Part shown: positions 1 through 64,000 of the stretch, one piece after another
Numbering within the stretch: position 1 is the stretch's first letter
Layout of the letters: every line of letters begins with the position of its first letter
NCBI GenBank assembly: GCA_036172245.1
Contig: JAYWIR010000010.1
Coordinates: 2,294,001-2,358,000 of the forward strand
DNA length: 64,000 nt
Source of the DNA: Raillietiella orientalis
Taxonomy: Eukaryota
Direction: 5' to 3'
Made by a program: the position numbers and the translations under genes
Notes under the pieces: model-generated
Seen by the model: the letters and a program-made list of their open reading frames with translations, nothing else
Told to the model about the DNA's origin: nothing
Database searches by the model: none

Positions 1-1799
1 TAGCATCTCAGCAAGCACGTCAGATTCGCGTTCCCCCGTTCTGCACTTTCCATAAGTTCCCTCGGATTCTGGAAGGGAACCAGACAAAAACCCGGAGAGT
101 TTGGTGTAGGTAATGCAAACAGAAGTTGACATGGAAATGCGTTGCACGGCAAACAGACGAGATGTTCAGAGGTGACAAAAGACAGAAAACACAGAGGCGG
201 GTTGAGCCGAGAGATAATGCCAGCCGGTGCATCCGCTCTTTCTCGCCTGCTTCGTTTGATCTTGGCAGGAGAGGCAAACAGAAACACCTCCAGCCCGTGT
301 TTGAAATCTCGACGTTCGCTCGGCAGTGTTCCCTCTCTGGAAAACCCTTCGGCAAACAGGAACTTTTTTTTTTTTTTTTTCCGTAGGTCTTTGGGGACTT
401 CGAATGTCGCATTTCCCGCGGTTGCGCAGAAGAGTTTTTTTTTTCTCAGAGTTTCGTCAAAACAACTTCAGATGTCAGCTCTTGAACTCGTGCATGGCTG
501 CGTCCGATGACCCGACACACCACGAGCAAAGAAACTTTTCTGTTTAAAAAAAATAAGCAAATAAAAATAACGCACGTCACTGCATCAACGTCCTTTTTCC
601 GGAGGATGGGTTTCTTACAGAGCATGACTGCGAAACGGAGATGGACTGCTGTGCTGTATCACAGTCACCGGACGCGTCCACCGTCGTGTCCCGATGTACC
701 CAGATCAGGAAACACTTTCGAGTCTCAGTCCCAGACAACTCGACTGAGTCGTGGGTGCATGGACCAGAGGAAGCGAAAACACCCGACCCGACATTCAGGG
801 AAGCCCAGCCTTTCTGAAGCCTTGGTTGGGAATCGACATCCTGCGTGAAACAAGAATTTAGTGGATCGCCAGCAGGTAACAGGTCACTAGCTGGATTCCT
901 TCCCATTTGGAGGCAGTCGTTCAAACTCATTGGTTGCCTTTAATTCTTTTTTGAATTTCTTTTGGTTTCCTTTCTCTCCCGAGAGCACCTTCTTAAACAC
1001 CATTCTCGCGTACCCCGTTTTCCTGTCCCGTAAGCTTTTGCTCTCTCGATGGTGGAGACCTTTCCTCTAGGAGTGACGACGTTCACGCTTCATGCTTTTG
1101 AAAGTGACAGTTTTTCCTTCACTTTCCCATTCGGAAGCAAGCGCAAGTCCTTCATGAAAGAGCGAGCCGAGCGGAGTGTGATCTGCCCGCGGTTGTGAAA
1201 AGACTGGACTCGAGTGGTCAAGATGGACGCCATCATGATCAACGTGCCCTGCGTTCGTGGCACCCCTGCAGACAACGATCGGTGTTCCGAGGAGGCTGAG
1301 CTTTGGAAACTCCCGACTTGACTTCGAAAATTCTCCTGCCTGTCCTGCGGGCTCCGTGGCCGCTCGCAGCTCTCGGGACATCTACCGGAAGCGCGTGCAT
1401 GTCAAGCCGACCGGCTGAAATGCCACGGCAACCTGAAAAACCGGGTCAAGAGTCCGATCCCCAGGACTTGCGAATCAAGCTAGCTTGCGATCCCGCGTGT
1501 GGCTGCTTTCCCATTCCTTCCCTGTAATCGAATTTATTTCACTTTCCTGGAAGAGGGATTTTATATTCTTCTCGACTTTCATTTCTTTGGGGCTCCATCT
1601 TGGACTCTTCCTTTTTTATTTCTGTGATGAATTCTGGTCCCCGTTCGCTTGATTTATCCTCCTCCTTCAGTCAGGATTAATCTAGCTTTTTCTCCTATTG
1701 GACTTTTCTTTTCCTTTCTTTTTTTTGGGGGAGGGGGAGGGGTCTCAAAGTGCCGGACTCTGTCCATGCCATCCGAGGGTGCATGTGACACTTCAAATC

Positions 1800-2232
1800 A
1801 CAGGGGGTGACCCCATAGGGACCACTCTATAAATCCAGGAAGGCTCCGGAGGAAGGAGTCCTTTCCTCTTACGTTTTGCTTCTTGACTCTGGAGAGGCAG
1901 CCCTCGAGAAGAGTATCAACCAACGTCCCTTCATGGTACGTGGTGGAAGACGGTTGCAATAGCACAAGCTGAGGGGAACGGCTTCCAGGAAGAACCCCGG
2001 AAGGTCGATTCTCGAATCTCGGCCAGTCAATAGGGGCATCCGGTGGTTTCTGGCTTGCACCGTGCCGCATCCGAAGCCTCCAAGGCCAAGCAGCATCATG
2101 CTGCGGAAGGGATTCGAAACCCACGACGCAACCCATTTCTCTGGATCTCGATCCTCCACGTAGGGGTTCGAACCCACAATGCTTGGTGCCATCACATGCG
2201 TAGACCACAGCAGCAGCACGGCTGCCAATGCG
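1800..2232 (-). mobile_element. SINE-like repeat copy A (internal hairpin cassette deleted)
   Basis: The reverse complement matches the head of copy E (TGGCACCAAGCATTGTGGGTTCGAACCCC ... GCGTCGTGGGTTTCGAATCCC), then TGCCTCTCCAGAGT, then jumps to CGGAGCCTTCCTGGATT..AGAGTGGTCCC. Confidence 0.7.
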
Positions 2233-5200
2233 GAAGAAGGACTGATTTGAAGGATGCTTTCTTTTCCAAGATAAACCACCGTAGGAGTTGCAGCTGTTTA
2301 TCAGTAAGGTGCGACCCCGCTCTCGACCGATCGAACTTCCGGATGCCGGAAAACAGAGCTCCAGAGCTGACCGGCACGCACGCCAAGCCAGAGAAAATCG
2401 GAGGCTGAGATGATTGGCACGCCGCAGCGTTTCTCTCCTGCTTCTCATCCTCTCATGCGGAGAAAAGTCCTCCAGAGACACAGCTAAACTTGCCGCCGCC
2501 TGCAGCATCCAGGAGTTACTCTCCTTCGGTGGTCTCTGATCCCAGAGATGACTCGTTCTTCCCGTGAGTCGCATCCCTATCATGATCAAGCGAGAGGGCT
2601 CTCTCTCCTTTCGCGATTCGTCCTACAAGGCCGTTCGAAACGGAAGCGGACTCAAACACCAACTTCCGACTTCTCCGGAGGCAGGGCAGCCAACTTCTTT
2701 GCGTGTGCGGAAGTTCGAGAGAGGAAAGGAGGGGGAGAGGGCACGGGCAAGGAATGAGAAATTTCAAGATGAACGCCTCCGGCTTCCTTCAGTTCCCGCT
2801 TCCCGAAGGAGCCGAAAACTTTGCCTCGTCCCTCAGGCAACGATCCCGAATTTCGCCGATTCTTCCAAGCCGGCTCTGCCAGCAGGATGACGTCCGTACA
2901 TTTTTTTTTTTTTTGTTCGTTTTGTTTTTCTCCCTCCCCTTTCCTTTGTCTTCAGGCGTTGGTCTGTGTGACGTCCGGGCTATTCGCCCGCGAGCGTTCC
3001 CTGCTGTTGGATTCCGCTCAAGCGGGAGATTTCTCTCGAAGAGATGCTTCCCGAGGGGGATGTGCGAGCCTCTCAGCATTCGTGGGAGCCCAGTACGCAG
3101 GCGCCAGCGGAAGGGCAGATGGAGGCTCGCCGAGCGACACAAATCCATCCACACAGTGGGAGGCATCCTTCGCCCGCCACACCACTTCCAGGTGCCAACC
3201 GCGGGAGGAAGGCCAGAGCGTAGTCCAGGTCGTAGCGAGATCTCCGGATGCACAGCGGAAGGAGGGTGGAAGTGCACGTGGCTCGGCTGCCCTTCTCCCC
3301 TTCCCCAGCCCCAGCTCTGCAGGAGGCGTAGCTGTAGTCCCCACGCGTTCTCCCCGGTACCAGCGTCCCCATGTGCCTCTTCTGCTCGCGCGTTTCTCAT
3401 CTGCCTCCGTTCCATTTCTTGAGCCGGAGGAGGAACCGCTTTTCCACTTCTCTTCTTCTTCCAGCTTCCTGCACCTCCTCCCCTTTCCGGAACGGAGGAA
3501 ACGCATCGTTCCTTCCTCAGAGTCCACATCCCTCCGAGCTGCGCCACAAGGGCGACCCTCTCGATTCGATCGGTATCGGATGGGGGCTTTCAGTTCCGCT
3601 CAGATCCAAGCCGAGACGAGGGGGCAGCCTATCCCATCCAAACTGCTCCGCAGCTCGTCGCGGTGCGGCAGGAATTCTCGTCGCATCTTGGGTCCTGTGG
3701 CACCGCGAGCGGCGCAGAGTGGACACGTGACTCTCCCCACCTCCCCCTTCCACATAAGATGCCGCTGTCTTCTCCATCCTTTCTGTTTCGCTGCTTCCCG
3801 GAAGGTGGCATCCTGCTTGCCCTTTGCCGCCTTTAGAGGACGGTAGATGTCTCCGGGATCGACCTCGAATTTCCCGCTTCTTACGCGTAAGGACGTTTCC
3901 GGGCCGGTGATGGGAAAGACTGGAGTAGTCGAACCGACCCATTCCACTCTTGGGAGACACTCCCTGCATCCCGAGATCCTGATCCAGGAAGCAAGCGAAT
4001 TCACTCAAGAGGAAGGGAATGGTGTCGTCCAGTGTCCGAGACGGACGGAAGCACCCACAGAAGTGTCCCGTCCGCACGAACCCACGGTGTCTACCCCCGA
4101 AAGAAGAAGACCGGTCAGCCTGCACGCCCACACCGTGCCGAAGAACACACAAGCAAGACTTGTCTCAACGGCGAAGCCGCCCTGAATCGGACCTTGCGCC
4201 GCGCCCGTCCTTACCTCGACGCTCACTCTCAGACACCCGTCGCGGAGTCCGTTCCACCCGTCCTCCGACTGCGACGACAACAGGGGGAGGGTCCCCCGTA
4301 CCCTGCCTTTGCAATTCTCTTTGCCGAGACAAGCCGAGATTTCGCGGGTGCCGCACCCTCTCAGACAAGTCCCTTCCCCTCCTCCTTTCCGTCCAGTCTG
4401 CGTTTCTTTCACAGACACACGCGTCTCCAGCATCCAACCTCTTCAGCTACTCCTGTTGATCTCTCATGTTTGAGAGGATGCACTCGCATCAACCCTGCAG
4501 GTAGATAGAAGCAAATCACGTGATCTCACGCATTATAAATTACCGGCAATTACTCATTAAGCTCAATCAGTGACTCCCTAGCAGCGGCGTTCGAGGTTCT
4601 TCTGTGGCGGTCCGTAGGGATCGTCCCTGCGTACCGGAGACGGCAGAGAGGGAATTGGATGGACGGATGATGAATGCGAGGCGAGCGGGGGATTCGCACG
4701 CGCCAGGGGCCGCGCAGCTTCCTGCGAGGCAGACGCGAGGGCTTCCACGAAAATCCACGAACGGCCCCGCAGCTCTCGAGGAGGCGCCGCCGAGATGCCT
4801 GCCGGAACGGAGGAAGGGAAGGGGGGCGGGGTAGGGTGGGACGAGGGAAGAGGAGCAAATGCCCCCCGCGCGCATCCCAGAGAGAAGCCACGCGCGCCGC
4901 AGTGTCTCCCATCCGTTGCTATGCACCATCTCCCCTCCCTCCTCCCTCACTGCCCACGGAAGGCGCCTCTGAAAATTCTCCTTCAGATGCTCCCTCCTAG
5001 AGCAACCCCTTCCGGTCTGGATTCCGCTCCCCGACTCTCGGGTGGAGAGCTCTCCTTCCCTCATGCCGGCAGCATCGCAGCGGAAACTGCTTGCCATAGA
5101 TGAGCCAAGCAGGATTCCCAGATTCGCAGCTTTCGATTCATCTTGCGTGGTCCGGTACGAAGGGAGAATTGTGTCAAGACTCCGGGTTTCCTCGAAGGAG

Positions 5201-5299
5201 AAAGATGTTCAGGATGCTGCGCGCTCATGAAGCCGCCCGCAAGAGAGCACCGGTAGCGGAAAACCTCAGTACGGAAAGCGAAACGATGATGGATTCACA

Positions 5300-5700
5300 G
5301 CCCCCCTTGGAAGCCAGAAGAATATCTCCGGACTAGCATCCGGACCGTATTCGGGCTGGACCGAGAGCAAGCTGAGGATTCCTCCGCCCTTGAGATGAAT
5401 CGCGGAGGCCATGACGGCGCGCTGCGGAAGACCCATTTGCCTTTCGACTTCTCTCATAGACCTGGAGCTGCATGGCACGACCGAGAGGATTTTCGCCCAA
5501 TCGGAGGCTGCTGCCGCCATCATCTCTGCTCCACGCGTTTTTCGAGGATGATTCCGGCCGGACCGCAGTATGAACGAACCAGCTGGTTTCCGAGCAGGAA
5601 TTGTGCGCCTGCACCCAATCACGCCAGAGTCCGTAGGGAGCTCACGGCTCCTGTTGCTTTTGTCGTAGCTGAGAAGCGCACGCGCCGCCGCATCAGCTCG
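5300..5700 (+). mobile_element. Highly degenerate LINE RT fragment
   Basis: LPFDFSHRPGAAWHD resembles the LINE RT motif LDFSKAFDxVWH. A downstream PESVGSSRLLL weakly resembles PQGSVLGPLLF. Confidence 0.35.
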
Positions 5701-6014
5701 GCCCCCCCGGAAGGAGGAGAACGAACGCAGAAGAGGACCACCATGGAGCTACCGGATGATACGCTGTTTAAGCTTCGGTTCTATCGAGAGGCTTGTTCGA
5801 GGATAAGGGAGCGAACCACGATCTCAAGGAGGAAAAATATGTCTCGCAAACTGAGGGGAAACGCTGACAGGGAAACGCCAAAAGGAAGGGGACGTCGTTT
5901 TTCAATGCGATGATTTTCACGAGAGAAAGCCTGGAGATGGCATTCGGATGATGAAAACCCTTCCGAGTTCTGCCGTTTTCTTCTCTTAACTCCCAGATTT
6001 TTTTTGTCTTCTTT

Positions 6015-6585
6015 TGGTTCGCCAAGGACTCAAGAAACATTCGCCTAGGGGATCACGAAGCTCTTTGGAGCCATGCGAGGGTGCGTGCAACTCTTCAACT
6101 TGTAGGGTTAACCCTGTGGATCCAGGAAGGTTCCCAAGGAAGGATTCCGTGTCTATTACTCTTGGGAGGGAACCCGCTTGCTGTTGCTCCTCTGAAGAGA
6201 ACCCCGAAGGAATGCTTCCCAATTTCTCTGAAGGACGCTTTCCGAAGGGAGCAGCGCGCTTCTGACACTTTGGAGAGATAAGCCCCCGAGGGGGGTATCA
6301 ACCAGCTCCATGGTACTTGACGGAGGACGGCTCCATTTGCACCCCGAAGGGTCCCTTTAATCCTGGAAGGACCCGGAGGGAGGGTCAACTCAATCTCGGT
6401 CAGTCAACGGAGGCATCCGGTAGTTTCCTGCTTCCACCGCTGTCGCACCCTAAGCCAACCGAGACCAACCAGCGTCATCCTGCGGGGGGACTCCAAAGCC
6501 ACGGCACCCATTCCTCGGGGTTTCGATCCCCCCCGTGGGGATTCGAACCCGCAACGCTCGTCACCAGCATGGCAGTGCCACACTC
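6015..6585 (-). mobile_element. SINE-like repeat copy B
   Basis: The reverse complement gives GCGTTGCGGGTTCGAATCCC (head), GATGACGCTGGTT, AGCGCGCTGCTCCCTTCGG, CCTTCGGGGTTCTCTTCAG and the 3' end CTTGGCGAACC, all shared with copy E. Confidence 0.75.
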
Positions 6586-7399
6586 TCTTGTTTCCATAGC
6601 ATCCTATTATTTTTTAGCTACCTCAGAGTTGATCTGAAGGTCATGAAAATCACCGTGTAGATCAGATATGAGGTGCAGAGACAAATTAACGCAACCGGTA
6701 GCAACTGATAATCCGCGTTGTGTAACTCGGGTCAGTGGATCATTTGATTTGGATCGTTAAAGACGTGGAAGAAACCAGAAGGGTTTTCTATTTCCGCTCG
6801 ACCACTGGCAATCTTTAAATAGGTTTCATACCACAAGGATTTTCGAAATGGCAGTCCAATAGAAGAAAGCAACCAGTGGGACCTTTGGTTCCGACGATCT
6901 CTCCATTCATGAAATCAACTTCTGTATCAAGACTGTACCACTGAGACGCATCCTCCTGGAACGGAAGGAAAAAAAAGCAAAAGCATTAACAAAACCTCAG
7001 CTTTACAGCTCAGGGAGATTTGATGGACGTGGAAGGGCGGGGGCAATCATCGGAAATCGGTGGTGTGCACAAACTTTTGAGCGGACATCCGTTCGCGAAT
7101 TCAAGAACTCGTGACTGAGGTCCGAAGAATCGCAGTTTAAGGGAACCCCCACCCACTCTGTGCCTCTATCCTCTAACACTGCCGTACCGACTTCTCCGCT
7201 TTTAAGATGTCTGAGCGATTTCTTCAGATGGGTCACGAAACGACGAGGCGCTTTCGAATGCTTTTCGTTCTGCTTCGACTTTGAACGAACCAAAAAGGAA
7301 ATAAGCGTGGATACGAAGAGTGGTCTCCTAAGAAAGTTTCTTGTCAGAGCCTCTTTATCAGAACCCATGAGAATGTTTCGAAAGGCGAGTTGCAGATTC

Positions 7400-8350
7400 C
7401 CCGATTCCACATGCACAAGGTGCCTTCCAGAACAATGGCTGATCGCAACCTTTTGTGAAATTTCAGCTGCAGATCTGGAAAGCACATCCCTTCACACAGA
7501 ATCTCTTGACATGGCGTGCTTGTCATGAATGCAAACGTTGATGGTTTAACGCACAACCTTGCAGCTTGCCACCATTCTTCCGGGCCGAAAGCTTCAAAAG
7601 ATGCACGGAAGTCGTCTGATACCCCTCGTTTCACCTGAAGCATTCGGCTATTCGTGTGAGAAAACCCTCCTGGATACTCTGAGATCTGTAAAAGTTCACT
7701 CTCCAAAGAAGATCCAAGTCAAGATCGATCAGATTACTTTCCGAGGATTTTTTCGATTCCATCATGGAATGCGCCATTTTCCTGTCACTGGAAAATGCAT
7801 GGTAGGGAACAGGATTGCTGCCTGCCTGAGTGAAAGATGTTTCTCTCAGGGACCTCGCTGAGGAAGGTTACATCAGAAGCTACTGACGGGACACAGGAAC
7901 TAGCAAGTAACCTGAAGCAATACGACGTGCACGTGGAGAAGAACGAGTCGTGCCACCCTGCACAGAGTTTTATTGGCTTCCTGGGTTCCATTCTGCCAAA
8001 CGCAGAGGCTTTTTCCTGGCTGCTTCATGACGCGCGCACGCGCGAATCGTCATAATCTTTGCAGAGACGCGTCTGCATCTGGAACAGCTTCCTAGTTTGA
8101 AAGAATTCGACGATTGAACGAAGGTTTGGTGGCTGCTGACAGCTCTCAGCATAACGGTTGGAGATGGAGAACCGGTTTCTCTTTACCGCTGTTTCTTTCT
8201 GTTCCCTTTGTGCTTCAATCCGATCAGAGGTCAATGCATAGAGTGCACCTCGACCACACGCCTCGGAATCGCGTGGTGAACGCCCAAAGTACAAAATCCA
8301 GAAACGAAACGAACGGAATTAACATGGAAACGGGAGTAGCAGTATGAAGT
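7400..8350 (+). mobile_element. Degenerate LINE RT remnant
   Basis: LQKMHGSRLIPLVSPEAFGYSCEKTLLDTL (compare K.LE..RL...ISP.QFGFR..KST.DAL), followed in order by IAACLSER, GSILP and IIFAET (compare FADD), with frameshifts and stops. Confidence 0.5.
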
Positions 8351-11300
8351 TCGGATTGCTTTGCCCTTTGCTCTTGATTTGCTTTCAAATACCGAGATGC
8401 CGCTGATGCAGGCACATGATTTCACTGTGGTACATCCACAGTGGAGAAAAACAGACATTTCGTTTTGGTAATCCTCGCGCAAGCGAATCAACGTACTCGC
8501 AGTTTTACACGCGTTCCATTCGAATGCGAATGGACGGTGCATAGGGTGTTTTTTTTTTTTTTCAAACGAGGAGGATTGGCTGAAGGGCATATGGCAAGGA
8601 TTCAGTTTTCCACCCAGAGAACTGGAGCAGAGCTATGTGAAGAGCCGTTGCAAACTGCTGTTGGGATCGGACAGCTTTACAAGCGAAGCCCGTAATCCTC
8701 AAGGAGGACAGTCAGAACCAGAACTCTCGACGGGACTTCTGAATCTCTTCCGTGCAATGTGGTCAGTGTTGCCAGGTGCTAAACCAGCTTCAAATACCTT
8801 TCTGATGATCTTCCGAAAATGAAATTACAATAGGCGAATAAGAATCGATGCAACTCAATAGCTCTTTGAATGTACTTTCCGTATTCTCCGAAAGTTGCTG
8901 CTTTATTTTGCAATCGGAGACTCACAGTAATTCAGACGTCCTGCAGCGGTATCCTTCGTCAAGAATAACGGAATCAGGGCCAAGTATGGGGCTGTCCTTT
9001 CGGGGTCTGATTTAGTGTCACTCTCCACTAGTACATCCTCCTCTGATCAGGTTTTCTGCATAGAGTGATGACTAAAAAAATTTTTTTCTTCTTTCGTTTT
9101 TAAAGGAAGCATCCGTCAGCTGACTTGGAGGAAAAGCGCTCTGTGAAGTGCCGCCTCGATGCTGCTCTAGGAGAGAGAAAGGTGTCCGAGTCCTCATTCC
9201 CTCCTCCATTTTCTTGTTTGTTTGCTCCATGTTGCACATTCTGGAGATCACGGCAGCTGTTTGTTGTCTCCCGTGCGTGACCAACTCCATCTGGAGCGAA
9301 GCTGCTAACGTTGCACCAATGACCCAGTCCAGTTCACGACTAGGTACCAAGACACGGAGATGAGGAAAGAATTTCTCGCGCAAGAAACTCTCGTCGATAC
9401 CGAGATGAGAGACGGCACGGTGCTTTTTCTGGCTCAGAGCTGTACTGAGAAATACACTGAATTATGCCTATCCTTCCTTTTTAGATGAGCGTTTCTCCAT
9501 GGTAGCATCTCAGGCAGGAGGAAAGGAGTGAGTTCCGCTCGAAAAATCCATACAAATGGAAGCATTTCGAAGTTCTTCATCTGAATTTTCGCAAAGTGCA
9601 CATCTGTGCGCCGCAGCGTGCAGCATCGAAGAAGATGACGTGATCCTAAACGAGGCACACCGGGAGTTAGGTTTCTAGCCCTTCCGCTCATCCCATTGCA
9701 GAACACGTCATTCCGTTTCGAAGCGATCTTTAATCCGGTGATTACTTGTTGCTAAGGAAATTTTTTCGTCGAACGCTACGCCGCTTATTGAGATAGGTTC
9801 GGGTGACCGATAGATGTTGCTCTATTACCTCGTTTGCGTAGGAAATGCTCATCAGAGGTATCCAGTGGTAGCCAACAGCTTTGTCCCAGATCATGCCTTT
9901 ATTCCAAACTTCCACCAGTAAGCCGGTGTCTATTCTGTCGATTTCACTAAGAAAAAAGAGAACTCTTTAATTTTTTTTAAACGTTCATCACGACCAGCTT
10001 TGAGGAACGTCCAGCCAACGCACTCTTCTCCGAACGCGGGGTGACTCTTCTCGCTAAAGAGTAGCGGGACCACGTATAAAGCCGGCGCCCACCGGAAGGA
10101 AGGGAAGGGAATTCACCGAAAATTAATCCACGGACCAACTCCTCCAGTCGGAAGGATGGAGGAATTTCGCACGCAGTCTCGCTAATTTTCCTCTCGAGCA
10201 AGTAAGAATGCAATCGGGTGACTCGGTTTCGTAGAAGAAACGTTGCAAAGTGGAAGATTAAAATGGCGAGATCGCTTAAGCGAAACCTGAAACGGGTTTC
10301 ATGTTGCGATGTCTGTCCTTGCAGGCCTCCGTGCCTTCGGAAAAGCCAGGAGAGCTACAAAGGAAATGAACGGCACGCTTGGAACCAGCATCCCCGGCAG
10401 ATTTCTGGAAAGGGATCAAGCAGAACTCCGGAACCGAAAAACAAGAACTCGGAAGGGGAAAGGCGAGGGAACGGCTGAGGAAATGCTTCGGCGGATGCAG
10501 ATCCCTTTCGAATTTGCCTCACGTCCGTCGCTCTGCGTCTGCGAATTTGTTTTGCCGGACGATGAAAAATGAAAGGAGAGTAGAAAGGTCAACGCGCCTC
10601 GTAATCAGCCGACCGCCCTTATTGATCCAGTCGCCTCCGCGCCGGGCCCCATCTCGCGAAGTGGGCAGTTCGTCCGCGCATCATCACCCTTCAGGAAAGA
10701 AGCACTGTCGTCTGTTTATCTCGCCACCTCTAGAATACTTGGCAAATTTCACCCTAATCCCCTCCCCCCCCCCCCTCTTCCTCTTATCATCGCATTCGCA
10801 GCATGCATCCGATGGAACGAGCACGCTCGAAATACCAAACTGACTTCAGGAGTGTGCTAAGTCGCAACAAATGTCTGGAAATAAGCTTTATCGTACATCT
10901 TAACTGCGTCTTCCGAACTGTAGAAGAAAATGCAGCGTAGCCTGGCAAGTCGTTGTTGTTTCCACCCCTACCCCCTTATTTTTTTTTTCTTCTTCTTCTT
11001 CCTTTTTTTGGTTCTCCTTTCCCTAATTTTCGAACTCCGGTTTGGAGAGAACTTGTCGAAATCTTTGGCAGCTTTTTGAATCCGGCAAAAAGAGCAGGTA
11101 TCCATGATTTGGGAAGCTGGAGGGTTTGGTTGAGTAGGAAACCCACGTCGGCTGAGGAGCTCCCAGGAATCTCATCGGCTGCGGATTCTGTGAAGAGATG
11201 TTCTGCGAATGCAGGACATCCGCGGTTATGGCAGAGGATAAATAAATGACTGTGGACGGGAGGCATAAGGGAAGAGATCCCGTGGAGAACGCCGTGTGTG

Positions 11301-11569
11301 AACTACGAATCGTATGCGCGCACGGGCGTGTGTTGCGTTTGGCGTAGGGGGATGTTCATGCGATCCTATTTGTCGTTCGGACCTAAGGATGGAAGAAGGC
11401 AATTAGCCTCTGTCGAGAAGGTAGGGGGTATGGGAGAAGATCGTGTTTTCATCACAGAATGAAGAGAGTGAGGCCTTATGCATTCTGCGTGCCGCGGTGG
11501 TCACCTCTGGAAGGCATTGTGTTTGTGAATTTGGAGATTATAGAATTAGACGTTGTTTCCTTGCTCAGG

Positions 11570-11730
11570 ATCTCCAGGTGCTCGAGAACCGTTCGCCTAG
11601 GGTCTCACGAAGCTCTTTAACGCTGCCTACGCCACCACCCGAGGATGGGTGAAACCGTTCAAGTTAGAAGGGGACCACCCGATGAATCCAGAAAGACTCC
11701 TGAGGAAGGATTCCTTCCCTCTCTTACCCG
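11570..11730 (-). mobile_element. SINE-like repeat copy C (3' fragment)
   Basis: TTCGCCTAGGGTCTCACGAAGCTCTTT matches 6040-6066. GAATCCAGAAAGACTCCTGAGGAAGGATTCC matches ~1830-1860 and ~6118-6148. Confidence 0.65.
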
Positions 11731-12200
11731 TAGCCACACCGGCAGCCAACGCGAGCCGTCTGGATACGGCCTCCAAAGTTAGGGGACTTTTTCCTCGGTA
11801 TCGGACCACGATCTTTGACACCAAAGCAAAGTGCGTGGCGAAAGCCATAGATAAACAGCGGAGCAGTAGAGGAATTGGAAGAATCGGGAAAGCGTCTTGG
11901 ATCCATGCAGAGCTGGGAGTCACGCAAGCTGGTCTGTTTTCCCCCTCCAGACTTGAAAGCAGAGAGTTCAGAGCATTCCCCTTCCATTATGGAAGATGAA
12001 TGACGAGGAAGAGAAAGAAGACATGTGCCCTCCTCAGACAACACAGTATTGATCCTCATGGAAGCTCAAAGCTGCTGCTGATCAGCAAACTTTGACATTT
12101 TCTCAGGCGCATGGGTTGCCTAAGCCTAATCCTAGGAAGCAAACTGTGAATAGCAATCAGCTCCAACGTCCCTCCATCTCCTCCCAATTAGGCTCGCTGT
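11730..12200 (+). mobile_element. Degenerate LINE RT fragment between repeat copies C and D
   Basis: ELGVTQAGLFSPSRL resembles SGVPQGSVLSPxLF, preceded by IFDT. Confidence 0.35.
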
Positions 12201-12354
12201 TTATTCCATGGCGTGCCGTCTGCTGAGCAGACTTGGTGAAGAGCTCCTTGGGTGCCTCTTTTTCCTTACCTCAGAGGCACTCTCAGGTCCTTGCATTTTT
12301 AGTAGGTCATCAGTTGCTCGATTCGGCATCCCCCCTCCAGGTGTCTGCCAGCCT

Positions 12355-13335
12355 GCCATGAGTTCGCTCAACCCTGATTGACACCCCTTCGGGAGTTTTC
12401 TCTCCAGAGTATAAGAAGCGCGCTGCTTCCTTCGGGGAGCGCCCTTAGGGAAATTTGGAAGCATCCCTTCAGAAGAAATGAGAGAGTGGACCTTTCCCGG
12501 GGATACCTCCGGAGATAATAAGGAAGAGAATCCCTTCGGAGTTCGCTTCGGAGACGACCAAGACGAAGGTTCCCTTCGGGATTCCCCCACCAAGCGTAAG
12601 AGGGACAGACTCCTTGCTCCGGAGCATCCCTGGATTCGTAGCGTGGTCCCCTCTCGGAGTATTCCCTAACTGGAAGAGTTACACGCGCCTTCGGGTAGCG
12701 TAGAGTGTTGGTCCTTTGGGTGCGGGGCTCATCAGATTTCAACGTTCCGTGTTGACAGCACGCGCGTCGCAGCTGCCATCTCTTCGGAACGGAACGCTTT
12801 TTCGCGTACCGCGCGCTCTGCCGAGTTACCCACTGACTACACAAAGTGCCGATTACAGTTACTATTATAATGATTTATCTACAGCACATTAAATAAAATG
12901 TGTTCACTTTCCCCAAACATATATTGCTTATTTAAAAATTACACTTATAATTCGAATAAAATCAATAATTCATTCACATTTTTAAGGTATCACAAAGATA
13001 AAAAACAACATAATAAATTATGCACGGCACCGGAAAGACCGAGAATGCTTAGCCGATACACATAGAATTTGGTTTACTGCCGTTGCCAAGGGAGTTATAA
13101 GAAGGTAAGTGTATGCGTCCATCTCAAACACGGACAGTGTCAACTTGTGTCGCGAGTATAAGGTAAAAAAAAAAACGTTTGCCAAACGCATATAAGCGTC
13201 CATAGTCCACGCCGAAAATTTTCGCCGAACACACGTATGCGTCCACAGCGTACCCTCGGGCTCATCTACGCGTCCTTAGCACTCAAAGGGTTAAAGAAAT
13301 TCGTGAGCCTCCAGGCGAACGATCTTGAGTACTTA
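12355..13335 (+). mobile_element. SINE-like repeat copy D (3' half), interrupted by a MITE at 12712-13290
   Basis: 12355-12711 aligns with 33200-33600 (CTCTCCAGAGT.TAAG.AGCGCGCTGC; CTCCGGAGA.AATAAGGAAGAG). The remaining 3' end resumes at 13291 (TTAAAGAAATTCGTGAGCCTCCAGGCGAACGATCTTGAG). Confidence 0.7.
12712..13290. mobile_element. piggyBac-type non-autonomous element (MITE)
   Basis: Right end is GCACTCAAAGGG|TTAA; left end is TTGG|TCCTTTGGGTGC, a degenerate inverted match to TTAA|CCCTTTGAGTGC. The interior is AT-rich with subterminal (GTAT)GCGTCC repeats at ~13111, 13192, 13235 and 13266. Uninterrupted copy C has a single TTAA at the equivalent position. Confidence 0.65.
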
Positions 13336-13449
13336 GCGAACCGTCTTTCTCAGGCACTCCAAACAGAGCCATAGATGCACACTTGTTCTCTAGGAGACAT
13401 GTAAGGGACTAATTTTCTGGAATGTATTGGTCTCCGCCTGGGTCTTCAC

Positions 13450-15500
13450 GCCTGTGCCACCATCGACTGTTTGGTTTGGCATCTGTTACCTTTGAGACAC
13501 GAAACGACACACGAAACACAGGATGAGCTGCTGCTCACAGTCACAGAACTCCAAATCTCTTGCCACCTGCATGCGAACCAAACGAGGAACTCTAATGGCT
13601 CCTCGACCCCTCTGCTTGAGGGCTCTCTTCCTCCCTTTGGCCCCATGGTCATGAGAAGCAGCCACCCTAACGGACCCATTCTTCTGATGGACGTCGCTCG
13701 AGGTTTCCTCGACGGCGAGGTCGAGGAAGCCATAGCGCTCATACCGTTAACGCCTTGCGACGAGAGAAGACGCAGAGCTAGACTTGGAGCACAGTAGGTT
13801 GGGTTCTCTGTACTGTGCTCCAGAATGCTCTGAGACCCATGAAAACCATCAGAGCGGGGTTGGAAGATCAGCATTTCCATCTTCGAGATACCATCACATG
13901 AGAATCCAATCCAGAACGCTATGGAAAGTCGCTGAAACTGTACAATGGGTTTCTCCTGAATCGCCCGCACGAGTCCTCGAGAGTGCAGCTGTGGAGTCGA
14001 CGACGGAACCAAAGAGGTAAAGAACTGTTGCATTCTAATTTGCAAAGTGTTTCTATTAGAAAAGGGAACAAATCTGTTTGCCACGCTCTATTCCTTTCTC
14101 CATTGCTTTATTCCATCTTCTCCATTCTGTTCACCATTAATTTCCGGACATCTCGAAGGGGTAACTCGCTCCTGTTTTACCCGGATTACAATCCAGCGTC
14201 GACAGCTGGATGTCTCTCTTGCGAGAAGACTTCATTAATTTGATGAGATTTTCGTATTCATGATTTTGGGTTCCGATAGAGCAGAGAGAGAACCCCTTCG
14301 CGAGCTGATGCTGTTTGCAGAAACTCGCAAAAGGATTTTCTTTCTCTCCCCTGGTGTGGTGGGAGCATAAAATTGCAGGTTCATCGTCAATCCGGGGAAT
14401 GGAAGAGAAACGCAAATTATGTGAGATACCTTCACGGGAGAAGCCACGAACGTATCTCAACCTGCATGGTGGGATGCACTGAGTGTGCCGACGTACCGAG
14501 GAAGGCGCGTGTTCGGCTCAGTTCAGTCATTCGAAGTTCTTGCCTGGGATGCCCTCTACAAGAACGCAAACGAATTCCGAAGGAGGTCGTCATGTGACTG
14601 ATCGTTACGTCTTTCACCAAGCGTCCTCAAGGACCCTTTTCTGCTATTCCAGTCTCTCGAAGGAATTCCAGCGGTTGCCGAGAAACAAACCCGTGCCGCG
14701 ACAACCTCACGAGACAGAGGTACTTGAAACTTGCTGGAGTCTCACTGTGCACGAGGGAATTGGAGGAAGAATGAAAGATGCTGGGAAGTTGCAGAAAGAT
14801 TTCTGCTTCAATGGTATGAAAACCTTATAGAGAAGATGCAAAGGCGAGGTCAGAGTCACCTCCAATCCTGACCCTCCGAATGCATCCAAATGAAAAGCAA
14901 AAGGAGATGACGCGAACACAGTTCTTGTCAGAATCACGAGGAGTGAAGGATCAGTAGATGCCTGGAAAGAGCTGAAGTCCATACGAAGGCTATGCAGCAG
15001 GAACCTCGTTCACCAAGCTATAAGTGAGTTCGCCGACCTCAGTGTTCTCTTATGGAGGCACGAATCGGCAGGAGGGTCCACCGCAACATCCCTCAATACC
15101 TCTTCTCTACCCGAATCCGGATGCTTTGCTAAGTGTGCGAGAACACATCTGATTTCGCACAAGGGAGTGCATGAGGGAGCAAACGGGCAGTCGAAAACCT
15201 CGAACGCCCCTCAAAATTTCTTATCTAAAGTGGCTCAGTGGCGACAGCTCGCGTCTGGAGATAGGCAGGCGACAGGGGATTTTTGAGCCTTCTCAGCCTC
15301 CAGCGCGCGTGAGGCAAAAGTCCAGCGTCGCTGTGTTCCCACCCCTGTCTCCCTACATGGGCATACGTAGATTTGTAACGGATCCAGAGTTATTTATTGC
15401 ATTTGCCCACACTGAGGTGCGTGTGCCCACAGCCAACAGCCAACACCCCTCTGGATTTGTACTTATGCGAGTGACTGTGCAAACTTCACAGGATGCAGCT
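13450..15500 (-). mobile_element. Two degenerate LINE RT/C-terminal fragments (CR1/L2-like)
   Basis: 13450-14100: FWIGFSCDGISKMEMLIF..TYCAPSLALRL (compare W..GL.I..SKT..M.F / YLGV.LD..L). 14250-15000: EFVCVL (compare LEYCSxVW) and a TRG.. tail motif. Confidence 0.35.
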
Positions 15501-15899
15501 TCCGCTGCTTCAGGATATTCCAGATAGTCGCACTCGATTGTAGGCAAAGGGCACCTTCCCTCCTCCTTTCGTCTTGTCTCCTCTGGAGAAGTATTGTAAA
15601 GGCAAGCGACGCCCAGAATTGTTGCTTCTCCTTCACCTGAGAGCACAAAATCCTGTTGTAGTTTCGAATCTCTTCCTCGAGTGAGCTGATTGGGGGTCAT
15701 CAGCTGCCACTTTTTGCGTGCAGCCCTTTTCATCCGGGCTTCCAGTGAATCGTGTCCCGGATTCCCACGAAGACTGAGAGGGTCATTGGGACCTTTCGTT
15801 TTCCTTTAGAGAAGTAAACTATTTCTGTGGATTTATCTTGAGTGGCTCTGTCCTCAGATAAGTTTTCTGTTTGGGATGTGTTCTTCGAACGGGCCTAGT

Positions 15900-17500
15900 T
15901 CCGAATTTGGGAAAGCAGTATCGCGTGAAATGTGTCCAACAAGTAAGGTCAACGCGCATCAGTGTAGTGAACTTTATTACAGTGGTCAGGAGACAAAGGG
16001 ATCCCTCTGCGAACCAAATGATGACGATCATGGGTTCTCAACCTCGAAACGATTGACAAAGTTCATCTCTTCACTTGATTTGTAGCCCTTTCCGATGTAT
16101 TGCGCTTCCGAGTCCAGCATTTACGCGGATGATTTCACCCCCCTTTCTTCGCACCAAGGAGACTTTCCATGTTTTCCAATCTCCGCTTTTCGACTGTGGC
16201 TCTGCGCTGGGATTGCAACTGGAATTGGATATCTGTACAATCCAACCCCATTTACAGATGGCTGAATCTTCAGGACAGCGCATGAATGGAAGTGGAAACA
16301 GTTTAGACTGCTCTTACCAGACTCGTTGCAGTCGAGAAATCATTTCCAAATCCAAACTCCTGAGCCTTTTTTTTTCTCTCTCTCTCTCTCTCTTCACGGT
16401 TCTAGGGAACACTTGTAGCTTCCTGGATTCCCTGCTCAGCTTTCTGTGCTTCGAATACGCTGGCAATACCTAGTACTGAGAGATGATGCTGTCTTTGGTA
16501 ACGCTTTATTTCTGGTCTCCACTCTTCTGCAACTGCGACGGCTACTCCACGGAGGTGTAGCCTGCTATTTGCGCAGAATTGCTGATAAAGTGCTTCTAAA
16601 GTTCATTCGAGTAATAGAGCTAATTACGAAGGTGTGGCAGGCAAACATCGGATGAGCCAGTTTCGATGCCTTAGAGATCGGAGATGAAAGAAGATGCTCC
16701 TTGTAACATCTTCTATCATCGCAAAAACCATTTGATCACATCGTGCGAAATAATGGATAAGGAATGGGAAAGGAAGGACGGGAACGTTAACTCATATCGA
16801 GATGTCTGCAAGCCTCCCCAGAGAAACATTGAGACGACAGCCAGCATCAAACTCATCTTCCCTCTTCGTTCCAGAACTTCAAGGAAGACCCTATAGACGA
16901 AGCGCCTGGTGCTTGCTTTCGTTGCTTCTGTGGATGGGATCGATTCCTTCTGCTCACTTCGTCTCCATCCGCATCTTCCGAATCGGATCCATCTTTCCGA
17001 ATCGGTCCTTATGGGTATCAAAGGCAGCTCATGAGCAAGAAGGAGAGGATTTTGTCCACGCAGCAGCGCGTGCCATCTCTGCGATTTTTGAACCAACTGA
17101 GCACAATTTGAGGTTCCGAAGAAAACGCAACTCTCCTGGGTGTCTTTGTACTATTTTGTGATTCGTATTACTCACGTATCGATAAACCGATGCACACTGC
17201 CATTTCAGTGAAAGATACAGATGGCAGTCAGCAGGGTGTATTTCGGTGTGCGTTTTTTGCAAATCTAGAACATCCAAGATGCACACAAAATAATTCGCTG
17301 TCACATAAGCAGCGACGAAATGCTGACGAATTTGCGCAACACCGCGGAAGGGAATCTCCGCAGCGTTCCAGGAACCTGCAGAGGGACAGGAATGCCAAGA
17401 AGAAAGTGAAAGTGAAGGAAAGGCAACTGGGCGGAAGGAGGGACTTCTTGGACGACATGTGGAGCGTTCGAGCCGAAACAGATACGATGCGTTTCCATTC
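15900..17500 (+). mobile_element. Degenerate LINE RT plus RNase H remnant (I/R1-like)
   Basis: QSPLFDCGSALG..ICTIQPHLQMA (compare SLFADD.A....IQ..LQ.A), and downstream TDGSQQGVFRCAF (RNase H TDGS...G.G.AF). Confidence 0.5.
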
Positions 17501-18599
17501 TACAAAGGACAAGCGGAATTGCATCCCAAATCAAAAAAGGGGAAGGCACGATTGTCCTTGAGGATAAACCCTTTATTCTCGATAGAGAGCTTCCGATTTG
17601 AGAATTCGGGACTGCAGGAACATCTGCATACACAGTGGGTTGAAAAGATAGAGTGAAGAGACGAAGGGGAAGCCTTAAAAGCGTGGCCTTAAGTTGAGAC
17701 ACCTGCCAAGGGAGAATTTCCAAAACAAAATTTCAGTCATTGATTTAACAGAAGCAGCCAAGGATAAGCAGGGCTAGAATTCTAAAATTTATTTTTCATA
17801 TGTCAACAGTATAAATTCTAGTGGGCATCATAGTACCTAATGAGGCGACTTGATCACTCCTCCCGGAGCTGTTGTTTCGGAACGAGGGCCGACCATTCTA
17901 CTTGACGCTGCCTGCTAGAGGAGAACTCGGAAGCGGCGCCGGGGTAAACGCGGCTCGAGGACAAGAGACCCCATATAGGGAACCGCGTCTCCTTTTCGCC
18001 GACAAAGGGGTACGGGTCACGATACGAGGGCACACTAGCGGTAGGTAGGATCAACGGGAGTTCAGGACTAGAATAACGAAGAGGAGCCCAGAAAACTGGA
18101 GGTCCCTCAAGCACTGCCAGAAGACATGAAAGAAAGTGGTGTGCAGCCGGGGCATTTTGGGTCACAGGCTAGGATGAACAGCTGACAGCGAGCTTTTGAG
18201 CGGATGACCAGATGATGGGAAACGGTGAAGAATCCCCTTGAAGCTTTTTCATTTCGCTCCATTTCAAAGTACTATTTTGTGAGGGAGCATCAAGTTTTAC
18301 ATTGCCCTACTTGGTAATGGTGCCTTGAAAATCGAGCGCATGTGTTTCCAGTTTCTTTGCTCCTCGGCAGAAGACAATGACAACCACCTAGCCGTGCGGA
18401 CAGCAAGCAGCTCCTATCAAATTATCGCAGAATCGTTCGTTACTGCGTTCCGGGAACGACTCAGAGGAACTCGGAACACCGACCAGCAACCAGCGGACCA
18501 GTCCAAACAGGTTGCGACAGTACTGACTAACGGCCAGTTTCGGTGTCTTCTCTTTGATGCCGCTGAATCCCATGCAAAAAAAGGAATCGGAACTGACTG

Positions 18600-18870
18600 A
18601 TCACTGCCGTTTCGTTCTTTGGTCGTGAGCGTGCAACTCAAGACCAGCCATCTTGCAACTCTCCTCGCGACCGCGACGGCGAAAAACCTGGATCGAAAGG
18701 TTCCGCTCTGCGCGTATGTGGAGGAGGAACTCCAGATGATCCCCGATGCAAACGCCATTGCCAGGAAGCACACCCTTTTTTCACTGAAAGATGCCCTCAC
18801 AGAGAACCAGAGGGTAATGACGGGAATGATGAAAATGGTTAGCGTGGCTGCTGAAAACAGCTGAATACTT
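18600..18870 (+). mobile_element. Possible hAT transposase C-terminal dimerisation remnant
   Basis: LQMIPDANAIARKHTLFSLKDALTENQRVM resembles L.IP.SNA..ER.FS.....T..R..M. Confidence 0.3.
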
Positions 18871-19449
18871 GGAGTAACCAGCAAATGCGAGAAGTTCAGT
18901 TGGATACGAGAAGTCTTACCATCCTAAAATCTCTCCTGTCGATCGATTTCTTGCGAAAGCCAGATGCTGTCAAGAAAGATAAGATTCACTGCTCCATGCC
19001 TACCAGAGCCAATCTTCAGCTTCAAATCTTATGAGTACGGCCTTGAGTACGGTCAAGTGTCAAAGGCATTGTATCAGAGCCACTGCGGCAGGCGTGAATT
19101 AAACTGAGGGTGGAAATGCGCCATTCGATTCCGTAATTCGAAAGTCTTCATCCTCGGACTATTCCCCCCCCGTGAGTGACGTAGACAGGTCATAATTTTG
19201 ATGCCCTAGTCATTTTGTCCAACGCGTTGTTTGTTCCAACTCCGACGGGAAGGCTAGGACTGGCTCGCATGACGCGGAGACCGGAAGTTCCCCTCGCCGT
19301 CGGCCGAAGTGCCGGTTACCACGCTGCCGAGATTTGTTGCCCTCTCTTTGTGCCAGGCGATCGCAACGAGCACGCACCGGAATTCAGGAAAAACTCACGG
19401 AAACGCTTTCAGGGTCGTCCTGTGTGCTTTCGGCATCTCGGTTCGGAAA

Positions 19450-19950
19450 TCAGGGGATCGACTTGAGTCTGATGCCACGGGATCAATCTTAAAGGGAGCA
19501 CGAGCAAAGGTGACGCTGCTCCTCTAAGCTCCCTGGGTTTACTCTTGGCCCTCTTCCAGAGAAGATCATAGCGTGGGAGCTTTCGAAAGATTCATCATTC
19601 CTCTCCTCAGACAGTAACTGTATTTCCTTGATGAGGCTGGAATATCCCGACAACATGCAGCCGAAGATCCGGTGCTTGATTACGCTGGGTAGGATTACGC
19701 GAGAAAAGGCACCTTCGTCTGCGTCCAAGGGTGGGCAGCAGCACTCGCCATTTTAAATTAAAGATTCCTCTTTGGTCGAAGCCGAAGAGCTGTTTTGGCA
19801 AGTTCCATTGCGCAGCTGCCGATCACGGATCGAGGAAGATCAGAGAAGATACTCTAGAGAGACCACGATCTCTCGAGAATTTTTGATAACGACGCCTACG
19901 AAGACTCGTAAAACACGAATCTCCACGGAGACGACGGCATTCGTCGGAGC
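19450..19950 (-). mobile_element. Degenerate LINE RT fragment
   Basis: QLFGF followed by LDADEGAFSRV (compare QFGFR ... LD..KAFDRV). Confidence 0.45.
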
Positions 19951-20149
19951 TTCTTCGCTGCTTTCAGCCCTAGTCCGGTTGTGCACCAAAACACATGTTT
20001 CTTTGGTTGTCCCTGTAGACTGAAAAGATGATATGAGCATTTCCCAGCTGGGAGTGGCTCAGGAACCTTTCACGTCGAATCTCTCTGGAAGATTCTATGC
20101 CCGGCTCCGAGAGTGAGTTCCCCAACCGAAGCATCAAACAGGAGTTTGG

Positions 20150-22250
20150 GTCCCTGTAAGGTCAGTCACGATGACTTCAGGAACGCAACCGATTCTTGCA
20201 CGGAAGCAAAGTCACAGGAGGCGGCGTGTGGTGTCCTGGGATCCTCAGGTTAGCAAACAAGGTTGCAGAGATAATCAAGAATGCCCAACGTTGTTGCTTC
20301 ATGAACTCAAATGTGTGTGTGGCGGGGAAGGGGGGAAGGAAATCCCATTGACACGGACAGATAAAACAAACGGTTACCGCTCTAAAGGGAAGCCTTCGCT
20401 TCAGCGAACGAAGAATCGAGAAAGATCTTTTTACCTCCCAGAGCCCACCTAACTTCACCTGACTAGCGCAGAAGAAAACTGACCTGACCTGACTTACTAA
20501 AGCAGTGTCGGTCTGACATGGCCCAAGAAAAAAAATGTGGTTTTGCATACCCAGCCTCACAGAGCACAGGAAGTGGCGTTCCGGAAATGCAGTGGAAGTC
20601 AAGCGCCACCCGTCACAACCCAGGAATTCGGTGTGACCGTGGCTGTAAATCGTAAGAACTCAGGTTCTGGCACTCGGGAGACAAGCAGAGGAAGGAGCAG
20701 AGAGGAAGCATCATTTAGCACATGCTGGCATGTACGAGGGGAGGAAAAATTAGACGCTACATGTTTCGCGCTTCAGGAAGAGGCCAGAGCAATCTCATGT
20801 TACTGTTTGACACTCCTTGAGTGCAAGACGCGGAAGCCGAGTACCATTCCAGGGCTTCAGGGGTCCTCGCTTCCCTGTCCCTTTGTCCTGTTTCCCACGA
20901 CACCTGGATCGGTAAGAGGCCACTTTGGGTTTCGCACCACCATCTCTTGAACTACTCTCAACTGCACCCGGCATGAAGCTCCCATTTGGTTGCTTCAAAC
21001 AGCCTCAGACATTCCACTCAACAGAAACCAACAGAACTGCCGTTCAGTTTCATTCTTAATGTAGGACAATCGTTTCTCCCCCTTGTTTTTGGCTTAGACG
21101 TGCCAGTTTTGCTGGGAAGATCCAGTCATCCTTATGGCAGAGACTCAGAGAACGTAGCTTTCCCATGACCTGGCAACATCGGATTCCTCCTTCCACATTG
21201 CTTCTCCTGAGGATACCTTCCTGGAAAAGACCTTCGAGGAGCATCCTTTGCAGCCATACTTTTCTTCCAGTTCTTTCGAAGGAATCCCAGATCCTTTCTC
21301 TACCAGTTTACCCAAAGTCCATTTTTCCAGAAATTTCAGGCGAATACCGAGACGCTGCTCGCCACCATATGAAATACATTATGACCCGTCACAGGCTGCA
21401 AAAGACTGAGCATCCGTGCTTATGGCCGGAGGCACTAAACTCTTAGCGAACACTTTTGGTTTGGGGGTCATGCATGTCAACAGAGGTGGTGGTGCTGAAT
21501 ATCAACTCGTCTGAAAACCGCGTCAAGTGAGATTTTGAACGTTCTGGAAATCTCTCGGTAGCTTATAGCAGTAAGCAAAGGGACCCTCGTCTGTGTGCTA
21601 CCAGCCTTTATCTGCAGCTGATGGTAGACCACTTGGTGAAGGTAGTGGATCTTGTCCCTTGAGGAAAAAAAAAAAAAAGTTCTGAAGGACAACGTGAAGC
21701 CGACTGTGGTTCAGGACATGTGGTTGGAAGCTATGTAGGTTCAGGGGGCATTAAAACTGGAGTGGACAGGAAACTAGCTCACGGTTCCAGGAATTCATGA
21801 TGCCGAATCTGGAGCGCAAAAGGGAGAACATATGATATAGGAGGACGAAGAAACCAAGGGAACAGGATTTGAAGAGGTAACGACATTGCTGAGTCTTAGT
21901 GAAGATTGAAAGTGGATGGAAGGAACCTACTGCGGTGATAAGTCTTGTGTGTGGGAGGACGCATTCGACGGCTGAAGCTGGTCAGATGAGTACGCGATGT
22001 GTAAAATAAATGAAATGGAACTTTCGAGAAGGAGATTGTCCTACGCTTGGAAAATGAGCCAAGATTGTGGTTCATCGGTTTGCCCTCATCAGAACGAATC
22101 TCCCGGCATTCCAAAGGCACTCTTTGTTCGTCGTCAATTCCACTTTTTTCAGATCCCATGCAGGATGCATAAATCATCTTCATCTCCAATTTTTATCCTA
22201 GTGAAACGCTCCAAATTCAAATCTATTCAAAGGAAGGATAAAATGCAATT
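20150..22250 (-). mobile_element. Ty3/Gypsy pol remnant (RT, RNase H, integrase)
   Basis: Motifs in Gypsy order on the minus strand: THKTYHRSRFLP; DKIHYLHQVV (RT); ISTDAQS (RNase H); FFLGPCQTDTALVSQVRSVFFC (integrase zinc finger); LPFRAVTVCFICP (integrase core). Many frame disruptions. Confidence 0.55.
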
Positions 22251-22879
22251 TGGATAAGCGCAGATAAAATTCATTTCAGCAGGCACAATTGGTTCGAAGA
22301 GCACCCTCCTTCTTTTTGTATGATACTCCTGGGGTTCTGAGATTGATTCACAAGCTGGAGAGTCCACTTTCAGATTTCCTTGTTTGAGCTTATGGCGTTA
22401 TGTTTGCAAGAAACACGAGAAATATGTGTTTGCGAAATTAAGTGTCGAAAAAAGGCGGCATTCCAAACAAGAGACCCCTTTCCTCCATGGGAAAGCGCAA
22501 GATATGAAGTGGATTGCCTAATAAAATGTCAAGAAGATGCCCATTCATATGATCTCCATTTGTTGGAAGAATGCTCAGAGAACTTCCTGATGATTAAGCC
22601 ATCATTCGGAGCGCAAGAAAACTAAATGCGCCTTTTTGAGATTGGTAAACAGCATGACGCGGATGCCCTTTCTGTTAAAATCTGCATTTCTGTTTGCATT
22701 TGTCTTTACCACTCTTCGTGCAGCACACACACGGAGATCAATTTCCATGTGCAGGAGCTAGGAGCCTCACCTCAAGAGACTGGGCAATGTTTTCTCCCCC
22801 CGAGACTTTCTCATATCTTGTCTTGAGGGCTGCTGCATGTAGTCTGCGTTCCTAATACTGTTCGCATGATCGAGGTGGA

Positions 22880-23500
22880 CCTGGAGTCCGAGAGCTCTCA
22901 TGTGATACGAGAACTGTTTCCCGTGGACACCTGGAACTTTTGGAAGAGTTTGGAATCATTCGCTGTGGAGGGCAGTCCCGAAATCATGAAAAAGCTTCCC
23001 CCAAAACACCACCTTTTCATTAGTTGATGCAAAAGCAGCGCATCTCGAAATTGTTCCACCGAGTCCATCCGCTTATCTGCCCCTAAGCGGCTACCGAGAG
23101 TTGTCCAGACAACACACGAATACTTCATCATCCTCGAAGCGAGGAGCAGCGACAAGATCACATTCAGGATCCGTTCATGCATCTGTTTCTTGGAGATCCC
23201 GATGAATCAAAAGGCGATTCATTATTTCATTTCTCACACTTCTTCCAAGAATGACGAATCGTTGCCACTGGCGAAAGATGCACGCAGCAAACCAAGAGAT
23301 AAACCGTAAAGCGAGCATCGAAAACATACCGAAAGGAGCACACACTCTTGCAACTCTGATAGCTCGCTGCCCCAACCAACAGCGCGTTCCCTTGTGGCAC
23401 CAGGAGCTGCCCCAAGGAAACGCGATGCTGCTTGCCTGAAACAAAAGGGGAAAAAAATTCCACCAAGTGGTGCTCGCAAAACGCGCGGCCTCCAGCGACG
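22880..23500 (-). mobile_element. Degenerate LINE RT C-terminal fragment
   Basis: SLLLASRMMKYSCVVW..KRMDSVEQ resembles SLVRP.LEYC..VW...KLE.VQ. Confidence 0.45.
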
Positions 23501-25149
23501 GAGCAAAGCCCGCGCCCGCGAATTGCTTCGGGGGAATACAATCTAAGATCACTGATACTGAGAGACTCGCCTTTGTCCAAACCTTATTTGCTGCTGCTGC
23601 GACTGCAGATTTTTTTGCAGTCAGGATGCGCTTCGTCTCATCGATCCATCACCCCTTCCAGTCAGCAGGCGGAAGACTCGTTACCGGGTCGGGGAGGCCG
23701 TCCCGCGAGTCTACTTCGAGATGGAAATGCGCGCCGTTTAAGAAAGGAAATTCCATTTCCAGGGCGAACTCTCGGGGTGCGCTGCGGTCTGAGGCACGAA
23801 TACCGGGAACTAGCAGCTGGTCGCCAGAAGCCTCCACCAGTGAGACACTGCCGAATGGATAGGTCATCGAAGCCCCAAGCAAGCAGTAATGACCCAACGA
23901 CGAAACAGCCTTGAGACTATGAGGAAGGCGTTCACAACTCCCTGCTGACACTTCCGAGAGAGAGACAGAGAGCGCGTTCCCAGAAGTTTGCCAGGTGCGG
24001 GGCGATCGAACCCTCTCCACCACCTACTTCTGAACCTCTTCCTCGGAGGTTTGCAGCACATCGTGTTCAACTTTTTCGGCAAGCGTTGCATCGCTGCAGC
24101 AGTCGCGCGTTGCCATGCCGATGGAGCAGCGAAACAGCACCGGAGGACGGTCGTTCGCATTATCCCATCTGTGAGGAGGGGTAGCAAGTCGTCCTGAGAT
24201 CAAGGACGACGCCTCCCGGATTGCGGGAAGGCTATAAGACGCGAAACAAAAACCCTATGACTCTCCTTGTCCTCCTTCCCCCACTTCCGGGAAGCGATAG
24301 ACTCTTGTGCGCGGTGTTTACCCATACCATATCCGCATTTATTTATTTTTGATCCTCGTTGCCCTTTGGATCCCTTTGTACGGAGCTCCTCTTGACTGCC
24401 GGTCTAGGTACCCTCGTTCCCCGCGAATCGTGCCCCTAGGGCACGTGAATGTACGTTCACACGTTTTGAATACACGTCCCGGAGTGACCGAGCTCACAAC
24501 GGTGACGATGCTGCACGGGTCAAAGGAAACAGCGGGAGCTGTAGGAAAGGTCTTACCCTCATTCCGTGGGCTCCCCGCATCTCCCGAGCACATCGCGGAA
24601 AAATTTCACGAATCACTGCGAACACGAAGAAAGTTCCCCCTCCGAGAAAATTCCGCCATCCCGGTGCTGATCTGATCCGATCAATCCAAGCTGCCTGGAC
24701 GCCAAGCGCCACTACGGGAAAAGGATACTCACAAGAGAAAATCCTGCTCCCATGCCGGGTTGTATCCCTTGACGGTCACTGTCGTCGACTTGACATTTTG
24801 CAGCTTGAGAATGACGTAGGTGCTGAAGTTCTGATGGGCTGCTGAAGAAAAAGAACACGGAGCAACATGAATGCGAACTCTTCGGGACAGGAAACTGTTG
24901 TGAAGAACGGAAATGTGTCCTTTCGTGTTGCGCGTCTTCCTCGGCCACGGCGGTGTCCGACGAGTGCGGAACTCGCGGGCATCTCACTCGAGAAGATCAC
25001 ATTAAGGGAAATCGGCTCTCGGTGACCCCACGAAGACGGCGAGTGGGTCAGAAAGCGTGCGCGCAACAAGAAGCCGGAGGCGAAATTGGTACCCTGCCGG
25101 CGGGGCGCAGCAGTGGCGAAGGAGCCAGTCGCTTCCGGCTTCTTTGCCA

Positions 25150-26600
25150 ACATACCCTATTCGTAACAGCCCTGCTTATTAAGTGGGCAAAAAAAAAAAA
25201 ACCTTCCGTTGCCTTCAAGATAGGGACGATGACCCTAGCGAAATGTATCCTGGAGGAGGTCCAAGTGAGTTGGGAGGGACGAGCAGCTACATCAGGTGTG
25301 ATCGTCGTTCCCAGCTTGTAAATGCATGGAGTGAGGGGGTATCAAAAGGCACAAGGGGGCTCACTTCGTGAAGCCAATGGGGGATTCTTGAGAGGTACAT
25401 GGCATCGAGGATAGATTAGATGGATAGAGCAATAGGGATAGATTAGATTTGAAGAATGACGGAGAGTTCGATCCGTACAAAAATTGAAATCCTCCGCATC
25501 TAACAAAATGGGGAGCACTTTTGAGTAGCTTGTGGATTTTGCAAGTTAAAGTAAGGCTGCGCATCGAAGAAACAGAGCCGCAAGCGATGGTGACCTTGAA
25601 CCTGCGAGTGACTACCCCTAGTAAGAGAAGGGAGAGCCTGCTGCGTGTTCCTGTCCGTAAGAAGGAAAAGTTAGGAGCTTTGAGGTTTGGCACACTGCAG
25701 CAAACCGTTGTGTTCAACTCCCTGTCCGTGGAGCTCCTCGACACAGATGTGTGCAGAATGCAGGGCGAGAATCAAAGGTCCCTGCTGCCACGGAGGAGGC
25801 TGTTGCTCCGACCGAAACCCAGTTCTGAAGTGAATCTGAGAGGAACTCAAGAGGAGGAACTACAATGGTTTCTCAAGATGCCAGCTCGGAGGACAGGCAA
25901 AGAGACCAGGAATCAACAAGCCCCGGATCATGAGATCCAGCTCATTCCTGACTCGGCTGGATGGCCTGAAAGATTCAGTCTTCGTGGAAGCAGGCAAAAT
26001 AAGAATATATATGGTGTATATGCCGATCCGAAGACTAACTTCCTTAAACCATAAGAGCTTGCAAATTATCCCGCTGGACACTGAGGATGTCGGGTTGTTC
26101 CTGATTAAAGATCCAAGAAAAGATTCTGGGGCACAATCCCCCGTGCAGCCACTCAAAGAGAGCGACTCGAGGACGAAATCCCAGATCTTGCAAGCCAACT
26201 CTCGTAATGGGAACCACAGAGGAAACGTGCTGGTACACCGATCTCTTTCATGCAAGAAGTTTAGTCAAAAGGAGAGTGGTGAGTCACCAGATTGTGTGTT
26301 GGTGTTGTTGGTTGAGACACGGGCCCTCTACGGAACATCCTTCCGGTTCTTCGGATCAGGCAACTTCCGAACCAAGTCGCTATCGATAAGAGCACATCGA
26401 TGCGGCAACCTGCTTATAGGTTTCCGTTCAACCGTGTGACCAGGAGCAGCAGTCCGGAGCCTCATTTCGTGGATGCTTCGTATTTTTACCGCTCTTTAAT
26501 CTCCAGTCGTTTCCGCACGGACGCTGCAAGCTCCTCTTCAACGCTCCCAGAACCAGGTGTTCTGAAGAGGCTGTGCTACAAGAAAAATGAGCGCTGCTCA
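25150..26600 (+). mobile_element. Degenerate LINE ORF1 (zinc-knuckle-like) and APE endonuclease region
   Basis: ALRFGT..VCRMQGENQRS (compare CQRFGH..C..CGE.H.S), followed by SVFVEAGKIRIYMVYMP (compare endonuclease I...Y.P). Confidence 0.4.
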
Positions 26601-28949
26601 AGAATTGCTCCTTTCAACTCAAGGGAGAAGTACGTGCGACCTTAGCAAAGACGCAGCAATCATTTTGTCGGCTCTTGCTTTGAGGAACAGAATGCATGAG
26701 ATAGTTTATAACGTTGCTTCTAGTACAGCGAAGATCAGGGCGGAAGCGAATGCTGCGCTTCGGGGTGCACCGGTTAAGATCTGAATCCGCCTTTCAACAG
26801 AATCGCTGAACAGCGACTTGTGGCTTCTCTTTTATCTCTCGCTTCTCTTGAGATGCGTCTACTGCGAGAGCACATCACGTGATGCTCACTCCAATTTTTT
26901 GATGAATTCCTTATTTTCTTATCCTTATTTTGTTCCATGCCAGCGTCTGTAAGTGATCTCGGAACAATGTGAATATAACACTCCTTCTAATTTGCGTTTT
27001 CTACTTGCCAGATTGCTGCTAAAGCGTAATCTTTAAAGAATCATCCAAGGGGAATCGCCAAACAGAGACTCATCTGCCACCTGCTGACCATCGATGGACC
27101 TTGTCATACATCTCAACCGAGTCCAAATGAGTCTAGATGCAATCCCGTGCAATCCCGTGAGATCTGTTCAGACAAGCGATGCATCTTGAGTCACCCTCCT
27201 CTTATCTTTTTCCTTGAGAATGTTCGGGAGATTGCATGCGTCGCTGACGAGAACTTTCGTGAAGGTTCTTTCGTGAATAATCTGTTCCTGCCGGTGGGCA
27301 GTCGAATGGGAATCTCCGATCACGAAACTGCGAATCTCCAAGGAGCGAAAAAGAAAGTCTGCGTAGGATTTTATTTACAGCTCATTTCTGCATCATTTCC
27401 TTTTCTTTGACTTCTGTCCCCCCCCCCCCCCAAATGGGAAGCAAAAACGGTCGTCATTTTCTTCATTGTATCGAAAGCACTTTCGACCGAGGCAGCAGTG
27501 CTCTTGACCAAACTCCGGGGAGGAAAAAGTGAGGAGACCGAAAATGAAGAATTGCTTCTACGAGGGGGAGATTTCTACAAAAGTGGGGCAACCCTGCTCT
27601 CGGACAACTGTAGGCTGTTGAGCTCGTGAAGGTACTGGTAGCGCGAATGTGTCGCGAACAGGGAAGCACAGTCCCCGCAGACTGCGCAACTGGTGCTCCC
27701 AAGGAAACGCTTCTTTGAGAGATGCGGTTGCCAGTAGCACCCTCCTCACATTGGAAAGCTTGTTGCAGGATTCCTCGGTGATCTAGGGATCGTGCTAAGG
27801 TTCAAGGTCAGAAACATGCCATTAGAAGCTCGCGTCACGATGAAGCTGTGTTTATCAAGAAACATTGGAGAAAAACGTAATGAAATACTCCACTGATAAA
27901 CTCAGCAGACAGGCAATAAACGGAGAGACGATCTTCTCTCACCGTACGAAAGCGAGCAGGCGGAGGAAGCACCATAAAAGATGGGAGACGAAGAGCAGCC
28001 CGAAGGAGCAGAATAGTAACTGCGAAAGAAGGCCCAGAACCCCCTGAAACCAGTTATGTACTTGCACACATTAACGACGATAAACGGTGCAGACACTCAA
28101 GACATTTATTTATTCAATTCCATGGCTGAGTTGGAAACAGTGGTTAGCAGACATGCTCTACGATTCCGCTACAGATGACTGTACCCAGAATGCTGTGCCT
28201 TTCTTTCACAGCATGACGAAAAAAAAACTCCATGGGATGTGTCCTCCTTTGGATCGCATTTATGCCACGAACACGTGCTCTTCGAGATTTGATGGAATTT
28301 CTCGAATTTTCTTGCCGACGCTTTAATTGTTCTTGAGACGCAGCAGCCTCGAAACATGACGGCATAATTTGTATACAACTCGGCTGGTCTTCGTCGCTCG
28401 CGTTACTGAGATTCGAAAGACACGCAACCGCGTGAGAGAAAGAAGGAAGCAAAACTAAGCATCCGGTCGCAGAAAGATGAACGTGAGGATCCGCGGAACG
28501 GGAACGTGGAAACTGCATACGAAACCGTGCCCGTGGGGCAAGTCTAATTTCTACGCTGATGCAGAAAATTGCCTTTCAAAACCTGCAGAACGGCGTATTC
28601 GTCGGTCATGAATTTTTTCCCGCTTCACAGACTTATCTTCAGTGCCACAATGGCGGCAGATGAAATATGAAAGCATAAAGCTCACCAAGAGAGGCTCCCG
28701 AAAAACTAATCTGCAAAGTCGAACCACACCCACACACTCTCCAAAATCTGAGAGTTCGTAACGTGGGTCCTAAGATCTTCCAGCTGACGGCTGGAAATGA
28801 TCATATCCTTCACGTCCACAAGGATGTCTTCGTATGCACCATTAGGTTAATTGCACAACCCTGTGCAAAAGACAAAGTTTCCGTTTCCTTATTATTCTAT
28901 ACACTAAATACATGCTGACTGCTCTTGACCACCTTGGTCACAGTCCTAA

Positions 28950-29750
28950 ATAGAATGATGCGGAAGAAAGTTTCGGAAATGCTGTGGCACGCTTTCGGTA
29001 GAGGGGATTAAGTACCGAATAAGCACAGCAGTGCAAGAAATGGAACACATGAAGGACTTCCGAGAATTTCGGCAATGTAAGCAGTTTTGGAGTGGAAAGG
29101 TTGGTGTAACGAAGAGTTCCGCGGTGAACGATTCTCCATCAGAAAAACATTCACGAGTTTCGAAGAATACAGATTTAGGAATCAAATCCTTTTTGGTCCA
29201 CGTGGATTTGAGAGAAGACTTTCGCAAATTACGGCCAGTCGTGATCAGGAACTAAAACTCCTGATTAGTGGTTCGAAACGGGCAATAGATTTCTCGGTAT
29301 TTACTTTTTTATTGGTACCCTATACGATTTTAACAGAAAATCAACACTTTTAGCGCTTAGCACTTTCGGTGTTTAATCCACACTTAAGCAACGTCACGAA
29401 TATTCCGCAATCCACGTTTCTCTGTGATTTTGACATTTCCTATCGAAGTAAATCATTTTGCAAAATGTTTTTCCTCGTTCTTCGTTTCACTGATCGAGAG
29501 GGAATGTGGGCAATCGTACCATTTGTAGGACTCGCATATTCTGAGGGAAGAAGCTTTGGGCTCAAGATCGTTAAGCACCACCAATCACGGATTCACGGAA
29601 CGGATGGAAACGCATCAATTCAAGTTAATTGCTTCGGATCCTTTGGAAGTTCCTTCCTAGACGTAACTTCTTTGAGAATATAGCGTTTACGCATCTCTTC
29701 TCCTTCTTCAGGATAAAGAAATGCTTCCATAAAGTTCCATCTTGCTGATG
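28950..29750 (+). mobile_element. Degenerate LINE RT fragment
   Basis: FLVHVDLREDF (compare V.LDL.KAF), then VTNIPQSTFL (compare GVPQGS.L). Confidence 0.4.
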
Positions 29751-32700
29751 TTATCAATCTTTTTAGTCCTTATTTTTTGCTTCCTCTTTACAGCATCCCA
29801 TACTCTCCCGTCTTATACTGGTCCTGTGCCCCAGCATTCTAAACTACCGGGAGTTTGTATTCATCCTGCTTACTTCATTATCCTTCAGAGTTGCATTTCT
29901 TCTTGTATGGGCGTCTTTCAGAAACTCCGTTGTCTTCATCCGTAAACATGGCAGGTTGCTTCTGCAACTTCGGAATTCCACGGTGAGACTCATCTTTACC
30001 TTGCCAACACCGGAAACTTGCTTTCTCGTGGGTGTTTGTCAATTTTGTCTGTCGATTTTGATTCTTCCCGATAGATGCAAGCCGGGAATGGTCGCCAAAG
30101 ATTGCTGCGCAACCTCTTCGTGATTCATCCCCACGAAGCGCTACGCAGTCTGGATCGAATACCATGATTACAGAAGGCAATACCATGATTACACTCCGCG
30201 TGGCAACACTTACGTTACTCTACTAAGAACTCTGAGAGCAAGAACTTAGGTATTCACGCAGAATGGCGATGGAGTTAATCGATAACTTGGAGCTGCCAAC
30301 TGACAGAGCATCAGTGAGATCCTTCTGTTGTTACAGATCAAGGTCTTTTATTTAGGAGCATACCAAGGGTCAGACTTCCGGATGATGATGAAGACGCAAA
30401 CATATGCCTACTGTGTCACATATCGGAGTCGTTCTCACCCCGTCTGCACCAGAAAATAAAAGTCATTAGAAACAAACGACTGTTCACGAGAAGCAAGGAT
30501 GACCGAGTCTTTAAGCAATCTCCGCCGAGGCCGAGTCGTGAGAATCGAAAGTAACCGGAGGCAGGAACTTAACAGCAAAGATTCCAATGAAAAATGGAAG
30601 GTATCCGTCATGAGAAGAAAAGGGAAGCCCTTTAACGAGAAAGCAAAAGATAGCGAATCCAATACGTCAATGGTCTTGCCGATGCTGAAAATTCCACTGC
30701 ATCGCCAGCAAGCCCAGATTCCTCCTAGCCGCCGCCCCCCTCCCCCTCACTTCCAAACAGCAAGGAACACTCGAAATATCGCAAGAGCCACATTGGTGTT
30801 GCACACACGTCAGCCGGCATGTCGCAGAGAAGCACTCCAGAAAATGCTCTGTCTGAGAGCCACCATCCCTAACGAGTTAGGCAGCGAGCAGGAAGCGTTC
30901 CCGCTGCAGGAAGCAAACCACTGAGGGACTGTTTGCGTTATCTCCAGTGGAAGTGGTGGACGCGAGACTTCCAAAGCCCGGGGAATCCGGAAAGCAGCCG
31001 GTCGAGGAGAGATCGTTCCAAACTCCACTCTTCCATCGTTTTCAAGAAATGCCGCCGAAGTCCTGGGAGACGATTCCGAATCGGAAAAGTGGGAATTCGG
31101 AGGCCGCTCGCCGAAGTCTCCGAGGTTTGCGCGACACGCGTCGCGTTGGTTGCACGGCAGCAGAGACGACGTGCGAAACCAGGAGCAAAACAAGTTGCGT
31201 GAAAAAACGCAAGGAAACTGTCCTTTGGACCGGCCGTCTCCGGGACGCTCGGTTGGTGACGCTCGAGGATCCGTTGCACGCTTCTTCTCCTCGAGAAGTG
31301 ACCTCTGGGAACGAAAATACTGAGGCGGGTGGCGACCAAAAACATGCAAGAGAATTTCGTGGAAATCCGAATGCTCCACTCCCTGCAAACTTCCTGCGCA
31401 ACCAGTCCCTCAGAAGTCCCTCGGGCTTCGAAGTCGGACCGAAATCGTTGCACCGTGAGCTTGGGAAGAAGCGGACCCTTGCAGAAAATCCAGGGGGAGA
31501 GAAATTCGTAAGCAGTTCTATGACCTGACCCTGGATGACCGTGCCGCTTTCCTTCCGTTCCGGGCAAGAAAGGGTTTCATTCGTTCTTAGGTTCGCGCGT
31601 CCCGGATCATTTTATTCGCACCGCCGGATGTAAGAAGGCAACAGAGATGTCACCCCACAAGATCAGAGTAATTAGACAGTTACAGAAAAGGATGCCAGGA
31701 AATCATTCAGGAAACGTGATGCGTTGCACTTGCTTCCATCCAAGAAGATGTCGCGATGATGAACGGGATGTTGAGCGCGAATCTGTAGCCACGTGTGAAA
31801 AACCAGTTGGGGAGTGATTGACTCTGGGCCGCCGTGTCTCGGGAAAGTTCTCCCGCGGGTGACATCGAAAACTCGGGAACGGTGACGGGAATTTTCCGCC
31901 GTCTCTTTGCCTTAGCCCACGGGGTGCATCCCTTCGGGACGCCGCACGGGGAAATGCGAAACCAAAGATAATGATTTTCTTACCATTTGGAACATCGTAA
32001 GTGGCTCTCCTCACTGAAACAGAGGGGGGAGGGGGAAAGGTCAGCTCAGGAAAAAAAATCCATTGAAGAGGCGCGCAATTAACTCAGCAACTCGCATGCG
32101 CATGAAATCTGAGGCAAGCAGAGATCAAAGTTGCTCCAGACAAACCAAATGAAAAGCGCGAAAAAGCAGCAGCAACCGGCGGCTTCTCGGGGGACAGGCG
32201 GCACCATTTCCCTGTCCCGCGAAGCAGCTCGGAAATTTGCTTCCCATGCAAGATTAGAGGGGAAGAAAACGCTGCAGCGTCCGAACAAACCCTCCCCAAA
32301 CTGCAGGTTTCCCTTCCTTGAGGAATCGCCGCGCACATCGTGACTGCTCCCTGAGAAGTACTCGAGGAGGAATAAACGAGTTTTCAGGGAGAGAGTTTCT
32401 TTCGGAGAAAGAGGGGGAGTGAGGAGAGGAATGGAGGGGGGGGGGATCCTCAGACCCTCGAAAGGAGAACGTGCCGCTTGCAAAGCCCCTGAGCATCCCA
32501 TGGAGCCGCAGTCGCATCGCGCTCCTCTCTAGAGAGTGTGCATTCGGGGGAGGGGGGCTGTCCCGGAAATTCCCGCCGTGGATGCAGCCGAAATCGCGAC
32601 TGGGGACTTCCTGCGGACGCGAAGGGGCCCCGTGCGTGCGCGCGCGTGACAGCAGTTTCGCGGTGCGAACGGAAGCAGCACCGTTCGTGGGGAAGTGATG

Positions 32701-32894
32701 GGAGAGGGAGGGGAGGGGGGGTCGGAGGACGGATGCCTAGGCAACGAGCGCGCTTCCGACCTGGCCCCATTCCGTGCCGCGCGTGGGCCACTCCGGACTC
32801 GAAAGATGAGAACCCGCGAAGCCGACTGGGAAACTTGCACGCCCTCTTCCCGTCCTTTCCAGATTTCCGGTGCTTTCCATGTTCTTCAGAACAA

Positions 32895-33672
32895 ACAGTG
32901 AGCCTGCGTGACTGCGGTCTCCGCGCGTGGCACCAGGCGTTGCGGGTTCAAATCCCGCCTGGGGAAGGCTCGACTCCGAGAACAGGGGGTGCGTCGTGGG
33001 TTTCGGGTCTCCCTCCCCCCCCCGCAAGATGACGCTGGTTGCCTATTCAAGTGCAATGGCACTGGTGGAAGTCGGAAACCCTTGGACGTCTCCGTTGATT
33101 GGCCGGGATTGGAAGTTGATCCTCCGGGGTCTTTCCAGGACATTAAGAAGTCCTTCGGAGTTTCCCTCCGGTTGTGAAAATGGGGTAGCCCATCGCGTTC
33201 CATGGAGCTCGTTGTAAGCCCCTTCGGAGGTTGCCTCTCCAGAGTGTAAGGAGCGCGCTGCTCCCTTAGGGAGAGCCCTTCAGAGAAACCGGGAAGCGTC
33301 CCTTCGGGGTTCTCTTCAGTGGAGGGAACGGCGAGGTTCCCTTGCTGCTGCCCTCTGGATAAGAAATTCCAGGAGCGGATCCTTTCCGAGTTTCCCCTGG
33401 AGAAGAAACGAGGAGTGGCCCCTTCCAGGAAATCCCTCCGGAGAGAATAAGGAAGAGGTTCCCTTCGGGGTTCCCTCCCAAGCGTAATAGGCGAGGACGT
33501 CTTTCCTTCGGAGCCTTCCCGGATTCTCGTAGAGTGGTCCCCTCTAGGGGTACCCCCTATAAATCGAAGAGTTTCACAAACCCTCGGGCGACGTGGACAG
33601 TGCTGAAGAACCTCGCGATCCCCCCCCCCCCTCCCCAGGGAGGCGGACGGTTCTTTAGCACTTGGCGAACCC
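32895..33672 (+). mobile_element. tRNA-headed SINE-like dispersed repeat, most complete copy (E)
   Basis: Head has a B-box-like GCGGGTTCAAATCCC (32942-32956). The body carries several CCTTCGG hairpins. Colinear similarity to the copies at ~1800, ~6015, ~11570 and ~12355. Confidence 0.7.
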
Positions 33673-35399
33673 CTCACCCCTCTCCCCAAAAAAAATCCGG
33701 AAAAAAAATTCTGCAAGGAAAGAAGAGAAACAGGAACCCTTAAAAAGGGTTTCCATTACCATTTTATTTTTTGTATTTTCTTCCTGTTGTTCCAAAGGAA
33801 CGCAGGCAAAAAAAGGTCACAGGCGATTGCAATCTTGCAGAACGCTACAAGATTATCTGCGTGGCGGAAAGTGGCCTGGATGGAAATTCATTTTCTGCAC
33901 AGGTCTACTTGATTCACGCCTCGTGCAAGAGTTACCGACAAAGGCGCGAACAGGTGGGGAGAAGATGAAAGCAACTGCTGAAGGCAAGAGGAGCATCTCA
34001 AAGAGTCGAGAATTTCCTGCGCAGGGTAGCATCGGAATTGTGAAGTTCACTGGACCGTTCGCCGGACCTTCTCAGGGATTGGCAACTGCCCAAACCCTCA
34101 GAAGGAAAATCACACAGAGGAAGAACACATCGGCGCGCCTACCGCCGACTGTTGCATGGCAACGTGCAACACGCTCAAGATAAGTTTCCCTGTTAGGAAT
34201 GGCATTCCATTTTATTTATGGCATCTGAGATATTTGAAGGGTTCGAGGAAGACCGGAAGACCGATCGATTTTCTCTTTCTCTCGTTCTGTCTTTCGTTTG
34301 ACATTGCCTCCAAGGCAACGAAGAGCTGCTGCATCACACCCATCAGTTCCTGGTCTACCGAGCGCACCGACTATGACGACTTCCGAGGAGAAAGCGCAGC
34401 ATCCTCTGCCACATGGACACGAGAGCGAGGAGGGAACTCGCTTGCTGGAGGCGGCGAGCAAACCGCAACCGCCTCCATCTGCACCCTGCCGCAGCCCGAA
34501 GGAGAGACGCCTTCGGCCTGCGGCACCCCGAAGGTGTCTCCCTTCTCCCACCCCAGAGGGTGAGCTTCTCCGACTCAGCGTCGCTCCTCTCCCGACCACC
34601 TCGTGCCTCGTGAGCGCAGCCCTGGCTCCATCCGTTCCTCGGAGGGCTGGGGACGAACCTTCCCTTCCCAACCTTCCCTCCATCCCTTCCCGCCTCGTCA
34701 CCGAGTTTGTAGGGAAGTTCCCCGAGGAAACGCGATTTACTCCGTCTCCCCACATTTCCTCCCAAGCCTTTCCTCCGGTTCGAATACCTCGCGAAAGCGC
34801 AGGACACCGGAAGTCCTTCCGGAGAGATTCCGCACCCCGAAACGACACTTGTGGAGACAGGAATCGATGATCTCAAGGGTTCCCAATCTGCCTCGATATG
34901 CATCCCTTCCTTCCCCCTTCGTACCTTCGGAGGCTATCAGCAGCCGAGCTCGATATCTCCCTGGACCACGGGAGGCGAGTCCAGCCGTGGAGCTACTCGC
35001 GGGAAGGGAAGGGGCAAAGTTTTCGCAGGAAGAACCGCAGCGTCCATGAGGACGTTCCCGCTCCGCGAACGAAGGGGCGAGCGGGAACCTGCCCCTTGGT
35101 GAAGAGCGGTGGCTCGGGTGCCCCGCGGCGCCGTCACCTCCCTTCCTCCGTCGGCAGCCCTTGCAGCGCACCCGTCCCACGTCCAGGGTCAGTACGGTCC
35201 TCGAGGAGAGAGCAGGGTCGCCATGCTCCGGTTTCTTTGAGGTTGATGGTGAGCGCGTTCGAATTGGAGGTTCCGCAAGAGCGGCAGAAGGAGACTCGAC
35301 CGCTGCAGCCCTCGTGGTCAGGCTGCTCACCCCACACACACCCAAGGACTCGGAAGCACCTCGGAACTCGATTGCTTACGGCATATCGAGACCCCTTGA

Positions 35400-35900
35400 G
35401 GCCGGGGCCGTGCTCTCCGGGCCTCTCCCTCGAGCGCGCGCGCCGCATGGTAGGCGAAGCGGGAAGCAGCGGGCCGGGCGCGTACAGACTGAAGGCCAGA
35501 GTAAACGAAATCTTCCAAAGCTGACACCGCCGCGGTACGATTCCCAGATCGGGGCAGCTTCGAGAGCTGGACCGCACGAACTCCCCTTGTGCGGCGCTTG
35601 GGGCTGATGCGGGTTGGGGCTCTCGCGAGAACCGCTCGCGATAGCAATGGTCCAGGAGCTCAGAATCCCGACTCCTAGCGACGAATTCGGAGAGACGGAG
35701 GTGCTCAGGGAGTGGCGGGATCCAGCTTCCCTTCCTCCCAACGAGTTCCTCGGTCGTCTTGGAGAATCGTCGTTGCCACGAGGATCGACCGCACCATCGA
35801 CGACGACTGCGCGGCGGGACCCTCAGTGGCTTCTATCCAACAACCGGAAGACCGACAGGAAGTTTGGGGCATGACAGTCGCACGCGAGATCCCAGCAGGG
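35400..35900 (+). mobile_element. Degenerate LINE RT fragment inside a GC-rich block
   Basis: SSGPGA..NEIFQS*HRRGTIP (compare PGPDG...IFN.S...G.IP), then LPPNEFLGRLGES (compare L..NQFGFR.GRS). Confidence 0.4.
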
Positions 35901-38049
35901 AGGACGGAGGTAGAGAGGAGAAGGGAGGAGGGACCGATCCCCGGGAGAGGGCGGAAGGGAAGGAGCGTGCGGGTGTGGGAAATTCCGACAGGAGCGGAAG
36001 GGAGCGGAGTGCACGGGGAAGAGATACCTCGGGGAGTTCTTCCTCCCGTTCGTCACCGTGGCCAGGGCTGCGCTTTCTCGGGCGAGACGCGCCCCGTGCC
36101 ATGACAATGGAGAGCTTCGTGACTGCTCCGGAGCTCACTCTGGTCTCGAAAGTGATCTACGTGGGAAGAGGCCCGCTGCTTTGCCTCGCGTCCCCTCCTC
36201 GTAGCCCGAAGATCTGGAAGATGATGCGAGGAAAGCAACAGCAGCGGAAGAGGAAGAAAGTAACTGCGCAGATGCTACCCACGGAGCCGTAGGAGGATAA
36301 CTCGTATCCCCTATTTCTAGGATCTCTTGGAACTCTTTTTTCTTTTTCTTTTTTTTTTCTTCTTTAGTACATTCTTCCTTTTGCCCCTCTCTCGCGGACG
36401 GATGAGCCAGCTGTTTATCACCCGGGTGCGCCGGGGCGTTTATTAAAAACTATCCGGGAACAGAGTTCCTGGACAAAGGGAAAGACAAGAGACGAAGGGG
36501 GTGGGATCCCCGACACGCAGGTCAGATGAGCCAGCTGTAGGGAGGGGCCGGTGCCGCCAGTTCTGCCGCCTGCCTACCGCATCAGGACCGTTCCGGAAAA
36601 GAGCGAGCGGAGGCCACCTCCGGGAGCAGGAAGTGCCAGAGGGCCGGGTCATGCGGACGAGGGTGGGAGGCTGACGCGCGTGCGCGAGAAAAAAGAAACC
36701 GGGTGCGTCCCAGGGAGGCAGAGAAGACGCGCAGCGGAGGAGAGGGGGTCTTGGCTCCTCCGGCAGGCGCTCCCCAGCGAGATGAGGGGGAGGGAGATCT
36801 GAGAAGAATCTTCCGGCCGCTTCCTAGCGAATCGGCGCGTCTCTTTATCCTTTCTTTCTTGATGCAGCATCCAGCATCTCCCCCTCACCACCTCCCTTGA
36901 GGGAGGGAGGAGCCGCCACTTCAGCCACCAGGCAGTTCCTTCGCTTCCACGGATTGCTGCCAGGAGAGGAAGGGAAACGGAGCGGTGAAAAAGGCGCGGG
37001 AAGCGTTGTCGACGGTGACGGGAGCTGAGTCGGACGCAGCTGGATGCTGGAGGAGTGGGACGGTGCCTCGCTGGCGGGGGAGACATCCTCCTCCTGAGAG
37101 GCGGCGGTCGTTTCTCGGGAAACGTAGAGACGGGAACGAAATTTGGGCGCAGATGCATCCCTGGCTCTTCCTCCCGGAGAAACCATCGCCTTGAAGCGTC
37201 TCGTGGAGAAGGAAATGTAGAGGAACTTCATTCCTAGGAAGATCGGGGAGGAGGAAGGAGCAGAGCGCCTCTCCCTCGATCCAGCGGATGGAGCAGCACG
37301 GGACTGGACAGTTCTCCCCGCGTCGCGCTCGCGAGAGTTCCCCGTTTCCAGCAGGACCCGGCGCGAGCGCTCACCCAGCCCTTTCCTCTCCCGGCGATCT
37401 GTGCCGGAACTCGGAGAGAGGCTGGCGCCACGGCGGAGTTTGACGTTCCCTCCCCCCCTCCCCCGCTTCCTCGAAGGGCCACCGCCAGGAGTTTGGCCTT
37501 GCCTCCTCTTGGAGAAGAACAGCGACGGGAAGAAGAGGAGGGGAAGGAAGGAGGATGAAGGAAGGGTGCTGGAGGACCTCGTCAGAGGGCGTTCCTGGAA
37601 AGCTGCTGCTGGGAGAAAGGGGCACAGTAGGAAGCGTCTCGGATTCTGAGTGGCGCGCACGGTTACCGAACCCCCCGATAAAAAAACACACACACATACA
37701 TCCCGATCGAAACCAGGGGGATCCTGGGATCCCGTGGCGAACCGCGGCTGGTGGCGGAGCCCAAGCTCCTCGAGGGACGCGGAGATTCGGGACTCCCGCC
37801 TCCTTTGGGGACCGTAAACTCTGCACGGATTGCCGCCGCCGCCACCAGTCTGGAGTTAAGGAGCGTGCGCATGCGCTAACGCGATCGTCGACGTTCAGGA
37901 TTGCGGAGCGCGCGCCTCTCTAATCCGGAAAAATCGAGCGCGGCAGTAGTGAAGGCACTGGTAGCAGTCGGGAACCGAAGCTCCGAGGGAATACACACTT
38001 GCGGTTGTCCGAGATGCGCACACCGCCCCCGCACGCACCGGGAGGAGGA

Positions 38050-38350
38050 GGAGAAGGAGGGAGACGCTCGCACCTCGACCCGCTGATCAGCTGCGCCCCG
38101 CCGTTCCTCCCGGCGGCGGCGCGCGCTACTTCCACCGAAGCCGTGCAAAGAGAAGCAGATCTCCTTGCACGGTTGCGTTCGGAAAACAGCATGAAGGATC
38201 CGTCCGTCCGTGGCTCCTCGCGTGAAGGAAGACTCTGGCAGGAGGGTGGCAGTGACCTGCAGTTGCGTTTCCAAAGGAACGGTCACGCCCTGCGACGCAC
38301 ATCTCGAAGCGCACGAGCAAGGGGAGACAGCTAGCTATTCCTGCACTATG
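38050..38350 (-). mobile_element. Degenerate LINE RT fragment inside a GC-rich block
   Basis: QLQVTATLLPESSF...SLHGF resembles NYRPI.LLP..SK...QHGF. Confidence 0.3.
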
Positions 38351-39819
38351 GGCCGCTCTCGGAGGTCGGGGGACCGATGGACGCCTGCAGGGGTAAGGGG
38401 GGAACGGGCTCGGGCAGCGCGGAGCTCGGAGGCGCGAGCAAAGACAATCGCGTTCCTCTGCTCCAGCGCAGACTCCAGCATCCTGGATCCGGAACCGGAG
38501 ACAGAGAGCCCGGAACTCCCGGACAAGCCTGAGAAGCGGTCCGGACAAAGGCGCTAAGGGCCACCGGGGCGGGCGGACGCCCATGTGTCTGAGAGTCGAG
38601 GTGGCGGCAGCACGGGAAGGGAGCTGCGGAACGCTAGCCGGGACGCGTCCTCGCGTGCCAACCGGGATGTCCTCACAGCTTCCCCTGCGAATTGGCTCGA
38701 TCTCCTCCATGGTCCGTGGATGCAGTGGACGAGCGCGCGCTCGGCAGGCGAGCTCGCGCGGACGAAGGCCTAGGGGATGCTCTCGGGCAGCAATGATTCG
38801 ACGAGCCTCGCGGCCTTTTTTCTATGTGAGGGATCCGGAGGACGGGACGCCGGCCTTCCCGTCAGCTCCCGGGAACGAGCGCCGCAACCTCGCGAGCGGC
38901 TTCCTTTCCGAGACTTTCCCGATTTTCTTCCTGGCAAGTGGCGTCCACACCGCCAGTTCCGAGCCTGAGTAGCCGCCTCGGAACTGGCGGCGTGGACGGC
39001 CAAAAAAACTGGCGGCTGCCAAAGAAGGAGACGAGGAGGAGGAGGGGGATGGGGAATGAGAAGAAGGAAGCGAGAGACTCCAGCAAACCAGAGACGGTGG
39101 ACCGCGATGGAGCTGCAACCGCGGGAGCTTGCTGTTCCCCTGCTCCAAGCAGACCCTGCTGCTTTTGTCTCCCCGCAGGGGGATGCCTTCCATTGATGAA
39201 TGGCTGCGTAACCGGGAACGCATCTCTATGAATAAATTAAACGTCAATCAACAGGGGAGGTCCCGGTTTTCTTCGGGATTCCGCGAAGCGAGGAGGACTT
39301 GGTGGCAGTGCAAACGCGTCTTCGAAGCACCTGCCCGATAGAGACGCGTCCCCCGTGCGTGCTCGCCGGGTTCCTCCCTGCTGGCGCTTCGCCCCCAAGG
39401 CCAGGTGTCTTCCAGCCTCTTCCCTCTTTAATCCGAAATTAAATGCGGATTGCGAGAGAACCAGAGGCACCTCCTCGGATTAACTCATCTCAAGGTCCCG
39501 GGAAGGTGCTGCAGCGCTCTTTCCCGTTCCTTGATTGTGTTTTCGTACCGAAGAGAATCCCGAATCCAGGTGCATGGAAGCAGGAGAACCTCTCCCGGAA
39601 GATGAAGTCATCGGACAAAGCGGTTCCCGGCTTTGGGAACACTCAGCTCATCTGCTCGGGTAGTCGGAACGGAGCGCACGAATGCAAGAGCGACGCCGTC
39701 ATCCGACGGATGGCGACACATTCGTCGAGCTGATGACGCGGCGCGCTTGCCTCGGGCAGCTTCCGTTCCTCCGCGGAGATCGGCAGCAGAACGGTTTCGA
39801 AACTTCACGGTTTCGACAC

Positions 39820-40100
39820 TTCCCTGGAAAATGCTGCGCCGAGCCGCGCCGGTCAGATCGCTCGCGCCTCCGATCGCGCCACTTACTCGTGATTTCATTC
39901 TCCATTCACGGCTGCTGCCGTCTTTAACATCGACAGGTCGTAACCTGTTCGAGCACGCCAGACCGATCGCAATCATGGAGAGATGCGTCTACTCTAAGAT
40001 GCCATTTACCGAGGTTTATGTCGGAACGCTTCTGCTTCGTGGACACGGGCGACAGTTTTCCTGCCTGCACTTCCCGATGGCTTGTCCCTGTTCGTAAAGG
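39820..40100 (+). mobile_element. Degenerate LINE RT fragment
   Basis: LPWKMLR...EHARPIAIMERCVYSKM resembles WK.A...NYRPI.L....K. Confidence 0.3.
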
Positions 40101-40649
40101 GGATGGGGAGCGGGAGAGGGAAAAAGAATGGGAGTGACGAAGCGCACATCCGAATGCACCGTTCGTTGCGAAGGTGAAAAGCTGGAAGCCGTCGGCAACG
40201 AATGCCGTCTTCTTCCGTGGTCTCACTCTCCTCTCCGGGAGAGGCGAAATGCCGGCGCTCTCACGTGATCCTCAATCCGAGCTCGCGAATTCGCATGTCG
40301 CAAATCCAGATTGCCCGTTTTCGGCGAGACGCATCTCCCAGAGCGATCGCAGGGAATTTCTGGTGTGCGGCGTTCTTCCTGTTCGTTTTGAACGGAGCCG
40401 TAATTCGTGCCACCGCGATCACGGTCTCCTACGCTACGGGGAGCCGGAAACTAACTGACCAGAGGACAAGTGGGAACATGCGTCGCACACGGAGCGGTTT
40501 CTCCTTCCCCTCCTTGGACTGCGCGCGTTCTCCCCGCAACGCGGAGCCGACGTGAACATCAGCGCTTAACGGTCAGTTACCCGATCGACATGAGCAGTTA
40601 ATGGAACTCCAGGAAAGCACCAGCCCGTCTCGGAAACAACCAAAGAGCA

Positions 40650-41500
40650 TTCTTAGACTGTGGCTCAATTCCTAGGCACTCTCCAATGGAACGATGGAAA
40701 ATGGGACTTCATGCAGTGCGTAGCTTTGGCAACCACAACGAGAAGCTTGACTTCTCAGTAAGCAAAACCTTGTGACTAAGCTGCCAGATGTAGGGTGATT
40801 TCCTTATCAGTGATGTGTAACGCGCTTTTCGTTCTAGAAAAGGAGAAATGGGCCACTGGGATGTCTTCACGAGCATCGCTAGTGCAGAAAGTGGCCACAC
40901 GTGGTCAGTGGAAGCGAACGTCAGCCACCCGCACAGTCACCCGCCACAGTTCTTTTTCTTCGGCTGCAAACTGATTTTCCTTTCAACTCTGGCTATGGGG
41001 TGATCTTGGAGCCCGGAGAAATTTATTTTCGAAAAACGCTTCGGGTGCTGACCTTACACCGAGATGAGAATTCTGAAGGGAAAAGGGAAAAACGGAATTC
41101 CAAAAGAGAATGTAAAACGCTAAGGTCTCTATGGTTCGCATCTTCGGAAAAAAAGCCTGCGAAAGGATTTCGACCGACTTTTCGTCCTCCCGTCTTATGG
41201 GATGCTTACGCCGTCTGTGAGAACGCATGCCTTTTGCCTTGAACGATACGTTCGTGTGTGCAAGGACGCTGGAAGGTTCATCCTGAAAGACACGCTCAAG
41301 GCAGCTACGTCTTCCACCAGCTACATCATACGGGCGTAAGCCTCAGTGGTGGGAAACGACCGCGATCTCTTCCTTTCATGTAAGCAGGCGGGCTGAAACT
41401 CTGCAATCAGTTTATCAGTTCATATTAAGAGATTCTGCGGAAACAGATCTGCTTCCGCGGGATCGCTTCATACGAACCCGAATAGAATATTGATTCCATT
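40650..41500 (-). mobile_element. Ty3/Gypsy RT/RNase H remnant
   Basis: QWPISPFLERKARYTSLIRK resembles PIAFFS.....E.RYS..DRE. The upstream NILFGF resembles TPFGL. Confidence 0.35.
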
Positions 41501-42350
41501 CGTGTTCGAATCGACCATTTTCATTTTTCCGGTTCGGTCATCTGCGGCGCATCGCCATTGGCAGCATCCCAAAATGCATCGTTTACATCTGTCTCACATG
41601 TCAATAAAGCATGTGGAAAAACTTTACTGCTCGAGACTGACCTTCGTTCTCTTCCAAACACGTGGATTTTTATGGATCATTTTGCCAAAATTTCGATATT
41701 TAGAAACGGTCACTCAACAGATAGTAAGAGATTATTAGAGATTGAGACGCGCTTACGATGACAGGATTCCCGATTTCAATATCTAAAAACTGCTCGAACT
41801 GGGGTCATTTATTAGTCTACTTTCCCGGAACCCCTCCTTCGACACTTCAATTATCGTGAAGATGAAAACAGAAAGCAAAGGGATTGGACCAGGAAGGACA
41901 GCGCACCTGCACGGGCAGATTTATTCGGGAACCGTTCCACTGAGACTGCAGCTTGACCTTTCTCAGCACCACACGAGAGGAGATGCTTGAGAGGTTCCTT
42001 GGACTCCATTTCACCTTCAAGAAATTTAAGTGCCCAGTCTCAGATCAGGGAGTTTACGACCTAATGGTTCAAATAAACAGCAGCGGGCGATAACACGAGG
42101 CAGGGGTACCATGCATGATGCCACGATTTCAGAACACACTCTGTCATGAGAAGACATGCCCATCGTACGCCTTTTAAAACACACAGGGTAAAATTCACGT
42201 TAAGGGGACCATTAGCGATCTTCGTAATCTCGGAAAAGATCGGTTTTGATATGTGAATTCTTTCGTGAAACATCCATAAAACACAGTCACGAATGTCGGT
42301 CTCCTGTGCAACGCATCGTTGCATACGAGACCGGGAAGAAATCTTCTATG
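41500..42350 (-). mobile_element. Degenerate LINE RT fragment
   Basis: The spacing of DCVLWMF...GPLNV..VLKGVR...WYPCLVLSP matches D.VFLD.../G....I..FL..R/GVPQG.VLSP. Confidence 0.35.
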
Positions 42351-43149
42351 TTAAAAGCTGTTGTCAAGGTGCAGCAGCAAGAAGCTGTCTTCTTGTGAGA
42401 AATGAGACGGCGGCTCAACGAGACCCGATCCTTTTTGCGCTTCAGCAAACGAAGGGTACAGGACTGTGCCCAGTCAAAGGAACAGACCAGGGAGTCAGCC
42501 CACGAAACGACCGCAAGAGGGCGGCAGGGGGTTCGAACGGGCAGCGGGGAAAACGCATCTGCTCAGCTTCCTCAAACGATTTTGGAAGATGCAGCTGCGT
42601 CGGTCTCGAAGCACCCGTCTCCAGACACCCACGATTTCGCGACAACCCAGACGACAATGTCCACCGCAAAGCTTCTTCGGGACCATGCGGAAGAACAGGG
42701 TGCCCGCGGCTTTGGGGGATTTCGGAAAAAGGTCCACATGGTTCTTGGAGATCCTCCGCATTCCCAAACTCCTTAGTTCGGTACTAGGATCTTGTCGTGA
42801 TCGGAGGCTTGGTGGTAATGCGCGCGTTTCACCGATTTCACCGAGGTGGCGAGTACTATCTCTCTCTCTCTCTCGAAGAGATTTTGGCGCTTCGTTGTTT
42901 CAGAGGCAAACTGCTGAAACTTTGGCTGCGCTGACCTCGATGAATTCCCTGGCTCTGCCGATGACACGGAACCACCAGGAGAGCCGCTCACCCTCTCTCT
43001 CCCAGCGGGCGCAACCATTTCCCTTAGATGTCTCGCGAAATGAAGTTTTTCTGGTCGAGGTCCACTGGAATCGAGGACGGCTGGAGGTGGTCAGAGGACG
43101 TGGAAGATCGGCTCGGTCACTCTTGAAACCCTGCTAGCTGCAGAGCATC

Positions 43150-43900
43150 ATCGCACGACCCACCTGCCGAGCTGATTGCTGAAGGAATGCCCTCCAGAGT
43201 ATGCGTGCGCCCTCACGCGAAATTCGCATAACTGGCTTTTTATTGGTTTCGGGATCGGAAGGATGCTGATGATGGGCGTAAATAATTTGCGAGATCGGGG
43301 GGACGACGCACTCCTTTCGCTACCACCAAACCAGAGGAAAAAGTGGCAAAAGAGGACGCGCATCCTCGAAGGAAACTCGTTTCGAATGGCGCGCGCCCCT
43401 TCTCCGGAAGATTTCTGCTCCTGTGGAAGCTGGCTCTCCGGGGGAACACCCACGCGCAGTCGAGTTCTGGGCCAGCTCCTCGCTGCCAGAAGACAGTCCC
43501 CGCAATCCCTATCACCGCGAGGAAGACCGAAAGGTTCCCGGCCCCCGAGGAGGAACCTCGAACTCCCGAAAGGGTGGTGATCCCGGTGCGTTTCCAATCG
43601 AGAACGCGCGGAGCATTCCCACGCAGTTCCCCTTTGGCTGGAGGAGAGATCGAGCTCTTCCCGTCCCGAAAACGAGGGCGATTTCTCTGGAAAGTTCTTG
43701 AGAAGATCTCTAAGAACCGCCGCGTGTGGTGTGGACCATTCGACTCTCTTCGGGCATCCTTCGTCGGTCATGAGCAGCCCGCATCACCGCGACAACAAAG
43801 AGTCCCTGGCGCTCCGAAACAACGTGAAGAAGGAACAGACAACCGAGAAGCCCAAGGCTGTTTGGGGGCATCGTTTGTCGGATCCTTGGGAAATCTCTAG
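43150..43900 (+). mobile_element. Degenerate LINE (CR1/L2-like) RT fragment inside a GC-rich block
   Basis: LLKECPPEYACALTRNSHNWL (compare LKECA.ELA.PL..IFN.SL), and later RGRFLWKVLEKISKNRRV (compare G..L.WI..FL..R...V). Confidence 0.45.
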
Positions 43901-46900
43901 CGGGATGTGGAAAAGCGTGCCCGGGCCCGCCAGCACCCATCGGAGATGGCCTTGCGCAGCAGGAGTTCCTCGGGAAGCGGGTCACGGGCGATTGACATCA
44001 GATCCGGAGACATAACTGAAGTAGGGGATGGATCCCGGAAGCCGGTTCCCTGTTCTTGGGAAAGAGAAGAGAGATACGCAGTTCCAAGAGGAGCAGGAAT
44101 CCCTACTTGGATCCTCCGGCAGGTTTATAGGTTCCAGAGTGGATGGGAGCTTGCGAGGGATCGCCAGAGCAGCCTCGGGGACTGCGGGACCCGAAACCCG
44201 GTGCTTCTCCGGGTCACCCAGAAGCACCGAGCACCGTTCTGTGGTGGAGGGAGTCTTCCTCCAAACTCCGCACCGCGACCCAGAGAGGGTCAGCGCGCAC
44301 GCGCACGCGCATCGGAGCTGGGAGCGTGGGCTGCACGTGCGCTTCCGTGCTGCAGGAGGAGGAAGGAAAGAAGCAGAACAGCTTTCCCGTTCGGGTTGGT
44401 CGGGCGGCTTCCATGTTCACCCGTTCCCTTTCGCCCAAGTGCTCCGGACGCGTCTGTGAACGCACAGGTTCGTCGCAGGTCGATCGGGATTCGGGATTGG
44501 AACCCGGGGAGAGATCGAAATCTCCTTCTCCTTGTTCTGCCCCAGCATCTTCCGCAGGAGCGGATCTCCCTGTCCCACACCCGCGCCCCACGACTAGCAA
44601 AAAGAGTTTTTGCGTCATCCGCTCTGTCGGGGTCAGCGGAAAGGAGTCCCCAGAATTCCCTCTTTCCCCTAGCTCCCTCTCCCCCACTTGCCCCCGCCGA
44701 CCGGACGCGTCCCCTGCTTCGCGGGCGGCGACCACCGCTGCGCGTGGCTGCATCCTCTTCTTGCGAAACGGGAACCTTGACTCTCCCGGGCAAACACGAG
44801 ACTCTGGAAGACGGCGGCAGCGGCACAGGTTCTTGCGACATCCGGGGGGGGGGGGAGGCGTTGCACACGGAAAGCCCGGAAGCGGCGACGGCGGCGGCAA
44901 CGACGACAGCAACACGATGCGCCGCTCCTCGACTCACCGGATCGACCCGTCATTTCAACACGATCGCAAGATGCTCTCTCTCGCGCACGCTCACTCACAT
45001 ACGCGCGCGCGCACACTCTCATCTCCTTTTCCTACTCTCCTCCTTACAGCCACGCAAGAATCCCTACTGCGGGGCAGGAGGAGGCGAAAGGTTCTCTCGC
45101 GCGCGAAACGACACACCCGAAAGAACGACGAGAGCAAGAAAGGTTCGATCCGACGTCTCGGATCTCCTCTCAGCTTTCCCTCCTCGCCGCTGCGGCATCT
45201 GCGGCATCGTCGTCGACTTCCTCCCTCCTTTCTTTCTTCCTCCTCCTCCTCCTCCTCCTCTTCCTCCTATCCGAGCACATGCACCCTCCCTCCCTTTTCG
45301 TGTCGCTCCTCTCCTTCTCTCTCCCCCTCTCCCCATCCCGGGGCTTCGCTACGAGGAGACAGAGAAGCGGTTCCGTTCCACGACGAAGGCGCGGGGGTGG
45401 TGACACAGAAAGGGGCAGTCTACTGAAGGGATTCACTCTTCCCTTTCGCCGCCCTTGCCCCTTTCTGAACGGGTGGATGGACTCCAGAAGGTTCGTTGAG
45501 CGCACTCGAGGAGGCGGAGGGTCTCTCTCCACAGAGAGCGCAAGAACGAGGGGGAAGTGGAGGGGGACAAGCCAGAAGTCGCCGGCTCTTCAGTGGTCTG
45601 GCGAAATGGGACAGTCTGCCCCCACCCACCTCCATGCGCCCTCTTCGCCACACTGTTAGTTCCAGAGCCCTTCATCAGGGAAGATGTCACGCGGGGGGAG
45701 ATATATCCCTGGCAAGAAACAGAGCGTCCCCGACTCCACGAAGAAGCCATCGTACGGCAGGGGGGAGGGGGAGCCGCATTGTCCTGGACCCCCTCCTCCA
45801 CAAGGGTGCATACGGCTCCTGGATGCTCCCTGCCGGCTACCGAGAGCAGCGGGAAGATGGAAGGGAGATGTGCATCCTGTAACCATCGAGGGAAGAAAGG
45901 GGAGGGCGAAGACGGGAACGCCCGAGAAAGGAGTCGGAAGCACTGCATCGCCGACCTGCTTCGCGGAAGGGGTGGGCGGATAGGAATGAGCGTATAGCGT
46001 TTCCCTGCCGCGCCTCCTCCTCGGCTTGGCGCATCGTCCCTCTGACTCCCCTGGAGCCCGCAGCGCGCATCCCCCGTTCGCCCTCGTCGCGTGAGAATCG
46101 GCGAAGGGGGAAAGGAGGGCGGCGAAGGAAAGCCCAAGGATGAAAGGGGGAGTACCCTTTCTGCGCGCACGCGCCAGTGGATCGACCTACTTCCGCGAGA
46201 GCCCTCCCATCCACGAGGGGGTGGAGCCCCATCGGACTTCGTCTCCGGGAACGCGGCGGCGGGGTCGAGTGCTTGGGGAGAGAGCCCCAGGCACTCGGGG
46301 GCTCGTCTGGGACTCCCCTCCCCTTTACAGGACATCCAGATGCTCAGGATGGGACACCCGGCATCCCTTCCCCTGCCCTCTCCTCCCATATCCTTCCATG
46401 ACCACCCTCTTCGCCCCTGGCCGTCTCCAGACGGCGGCAGCGGCAGCGGCAGCGGCGGAGCGCATGCAGGTGTTGCCCCGGTTAGTCATCCTCCGCGATG
46501 ACGCAGAACGCGCCCGGAGGGAGAGCGCTCCGGGACAGCTCCTGGAGTTTCCACCGCCTCCTTCCCGGGAACCAAGGAGCTCCCATCTCCCATCCCCCCT
46601 GTCCGCTCGCAGCAGTCTCTCCCCGGAAGAGGCGGTGGGGCTCCAGGGGAGGGGAGCAGGAGTGAACCTTCCCCACCCCGCAGTCCTTCCACGCTCTCCG
46701 CTTCCTGTCGACGGGACGTGAGCGCGCGCGCACCGATGAGGCCGTCTCGCCCGCGTTGTACGCACCGGCAAGGAACGTCGCACCGCGTGTGTTCCGCGCC
46801 TTGGAGCAAGGAGGGAAGCAGAAGAAAAAAAAACAAGGGGGGAAGAAAGAGGGGGGGGGGAGGAGGGAAAGAAGGGAGAGAGAGAGAAGCGGCAAGGTCG

Positions 46901-49900
46901 CTGTTACGACACGCTGCGGTTGCGAAGCAGACAGGTGGCCTGGTTGACCTTGGAAGGAGCTGTGGATGAAATCTGGGATGAGCGGCGCCGCCGCCGCCGC
47001 CGCCGCCATGCTGCCGAAGGAGGGGGGGGCGCGTAGGCGGGTCCGACGCATGCTCAGGGAAGGAAAGAAGACTACCGTTCTTCCCGACTCCCTCCCTGCC
47101 TGCTCTCTCGCCCTCTCTCCCCTCGAAGGACACCTCCAGGAGAAGGAAGGGACATCCCAGCCCTTCGACCCCCGGGTTCCGGGGATGCTTTCCGGGAAGC
47201 AGCGGTTTTGAGGTGAGGCATGCGCGGAGACTGTAGCTGGGGGCGAAGGAGGGACTGGGCCCCGCCGCGGCGGTTGCAGGGGAACGCAGAAGCGTTCGAA
47301 GCAGGCCCGGAGAGCACGCGGGAGGCTGAACCGCGGATCGGGACCTCACGGAGGCACGCGGGGAAGGAGGGAGGCAGATGGAACACGCAAGAATCTCCTC
47401 GCACTTGCACGCGCCCTCCGGCACCCTTGCGACCTCGGCGGATGAGTGGAAAAGGACAACTCCCCACCCCACCCCTTCCCACCCCATCCGCCGGCTGCAG
47501 CGGCTTCGCGCCGACCCTGCCGGGCTCATTTTGCTTCCAGGTCAACCCTCACAAGGAAGGGGGCGCGGCGGGATGACTTGGTTCCTTCCATCTCTTCCCT
47601 CTGCTCGCGACGCTCTCGGCATGCCCTCGGGTGTGCCCTCCCCCCGATCACGAAAAGAAAGGGGAACGGAGAGCGAGTATCAATCCTCAAAGGAAGGGGA
47701 CGGGCAAGAGGTCATCATCCCCAGCCTCAGGAGAAAGGGCAGGATGAGGACGGCTCAACCGCGCGAGCCAGAGGCAACGGGTGTCTTCGCGGAAGAAAAG
47801 GTTAGGGGGAGGGAGGAGGGAGTGGACGGGCGCATGCACGCGTGGTCATCGTCACGGAGACTGGAGAGGAGGCGCGAGTGGTCGAGATTATACCTTCTTC
47901 TCCCACCCCTACACCGGAGGGCCGATGACGAGCCTCGACTCACGAGTCCTCGTGGTCCGCGTGCGCTGCAGTTGATCCCCCCCCCCTCCGCCTCTCCCTC
48001 TTCCTTTGTTCGACGGGGATGCTAGGGAGCAATCGAAGTCCTTTCTTTCTATGGGGAAGGAGGCACACAGTACTACTCCTGGTCTCAGAGGTGGAGGGAG
48101 AAGATGACGGAGGTGGGGAGGAGGTGGATGGGTAGGAGCGTTTTTGTTTTTAGACTCGTCAGGGTCCGTCCCGCGCGCACGTGGATTTGCGCACGCGCCC
48201 TCTTCTTCCATCCCCCCCCCCCTCTTTCCCCCCTCCTCCGCACTCACCTGTCACGCTGAGCAGAGACATCTACCTCCCTCCTCTGCTGTTGCTGTTGGGA
48301 TGCTGAGGCCCGTCACGACGCGTCGTCACCTCCCGCGGCAGCTTCCCGCGACACATGTCCGTCCCGCGGCGTGGCGTCCGCCGCCGCACGGGCGAAGGGC
48401 GGGAGGCTGATAGGGTCGGTGGATTGAGGGAGGCTGCCGAGTGGGGACTGGAGGGCGGCAGAGCCGAGAGGGAGGGGAGGGAGGGGGGGGACGACCGGGG
48501 GAAGATGGCGTGAGAGCGAAGAGGGGAGGGTGCGGAGACGATGCGGCACCGCCGTGCGAGGCACCACCACCACCACTACTACTGGCGAGACGTCGACGGC
48601 ACCCTCTGTCGGGGAGCGTCCCTCTTTCGCTGTGGCTGCGGCCGCGGCTTGCGCGCACGAGGACCGGGACTGCGGCAGCTGTCCGACGGCGAGGGGCACC
48701 CAGACGGGAAGAAGCTACCCGGAGGACATCTTGCTTTCCCCCTTCGAGAAGTGCCAATTAATACGCGCGCGCTCCCGACGCGCATGCCCGGAGACAGGTG
48801 ATGCGCGCCGGGCCCGTGCGCAGCCAGCGAGCCGAGTCGTCGACGCTGCCTGTGGGATCGATACGGGCGCCTCCCCGTGCGCGCGCGTGCTCCTCCTCGC
48901 GGACTTCCCTGAGAAGGAAGAATCACGTGGGATTCGCCGAGGGCGGCAGGTGTCACGCTTCTTCCTTCCTGCCCTTCCCCTATCCACCTCCGATCGTCGC
49001 AGGGACGCTCATCGGGAAGGGACAGAAGGCTAGCCGTTCCCTCGCGCACGCATCGAGTTTGCTTTTCTGGAAGGAATGACGTTTCCCCTTCCCTCTCGCC
49101 TCCCGAAAAGGATAGGCCGTCACCAGCCACCCATTCCTCCCTCCCTCAGCGGCATTTCCCTCTTCTTCGGGGACTGGATAAACCAGTCCCGAGGGAACGA
49201 GCGGTTCTGGCTCCCATGGTATGCTGCCGTCCCCTTTCCCGTCCTTCGCTGCAAACACACAAGGAGCGTGTGCGACGTCCCACTCCGGACTTCCTGTTCC
49301 TCCCTTTTCTTCTGGGATTCCTCTCCTTCGCCCGCATCTTCCTCCATTTCTCCTCCTCGTCCCCTCTTCCCTTTCTCTTGCTCTTCCTCATCTCCTTCCC
49401 GCTACCGGCCGACCTCACCCTTTCTCAGCGCTCCTGTACTGCCCTGAGGGACGTCTCTACTTAGCCCATCTTGCCCCCCTCTTTCCCTGGAGGTGCAGCG
49501 TGGCGCTGCATGAGAAGGACCCTCATGGAAGACTGGCCATGAGGGTCGTCAGCTTCTCAGAAGAAACTCGCAAGAGAAGGTCTCCATCCCATTATCGGGA
49601 ACCGGGAGTTTCGGTGCTCTGTACGAAAACCGGTTCGGAAGCCGCCGGTCTCCGTGTGCCCCTTCCCTCCTAGCGAGGGGAGACATCCTCATCATGAGTG
49701 GATGCCCCGGGAAGAACATTTTTGCAAGCGGGGAACTCGGTGATCTGAGCCCCGAAAGGAAGGTGGCAGGACGATGGGACTTCTGGTCCACATTACGATC
49801 GGCGAGGTACCGGGCAACTCTATGCACCCTCCGCGTCGGGCAGCGTAGCAAAAATGTCAACCCTTGCGTGAAAGGAACGTTTCTCCCTGCCCTCGTCTCT

Positions 49901-50999
49901 CTCTCACTCTTGCCGCTTCCCTTCCCCTACCGTCTCGACTCCATCTCTCCTTATTTTTCCCCTGCGGGAGAATCTTCAGGCGCCATCTCGGACGACGAGA
50001 TCCCACGACGACAGGAAGAGCGAACTCCCGACTCGGCTGCGGAGACATTTTCCTCCGGTCCTCGTTGCTTCTCGCGTTTCTGTAAGCCAACCAGCTGACC
50101 TTTAGTGAGCCACAGAACAATGGAGAGCCAATTTTCCCTTCAGAGGCTACTTACAGACTTGATGAGCACAACTGTAGTTTCTCAGGTCCCTCAGAAAAGG
50201 CCCTTTGGACTTCACAAATATTTGGTAACAGGAGCATCATAGTGTTCTCTATTGTTTTTCCAGCTGTGGATTCCTTTTCCCTGTGCTTGAATCCACTTCC
50301 TATCTCTTCATGAATCGCCTTCGGTGCCTCCCTCTGGTTTTCGTGAAATCCTGCGTCCAGTGTTGTTCTTCTGCTGCACGTTCCCGAATTCCAGGGAATT
50401 CAGGAACATGCTTGTCCTTGCCTCCGTTACGTACGATCGCGAGCATCTGAGTAAGCATGCCTTCAACACTGAGGTGCGATGAGATTCCATGTTTACGTAT
50501 TGTTCAACTTCCTTAAATCTTTATACATAAAGTCTCATTTTCCCGATCAGCAATTTAAAGCATGAAAGTCTGAATTTGTTCCTCCTTTTACTGATTCAAA
50601 TCGCCAAAACACAAAGATTATTTTGTATCCAAGTTTTTAGGAGTGCCTCAATCGCTCTTGCTCGATTTGTTTACACCACATTTATGTCACGTTAGATAAC
50701 ACAAAGATGATATCTATTTATGTCGCATTCTATGCATTTCCAGGATCAAGAAAAATAAAATACCGGTTGCTGTTCTTCTTTCCAAGATGCAGTAATAATA
50801 TCAGTGTCGGATGTCGTTTAGAATTTGCAATCAGGTATAAGAGTTAAGTGTTCGTAATTATGTTGCAAGATGCTAATTATTATGCAACCGTGAGTCATGG
50901 AATCAAAACATATGAATATAAAATTTCTCATACAGTTATTTGAGATCATAAGCAGTACCCTCACAATCCCCTCCCCAGATGATCTCCATGTAGGATTAA

Positions 51000-53100
51000 T
51001 GAGTTGACATTCAGTCATGGAGCTTTGGTACCCCTGGCTTGCCTGGCACCACCTTTCGTTCGACCGAACGAGAGAAACCAAAATCGGATCCAACGAAGAA
51101 GCCAAAAATATAGTGAGCGGGTAGTGAAATATATCGGAGCATCGGAGGTCTCAATGTTTGCACAATGTTTCATCGAATACCGACAGAGGAAGGCGGGAGA
51201 AAAAAAGATTGCCTTCTTCTTGAAGCCAAAGAAAGATAGCTGGCCAAACCATGCATCCGCCCATAAGTTCTTTTGTACGTCTCTGAGGCCGGTAGCATCC
51301 ACTCTGGCAACTGCGGCATGAGGTCAAAACGACACCATGATTGATTTTGCAGCTGAACGAACTTTAAGGATTTGGGCGCTGTATCGAAGAAATTTGGAAC
51401 TTTCGAAAATGAGTCTTGTATCATTTTGGTGTGTGGTATGGTGGACCATGTTTAGGAAATCAGAGCTCCTTGGAGACACTCTTGTTCCCGTTGTACGATT
51501 GGTCCTGACGGTTTTCGGGAAGCCTAAATAGGAAAAGAGTTTGCAGATATACTCAGCCACAAAATCCAAATCTGTCTTTCCGATTGCAATCAGCAATTCC
51601 TCTAGTGTTTCCTAGAAAGCAGTCCTTTTCTCAGAAGAATGAGTTTACCCTGTTGGTGAGTCACTCATAAATTCCTATGCAAGAAGGCAGATGTCTGTGT
51701 CTATGAGGGTGTGTCATCGTGTCTCGGACCTTCTACTATTCAGTCAAAATTCCTTCTGGACCATTTAAGTTCCTGTCATACTCTGAGCACAATTTCTGAC
51801 TTGCACTTTCCACTATTCTCACTGTTCCCTACAGATTTACATGGGCGCGCTCAAAAAGCGACCTGAATAAATGAAGATCTGACCAAAAAATTCGACTTGC
51901 TATGAATTTCTTGTTTAAATGGAGTGCCGATGAAGACCTCTCTGATCCGGATGTCGCTTTCGCTCTTAGATGGTTACTCCTTGAGTAACCTTTTCTTGTA
52001 TGATATAGGATGTATGCGAGCTCAGTTCGACACATTTTGCTGAGAGCACATCCTTAGAATGCACGTTTTTCCCCGAGTTTTCCTTTCTCTCTTTCTTTTT
52101 TGTTTTTCGCTGATCCCTGAAAACTAACAGAATGCTGTCCTTTTGTTTCTTCGCTCAGACACGAACATCTCTCTGGACACAAAGCGTCGTTTCATACTGT
52201 AACTTTCAGCAGACTCTCTGAAAGGGAGCGCAGTTTGATTTGGTTGTGTTTGTAGTTCCATCTGCTTCCTAAATATATTTACACAGCAGCTAGAATGAGT
52301 AAGCAACAGTTCGAATTTTCGGCAATGCGTTCTCAAGACAAACATCCATCTATCTCCTTTATCGAAAGAAAGTTGCCTCGCTCCCCACCACAGGAAAGTC
52401 TCCACCTCTAACAAGAAAGTGAGGTCATAACTTAACAACGGCCGTCCAATAACACAGCTTCATCTACAAATCTGCTAGGCTATTGCAATCGAGCATGATG
52501 CTTTCTGGCTATCGCGTATTCGTCACCATCAAAACCAGAAGGAACATTCAGGAGTCAGCTTCAACTCGCAATTCCATGTTCCACGCTGCATGAACTCGAG
52601 ACAGATCAAATAGATAAAAGCAAGTGTTCACCATCCCAGTCTCCACAGAGTTATAGCGGCAGTTTTTCCGATCATGAACGGAGGTATGCTTTGGAATCCC
52701 CTGGACAATATTCCGGAGCTGATCTCTATAACAGACCTATCACACCTAGCCAGATAGCCTCGATTTCCACCCTCACCCGTATTATGGATTCCACAGTCTG
52801 ATTGATCTCAGTTTTGAGGTAACGACCTTAATTGGGAATTATTATGCACTCTTTACACACAACTCTTTGTCGTGATAAATGCGGTAAAACGGCATTGGAA
52901 GTTCCGATTATTACGTTCCGTTTGTGGAAAATGATGGAATGGAAGTTATACCGCTTGCGAGGGTGCACTCGCAATCCAGAAGCAGAGATGAGTTACTTCG
53001 AGTTGCAGAACGGGCAGCAATTTCTTATAAAACAGCCACTTCTTCGAACTCGAAGTCAAATAAGATGCAGTCATCCTACTTTGGTATAAGGGTTTACAAA
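51000..53100 (-). mobile_element. Ty3/Gypsy pol remnant with a recognisable integrase core
   Basis: AIGKTDLDFVAEYICKLFSYLGFPKTVRTNRTT..VSPRSSDFL..HHTTHQND (rve integrase: VA.....F..FG.P..I.TD.G..F.S). It is preceded on the minus strand by VRNCAQS (zinc-finger-like) and RKFELLLTHSS (RNase H F.L.TDH). Confidence 0.6.
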
Positions 53101-54349
53101 CTGGAATGAAAGAGAGAAGCATTACAAAATGGTCAGAGTTCCAATTCCGCCTTCGTAATTCATTTCAAAGATTTCAGGAGTCAGAGATGGGAGAGGAGTT
53201 GTGCGTAGCTTGAAATGTGTTGGCCTACCCTAACTCAGATGAGGTCACGTTCCATAATCCAAAGAGTTACAACAGGATGCTAAAAGTGAAATCACTTTTA
53301 ATTTGGACTTTGGCGAAATCAGACATGTACATCGACATCATTCGCATGACTTCCCATGTGAGTGATGTCGATCTTTAAGAGCACAAATCAGTAATGGAGC
53401 TGAACGCACCAGTTGTGTTTAGCAAAATTGGTTTCCCAATACTTGAGAGAGAAAAGGGAGGACAAGAGCTCTACACAGATTCCCTTGGAGCATACATCTG
53501 GGACTCTATGGCATCCGTCTGAGAGGCACACAGCACTGTTCTCAGAAATATCCACTCAAATACTCACTGAATGTTCTCAGAACACAAGTATTGGGGAGAC
53601 AAGTTATTATTCTACTATTAAGTGAAAAGTTTAACTGACTTTATGATGGAACCATCGTTTATTATACCTTTGGATACTATGTATCATCATCAGTACTTAT
53701 ATTTGGGCTCATGTCCATTCGCTTCCAGCTCATGTTGTGCGAAATTTCCTTTTCGGGAACATTTCACTCATAAGGAGGAAATTCTGTTAAACATATGTAT
53801 TTTTCACAAGGTCATTGCTTTTTGGTTAGCTCAAAAAGTCAGCTCTTGGTCACCTTGCATGTAATGACAAATCAATTTGATAATTTAATTTAATAATTCA
53901 ACTCTAATTAATGAAAGACCGAAATTAAATAATTCAGTTGAATTTAATATACATAGATTTCCCTGTTCCTGAAGATCTCACCCACATTTTCATTTTGCTA
54001 AACGAGATAGATGTTTACACCATGAGACTGTAGCGTAGTCCGCAGATGCAACGAGTTGAGGATGATTTTTTTTTTTTTTTTCTTTCTTCCTAGAAAAATT
54101 CACCTTATTAGCAATTTTGGAATTTCTGAAGGTTATGACTTGCTTTAAATGAATGTTGAGGTAATGAACTTTTTGTACATCAGCTCCATCTTGTTTGGAC
54201 ACTGTTCATATACAGCTCTAGTGCTATACTCGAGTCCTACCTTAGGGTTATCATTTTTTGAAGCCAATATTTTAATGCTTTTATAGTTCTGGTCTTTTCA
54301 TCGATCTCATACAACCAAGAACAAAAATCTACTGATCACAGAATGAATT

Positions 54350-55700
54350 TATTTCTTTCCGCAACCGTTTTGCACTATGGCATTAGATGGACGTCCTTTT
54401 TCACAAAGGTATGTCTTTAACATTCTCAGCATTCCTTTCAACCATGGAAAAACACATATTTATCGTTTTCGCAGATCCTCGCTCTCCTGAGTTTCGTCCC
54501 ATCACCGTTACCAAGGGATGACAACATTTTATTTCAATCAGATTTCAAACGATGCTCTCCGCTGCCCACTGAAATATCATCACTCCATCTCCATTATTTC
54601 ACTGGAATCTATTTTATTCATCTGCCGAAGCACACACGAGGCGAGTTGCAAAAGGCAATCAAATTGCATATGATTAATACCGTTACAAATCACGCTGATT
54701 TCCTGCTACTCGAATTTCTAATAACTCTAAAACCATATACCTCAAAGCGATCCTCATTTCTCACTGATTAAATGTCGAAATCGAATTATGCAGGGCGCAC
54801 CTCCCTTATAGTATTTAGTTTCGCGAGTGGGAACACTGGAAAAAGGATGGCCGTGAAAGGAAGTTTCGACAAGCATAAGCGGATGGATGATGTGCTGATG
54901 GTCCCAGAACATCGTTGCACGAATTCCTGTTCCAATACGCAAGGCAATGAAAAATCACATCGAAATGTGCACTAATTTCTGGAATTAGAGCAACAGCATT
55001 AGGGATTGTTTAGGCGGAACCAAACACCTGCTCGGTCGAATTGGTGCATAAATCGATTGATACCGATTGAAGCGTTTTCACCAGATTTTATCCAGAAAAG
55101 GCCTTCTCTTTGATTTTGATAAAACCAGCTTGCTGTTTGGAATAAGTCTCCTGAGAGTCATCTATATGGTGGACAATTTAATACCTTGATGCGCAGTTCC
55201 TCATTTTCTTGATTTCTGGACTGCAGTATTCCATAACCCGAATAGTCTTAAGACGATGAGTCTTCCAAAGGCTGCTCCAAACCGCTTTCACTTGAGTTTG
55301 GAAAATTCAGTTTCGTTGTTCCGCACAATGTGGCCGCAACCGATCACCCAGACTCAAAATCTGAACCCCAGGAAGCGAAAAAACCGTGCAGATAAAGGTC
55401 TAAAAAGCTCCATGAGCTCAAACAAGATCAAGGTACCCCATGCAAAAGCGGCGAACCAGAAATTGCTTCAAGAAGTGGATCAAAGAATATTGGGACAGCG
55501 CAATCCCACGCAGAATCCATGCAACCTTCCATACACGATGGTGTCCATGTTGAATGTTGAACTGCTTTATCCACTTGTGTAAAACTGCTGGATCGAAACA
55601 TCGAATTGGATTGTAGACAAACACTCCAATAAAGCAGTGGAAATCACCAGATTGCCCAATGCGTGCAACTGGCAAGAGATCATGCGTTAAGAAAATGAAT
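54350..55700 (-). mobile_element. mariner (Tc1/mariner) transposase remnant
   Basis: AVLHKWIKQF (HTH), RATMFWDHQHII (compare VMATVFWD..GVI) and VFPWLKGML (compare LF..LK..L.G) occur in the expected order with disruptions. No TIRs identified. Confidence 0.5.
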
Positions 55701-56484
55701 GCTCCTGAATACGATTCCCGCTTTCTGAACCTTCCATGTGAGAAATTCCAACAGCCAACAGAAACCGAATCAAACAGCAGTCACAGCAAGCAGAAACTGG
55801 AAACATCCTAGCACCTCGAAAAGAAAAAAGACGAGAGTCTCACGTGGGGAGGGGGGGAATAAATGGGAGAAAAGTGCTACGCAATCACTCTTAAGAGTTT
55901 TCGGAATACGCAGTTGTGAAAGAACGGTGCGACCGTGAGGAAACCCCCGGGCGAAATGTTACGGATTCGTGGCATCAACAACAGCGTCAGGGCACTCGTT
56001 GCAAACACAAGGCCGCTGCCAGTATGACTTCTGGTGCCTCCCGAATTACTGCAATTCAATGTTCATGAGCTGTATCTTTTTTTTGTTTTCTTTCAAATAA
56101 TGTGTATTTTTTTTTTTTTCTCTCTCCATCTTGATCATCGCGTGCTTTTGCCGCTACGTAAGTGATGTTATGATCCGTCATGCTGATTGTGTTCAAGCGA
56201 CAGCTCTGTAACTTCTTGTCATGCGCCTCAGTTTTCATGCACTTTATTTTTCAGTTTTTTCGTGGCAATTCTGGGTTGAGTGTTTTCAAAGTGCAAACCC
56301 GTACTGTTTTGAATGACCGTTTCCAATGCTAGTTTTTTTTATTTTCGCACCATGAATTGCACACTAATTCGTGTTCGAGTTCTTTTATTTTTCAGTTTCA
56401 GTTTTGCATACTTGAGTCATCTCACAATAAAAAATCAGAACTGTGCGGTGCTTATTCGATGTTTTAATATTCCTGTTCAGTTTT

Positions 56485-56506
56485 TGTGTGTGTGTGTGTG
56501 TGTGTG
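56485..56506. repeat. (TG)11 microsatellite
   Basis: Directly visible in the sequence. Confidence 0.9.
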
Positions 56507-56530
56507 TTACAACAACAAAAAATCTTTATT
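56505..56530 (-). terminator. Candidate polyadenylation signal of the RB-like gene
   Basis: AATAAA on the minus strand (plus-strand TTTATT at 56525-56530), about 160 nt after the stop codon, followed by a T/GT-rich tract (TTTTTTGTTGTTGT). Confidence 0.45.
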
Positions 56531-56691
56531 TGCAAGGAGTTTCCACTGTTCTCATTGCGTTTGGTCATGTCTGGCTATCTCGGTGCTAATTTTTCCCTCA
56601 TGGCATTCAATGGCATACTCGTTGTCCACACCTGGTCGGTTTTAAGCTGAGAAAACCAAATGTCATAAGTCAGCAGGGTAATGGACAAAAG

Positions 56692-59277
56692 TTAAGACAT
56701 AAACTGGAAATAATCCATGCAAGATTTATCCATTCGAACCTTCTTAGCAATACTTTCATCTGCATTATGATAGTGTAACTTCTTATTGATGCACAGCTTC
56801 ATGGAATTCTGAAAAAGCACTTTATTGATGTTCTTCAGCATGGTGCTGGGACTAGTACAGAAATTATAACAAAGCCTGACATTGACTTCTGGTGAGTGCT
56901 TGAGAGGGCTAACAAAAATATCACAGTTGGAAGAGACTCTCTTGGCTGGTGAAAAACACTTCACTGATCTTACCATTAATGGTGAAAGGGATATTTTCGA
57001 TTTTGAGTTTGGCATAAATTTGATTAACATAGATTTTGCACAAAGTAAAAACACTTGATTATAAAAAGCCACAATATCACCTCTGTCAACACAACGTGAT
57101 CCATTTGAAACAGATGTATTATGTGCAACAGATGATGTGGAAAAAGGTCCATTTTCCTTGTCTGTATCTACCTTGTCTACTACATTCTCATTATGATGCA
57201 GCAACACACAACGGTAAATATGAGTCTTACTATGAGGTTGATTTTTGTAACAGACCAGAATATCATGAAACTTGTGTTCATTGTTTGTTGCTCTGCAAAT
57301 ACTATACAAGCAGCACAACAGTATTTGATCCAGGTGGCGTTCCTTAAACAACTCAATATGCTCCATGATACACCATTCAAAAAGTGTCCAAATTTTCTGG
57401 TGTAATTCGTTAGATATTTTTAACTCCCTGCAAAGGTTCTCTAAGCGAATAGATGCCAACTGATATACTTTGCGGAAAAACATCTTCAAAGAGCATACCT
57501 TTCTAGGCTTGGTCAGCTTCTCAGAAGTGGCAGTATGGTCACCAGTAGCATGTACCAGATCTACATTATCATTATTTGGAACTGTAGGTTCATTAATAAT
57601 GGAATTTCTTCTGTTCGTTTTTCGCTTTAGTAACAAAACATCTGATGCTGCAAGTTCACTACAGTTGAGCTTCTGAGAGGTACAGAGATCTCTAATACAA
57701 AATTCTTTCAGCAATGGTACACAGCTCTGCATAGGGCAAGCAGATCTGTCACATGCATGTAAGAATGTGGGAGTTTTCTTAGACTCATGATACTGTCTAC
57801 CACAATTTTCTGAATTTAACAGTGTAGGCAGAAAAGCATCTCTGCAGGATGGTATTCCTTCCTTATGCCTCTTGAGAGTTAACCAAAAACCAGAATGGTT
57901 TTCAAAACAAAGACTATCCAAGCATTGTTCCTCAATAGTATTTAAATGTTTCACAATTTCTTGAGTTAAATTTAAAGATTGGATTCGGATCATAATTTCA
58001 ATTATGCGAAAAAATACAAATGCATCCAGTTGCAGCACTTTCAATATCCATGGAAATGTATGCCTTGAATTACAAAAGAATAGAATCATCTCCACACAAC
58101 ATGCAAAGAGAGCATGCACAAAATCCATGTTCTCCAGTAGCCACACAAGGTTGATTTTATCAGAGCGTTGCATTTCATCTTCAATCAACAATTCCAAACA
58201 CTGATAGAACAATAGGTTTGCAGTGTCCAACCTCTGTTGCATGAGCTGATGCTCATCACTGGTTGCATTACTAAACCCCTCTTTAAACTTCTCACCTAAT
58301 TGGTCAATTTGCTCTTTCAGAGTTACTTTCAGATCTACTCCACTGTTTTTCAATAAGTATTGTACTTGATTGTTGCATCTTCTGTTTTTTCCAGTAATCA
58401 TGCATATCAAACTTTCAGTTGCCTGAACAATTGGAGAAATGGGCATTGGATAAGATCCCTTTTCTTTGACATCATCATGTTCCACCACAGAATATGGAAA
58501 CACATGAGCTCTCATTTTAAGCTGAGCATCCCAGTCACAAAAAGTCATATTGACTTTTCCAATTCTACTTGGAGTATGCAATATTGGGTAGAGAGTGTGT
58601 CCATGTACAGTTCCCACCTGTTGATTCTTCTGACTTTCCAGCAGCACTCGCTCATCATAATTACCATTTAGTAACAAGTAACATTCATATATTTGATTCA
58701 CATTCTGCCTATTGACTGCAAACCAATCTGCATCAAACAAGCTACTGTGAGTGTTCTCACAGCCATGGAGAATCTTCTTAGCAAACAGATCATGAATGAA
58801 AGGATTCCAGTTATGTTCTTTGAAGCTCTTTGTTTCTGCCACGATTTGAGAGTCATTGGTGAAGAACTCAATAATGCATGGCGGTACACTGGGAGGTACA
58901 GATTTATCAGTACACAAATCTTTAGAAACTGCTGGAAATTCCGGATTTAATAACTTGGACAGATTTGCGAGAACAGCATTACTATACATCAAGTCCACAC
59001 AAACATACATTAACTTCATGGATAAGGAAACATCACCAACAAAGGGAATCAATTTGCTTTTTGCCATGCAATACAGTGTCCAGCAAAATTCCCGTATATC
59101 CTGGATAGTACAAATATTCCTCCCTGACACACCTGATGAGGACATTGGATCTTCAGATGAAGAACTGAACACTTTTGGAAAGATTTGAGAAAACTTTTCA
59201 AACACAAACTTTGACATTTCAATAGGTCTTTCCAATTCCTTGGTTTTTTGGCTGTAGCCTTGTAAAGCACATGACAT
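56692..59277 (-). CDS. Retinoblastoma-family pocket protein (p107/p130, RBL1/RBL2-like), single coding exon, 861 aa
   Basis: Uninterrupted 861-aa ORF. The N-terminal domain is colinear with p107 (FCWTLY, LLNPEF, PPCII, KEH, YDERVLL). Pocket A motifs: LFACCVEMIL, TFPWIL, IIEIMIR, VKHLNTIEEQCLDSL. Pocket B motifs: SLKMFFRKVYQLASIRLENLC, KIWTLFE, RHLDQILLCCLYSICR, YKNQP, GDIVAFYNQVF. The C-terminus is S/T-P rich with a basic tail. Confidence 0.95.
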   Translation of the reverse strand: MSCALQGYSQKTKELERPIEMSKFVFEKFSQIFPKVFSSSSEDPMSSSGVSGRNICTIQDIREFCWTLYCMAKSKLIPFVGDVSLSMKLMYVCVDLMYSNAVLANLSKLLNPEFPAVSKDLCTDKSVPPSVPPCIIEFFTNDSQIVAETKSFKEHNWNPFIHDLFAKKILHGCENTHSSLFDADWFAVNRQNVNQIYECYLLLNGNYDERVLLESQKNQQVGTVHGHTLYPILHTPSRIGKVNMTFCDWDAQLKMRAHVFPYSVVEHDDVKEKGSYPMPISPIVQATESLICMITGKNRRCNNQVQYLLKNSGVDLKVTLKEQIDQLGEKFKEGFSNATSDEHQLMQQRLDTANLLFYQCLELLIEDEMQRSDKINLVWLLENMDFVHALFACCVEMILFFCNSRHTFPWILKVLQLDAFVFFRIIEIMIRIQSLNLTQEIVKHLNTIEEQCLDSLCFENHSGFWLTLKRHKEGIPSCRDAFLPTLLNSENCGRQYHESKKTPTFLHACDRSACPMQSCVPLLKEFCIRDLCTSQKLNCSELAASDVLLLKRKTNRRNSIINEPTVPNNDNVDLVHATGDHTATSEKLTKPRKVCSLKMFFRKVYQLASIRLENLCRELKISNELHQKIWTLFEWCIMEHIELFKERHLDQILLCCLYSICRATNNEHKFHDILVCYKNQPHSKTHIYRCVLLHHNENVVDKVDTDKENGPFSTSSVAHNTSVSNGSRCVDRGDIVAFYNQVFLLCAKSMLIKFMPNSKSKISLSPLMVRSVKCFSPAKRVSSNCDIFVSPLKHSPEVNVRLCYNFCTSPSTMLKNINKVLFQNSMKLCINKKLHYHNADESIAKKVRMDKSCMDYFQFMS

Positions 59278-59299
59278 AGTAGCTTAACTTTTTCGTCTC

Positions 59300-59315
59300 C
59301 TAAAGTGAAAAACCC
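59300..59315 (-). promoter_or_regulatory. Candidate splice acceptor of a 5'-UTR intron of the RB-like gene
   Basis: The minus strand reads GGGTTTTTCACTTTAG|GAGACG, 22 nt upstream of the ATG. An in-frame TAA lies between the acceptor and the ATG, so any upstream exon would be non-coding. Confidence 0.4.
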
Positions 59316-60299
59316 GAGGGACTGATGTTCAACTGATAGAATCAATGGAACTCTTGTTAGATGTTCCCATTTCTGTTATTTTTGCAAGTGCAAATGAAAT
59401 AAATTCCATGTCAACTAGTATAGCTGCTTAGCATTTCATAATTATAACGCACATGACTATTGTCTAATTATTTTCCGGTTTCAACTCATCCACTAACCAA
59501 TAGACGAAAGACAACGCAATCTTCACACTTCAGTATTCCAAGACTTTCCTTTTTTTTTTCTTTTGTTTTTTTCCAAATGGATTTGAAACTTACTTACTGA
59601 ATGATTATTTGTTCCTACTTGCTTGAATTTTGCGTATTCTGTGTAGTGCATTACCAGTGATTCAAGCCGTTTCATCCATTCACGCCATTTTTACACATGA
59701 CTGCAACAATAACACGGGCGGCAGATTCGATTGGTCGGAGGGATCCGAGATCACCGGCCAGCCGACCACACCAGTGGCACGCAAGGATCTTCCTCGAGGA
59801 TCCAGCAGCCCCCACGCTGTCTCCACGCTGAAAACCACAAAATGAAATCTCATCAGATAATAAGGGAATCACTGATTCATCTGCGTCCGACTTGCATGCA
59901 CGCGTTACCTCCTCATTGAAGTGCTTAGCGTGAATTCCCTCTTTTGTTTGATTTTGCCGCCCAACGAATTCGGCCGCCCGCAACTTTCGCGGACCCTTGC
60001 AACTCGTTGACGCGCCCCATCGTCCCATTTCGTTCTTGAAGACTTATGCTGCTGATGTGGAGGTCGGACAGATGCGGGATCGGGAGTGCTGTGAGGTCGT
60101 TCCATCATAGCTCCCAATAGTAACTGCAACAGTTTTCCTACGATCCATTATGTCACTGCCATTTCATGATGGTTTTCCACTGCTTGTTAGTTATGGTACC
60201 GTTTAATTTATTCATGCCGTCATTATCTCAGGGCTTTGTGATGCTTGAACTCCACTTTAGTCAAATAAGTCCGTTTACGAGGTTCGTGAGGGCAAGCAA

Positions 60300-61600
60300 C
60301 TTCATGGTACGTCTGTTCTTATGATTTGTCTGCAACACTCCTGATCGTCACGGATTGATTTCTCCCCTGTCGCTCCTACTCCATCTCTAATCCATTCTCA
60401 GCAATCAATATGAAGCTGTCTCTGGGAAAACCTCTGGTATGTGCGATGCAGTGAGTTTGTTCTCTTTGCCAAGATCTGCATTGCACTCGAGATCCACATC
60501 CAGTTTCCAAAGGAAGCGAGGAAGTACTTTACATCCTTAGTCTTCGAATTTTTGTAACAAGACTGAGTCGCAACTCGCCAAAAAAAAAGGAGAGAGACAA
60601 AAAGCATGAGCAGTTAAAAGTATGAAATGCTTGCCTGACAGCCACGATCCTAATCGGTTCTTGTGCCTGATAACCTCATCTGACATTGAACAAACGTCAA
60701 ATTTACCGTTCACCGTTACTGCAAGCATTGTCCTCGGTTCATATTTTATGCATTGACATCCCGATAATGCATCACTGATAGAATCGGGATCTAACTAGAA
60801 ATGTCCTTGATTTCTACGTTCTTTCGTTTCTCTCTCTTCTAGCATACCAGAGCAATCTCATAAAATTAAGTCTTTGCTAATAAGATTCAGCCACCGCGGT
60901 TGGGTACATATCCATTGCTTTGGACGACATTTAGGATTTCTGGTGAGAAATTCCATTTTTGCTTTCCATGGGTAGCTGGCAATTTTTGCTAACTCTAATC
61001 AGTGGGTACCGCAAAGCTGAATCTCCTACGGGATAGCAACATTCCGTTTCTCCGTAGCAACTACTTTGTAACATAGAAATAAGATTTGGAAATGATGTCG
61101 CAATGTGGTTAACCAATTCCTCTCCATCCACCAGAAATCAGACAGCATATGCAACCAATCTGCTTTTTCTCAGGAGATAATATCCAGTCATCCTGAAATT
61201 GAAATTCCAGCTCAGTCATAGCCGGATGTCATAGCTATTTTCAAGTTGCAACCAACAAATCTTTAGCGATGTTGCTTTCAAAGCTAATACCCAGGAGAGA
61301 TAATGGGAGATTAGCAACAGAAAGTCTCTGCAACAGTTTGCAGTAATTACATGCTTCGGCTTCATTTGGAATAACCAATGTTGAAATCGGGAACCTCTGG
61401 ACTGAAGCAAAATCCAGCCGTCTAGCCCCAAGGAATGAACTGTAAACTGAACTTAGTGAAACGTGATAGCAATGTTTGTCGGTTCGTTGAATTTGTTTCA
61501 GGCAGGGCTGCTCAAACTCTTAAGAAGCAGCAATTAATGCTAGGAATCAAATAGAAATGGACACAAATTCGTTTCTGAACATTCTATGGATGCTGTGAGT
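60300..61600 (-). mobile_element. Degenerate LINE RT remnant
   Basis: WLQLENSYD (compare WLD..KAYD), GDSALRYPL, and KDVKYFLASF..W.S..QIL (compare KYLG) in RT order. Confidence 0.35.
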
Positions 61601-64000
61601 CACCAACGTAATGAAGGCACCTGCCTTCACTATGTTGGTGACTTCCGCCTATGAATAAACTCATCATGAAAGAGGATTTCGCTGGAAAAGAAAAAAAAAA
61701 CTCCTCGAAAAACATTTCATGTTTCATTTTCGAACGATAGCACATTGGTAGCAGAAGCATCCGGAGGCCTATGGTGCATTTGAATGCTGAGCGGCAAAAA
61801 GGTAAGTTAATCACCCTTGAGCGTGCTGAGATCCCGAGTTGGTTTACTCGAGAATTAGGTGCGGGGAACCATTGGGGAATAAACACTTAGCAAGTGATCC
61901 ATCTCGCAGTTTCCAGCATCAGAGAAATTACCCGGAACACTTTCTGAGGATACACGAAGTGTCGGGGATTTCTTGTCAAGCTCACACCTCTTGATGCAAC
62001 CCACGGAGAAAAGGTAAGGTGAAGGTTTAGAATTTGTTTCCTGTTTCCTAGATACCAGACGAGATTCATGTCTACAAAATTCAGAGTAGAGGAGGCTTTT
62101 TCGAATTCAGGTTCACCCCTCTGAAGATGACCAGGGGGATGTGCCCTTATAGTTCGTGAGACCACCAGTAGAATGGCACAAATGGGTACGTTTCTCAGAT
62201 GCTTGCAGATTTGGCAGCCAAAGCTCTGAGCGGTGCATTCGCAATCCCCAAATTTTTTTGCTCAGCGAAGTCGGAGCACGCGAAAAGTTGCTCCCGCGGA
62301 TTCTGGCCTAGCGAAGTAGCTGCTCAGCAGCTCAACGCTGAAATGAAAGGGTGAAATGGAGAATGGAAAATAGATTCGGTGCTCTTCTCGTGTCTTGTGA
62401 AAGATTTCCTTCGCCAAGTCCAAGCGGAAATCCCGAAGAAGGCTTCTTTTTTTCTTTTTACTTTTTTAACACGTTCCTAAAGCTTTAAACACACAATATG
62501 ATGAGTGCTGTGAACAAACGACATAGGGATAAGATAACGACTAGATAAGCTGCAGCTCCAGGGTTAGAAAGCGTAGCCAGCAGAAAACACCAAACACAGC
62601 TCGATGATTAGTGCTCGCGTTCCTTTCCGGAAAGTTTTCATCTGTTAGAACATCAATGAGGTCCGCCTTGCTGGCAGGTAGTCACTTCTTCTGCCAAGCA
62701 ACCCTCAGAGGAGTACAACTGCTTGGAGGTGCAAAAAGTGCAGAAAATCCTTTCCGTAGGCTACTAAGCTGTTTTACAATTCTGCGCGAGTTCATCTCGG
62801 AGTTCCTTTAAGAGCTGCGAATGTACTCGTGGTGCTCTTTGTGTGTCGAAGGAAAAACCACGAATGTTTTCATAAGGTTTCCTTCGTCGTAACTGCCTTC
62901 ACGTTTTCGCTCCTACATTGCGGTGATCAGGGCTGCGGGGTGCTTGCAGGTCACCCTGAATTGGAAATTTCAACCACAGACTTCAGTTAGCTTCCCACAC
63001 ATCTCGATATTCACGGAGGGCACGTTAGCTGAGAGAGAGAGCACGTGATCTGATTTGCTTCCCAGACACGGCGCTAAGTCTGCGTAATGTTACCCTCTGC
63101 CCTTCGCCGCTGTAGATCCTTGAATTTTTGGGATACAGTGCACTGCGGTGATGTGGAGTACGCCGCGAGCAGTACAATTCGGCGGATCCAGCAGCAGCCT
63201 CCAATGGTGAGAATTTGCGTCCTGTTCGTTAAAAGGATAGGAAAGGATAAAGCAGCATTTCGCTGCTCGGGGATTTGCGTGTCCGAAGGGAATACGAAGC
63301 AGATTGGTTTGATGTTCCATCGTTCGTCATGTTCAGAGGTATCCGTTATCTCTCACTGTCAGCATCAGCGTTTGACCATTCTTCTTCTGTCCTTTCAAGT
63401 TCAAATTGAACGGAAGTCTCGGTTTGGAGTGCAGGGTGCACTCCAAACCGAGCTGTGCCCCGGAGGGTGATGTCAGATGTCCCGGTGAAGTAATATGGAG
63501 TCCCTAGTGGGCGAGAAAATCCCGGTCATGTTGTCGATTCGGTTGAGAATCCGTCCCCTAAACGAACAACCTTCCTATTGGTACGAGTAGATGGCCCAAG
63601 TAACTGGAATCCATTGCGTTTAAGTGGAGAGATAAAGAGATGCCATAATTTGAAGCTATTCAGAGTGAAAGGATGTATTCCACCCTTCTGTGGAAAAGCT
63701 GAAAGGCTTCTCTGAAAGGCTTCTCTCTAGCCCAGGAAAGAGCCCCTATCTAAATGGTCCATTTTTTTTCAGAACATTAGTTAGAATCACTCGACCGAAA
63801 ACATTGGACCTCGCTGGTAAACGGAGATCACTGAAGCCCTAGGTTAACGATCCTGCTTGCTCGGTCAAAGTTCCTCCCCCGCTTCCTCCATCCGCTCATT
63901 CAAGCGTCCTTGCCTGGAAGAACAAAGTGGGATAGGTCTGGTTCCGAGGAAGGATTTCGACGTCACCAGTAGGTTGCGAGCTAACACTGTGCCATAGGTC

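What the first reader, a model, noticed from the sequence alone, without database searches (positions are those of the whole stretch)
32895..33672. Long tRNA-headed repeat family carrying an array of C(UUCG)G tetraloop hairpins
Seen: five related copies in 34 kb (1800-2232 minus, 6015-6585 minus, 11570-11730 minus, 12355-13335 plus, 32895-33672 plus). On the same strand as the B-box-like head, the body repeats CCTTCGG in short stems, at ~33152, 33221, 33301, 33462 and 33505. Copy D has GCTTCC-TTCG-GGGAGC at 12425-12440 and about five more. Established: cUUCGg is an extra-stable RNA tetraloop, and typical SINEs are shorter and lack such arrays. Inference: a Pol III-transcribed, highly structured non-coding retroelement or ncRNA-derived family that may be undescribed. 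It could conceal a ribozyme or a protein-binding scaffold.
Basis: partly seen in the sequence, partly recalled or inferred. Interest (0 to 1): 0.7.

Follow-up and report, generated by a model that had tools for sequence, protein, structure and literature searches.

The report
Hairpin-repeat SINE targeted by a LINE
This is an old, unusually long jumping-DNA repeat whose many small hairpins come from one repeated unit and are no longer maintained; the more notable fact is that a second, younger jumping gene has landed again and again at one exact spot inside it.

Summary
The repeat is real and is an ~850-bp SINE (window copy 32895-33764), roughly 6,000 copies by a rough extrapolation. It has a tRNA-Arg(CCT)-like head (50/76 columns identical), a body of degenerate ~40-nt tandem units, an internal A-tract and a (CAT)n end. 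No long TSDs were found. CTTCGG is about 15-fold enriched and strand-specific. Copies show no covariation (56 compensatory cells vs 58±6 shuffled), and stems decay like flanks. Only 2 of 5 flagged motifs keep a stem of 3 bp or more. Arms do covary modestly between units of the consensus (13/20 vs 7.9, p=0.011). No Rfam or ribozyme match. Genome searches show an L1-group (Tx1-like) LINE inserted antisense at one nucleotide of this SINE, at the site equivalent to 33066/33067. 40 of 48 independent loci found with LINE-only queries sit there, with variable 5' truncation and short duplications. Exact 16-mers count 77 filled and 210 empty sites. The scan noted both the SINE and this targeting before, on other DNA, from 2-4 cases. 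I found no SINE-targeting LINE in the papers searched.

The parts
32895..33764 (+). Full-length SINE copy (copy E), ~84% identical to the family consensus
   Evidence: nhmmer model positions 17-856, E 5.6e-234; blastn 83.9% over 775 columns
32895..32965 (+). tRNA-related head, closest to the genome's own tRNA-Arg(CCT); A-box-like 32901-32911, B box 32945-32955
   Evidence: best of 54 distinct own-genome tRNAs, z 6.9 against shuffles; consensus 50 identities in 76 columns; box coordinates read from the sequence
32991..33013 (+). Second, degenerate copy of the T-arm/B-box stretch (internal duplication)
   Evidence: read directly from the consensus and the window copy; not tested statistically
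33058..33066 (+). Target site of the L1-group LINE (GGCACTGGT; insertion point 33066/33067). Empty in this copy, where the upstream TTCGGGT motif has decayed
   Evidence: junctions; window letters; no LINE 3' end anywhere in the window
33117..33600 (+). Body: about ten degenerate 36-42-nt tandem units, each with a central YYCG-type palindrome; five CCTTCGG remain in this copy
   Evidence: autocorrelation peaks at 40, 79 and 122; deletion peaks at 12 nt (26 events) and 36-42 nt (12 events); stems
33688..33708 (+). Internal A-rich tract (not the tail)
   Evidence: about 50 conserved nt follow it in an alignment of 35 3' ends
33709..33764 (+). Conserved 3' module ending in TTTCCAT plus short CAT-type repeats
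   Evidence: no long TSD in 19 full-length copies
1727..2235 (-). Copy A, with an internal deletion of model positions ~364-593
5943..6585 (-). Copy B, with an internal deletion of model positions ~446-581
   Evidence: hits 6564-6177 and 6175-5943; 5' extent
11554..11756 (-). Copy C: first ~30 nt of the head fused to model position ~597 onward
12375..12708 (+). Copy D, headless body, first part
12708..13294 (.). Unrelated insertion at the SINE's TTAA, with worn terminal inverted repeats; piggyBac-like MITE (label recalled from TTAA/CCC ends)
   Evidence: ends compared; one related copy in L172 (70% over ~507 bp)
13295..13345 (+). Copy D, continuation after the insertion
   Evidence: read by eye against the consensus; below the HMM cut-off

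Best explanation
An old tRNA-Arg-derived SINE. A master copy was transcribed by Pol III from its internal A/B boxes (inferred) and copied into some thousands of sites by a LINE's target-primed reverse transcription (inferred; partner not found). Its body grew by slippage duplication of a ~40-nt unit that itself holds a 12-nt direct repeat, and the junction of that repeat makes the CCC-TTCG-GGG hairpin (shown for the consensus). After insertion the copies decayed without regard to pairing (shown). Later, a younger L1-group (Tx1-like) LINE subfamily adopted one site of this SINE as its landing pad (shown by the junctions). Its endonuclease most likely nicks the SINE sense strand after GGCACTGGT, and the RNA's last bases (ACCAG) anneal to the freed end to prime reverse transcription. 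A second nick a few to ~20 nt upstream then leaves the duplication (steps inferred from junction anatomy and the general TPRT model).
For: Dispersal: 6212 candidates, 40 scored, 47 matches. Six insertions in 20 evenly spaced 10-kb stretches. Flanks are unrelated between loci apart from LINE fragments. Head: 50/76 columns to tRNA-Arg(CCT); the B box ranks 12th of 765 windows for retention. Fixed 3' end with short CAT repeats; tail-only and headless copies exist. No coding constraint: 2-7 stops in each of six frames; deletions by length mod 3 are 97/191/85 for 0/1/2. Neutral decay: stems 18.0%, loops 16.4%, rest 16.0% substituted; compensatory cells 56 vs 58±6 over nine hairpins in 191 de-duplicated hits. 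LINE: two LINE-only queries (30 of 40 scored hits fetched each) give 49 independent groups. 41 have the SINE at the canonical site on at least one side and 24 on both (40 of 48 without the query's own locus). Insert lengths run 383-2135 bp, and duplications are 3-20 nt (median 8.5) in the 18 of 24 measured. Heads next to LINEs differ from each other as much as intact heads do (71.5% vs 69.6% pairwise), so these are independent targets. The LINE 3' part is ~10% from its own consensus against ~18% for the SINE. A 2.6-kb copy that includes the RT region sits at the same site. Its relative L114 matches human L1 ORF2p best in the PDB.
Against: No partner LINE shares the SINE tail, and no TSD signal was seen (mean score 3.2 vs control 2.6), so retroposition of the SINE is inferred from its anatomy. 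The tRNA match is weak on the A-box side and the head does not fold as a cloverleaf; ARAGORN finds nothing in the window. Between-unit covariation (13/20 vs 7.9, p=0.011) argues against the hairpins being pure by-products. Eight of 49 LINE groups were not scored at the site (one, L183, is at it by eye and), and related subfamilies (L024, L114) sit elsewhere, so specificity is a subfamily trait. No full-length copy with its endonuclease was recovered. The LINE hit sets are the nearest relatives of one SINE-inserted copy, and their 10% divergence is biased low.
Confidence: 0.8

Rival explanations
1. The master RNA's chain of hairpins was selected while the SINE was active, as a modular binding or stabilising scaffold (for example for the partner LINE's proteins); the copies later lost it.
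For: At stem positions 4 and 5 of ten paralogous units, 13 of 20 pairs are standard against 7.9 when arms are permuted (p=0.011). Position 5 alone has 8 of 10, with five pair types. Sense folds somewhat better than antisense (z -2.5 vs -1.4). The family is star-like (no linked sites among 1128 pairs beyond chance level), so the copy-level test cannot see selection on the master.
Against: I chose and centred the ten units by eye, which favours palindromes. Several units have T-T mismatches or weak stems (-3.4 to -7.7 kcal/mol). The first CTTCGG forms no hairpin. Quasi-palindrome correction during replication (recalled mechanism) gives the same pattern without selection.
Confidence: 0.3
2. The copies are functional structured ncRNAs or carry a self-cleaving ribozyme.
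For: Motif enrichment and strand asymmetry. A SINE ribozyme precedent exists (B2; PMC13172522, search listing only).
Against: No Rfam match over the element in the window or in 16 of the best copies. No copy-level covariation, and stems are not conserved. Each CTTCGG site is intact in only 26-51% of copies.
Confidence: 0.05
3. The body is a relic of a protein-coding repeat read on the minus strand (a 289-codon stop-free frame covers the window copy), or the element is a solo LTR, MITE or Helitron.
For: Open frame 32886-33755 on the minus strand.
Against: The consensus has stops in all six frames, and deletions ignore frame. Flanks share no internal region. No constant TG...CA ends, terminal inverted repeats or short-TSD signal.
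Confidence: 0.05
4. The SINE-LINE junctions are one composite element that multiplied as a unit, not repeated targeting.
For: The 3' junction is nearly identical everywhere, and some duplicates exist (9 of 49 groups have several members).
Against: The 5' truncation point differs from locus to locus, the SINE body resumes with a duplication, and the heads are as diverse as intact heads.
Confidence: 0.03

Closest known systems
tRNA-related SINEs with a body of unknown origin (SINEBase, PMC3531059; Definitions section and passages read), in particular the quasi-oligomeric CHRS family
   Same: Head-body-tail layout; tRNA-related head; a degenerate motif tandemly repeated about ten times (CHRS: ~20 nt, more than 10 times); simple-repeat end.
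   Different: About 845 nt without tail, against a maximum of 662 in SINEBase. The unit is ~40 nt and palindromic. It has an internal A-tract. No sequence comparison with SINEBase or Dfam consensuses was possible.
Tx1-clade LINEs that target other transposons: Tx1L in piggyBac-type Tx1D; crocodilian Tx1-Mar in Mariner-N4_AMi, Tx1-8_Crp and Tx1-4_AMi in LTR elements, Tx1-9_AMi in Harbinger elements (PMC4494074; abstract, passages and section 15 read; figure and supplements not seen)
   Same: L1-group RT; C-terminal CCHC motif; one preferred site in a dispersed mobile element; well above that paper's threshold for target specificity (more than 20% of flanks).
   Different: The target here is a SINE, a class not named among the targets in the passages read. 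Membership of the Tx1 clade itself was not tested by phylogeny.
B2 SINE ribozyme (PMC13172522, search listing only)
   Same: A tRNA-type SINE RNA with secondary structure.
   Different: Nothing here shows cleavage, expression or a conserved fold.

Membership tests
SINE (SINEBase definition) | Short (<1 kb), interspersed, non-tandem repeat | tested here: met
   ~850 bp, dispersed on many contigs; exceeds the paper's looser '<700 bp' wording
SINE (SINEBase definition) | [quoted passage not shown] | tested here: met
   210 exact matches of one 16-mer, reversed control 0; 191 distinct hits in fetched loci
SINE (SINEBase definition) | At least 60% identity to a tRNA over at least 60 nt | tested here: met
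   50 of 76 columns (66%) to the own-genome tRNA-Arg(CCT); own tRNAs were used, not SINEBase's human set
SINE (SINEBase definition) | Pol III transcription from an internal promoter | not testable with these tools
   A-box-like and B-box motifs and no TTTT on the sense consensus are indications only
SINE (SINEBase definition) | Tail of simple repeats | tested here: met
   short, variable CAT-type repeats at a fixed 3' end, 35 ends aligned
SINE (SINEBase definition) | Dependence on a partner LINE (shared 3' end or insertion signature) | tested here: inconclusive
   no shared tail with the two L1-group families seen (mean z 1.0 and 1.2) or in ~1 Mb of fetched loci; no long TSD
Known ribozymes and structured RNAs (Rfam 15) | Covariance-model match | tested here: not met
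   no hit near the gathering score over the element
Conserved structured RNA | Compensatory changes among homologues | tested here: not met
   among copies 56 vs 58±6; the separate between-unit test is weakly positive
Target-specific Tx1-type LINE | One repeat type in more than 20% of flanks (criterion of PMC4494074) | tested here: met
   40 of 48 independent loci
Target-specific Tx1-type LINE | L1-group reverse transcriptase | tested here: met
   RT region of the inserted copies is 55-68% identical to L114 ORF2; L114 has RVT_1 and best PDB matches human L1 ORF2p (E ~2e-17), ahead of R2 (E ~1e-11)
Target-specific Tx1-type LINE | Apurinic-like endonuclease | tested here: inconclusive
   all recovered SINE-inserted copies are 5'-truncated; relative L114 shows GDFN and SDH motifs by eye but no Pfam hit
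Target-specific Tx1-type LINE | Placement in the Tx1 clade by RT phylogeny | not tested
   no named Tx1 reference was returned

The most novel reading that the evidence does not exclude
A LINE that homes to one nucleotide of a SINE, with hundreds of insertions, is a target class not yet described. Its endonuclease reads a stretch that includes the SINE's first TTCGG motif, which is better kept in filled than in intact copies (91% vs 80%, p=0.004, 18 vs 34 copies). The SINE's hairpin array was a selected modular scaffold of the master RNA. That would make a three-tier system: an unknown LINE drives a structured SINE, and the SINE serves as the dispersed safe harbour of a second LINE.
Probability: 0.25. 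Interest if true: 0.65.

Novelty: new variant of a known kind. Interest (0 to 1): 0.45.

Why it matters
The hairpin array alone is a curiosity of repeat architecture. The targeting matters more. Site-specific LINEs are a source of programmable integrases, and their known targets are RNA genes, microsatellites, telomeres and DNA or LTR transposons (PMC4494074, PMC8869645, PMC4640811, passages). Here thousands of diverged target copies exist, some filled and some empty. That is a natural saturation mutagenesis, from which an endonuclease's sequence preference can be read straight from a genome. The antisense insertion about 100 nt behind a Pol III head also raises a testable question: whether SINE transcription opens the site or silences the LINE.

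Tried and rejected
Sequencing runs: none was listed for window 32400-34400, which is no evidence on expression. Rfam on the window and on 16 copies: nothing over the element. ARAGORN: no tRNA in the window. TSD search in 19 full-length copies: not above mismatched controls. Partner LINE: an exact tail pattern with three CAT units had 0 matches; a tail HMM over all fetched loci found 45 hits with SINE upstream and 9 without, none attached to a LINE 3' end; Pfam PF14529 gave only 4 weak matches; a resemblance between the tail and the tandem LINE family's 3' UTR was not significant. Subfamilies: no linkage. Coding relic: rejected. CpG decay as the reason hairpins are lost: rejected, since CpG and non-CpG transitions are equal (11.6% vs 11.7%). 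Relatives in other organisms: none in phages, none for one 23-mer in metagenomes, and only distant RTs. Full-length LINE: two long copies were extended, reaching ~2.6 kb; other candidates were not fetched. A scaled count of SINE copies from the exact 16-mer was too noisy (1 of 38 intact copies exact). The same scaling for filled sites (8 of 37 exact, 77 in the genome) suggests some hundreds. Literature searches for a SINE-targeting LINE and for UUCG arrays in SINEs found none. The library lacks most subscription papers and Repbase, and supplements of PMC4494074 were not seen; they may list such a target.

Full report
Observation. Self-comparison and a profile built from 23 copies confirm five related copies in the window. 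The five CCTTCGG motifs and the copy-D hairpin are at the stated places. CTTCGG occurs 15 times in 2,563 bp of family sequence, always on the head strand, against 0.38 per kb per strand elsewhere in the window. Shuffles do not reproduce it. The stems are weaker than stated: 1, 1, 3, 3 and 1 contiguous pairs at the flagged motifs. The flagged copy extends to ~33764. Copy D is split by an unrelated TTAA-flanked insertion.

Setting. The window is G000:C10:2294001-2358000 in a 210-Mb genome. A retinoblastoma-family ORF with ~30% identity to arthropod proteins and standard animal-type tRNAs point to an animal; I did not go further.

Anatomy of the family. A DNA search gave 6212 candidates, of which 40 were scored, the main matches 69-76% identical to the window copy. 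Twenty 10-kb stretches that I picked at even coordinates on large contigs held 7 hits making six insertions. That extrapolates roughly to 6,000 copies. From 206 hits, 191 after removing duplicates, the 76 longer ones are on average 17.7% from the consensus. The set comes from similarity searches and leans to well-kept copies. The family is star-like. The head matches the genome's tRNA-Arg(CCT) best of 54 distinct tRNAs (50 of 76 columns), and the T-arm stretch is duplicated just downstream (read). The body is periodic at ~40 nt. Each unit carries a 12-nt direct repeat whose junction makes the central palindrome, and deletions peak at 12 and 36-42 nt. The A-rich tract is internal: about 50 conserved bases follow, ending in TTTCCAT plus short CAT repeats (35 ends). 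So the element is not poly(A)-tailed, as some earlier scan notes had it. No long TSDs were detectable in 19 full-length copies. All three SINEBase criteria are met (for the text), and the length exceeds the 662-nt maximum of its 175 families.

Do the hairpins matter? In the copies, no. Over nine consensus hairpins there are 56 compensatory cells against 58±6 after shuffling, and stems are substituted at 18% against 16% elsewhere. The consensus array folds with z -2.5, its antisense with -1.4. Rfam finds nothing over the element. One result points the other way. Between the ten paralogous units of the consensus, stem positions 4 and 5 pair in 13 of 20 cases against 7.9 expected (p=0.011), with several pair types. 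I picked and centred these units by eye, so the test is lenient. Because the family is star-like, this is the only test here that sees the master's history. It leaves about a 30% chance that the master RNA's hairpins were selected.

A LINE that homes to the SINE. Three of the first 30 loci, and one evenly picked stretch, were split at the same point by an antisense LINE fragment with a CCHC motif. A junction query returned many more with different 5' truncations. To avoid that query's bias I searched with LINE-only stretches (30 of 40 scored hits fetched each). After grouping duplicates, 41 of 49 groups have the SINE at the canonical site on at least one side, and 24 on both. Without the query's own locus it is 40 of 48. 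The eight not scored there are L156, L168, L183, L190, L193, L205, L207 and L210. L183 is at the site by eye and; three others keep the terminal TCAACCAG in unrelated flanks, which suggests that these bases belong to the LINE RNA and pair with the target. Duplications measured in 18 of the 24 are 3-20 nt (automatic, rough). Heads beside LINEs are as diverse as intact heads, so the insertions are independent. Exact 16-mers count 210 empty-type and 77 junction-type sites, reversed controls 0; some filled loci also keep the empty-type word. The TTCGGGT motif just upstream of the duplication is better kept in filled heads (91% vs 80%, p=0.004), although those heads are otherwise more diverged (75% vs 79%) (18 vs 34 copies). 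The same motif occurs five more times in the SINE without being used, so it is not sufficient. A 2.6-kb copy carries the RT region. Its relative L114 matches human L1 ORF2p best, but L114 and L024 sit at other sites, so the preference belongs to one subfamily. The site in the window copy (33058-33066) is empty.

Mechanism. Shown: dispersal, head homology, tandem body, neutral decay, and repeated insertion at one site with truncation and duplication. Inferred: Pol III transcription, TPRT by an unidentified partner, an apurinic-like endonuclease nick after GGCACTGGT, and priming helped by 5-nt microhomology.

Comparison and novelty. Tx1-clade LINEs that target other transposons are known (PMC4494074: abstract, passages and section 15 read; PMC8869645, PMC4640811 and PMC3747384: passages; PMC13269885: passages, nothing on this). 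SINEs are not named among the targets in what I read, and five searches found no such case. Repbase and most subscription papers were out of reach. The scan had noted this SINE family, and the targeting from 2-4 cases per window, on other DNA of this genome. Verdict: observation confirmed, the structured-RNA reading mostly not supported; a long quasi-oligomeric SINE that is the landing pad of a site-specific LINE. New variant of a known kind, interest 0.45.

Noticed in passing
window 56692-59283 (-): Single open frame of 863 codons with RB_A, RB_B and DUF3452 domains, an apparently intronless retinoblastoma-family gene, only ~30% identical to its best database relatives.
   Followed up: partly
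window 12708-13294: AT-rich insertion at the SINE's TTAA with worn inverted ends, piggyBac-like by recalled features; one relative in L172.
   Followed up: partly
L111-L114, L118, L121, L123, L124; many rows: A second, young L1-group LINE family with long intact frames forms head-to-tail arrays at ~5.5-kb spacing on small contigs and ends in a constant stem-loop plus GGGGAAAA.
   Followed up: partly
L117 5163-8678: A truncated copy of that second LINE family lies antisense inside the SINE at model position ~631-654 with a ~19-nt duplication; a single case.
   Followed up: partly
L119 2800-10000: Two LINEs with R2/NeSL-like frames in tandem, followed by sequence that looks like 28S rDNA (recalled, not tested).
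   Followed up: no
all SINE copies: No CpG hypermutability (transitions 11.6% at CpG vs 11.7% at other C/G), which suggests these repeats were not CpG-methylated in the germ line.
   Followed up: partly
L061-L080: GC content of 10-kb stretches ranges from 34% to 66% across the genome; the window itself swings from 37% to 66%.
   Followed up: no
L006 3340-3444 (-): A U6 snRNA gene about 1 kb from a SINE copy.
   Followed up: no
window copies A, B, C: Three of five window copies have internal deletions that end at model positions ~581-599, a possible deletion hot spot at the end of the tandem array.
   Followed up: no
P0029: A metagenome-derived protein 58% identical to the RT half of the L114 LINE, so a related lineage exists in environmental data; its locus was not recovered.
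   Followed up: partly
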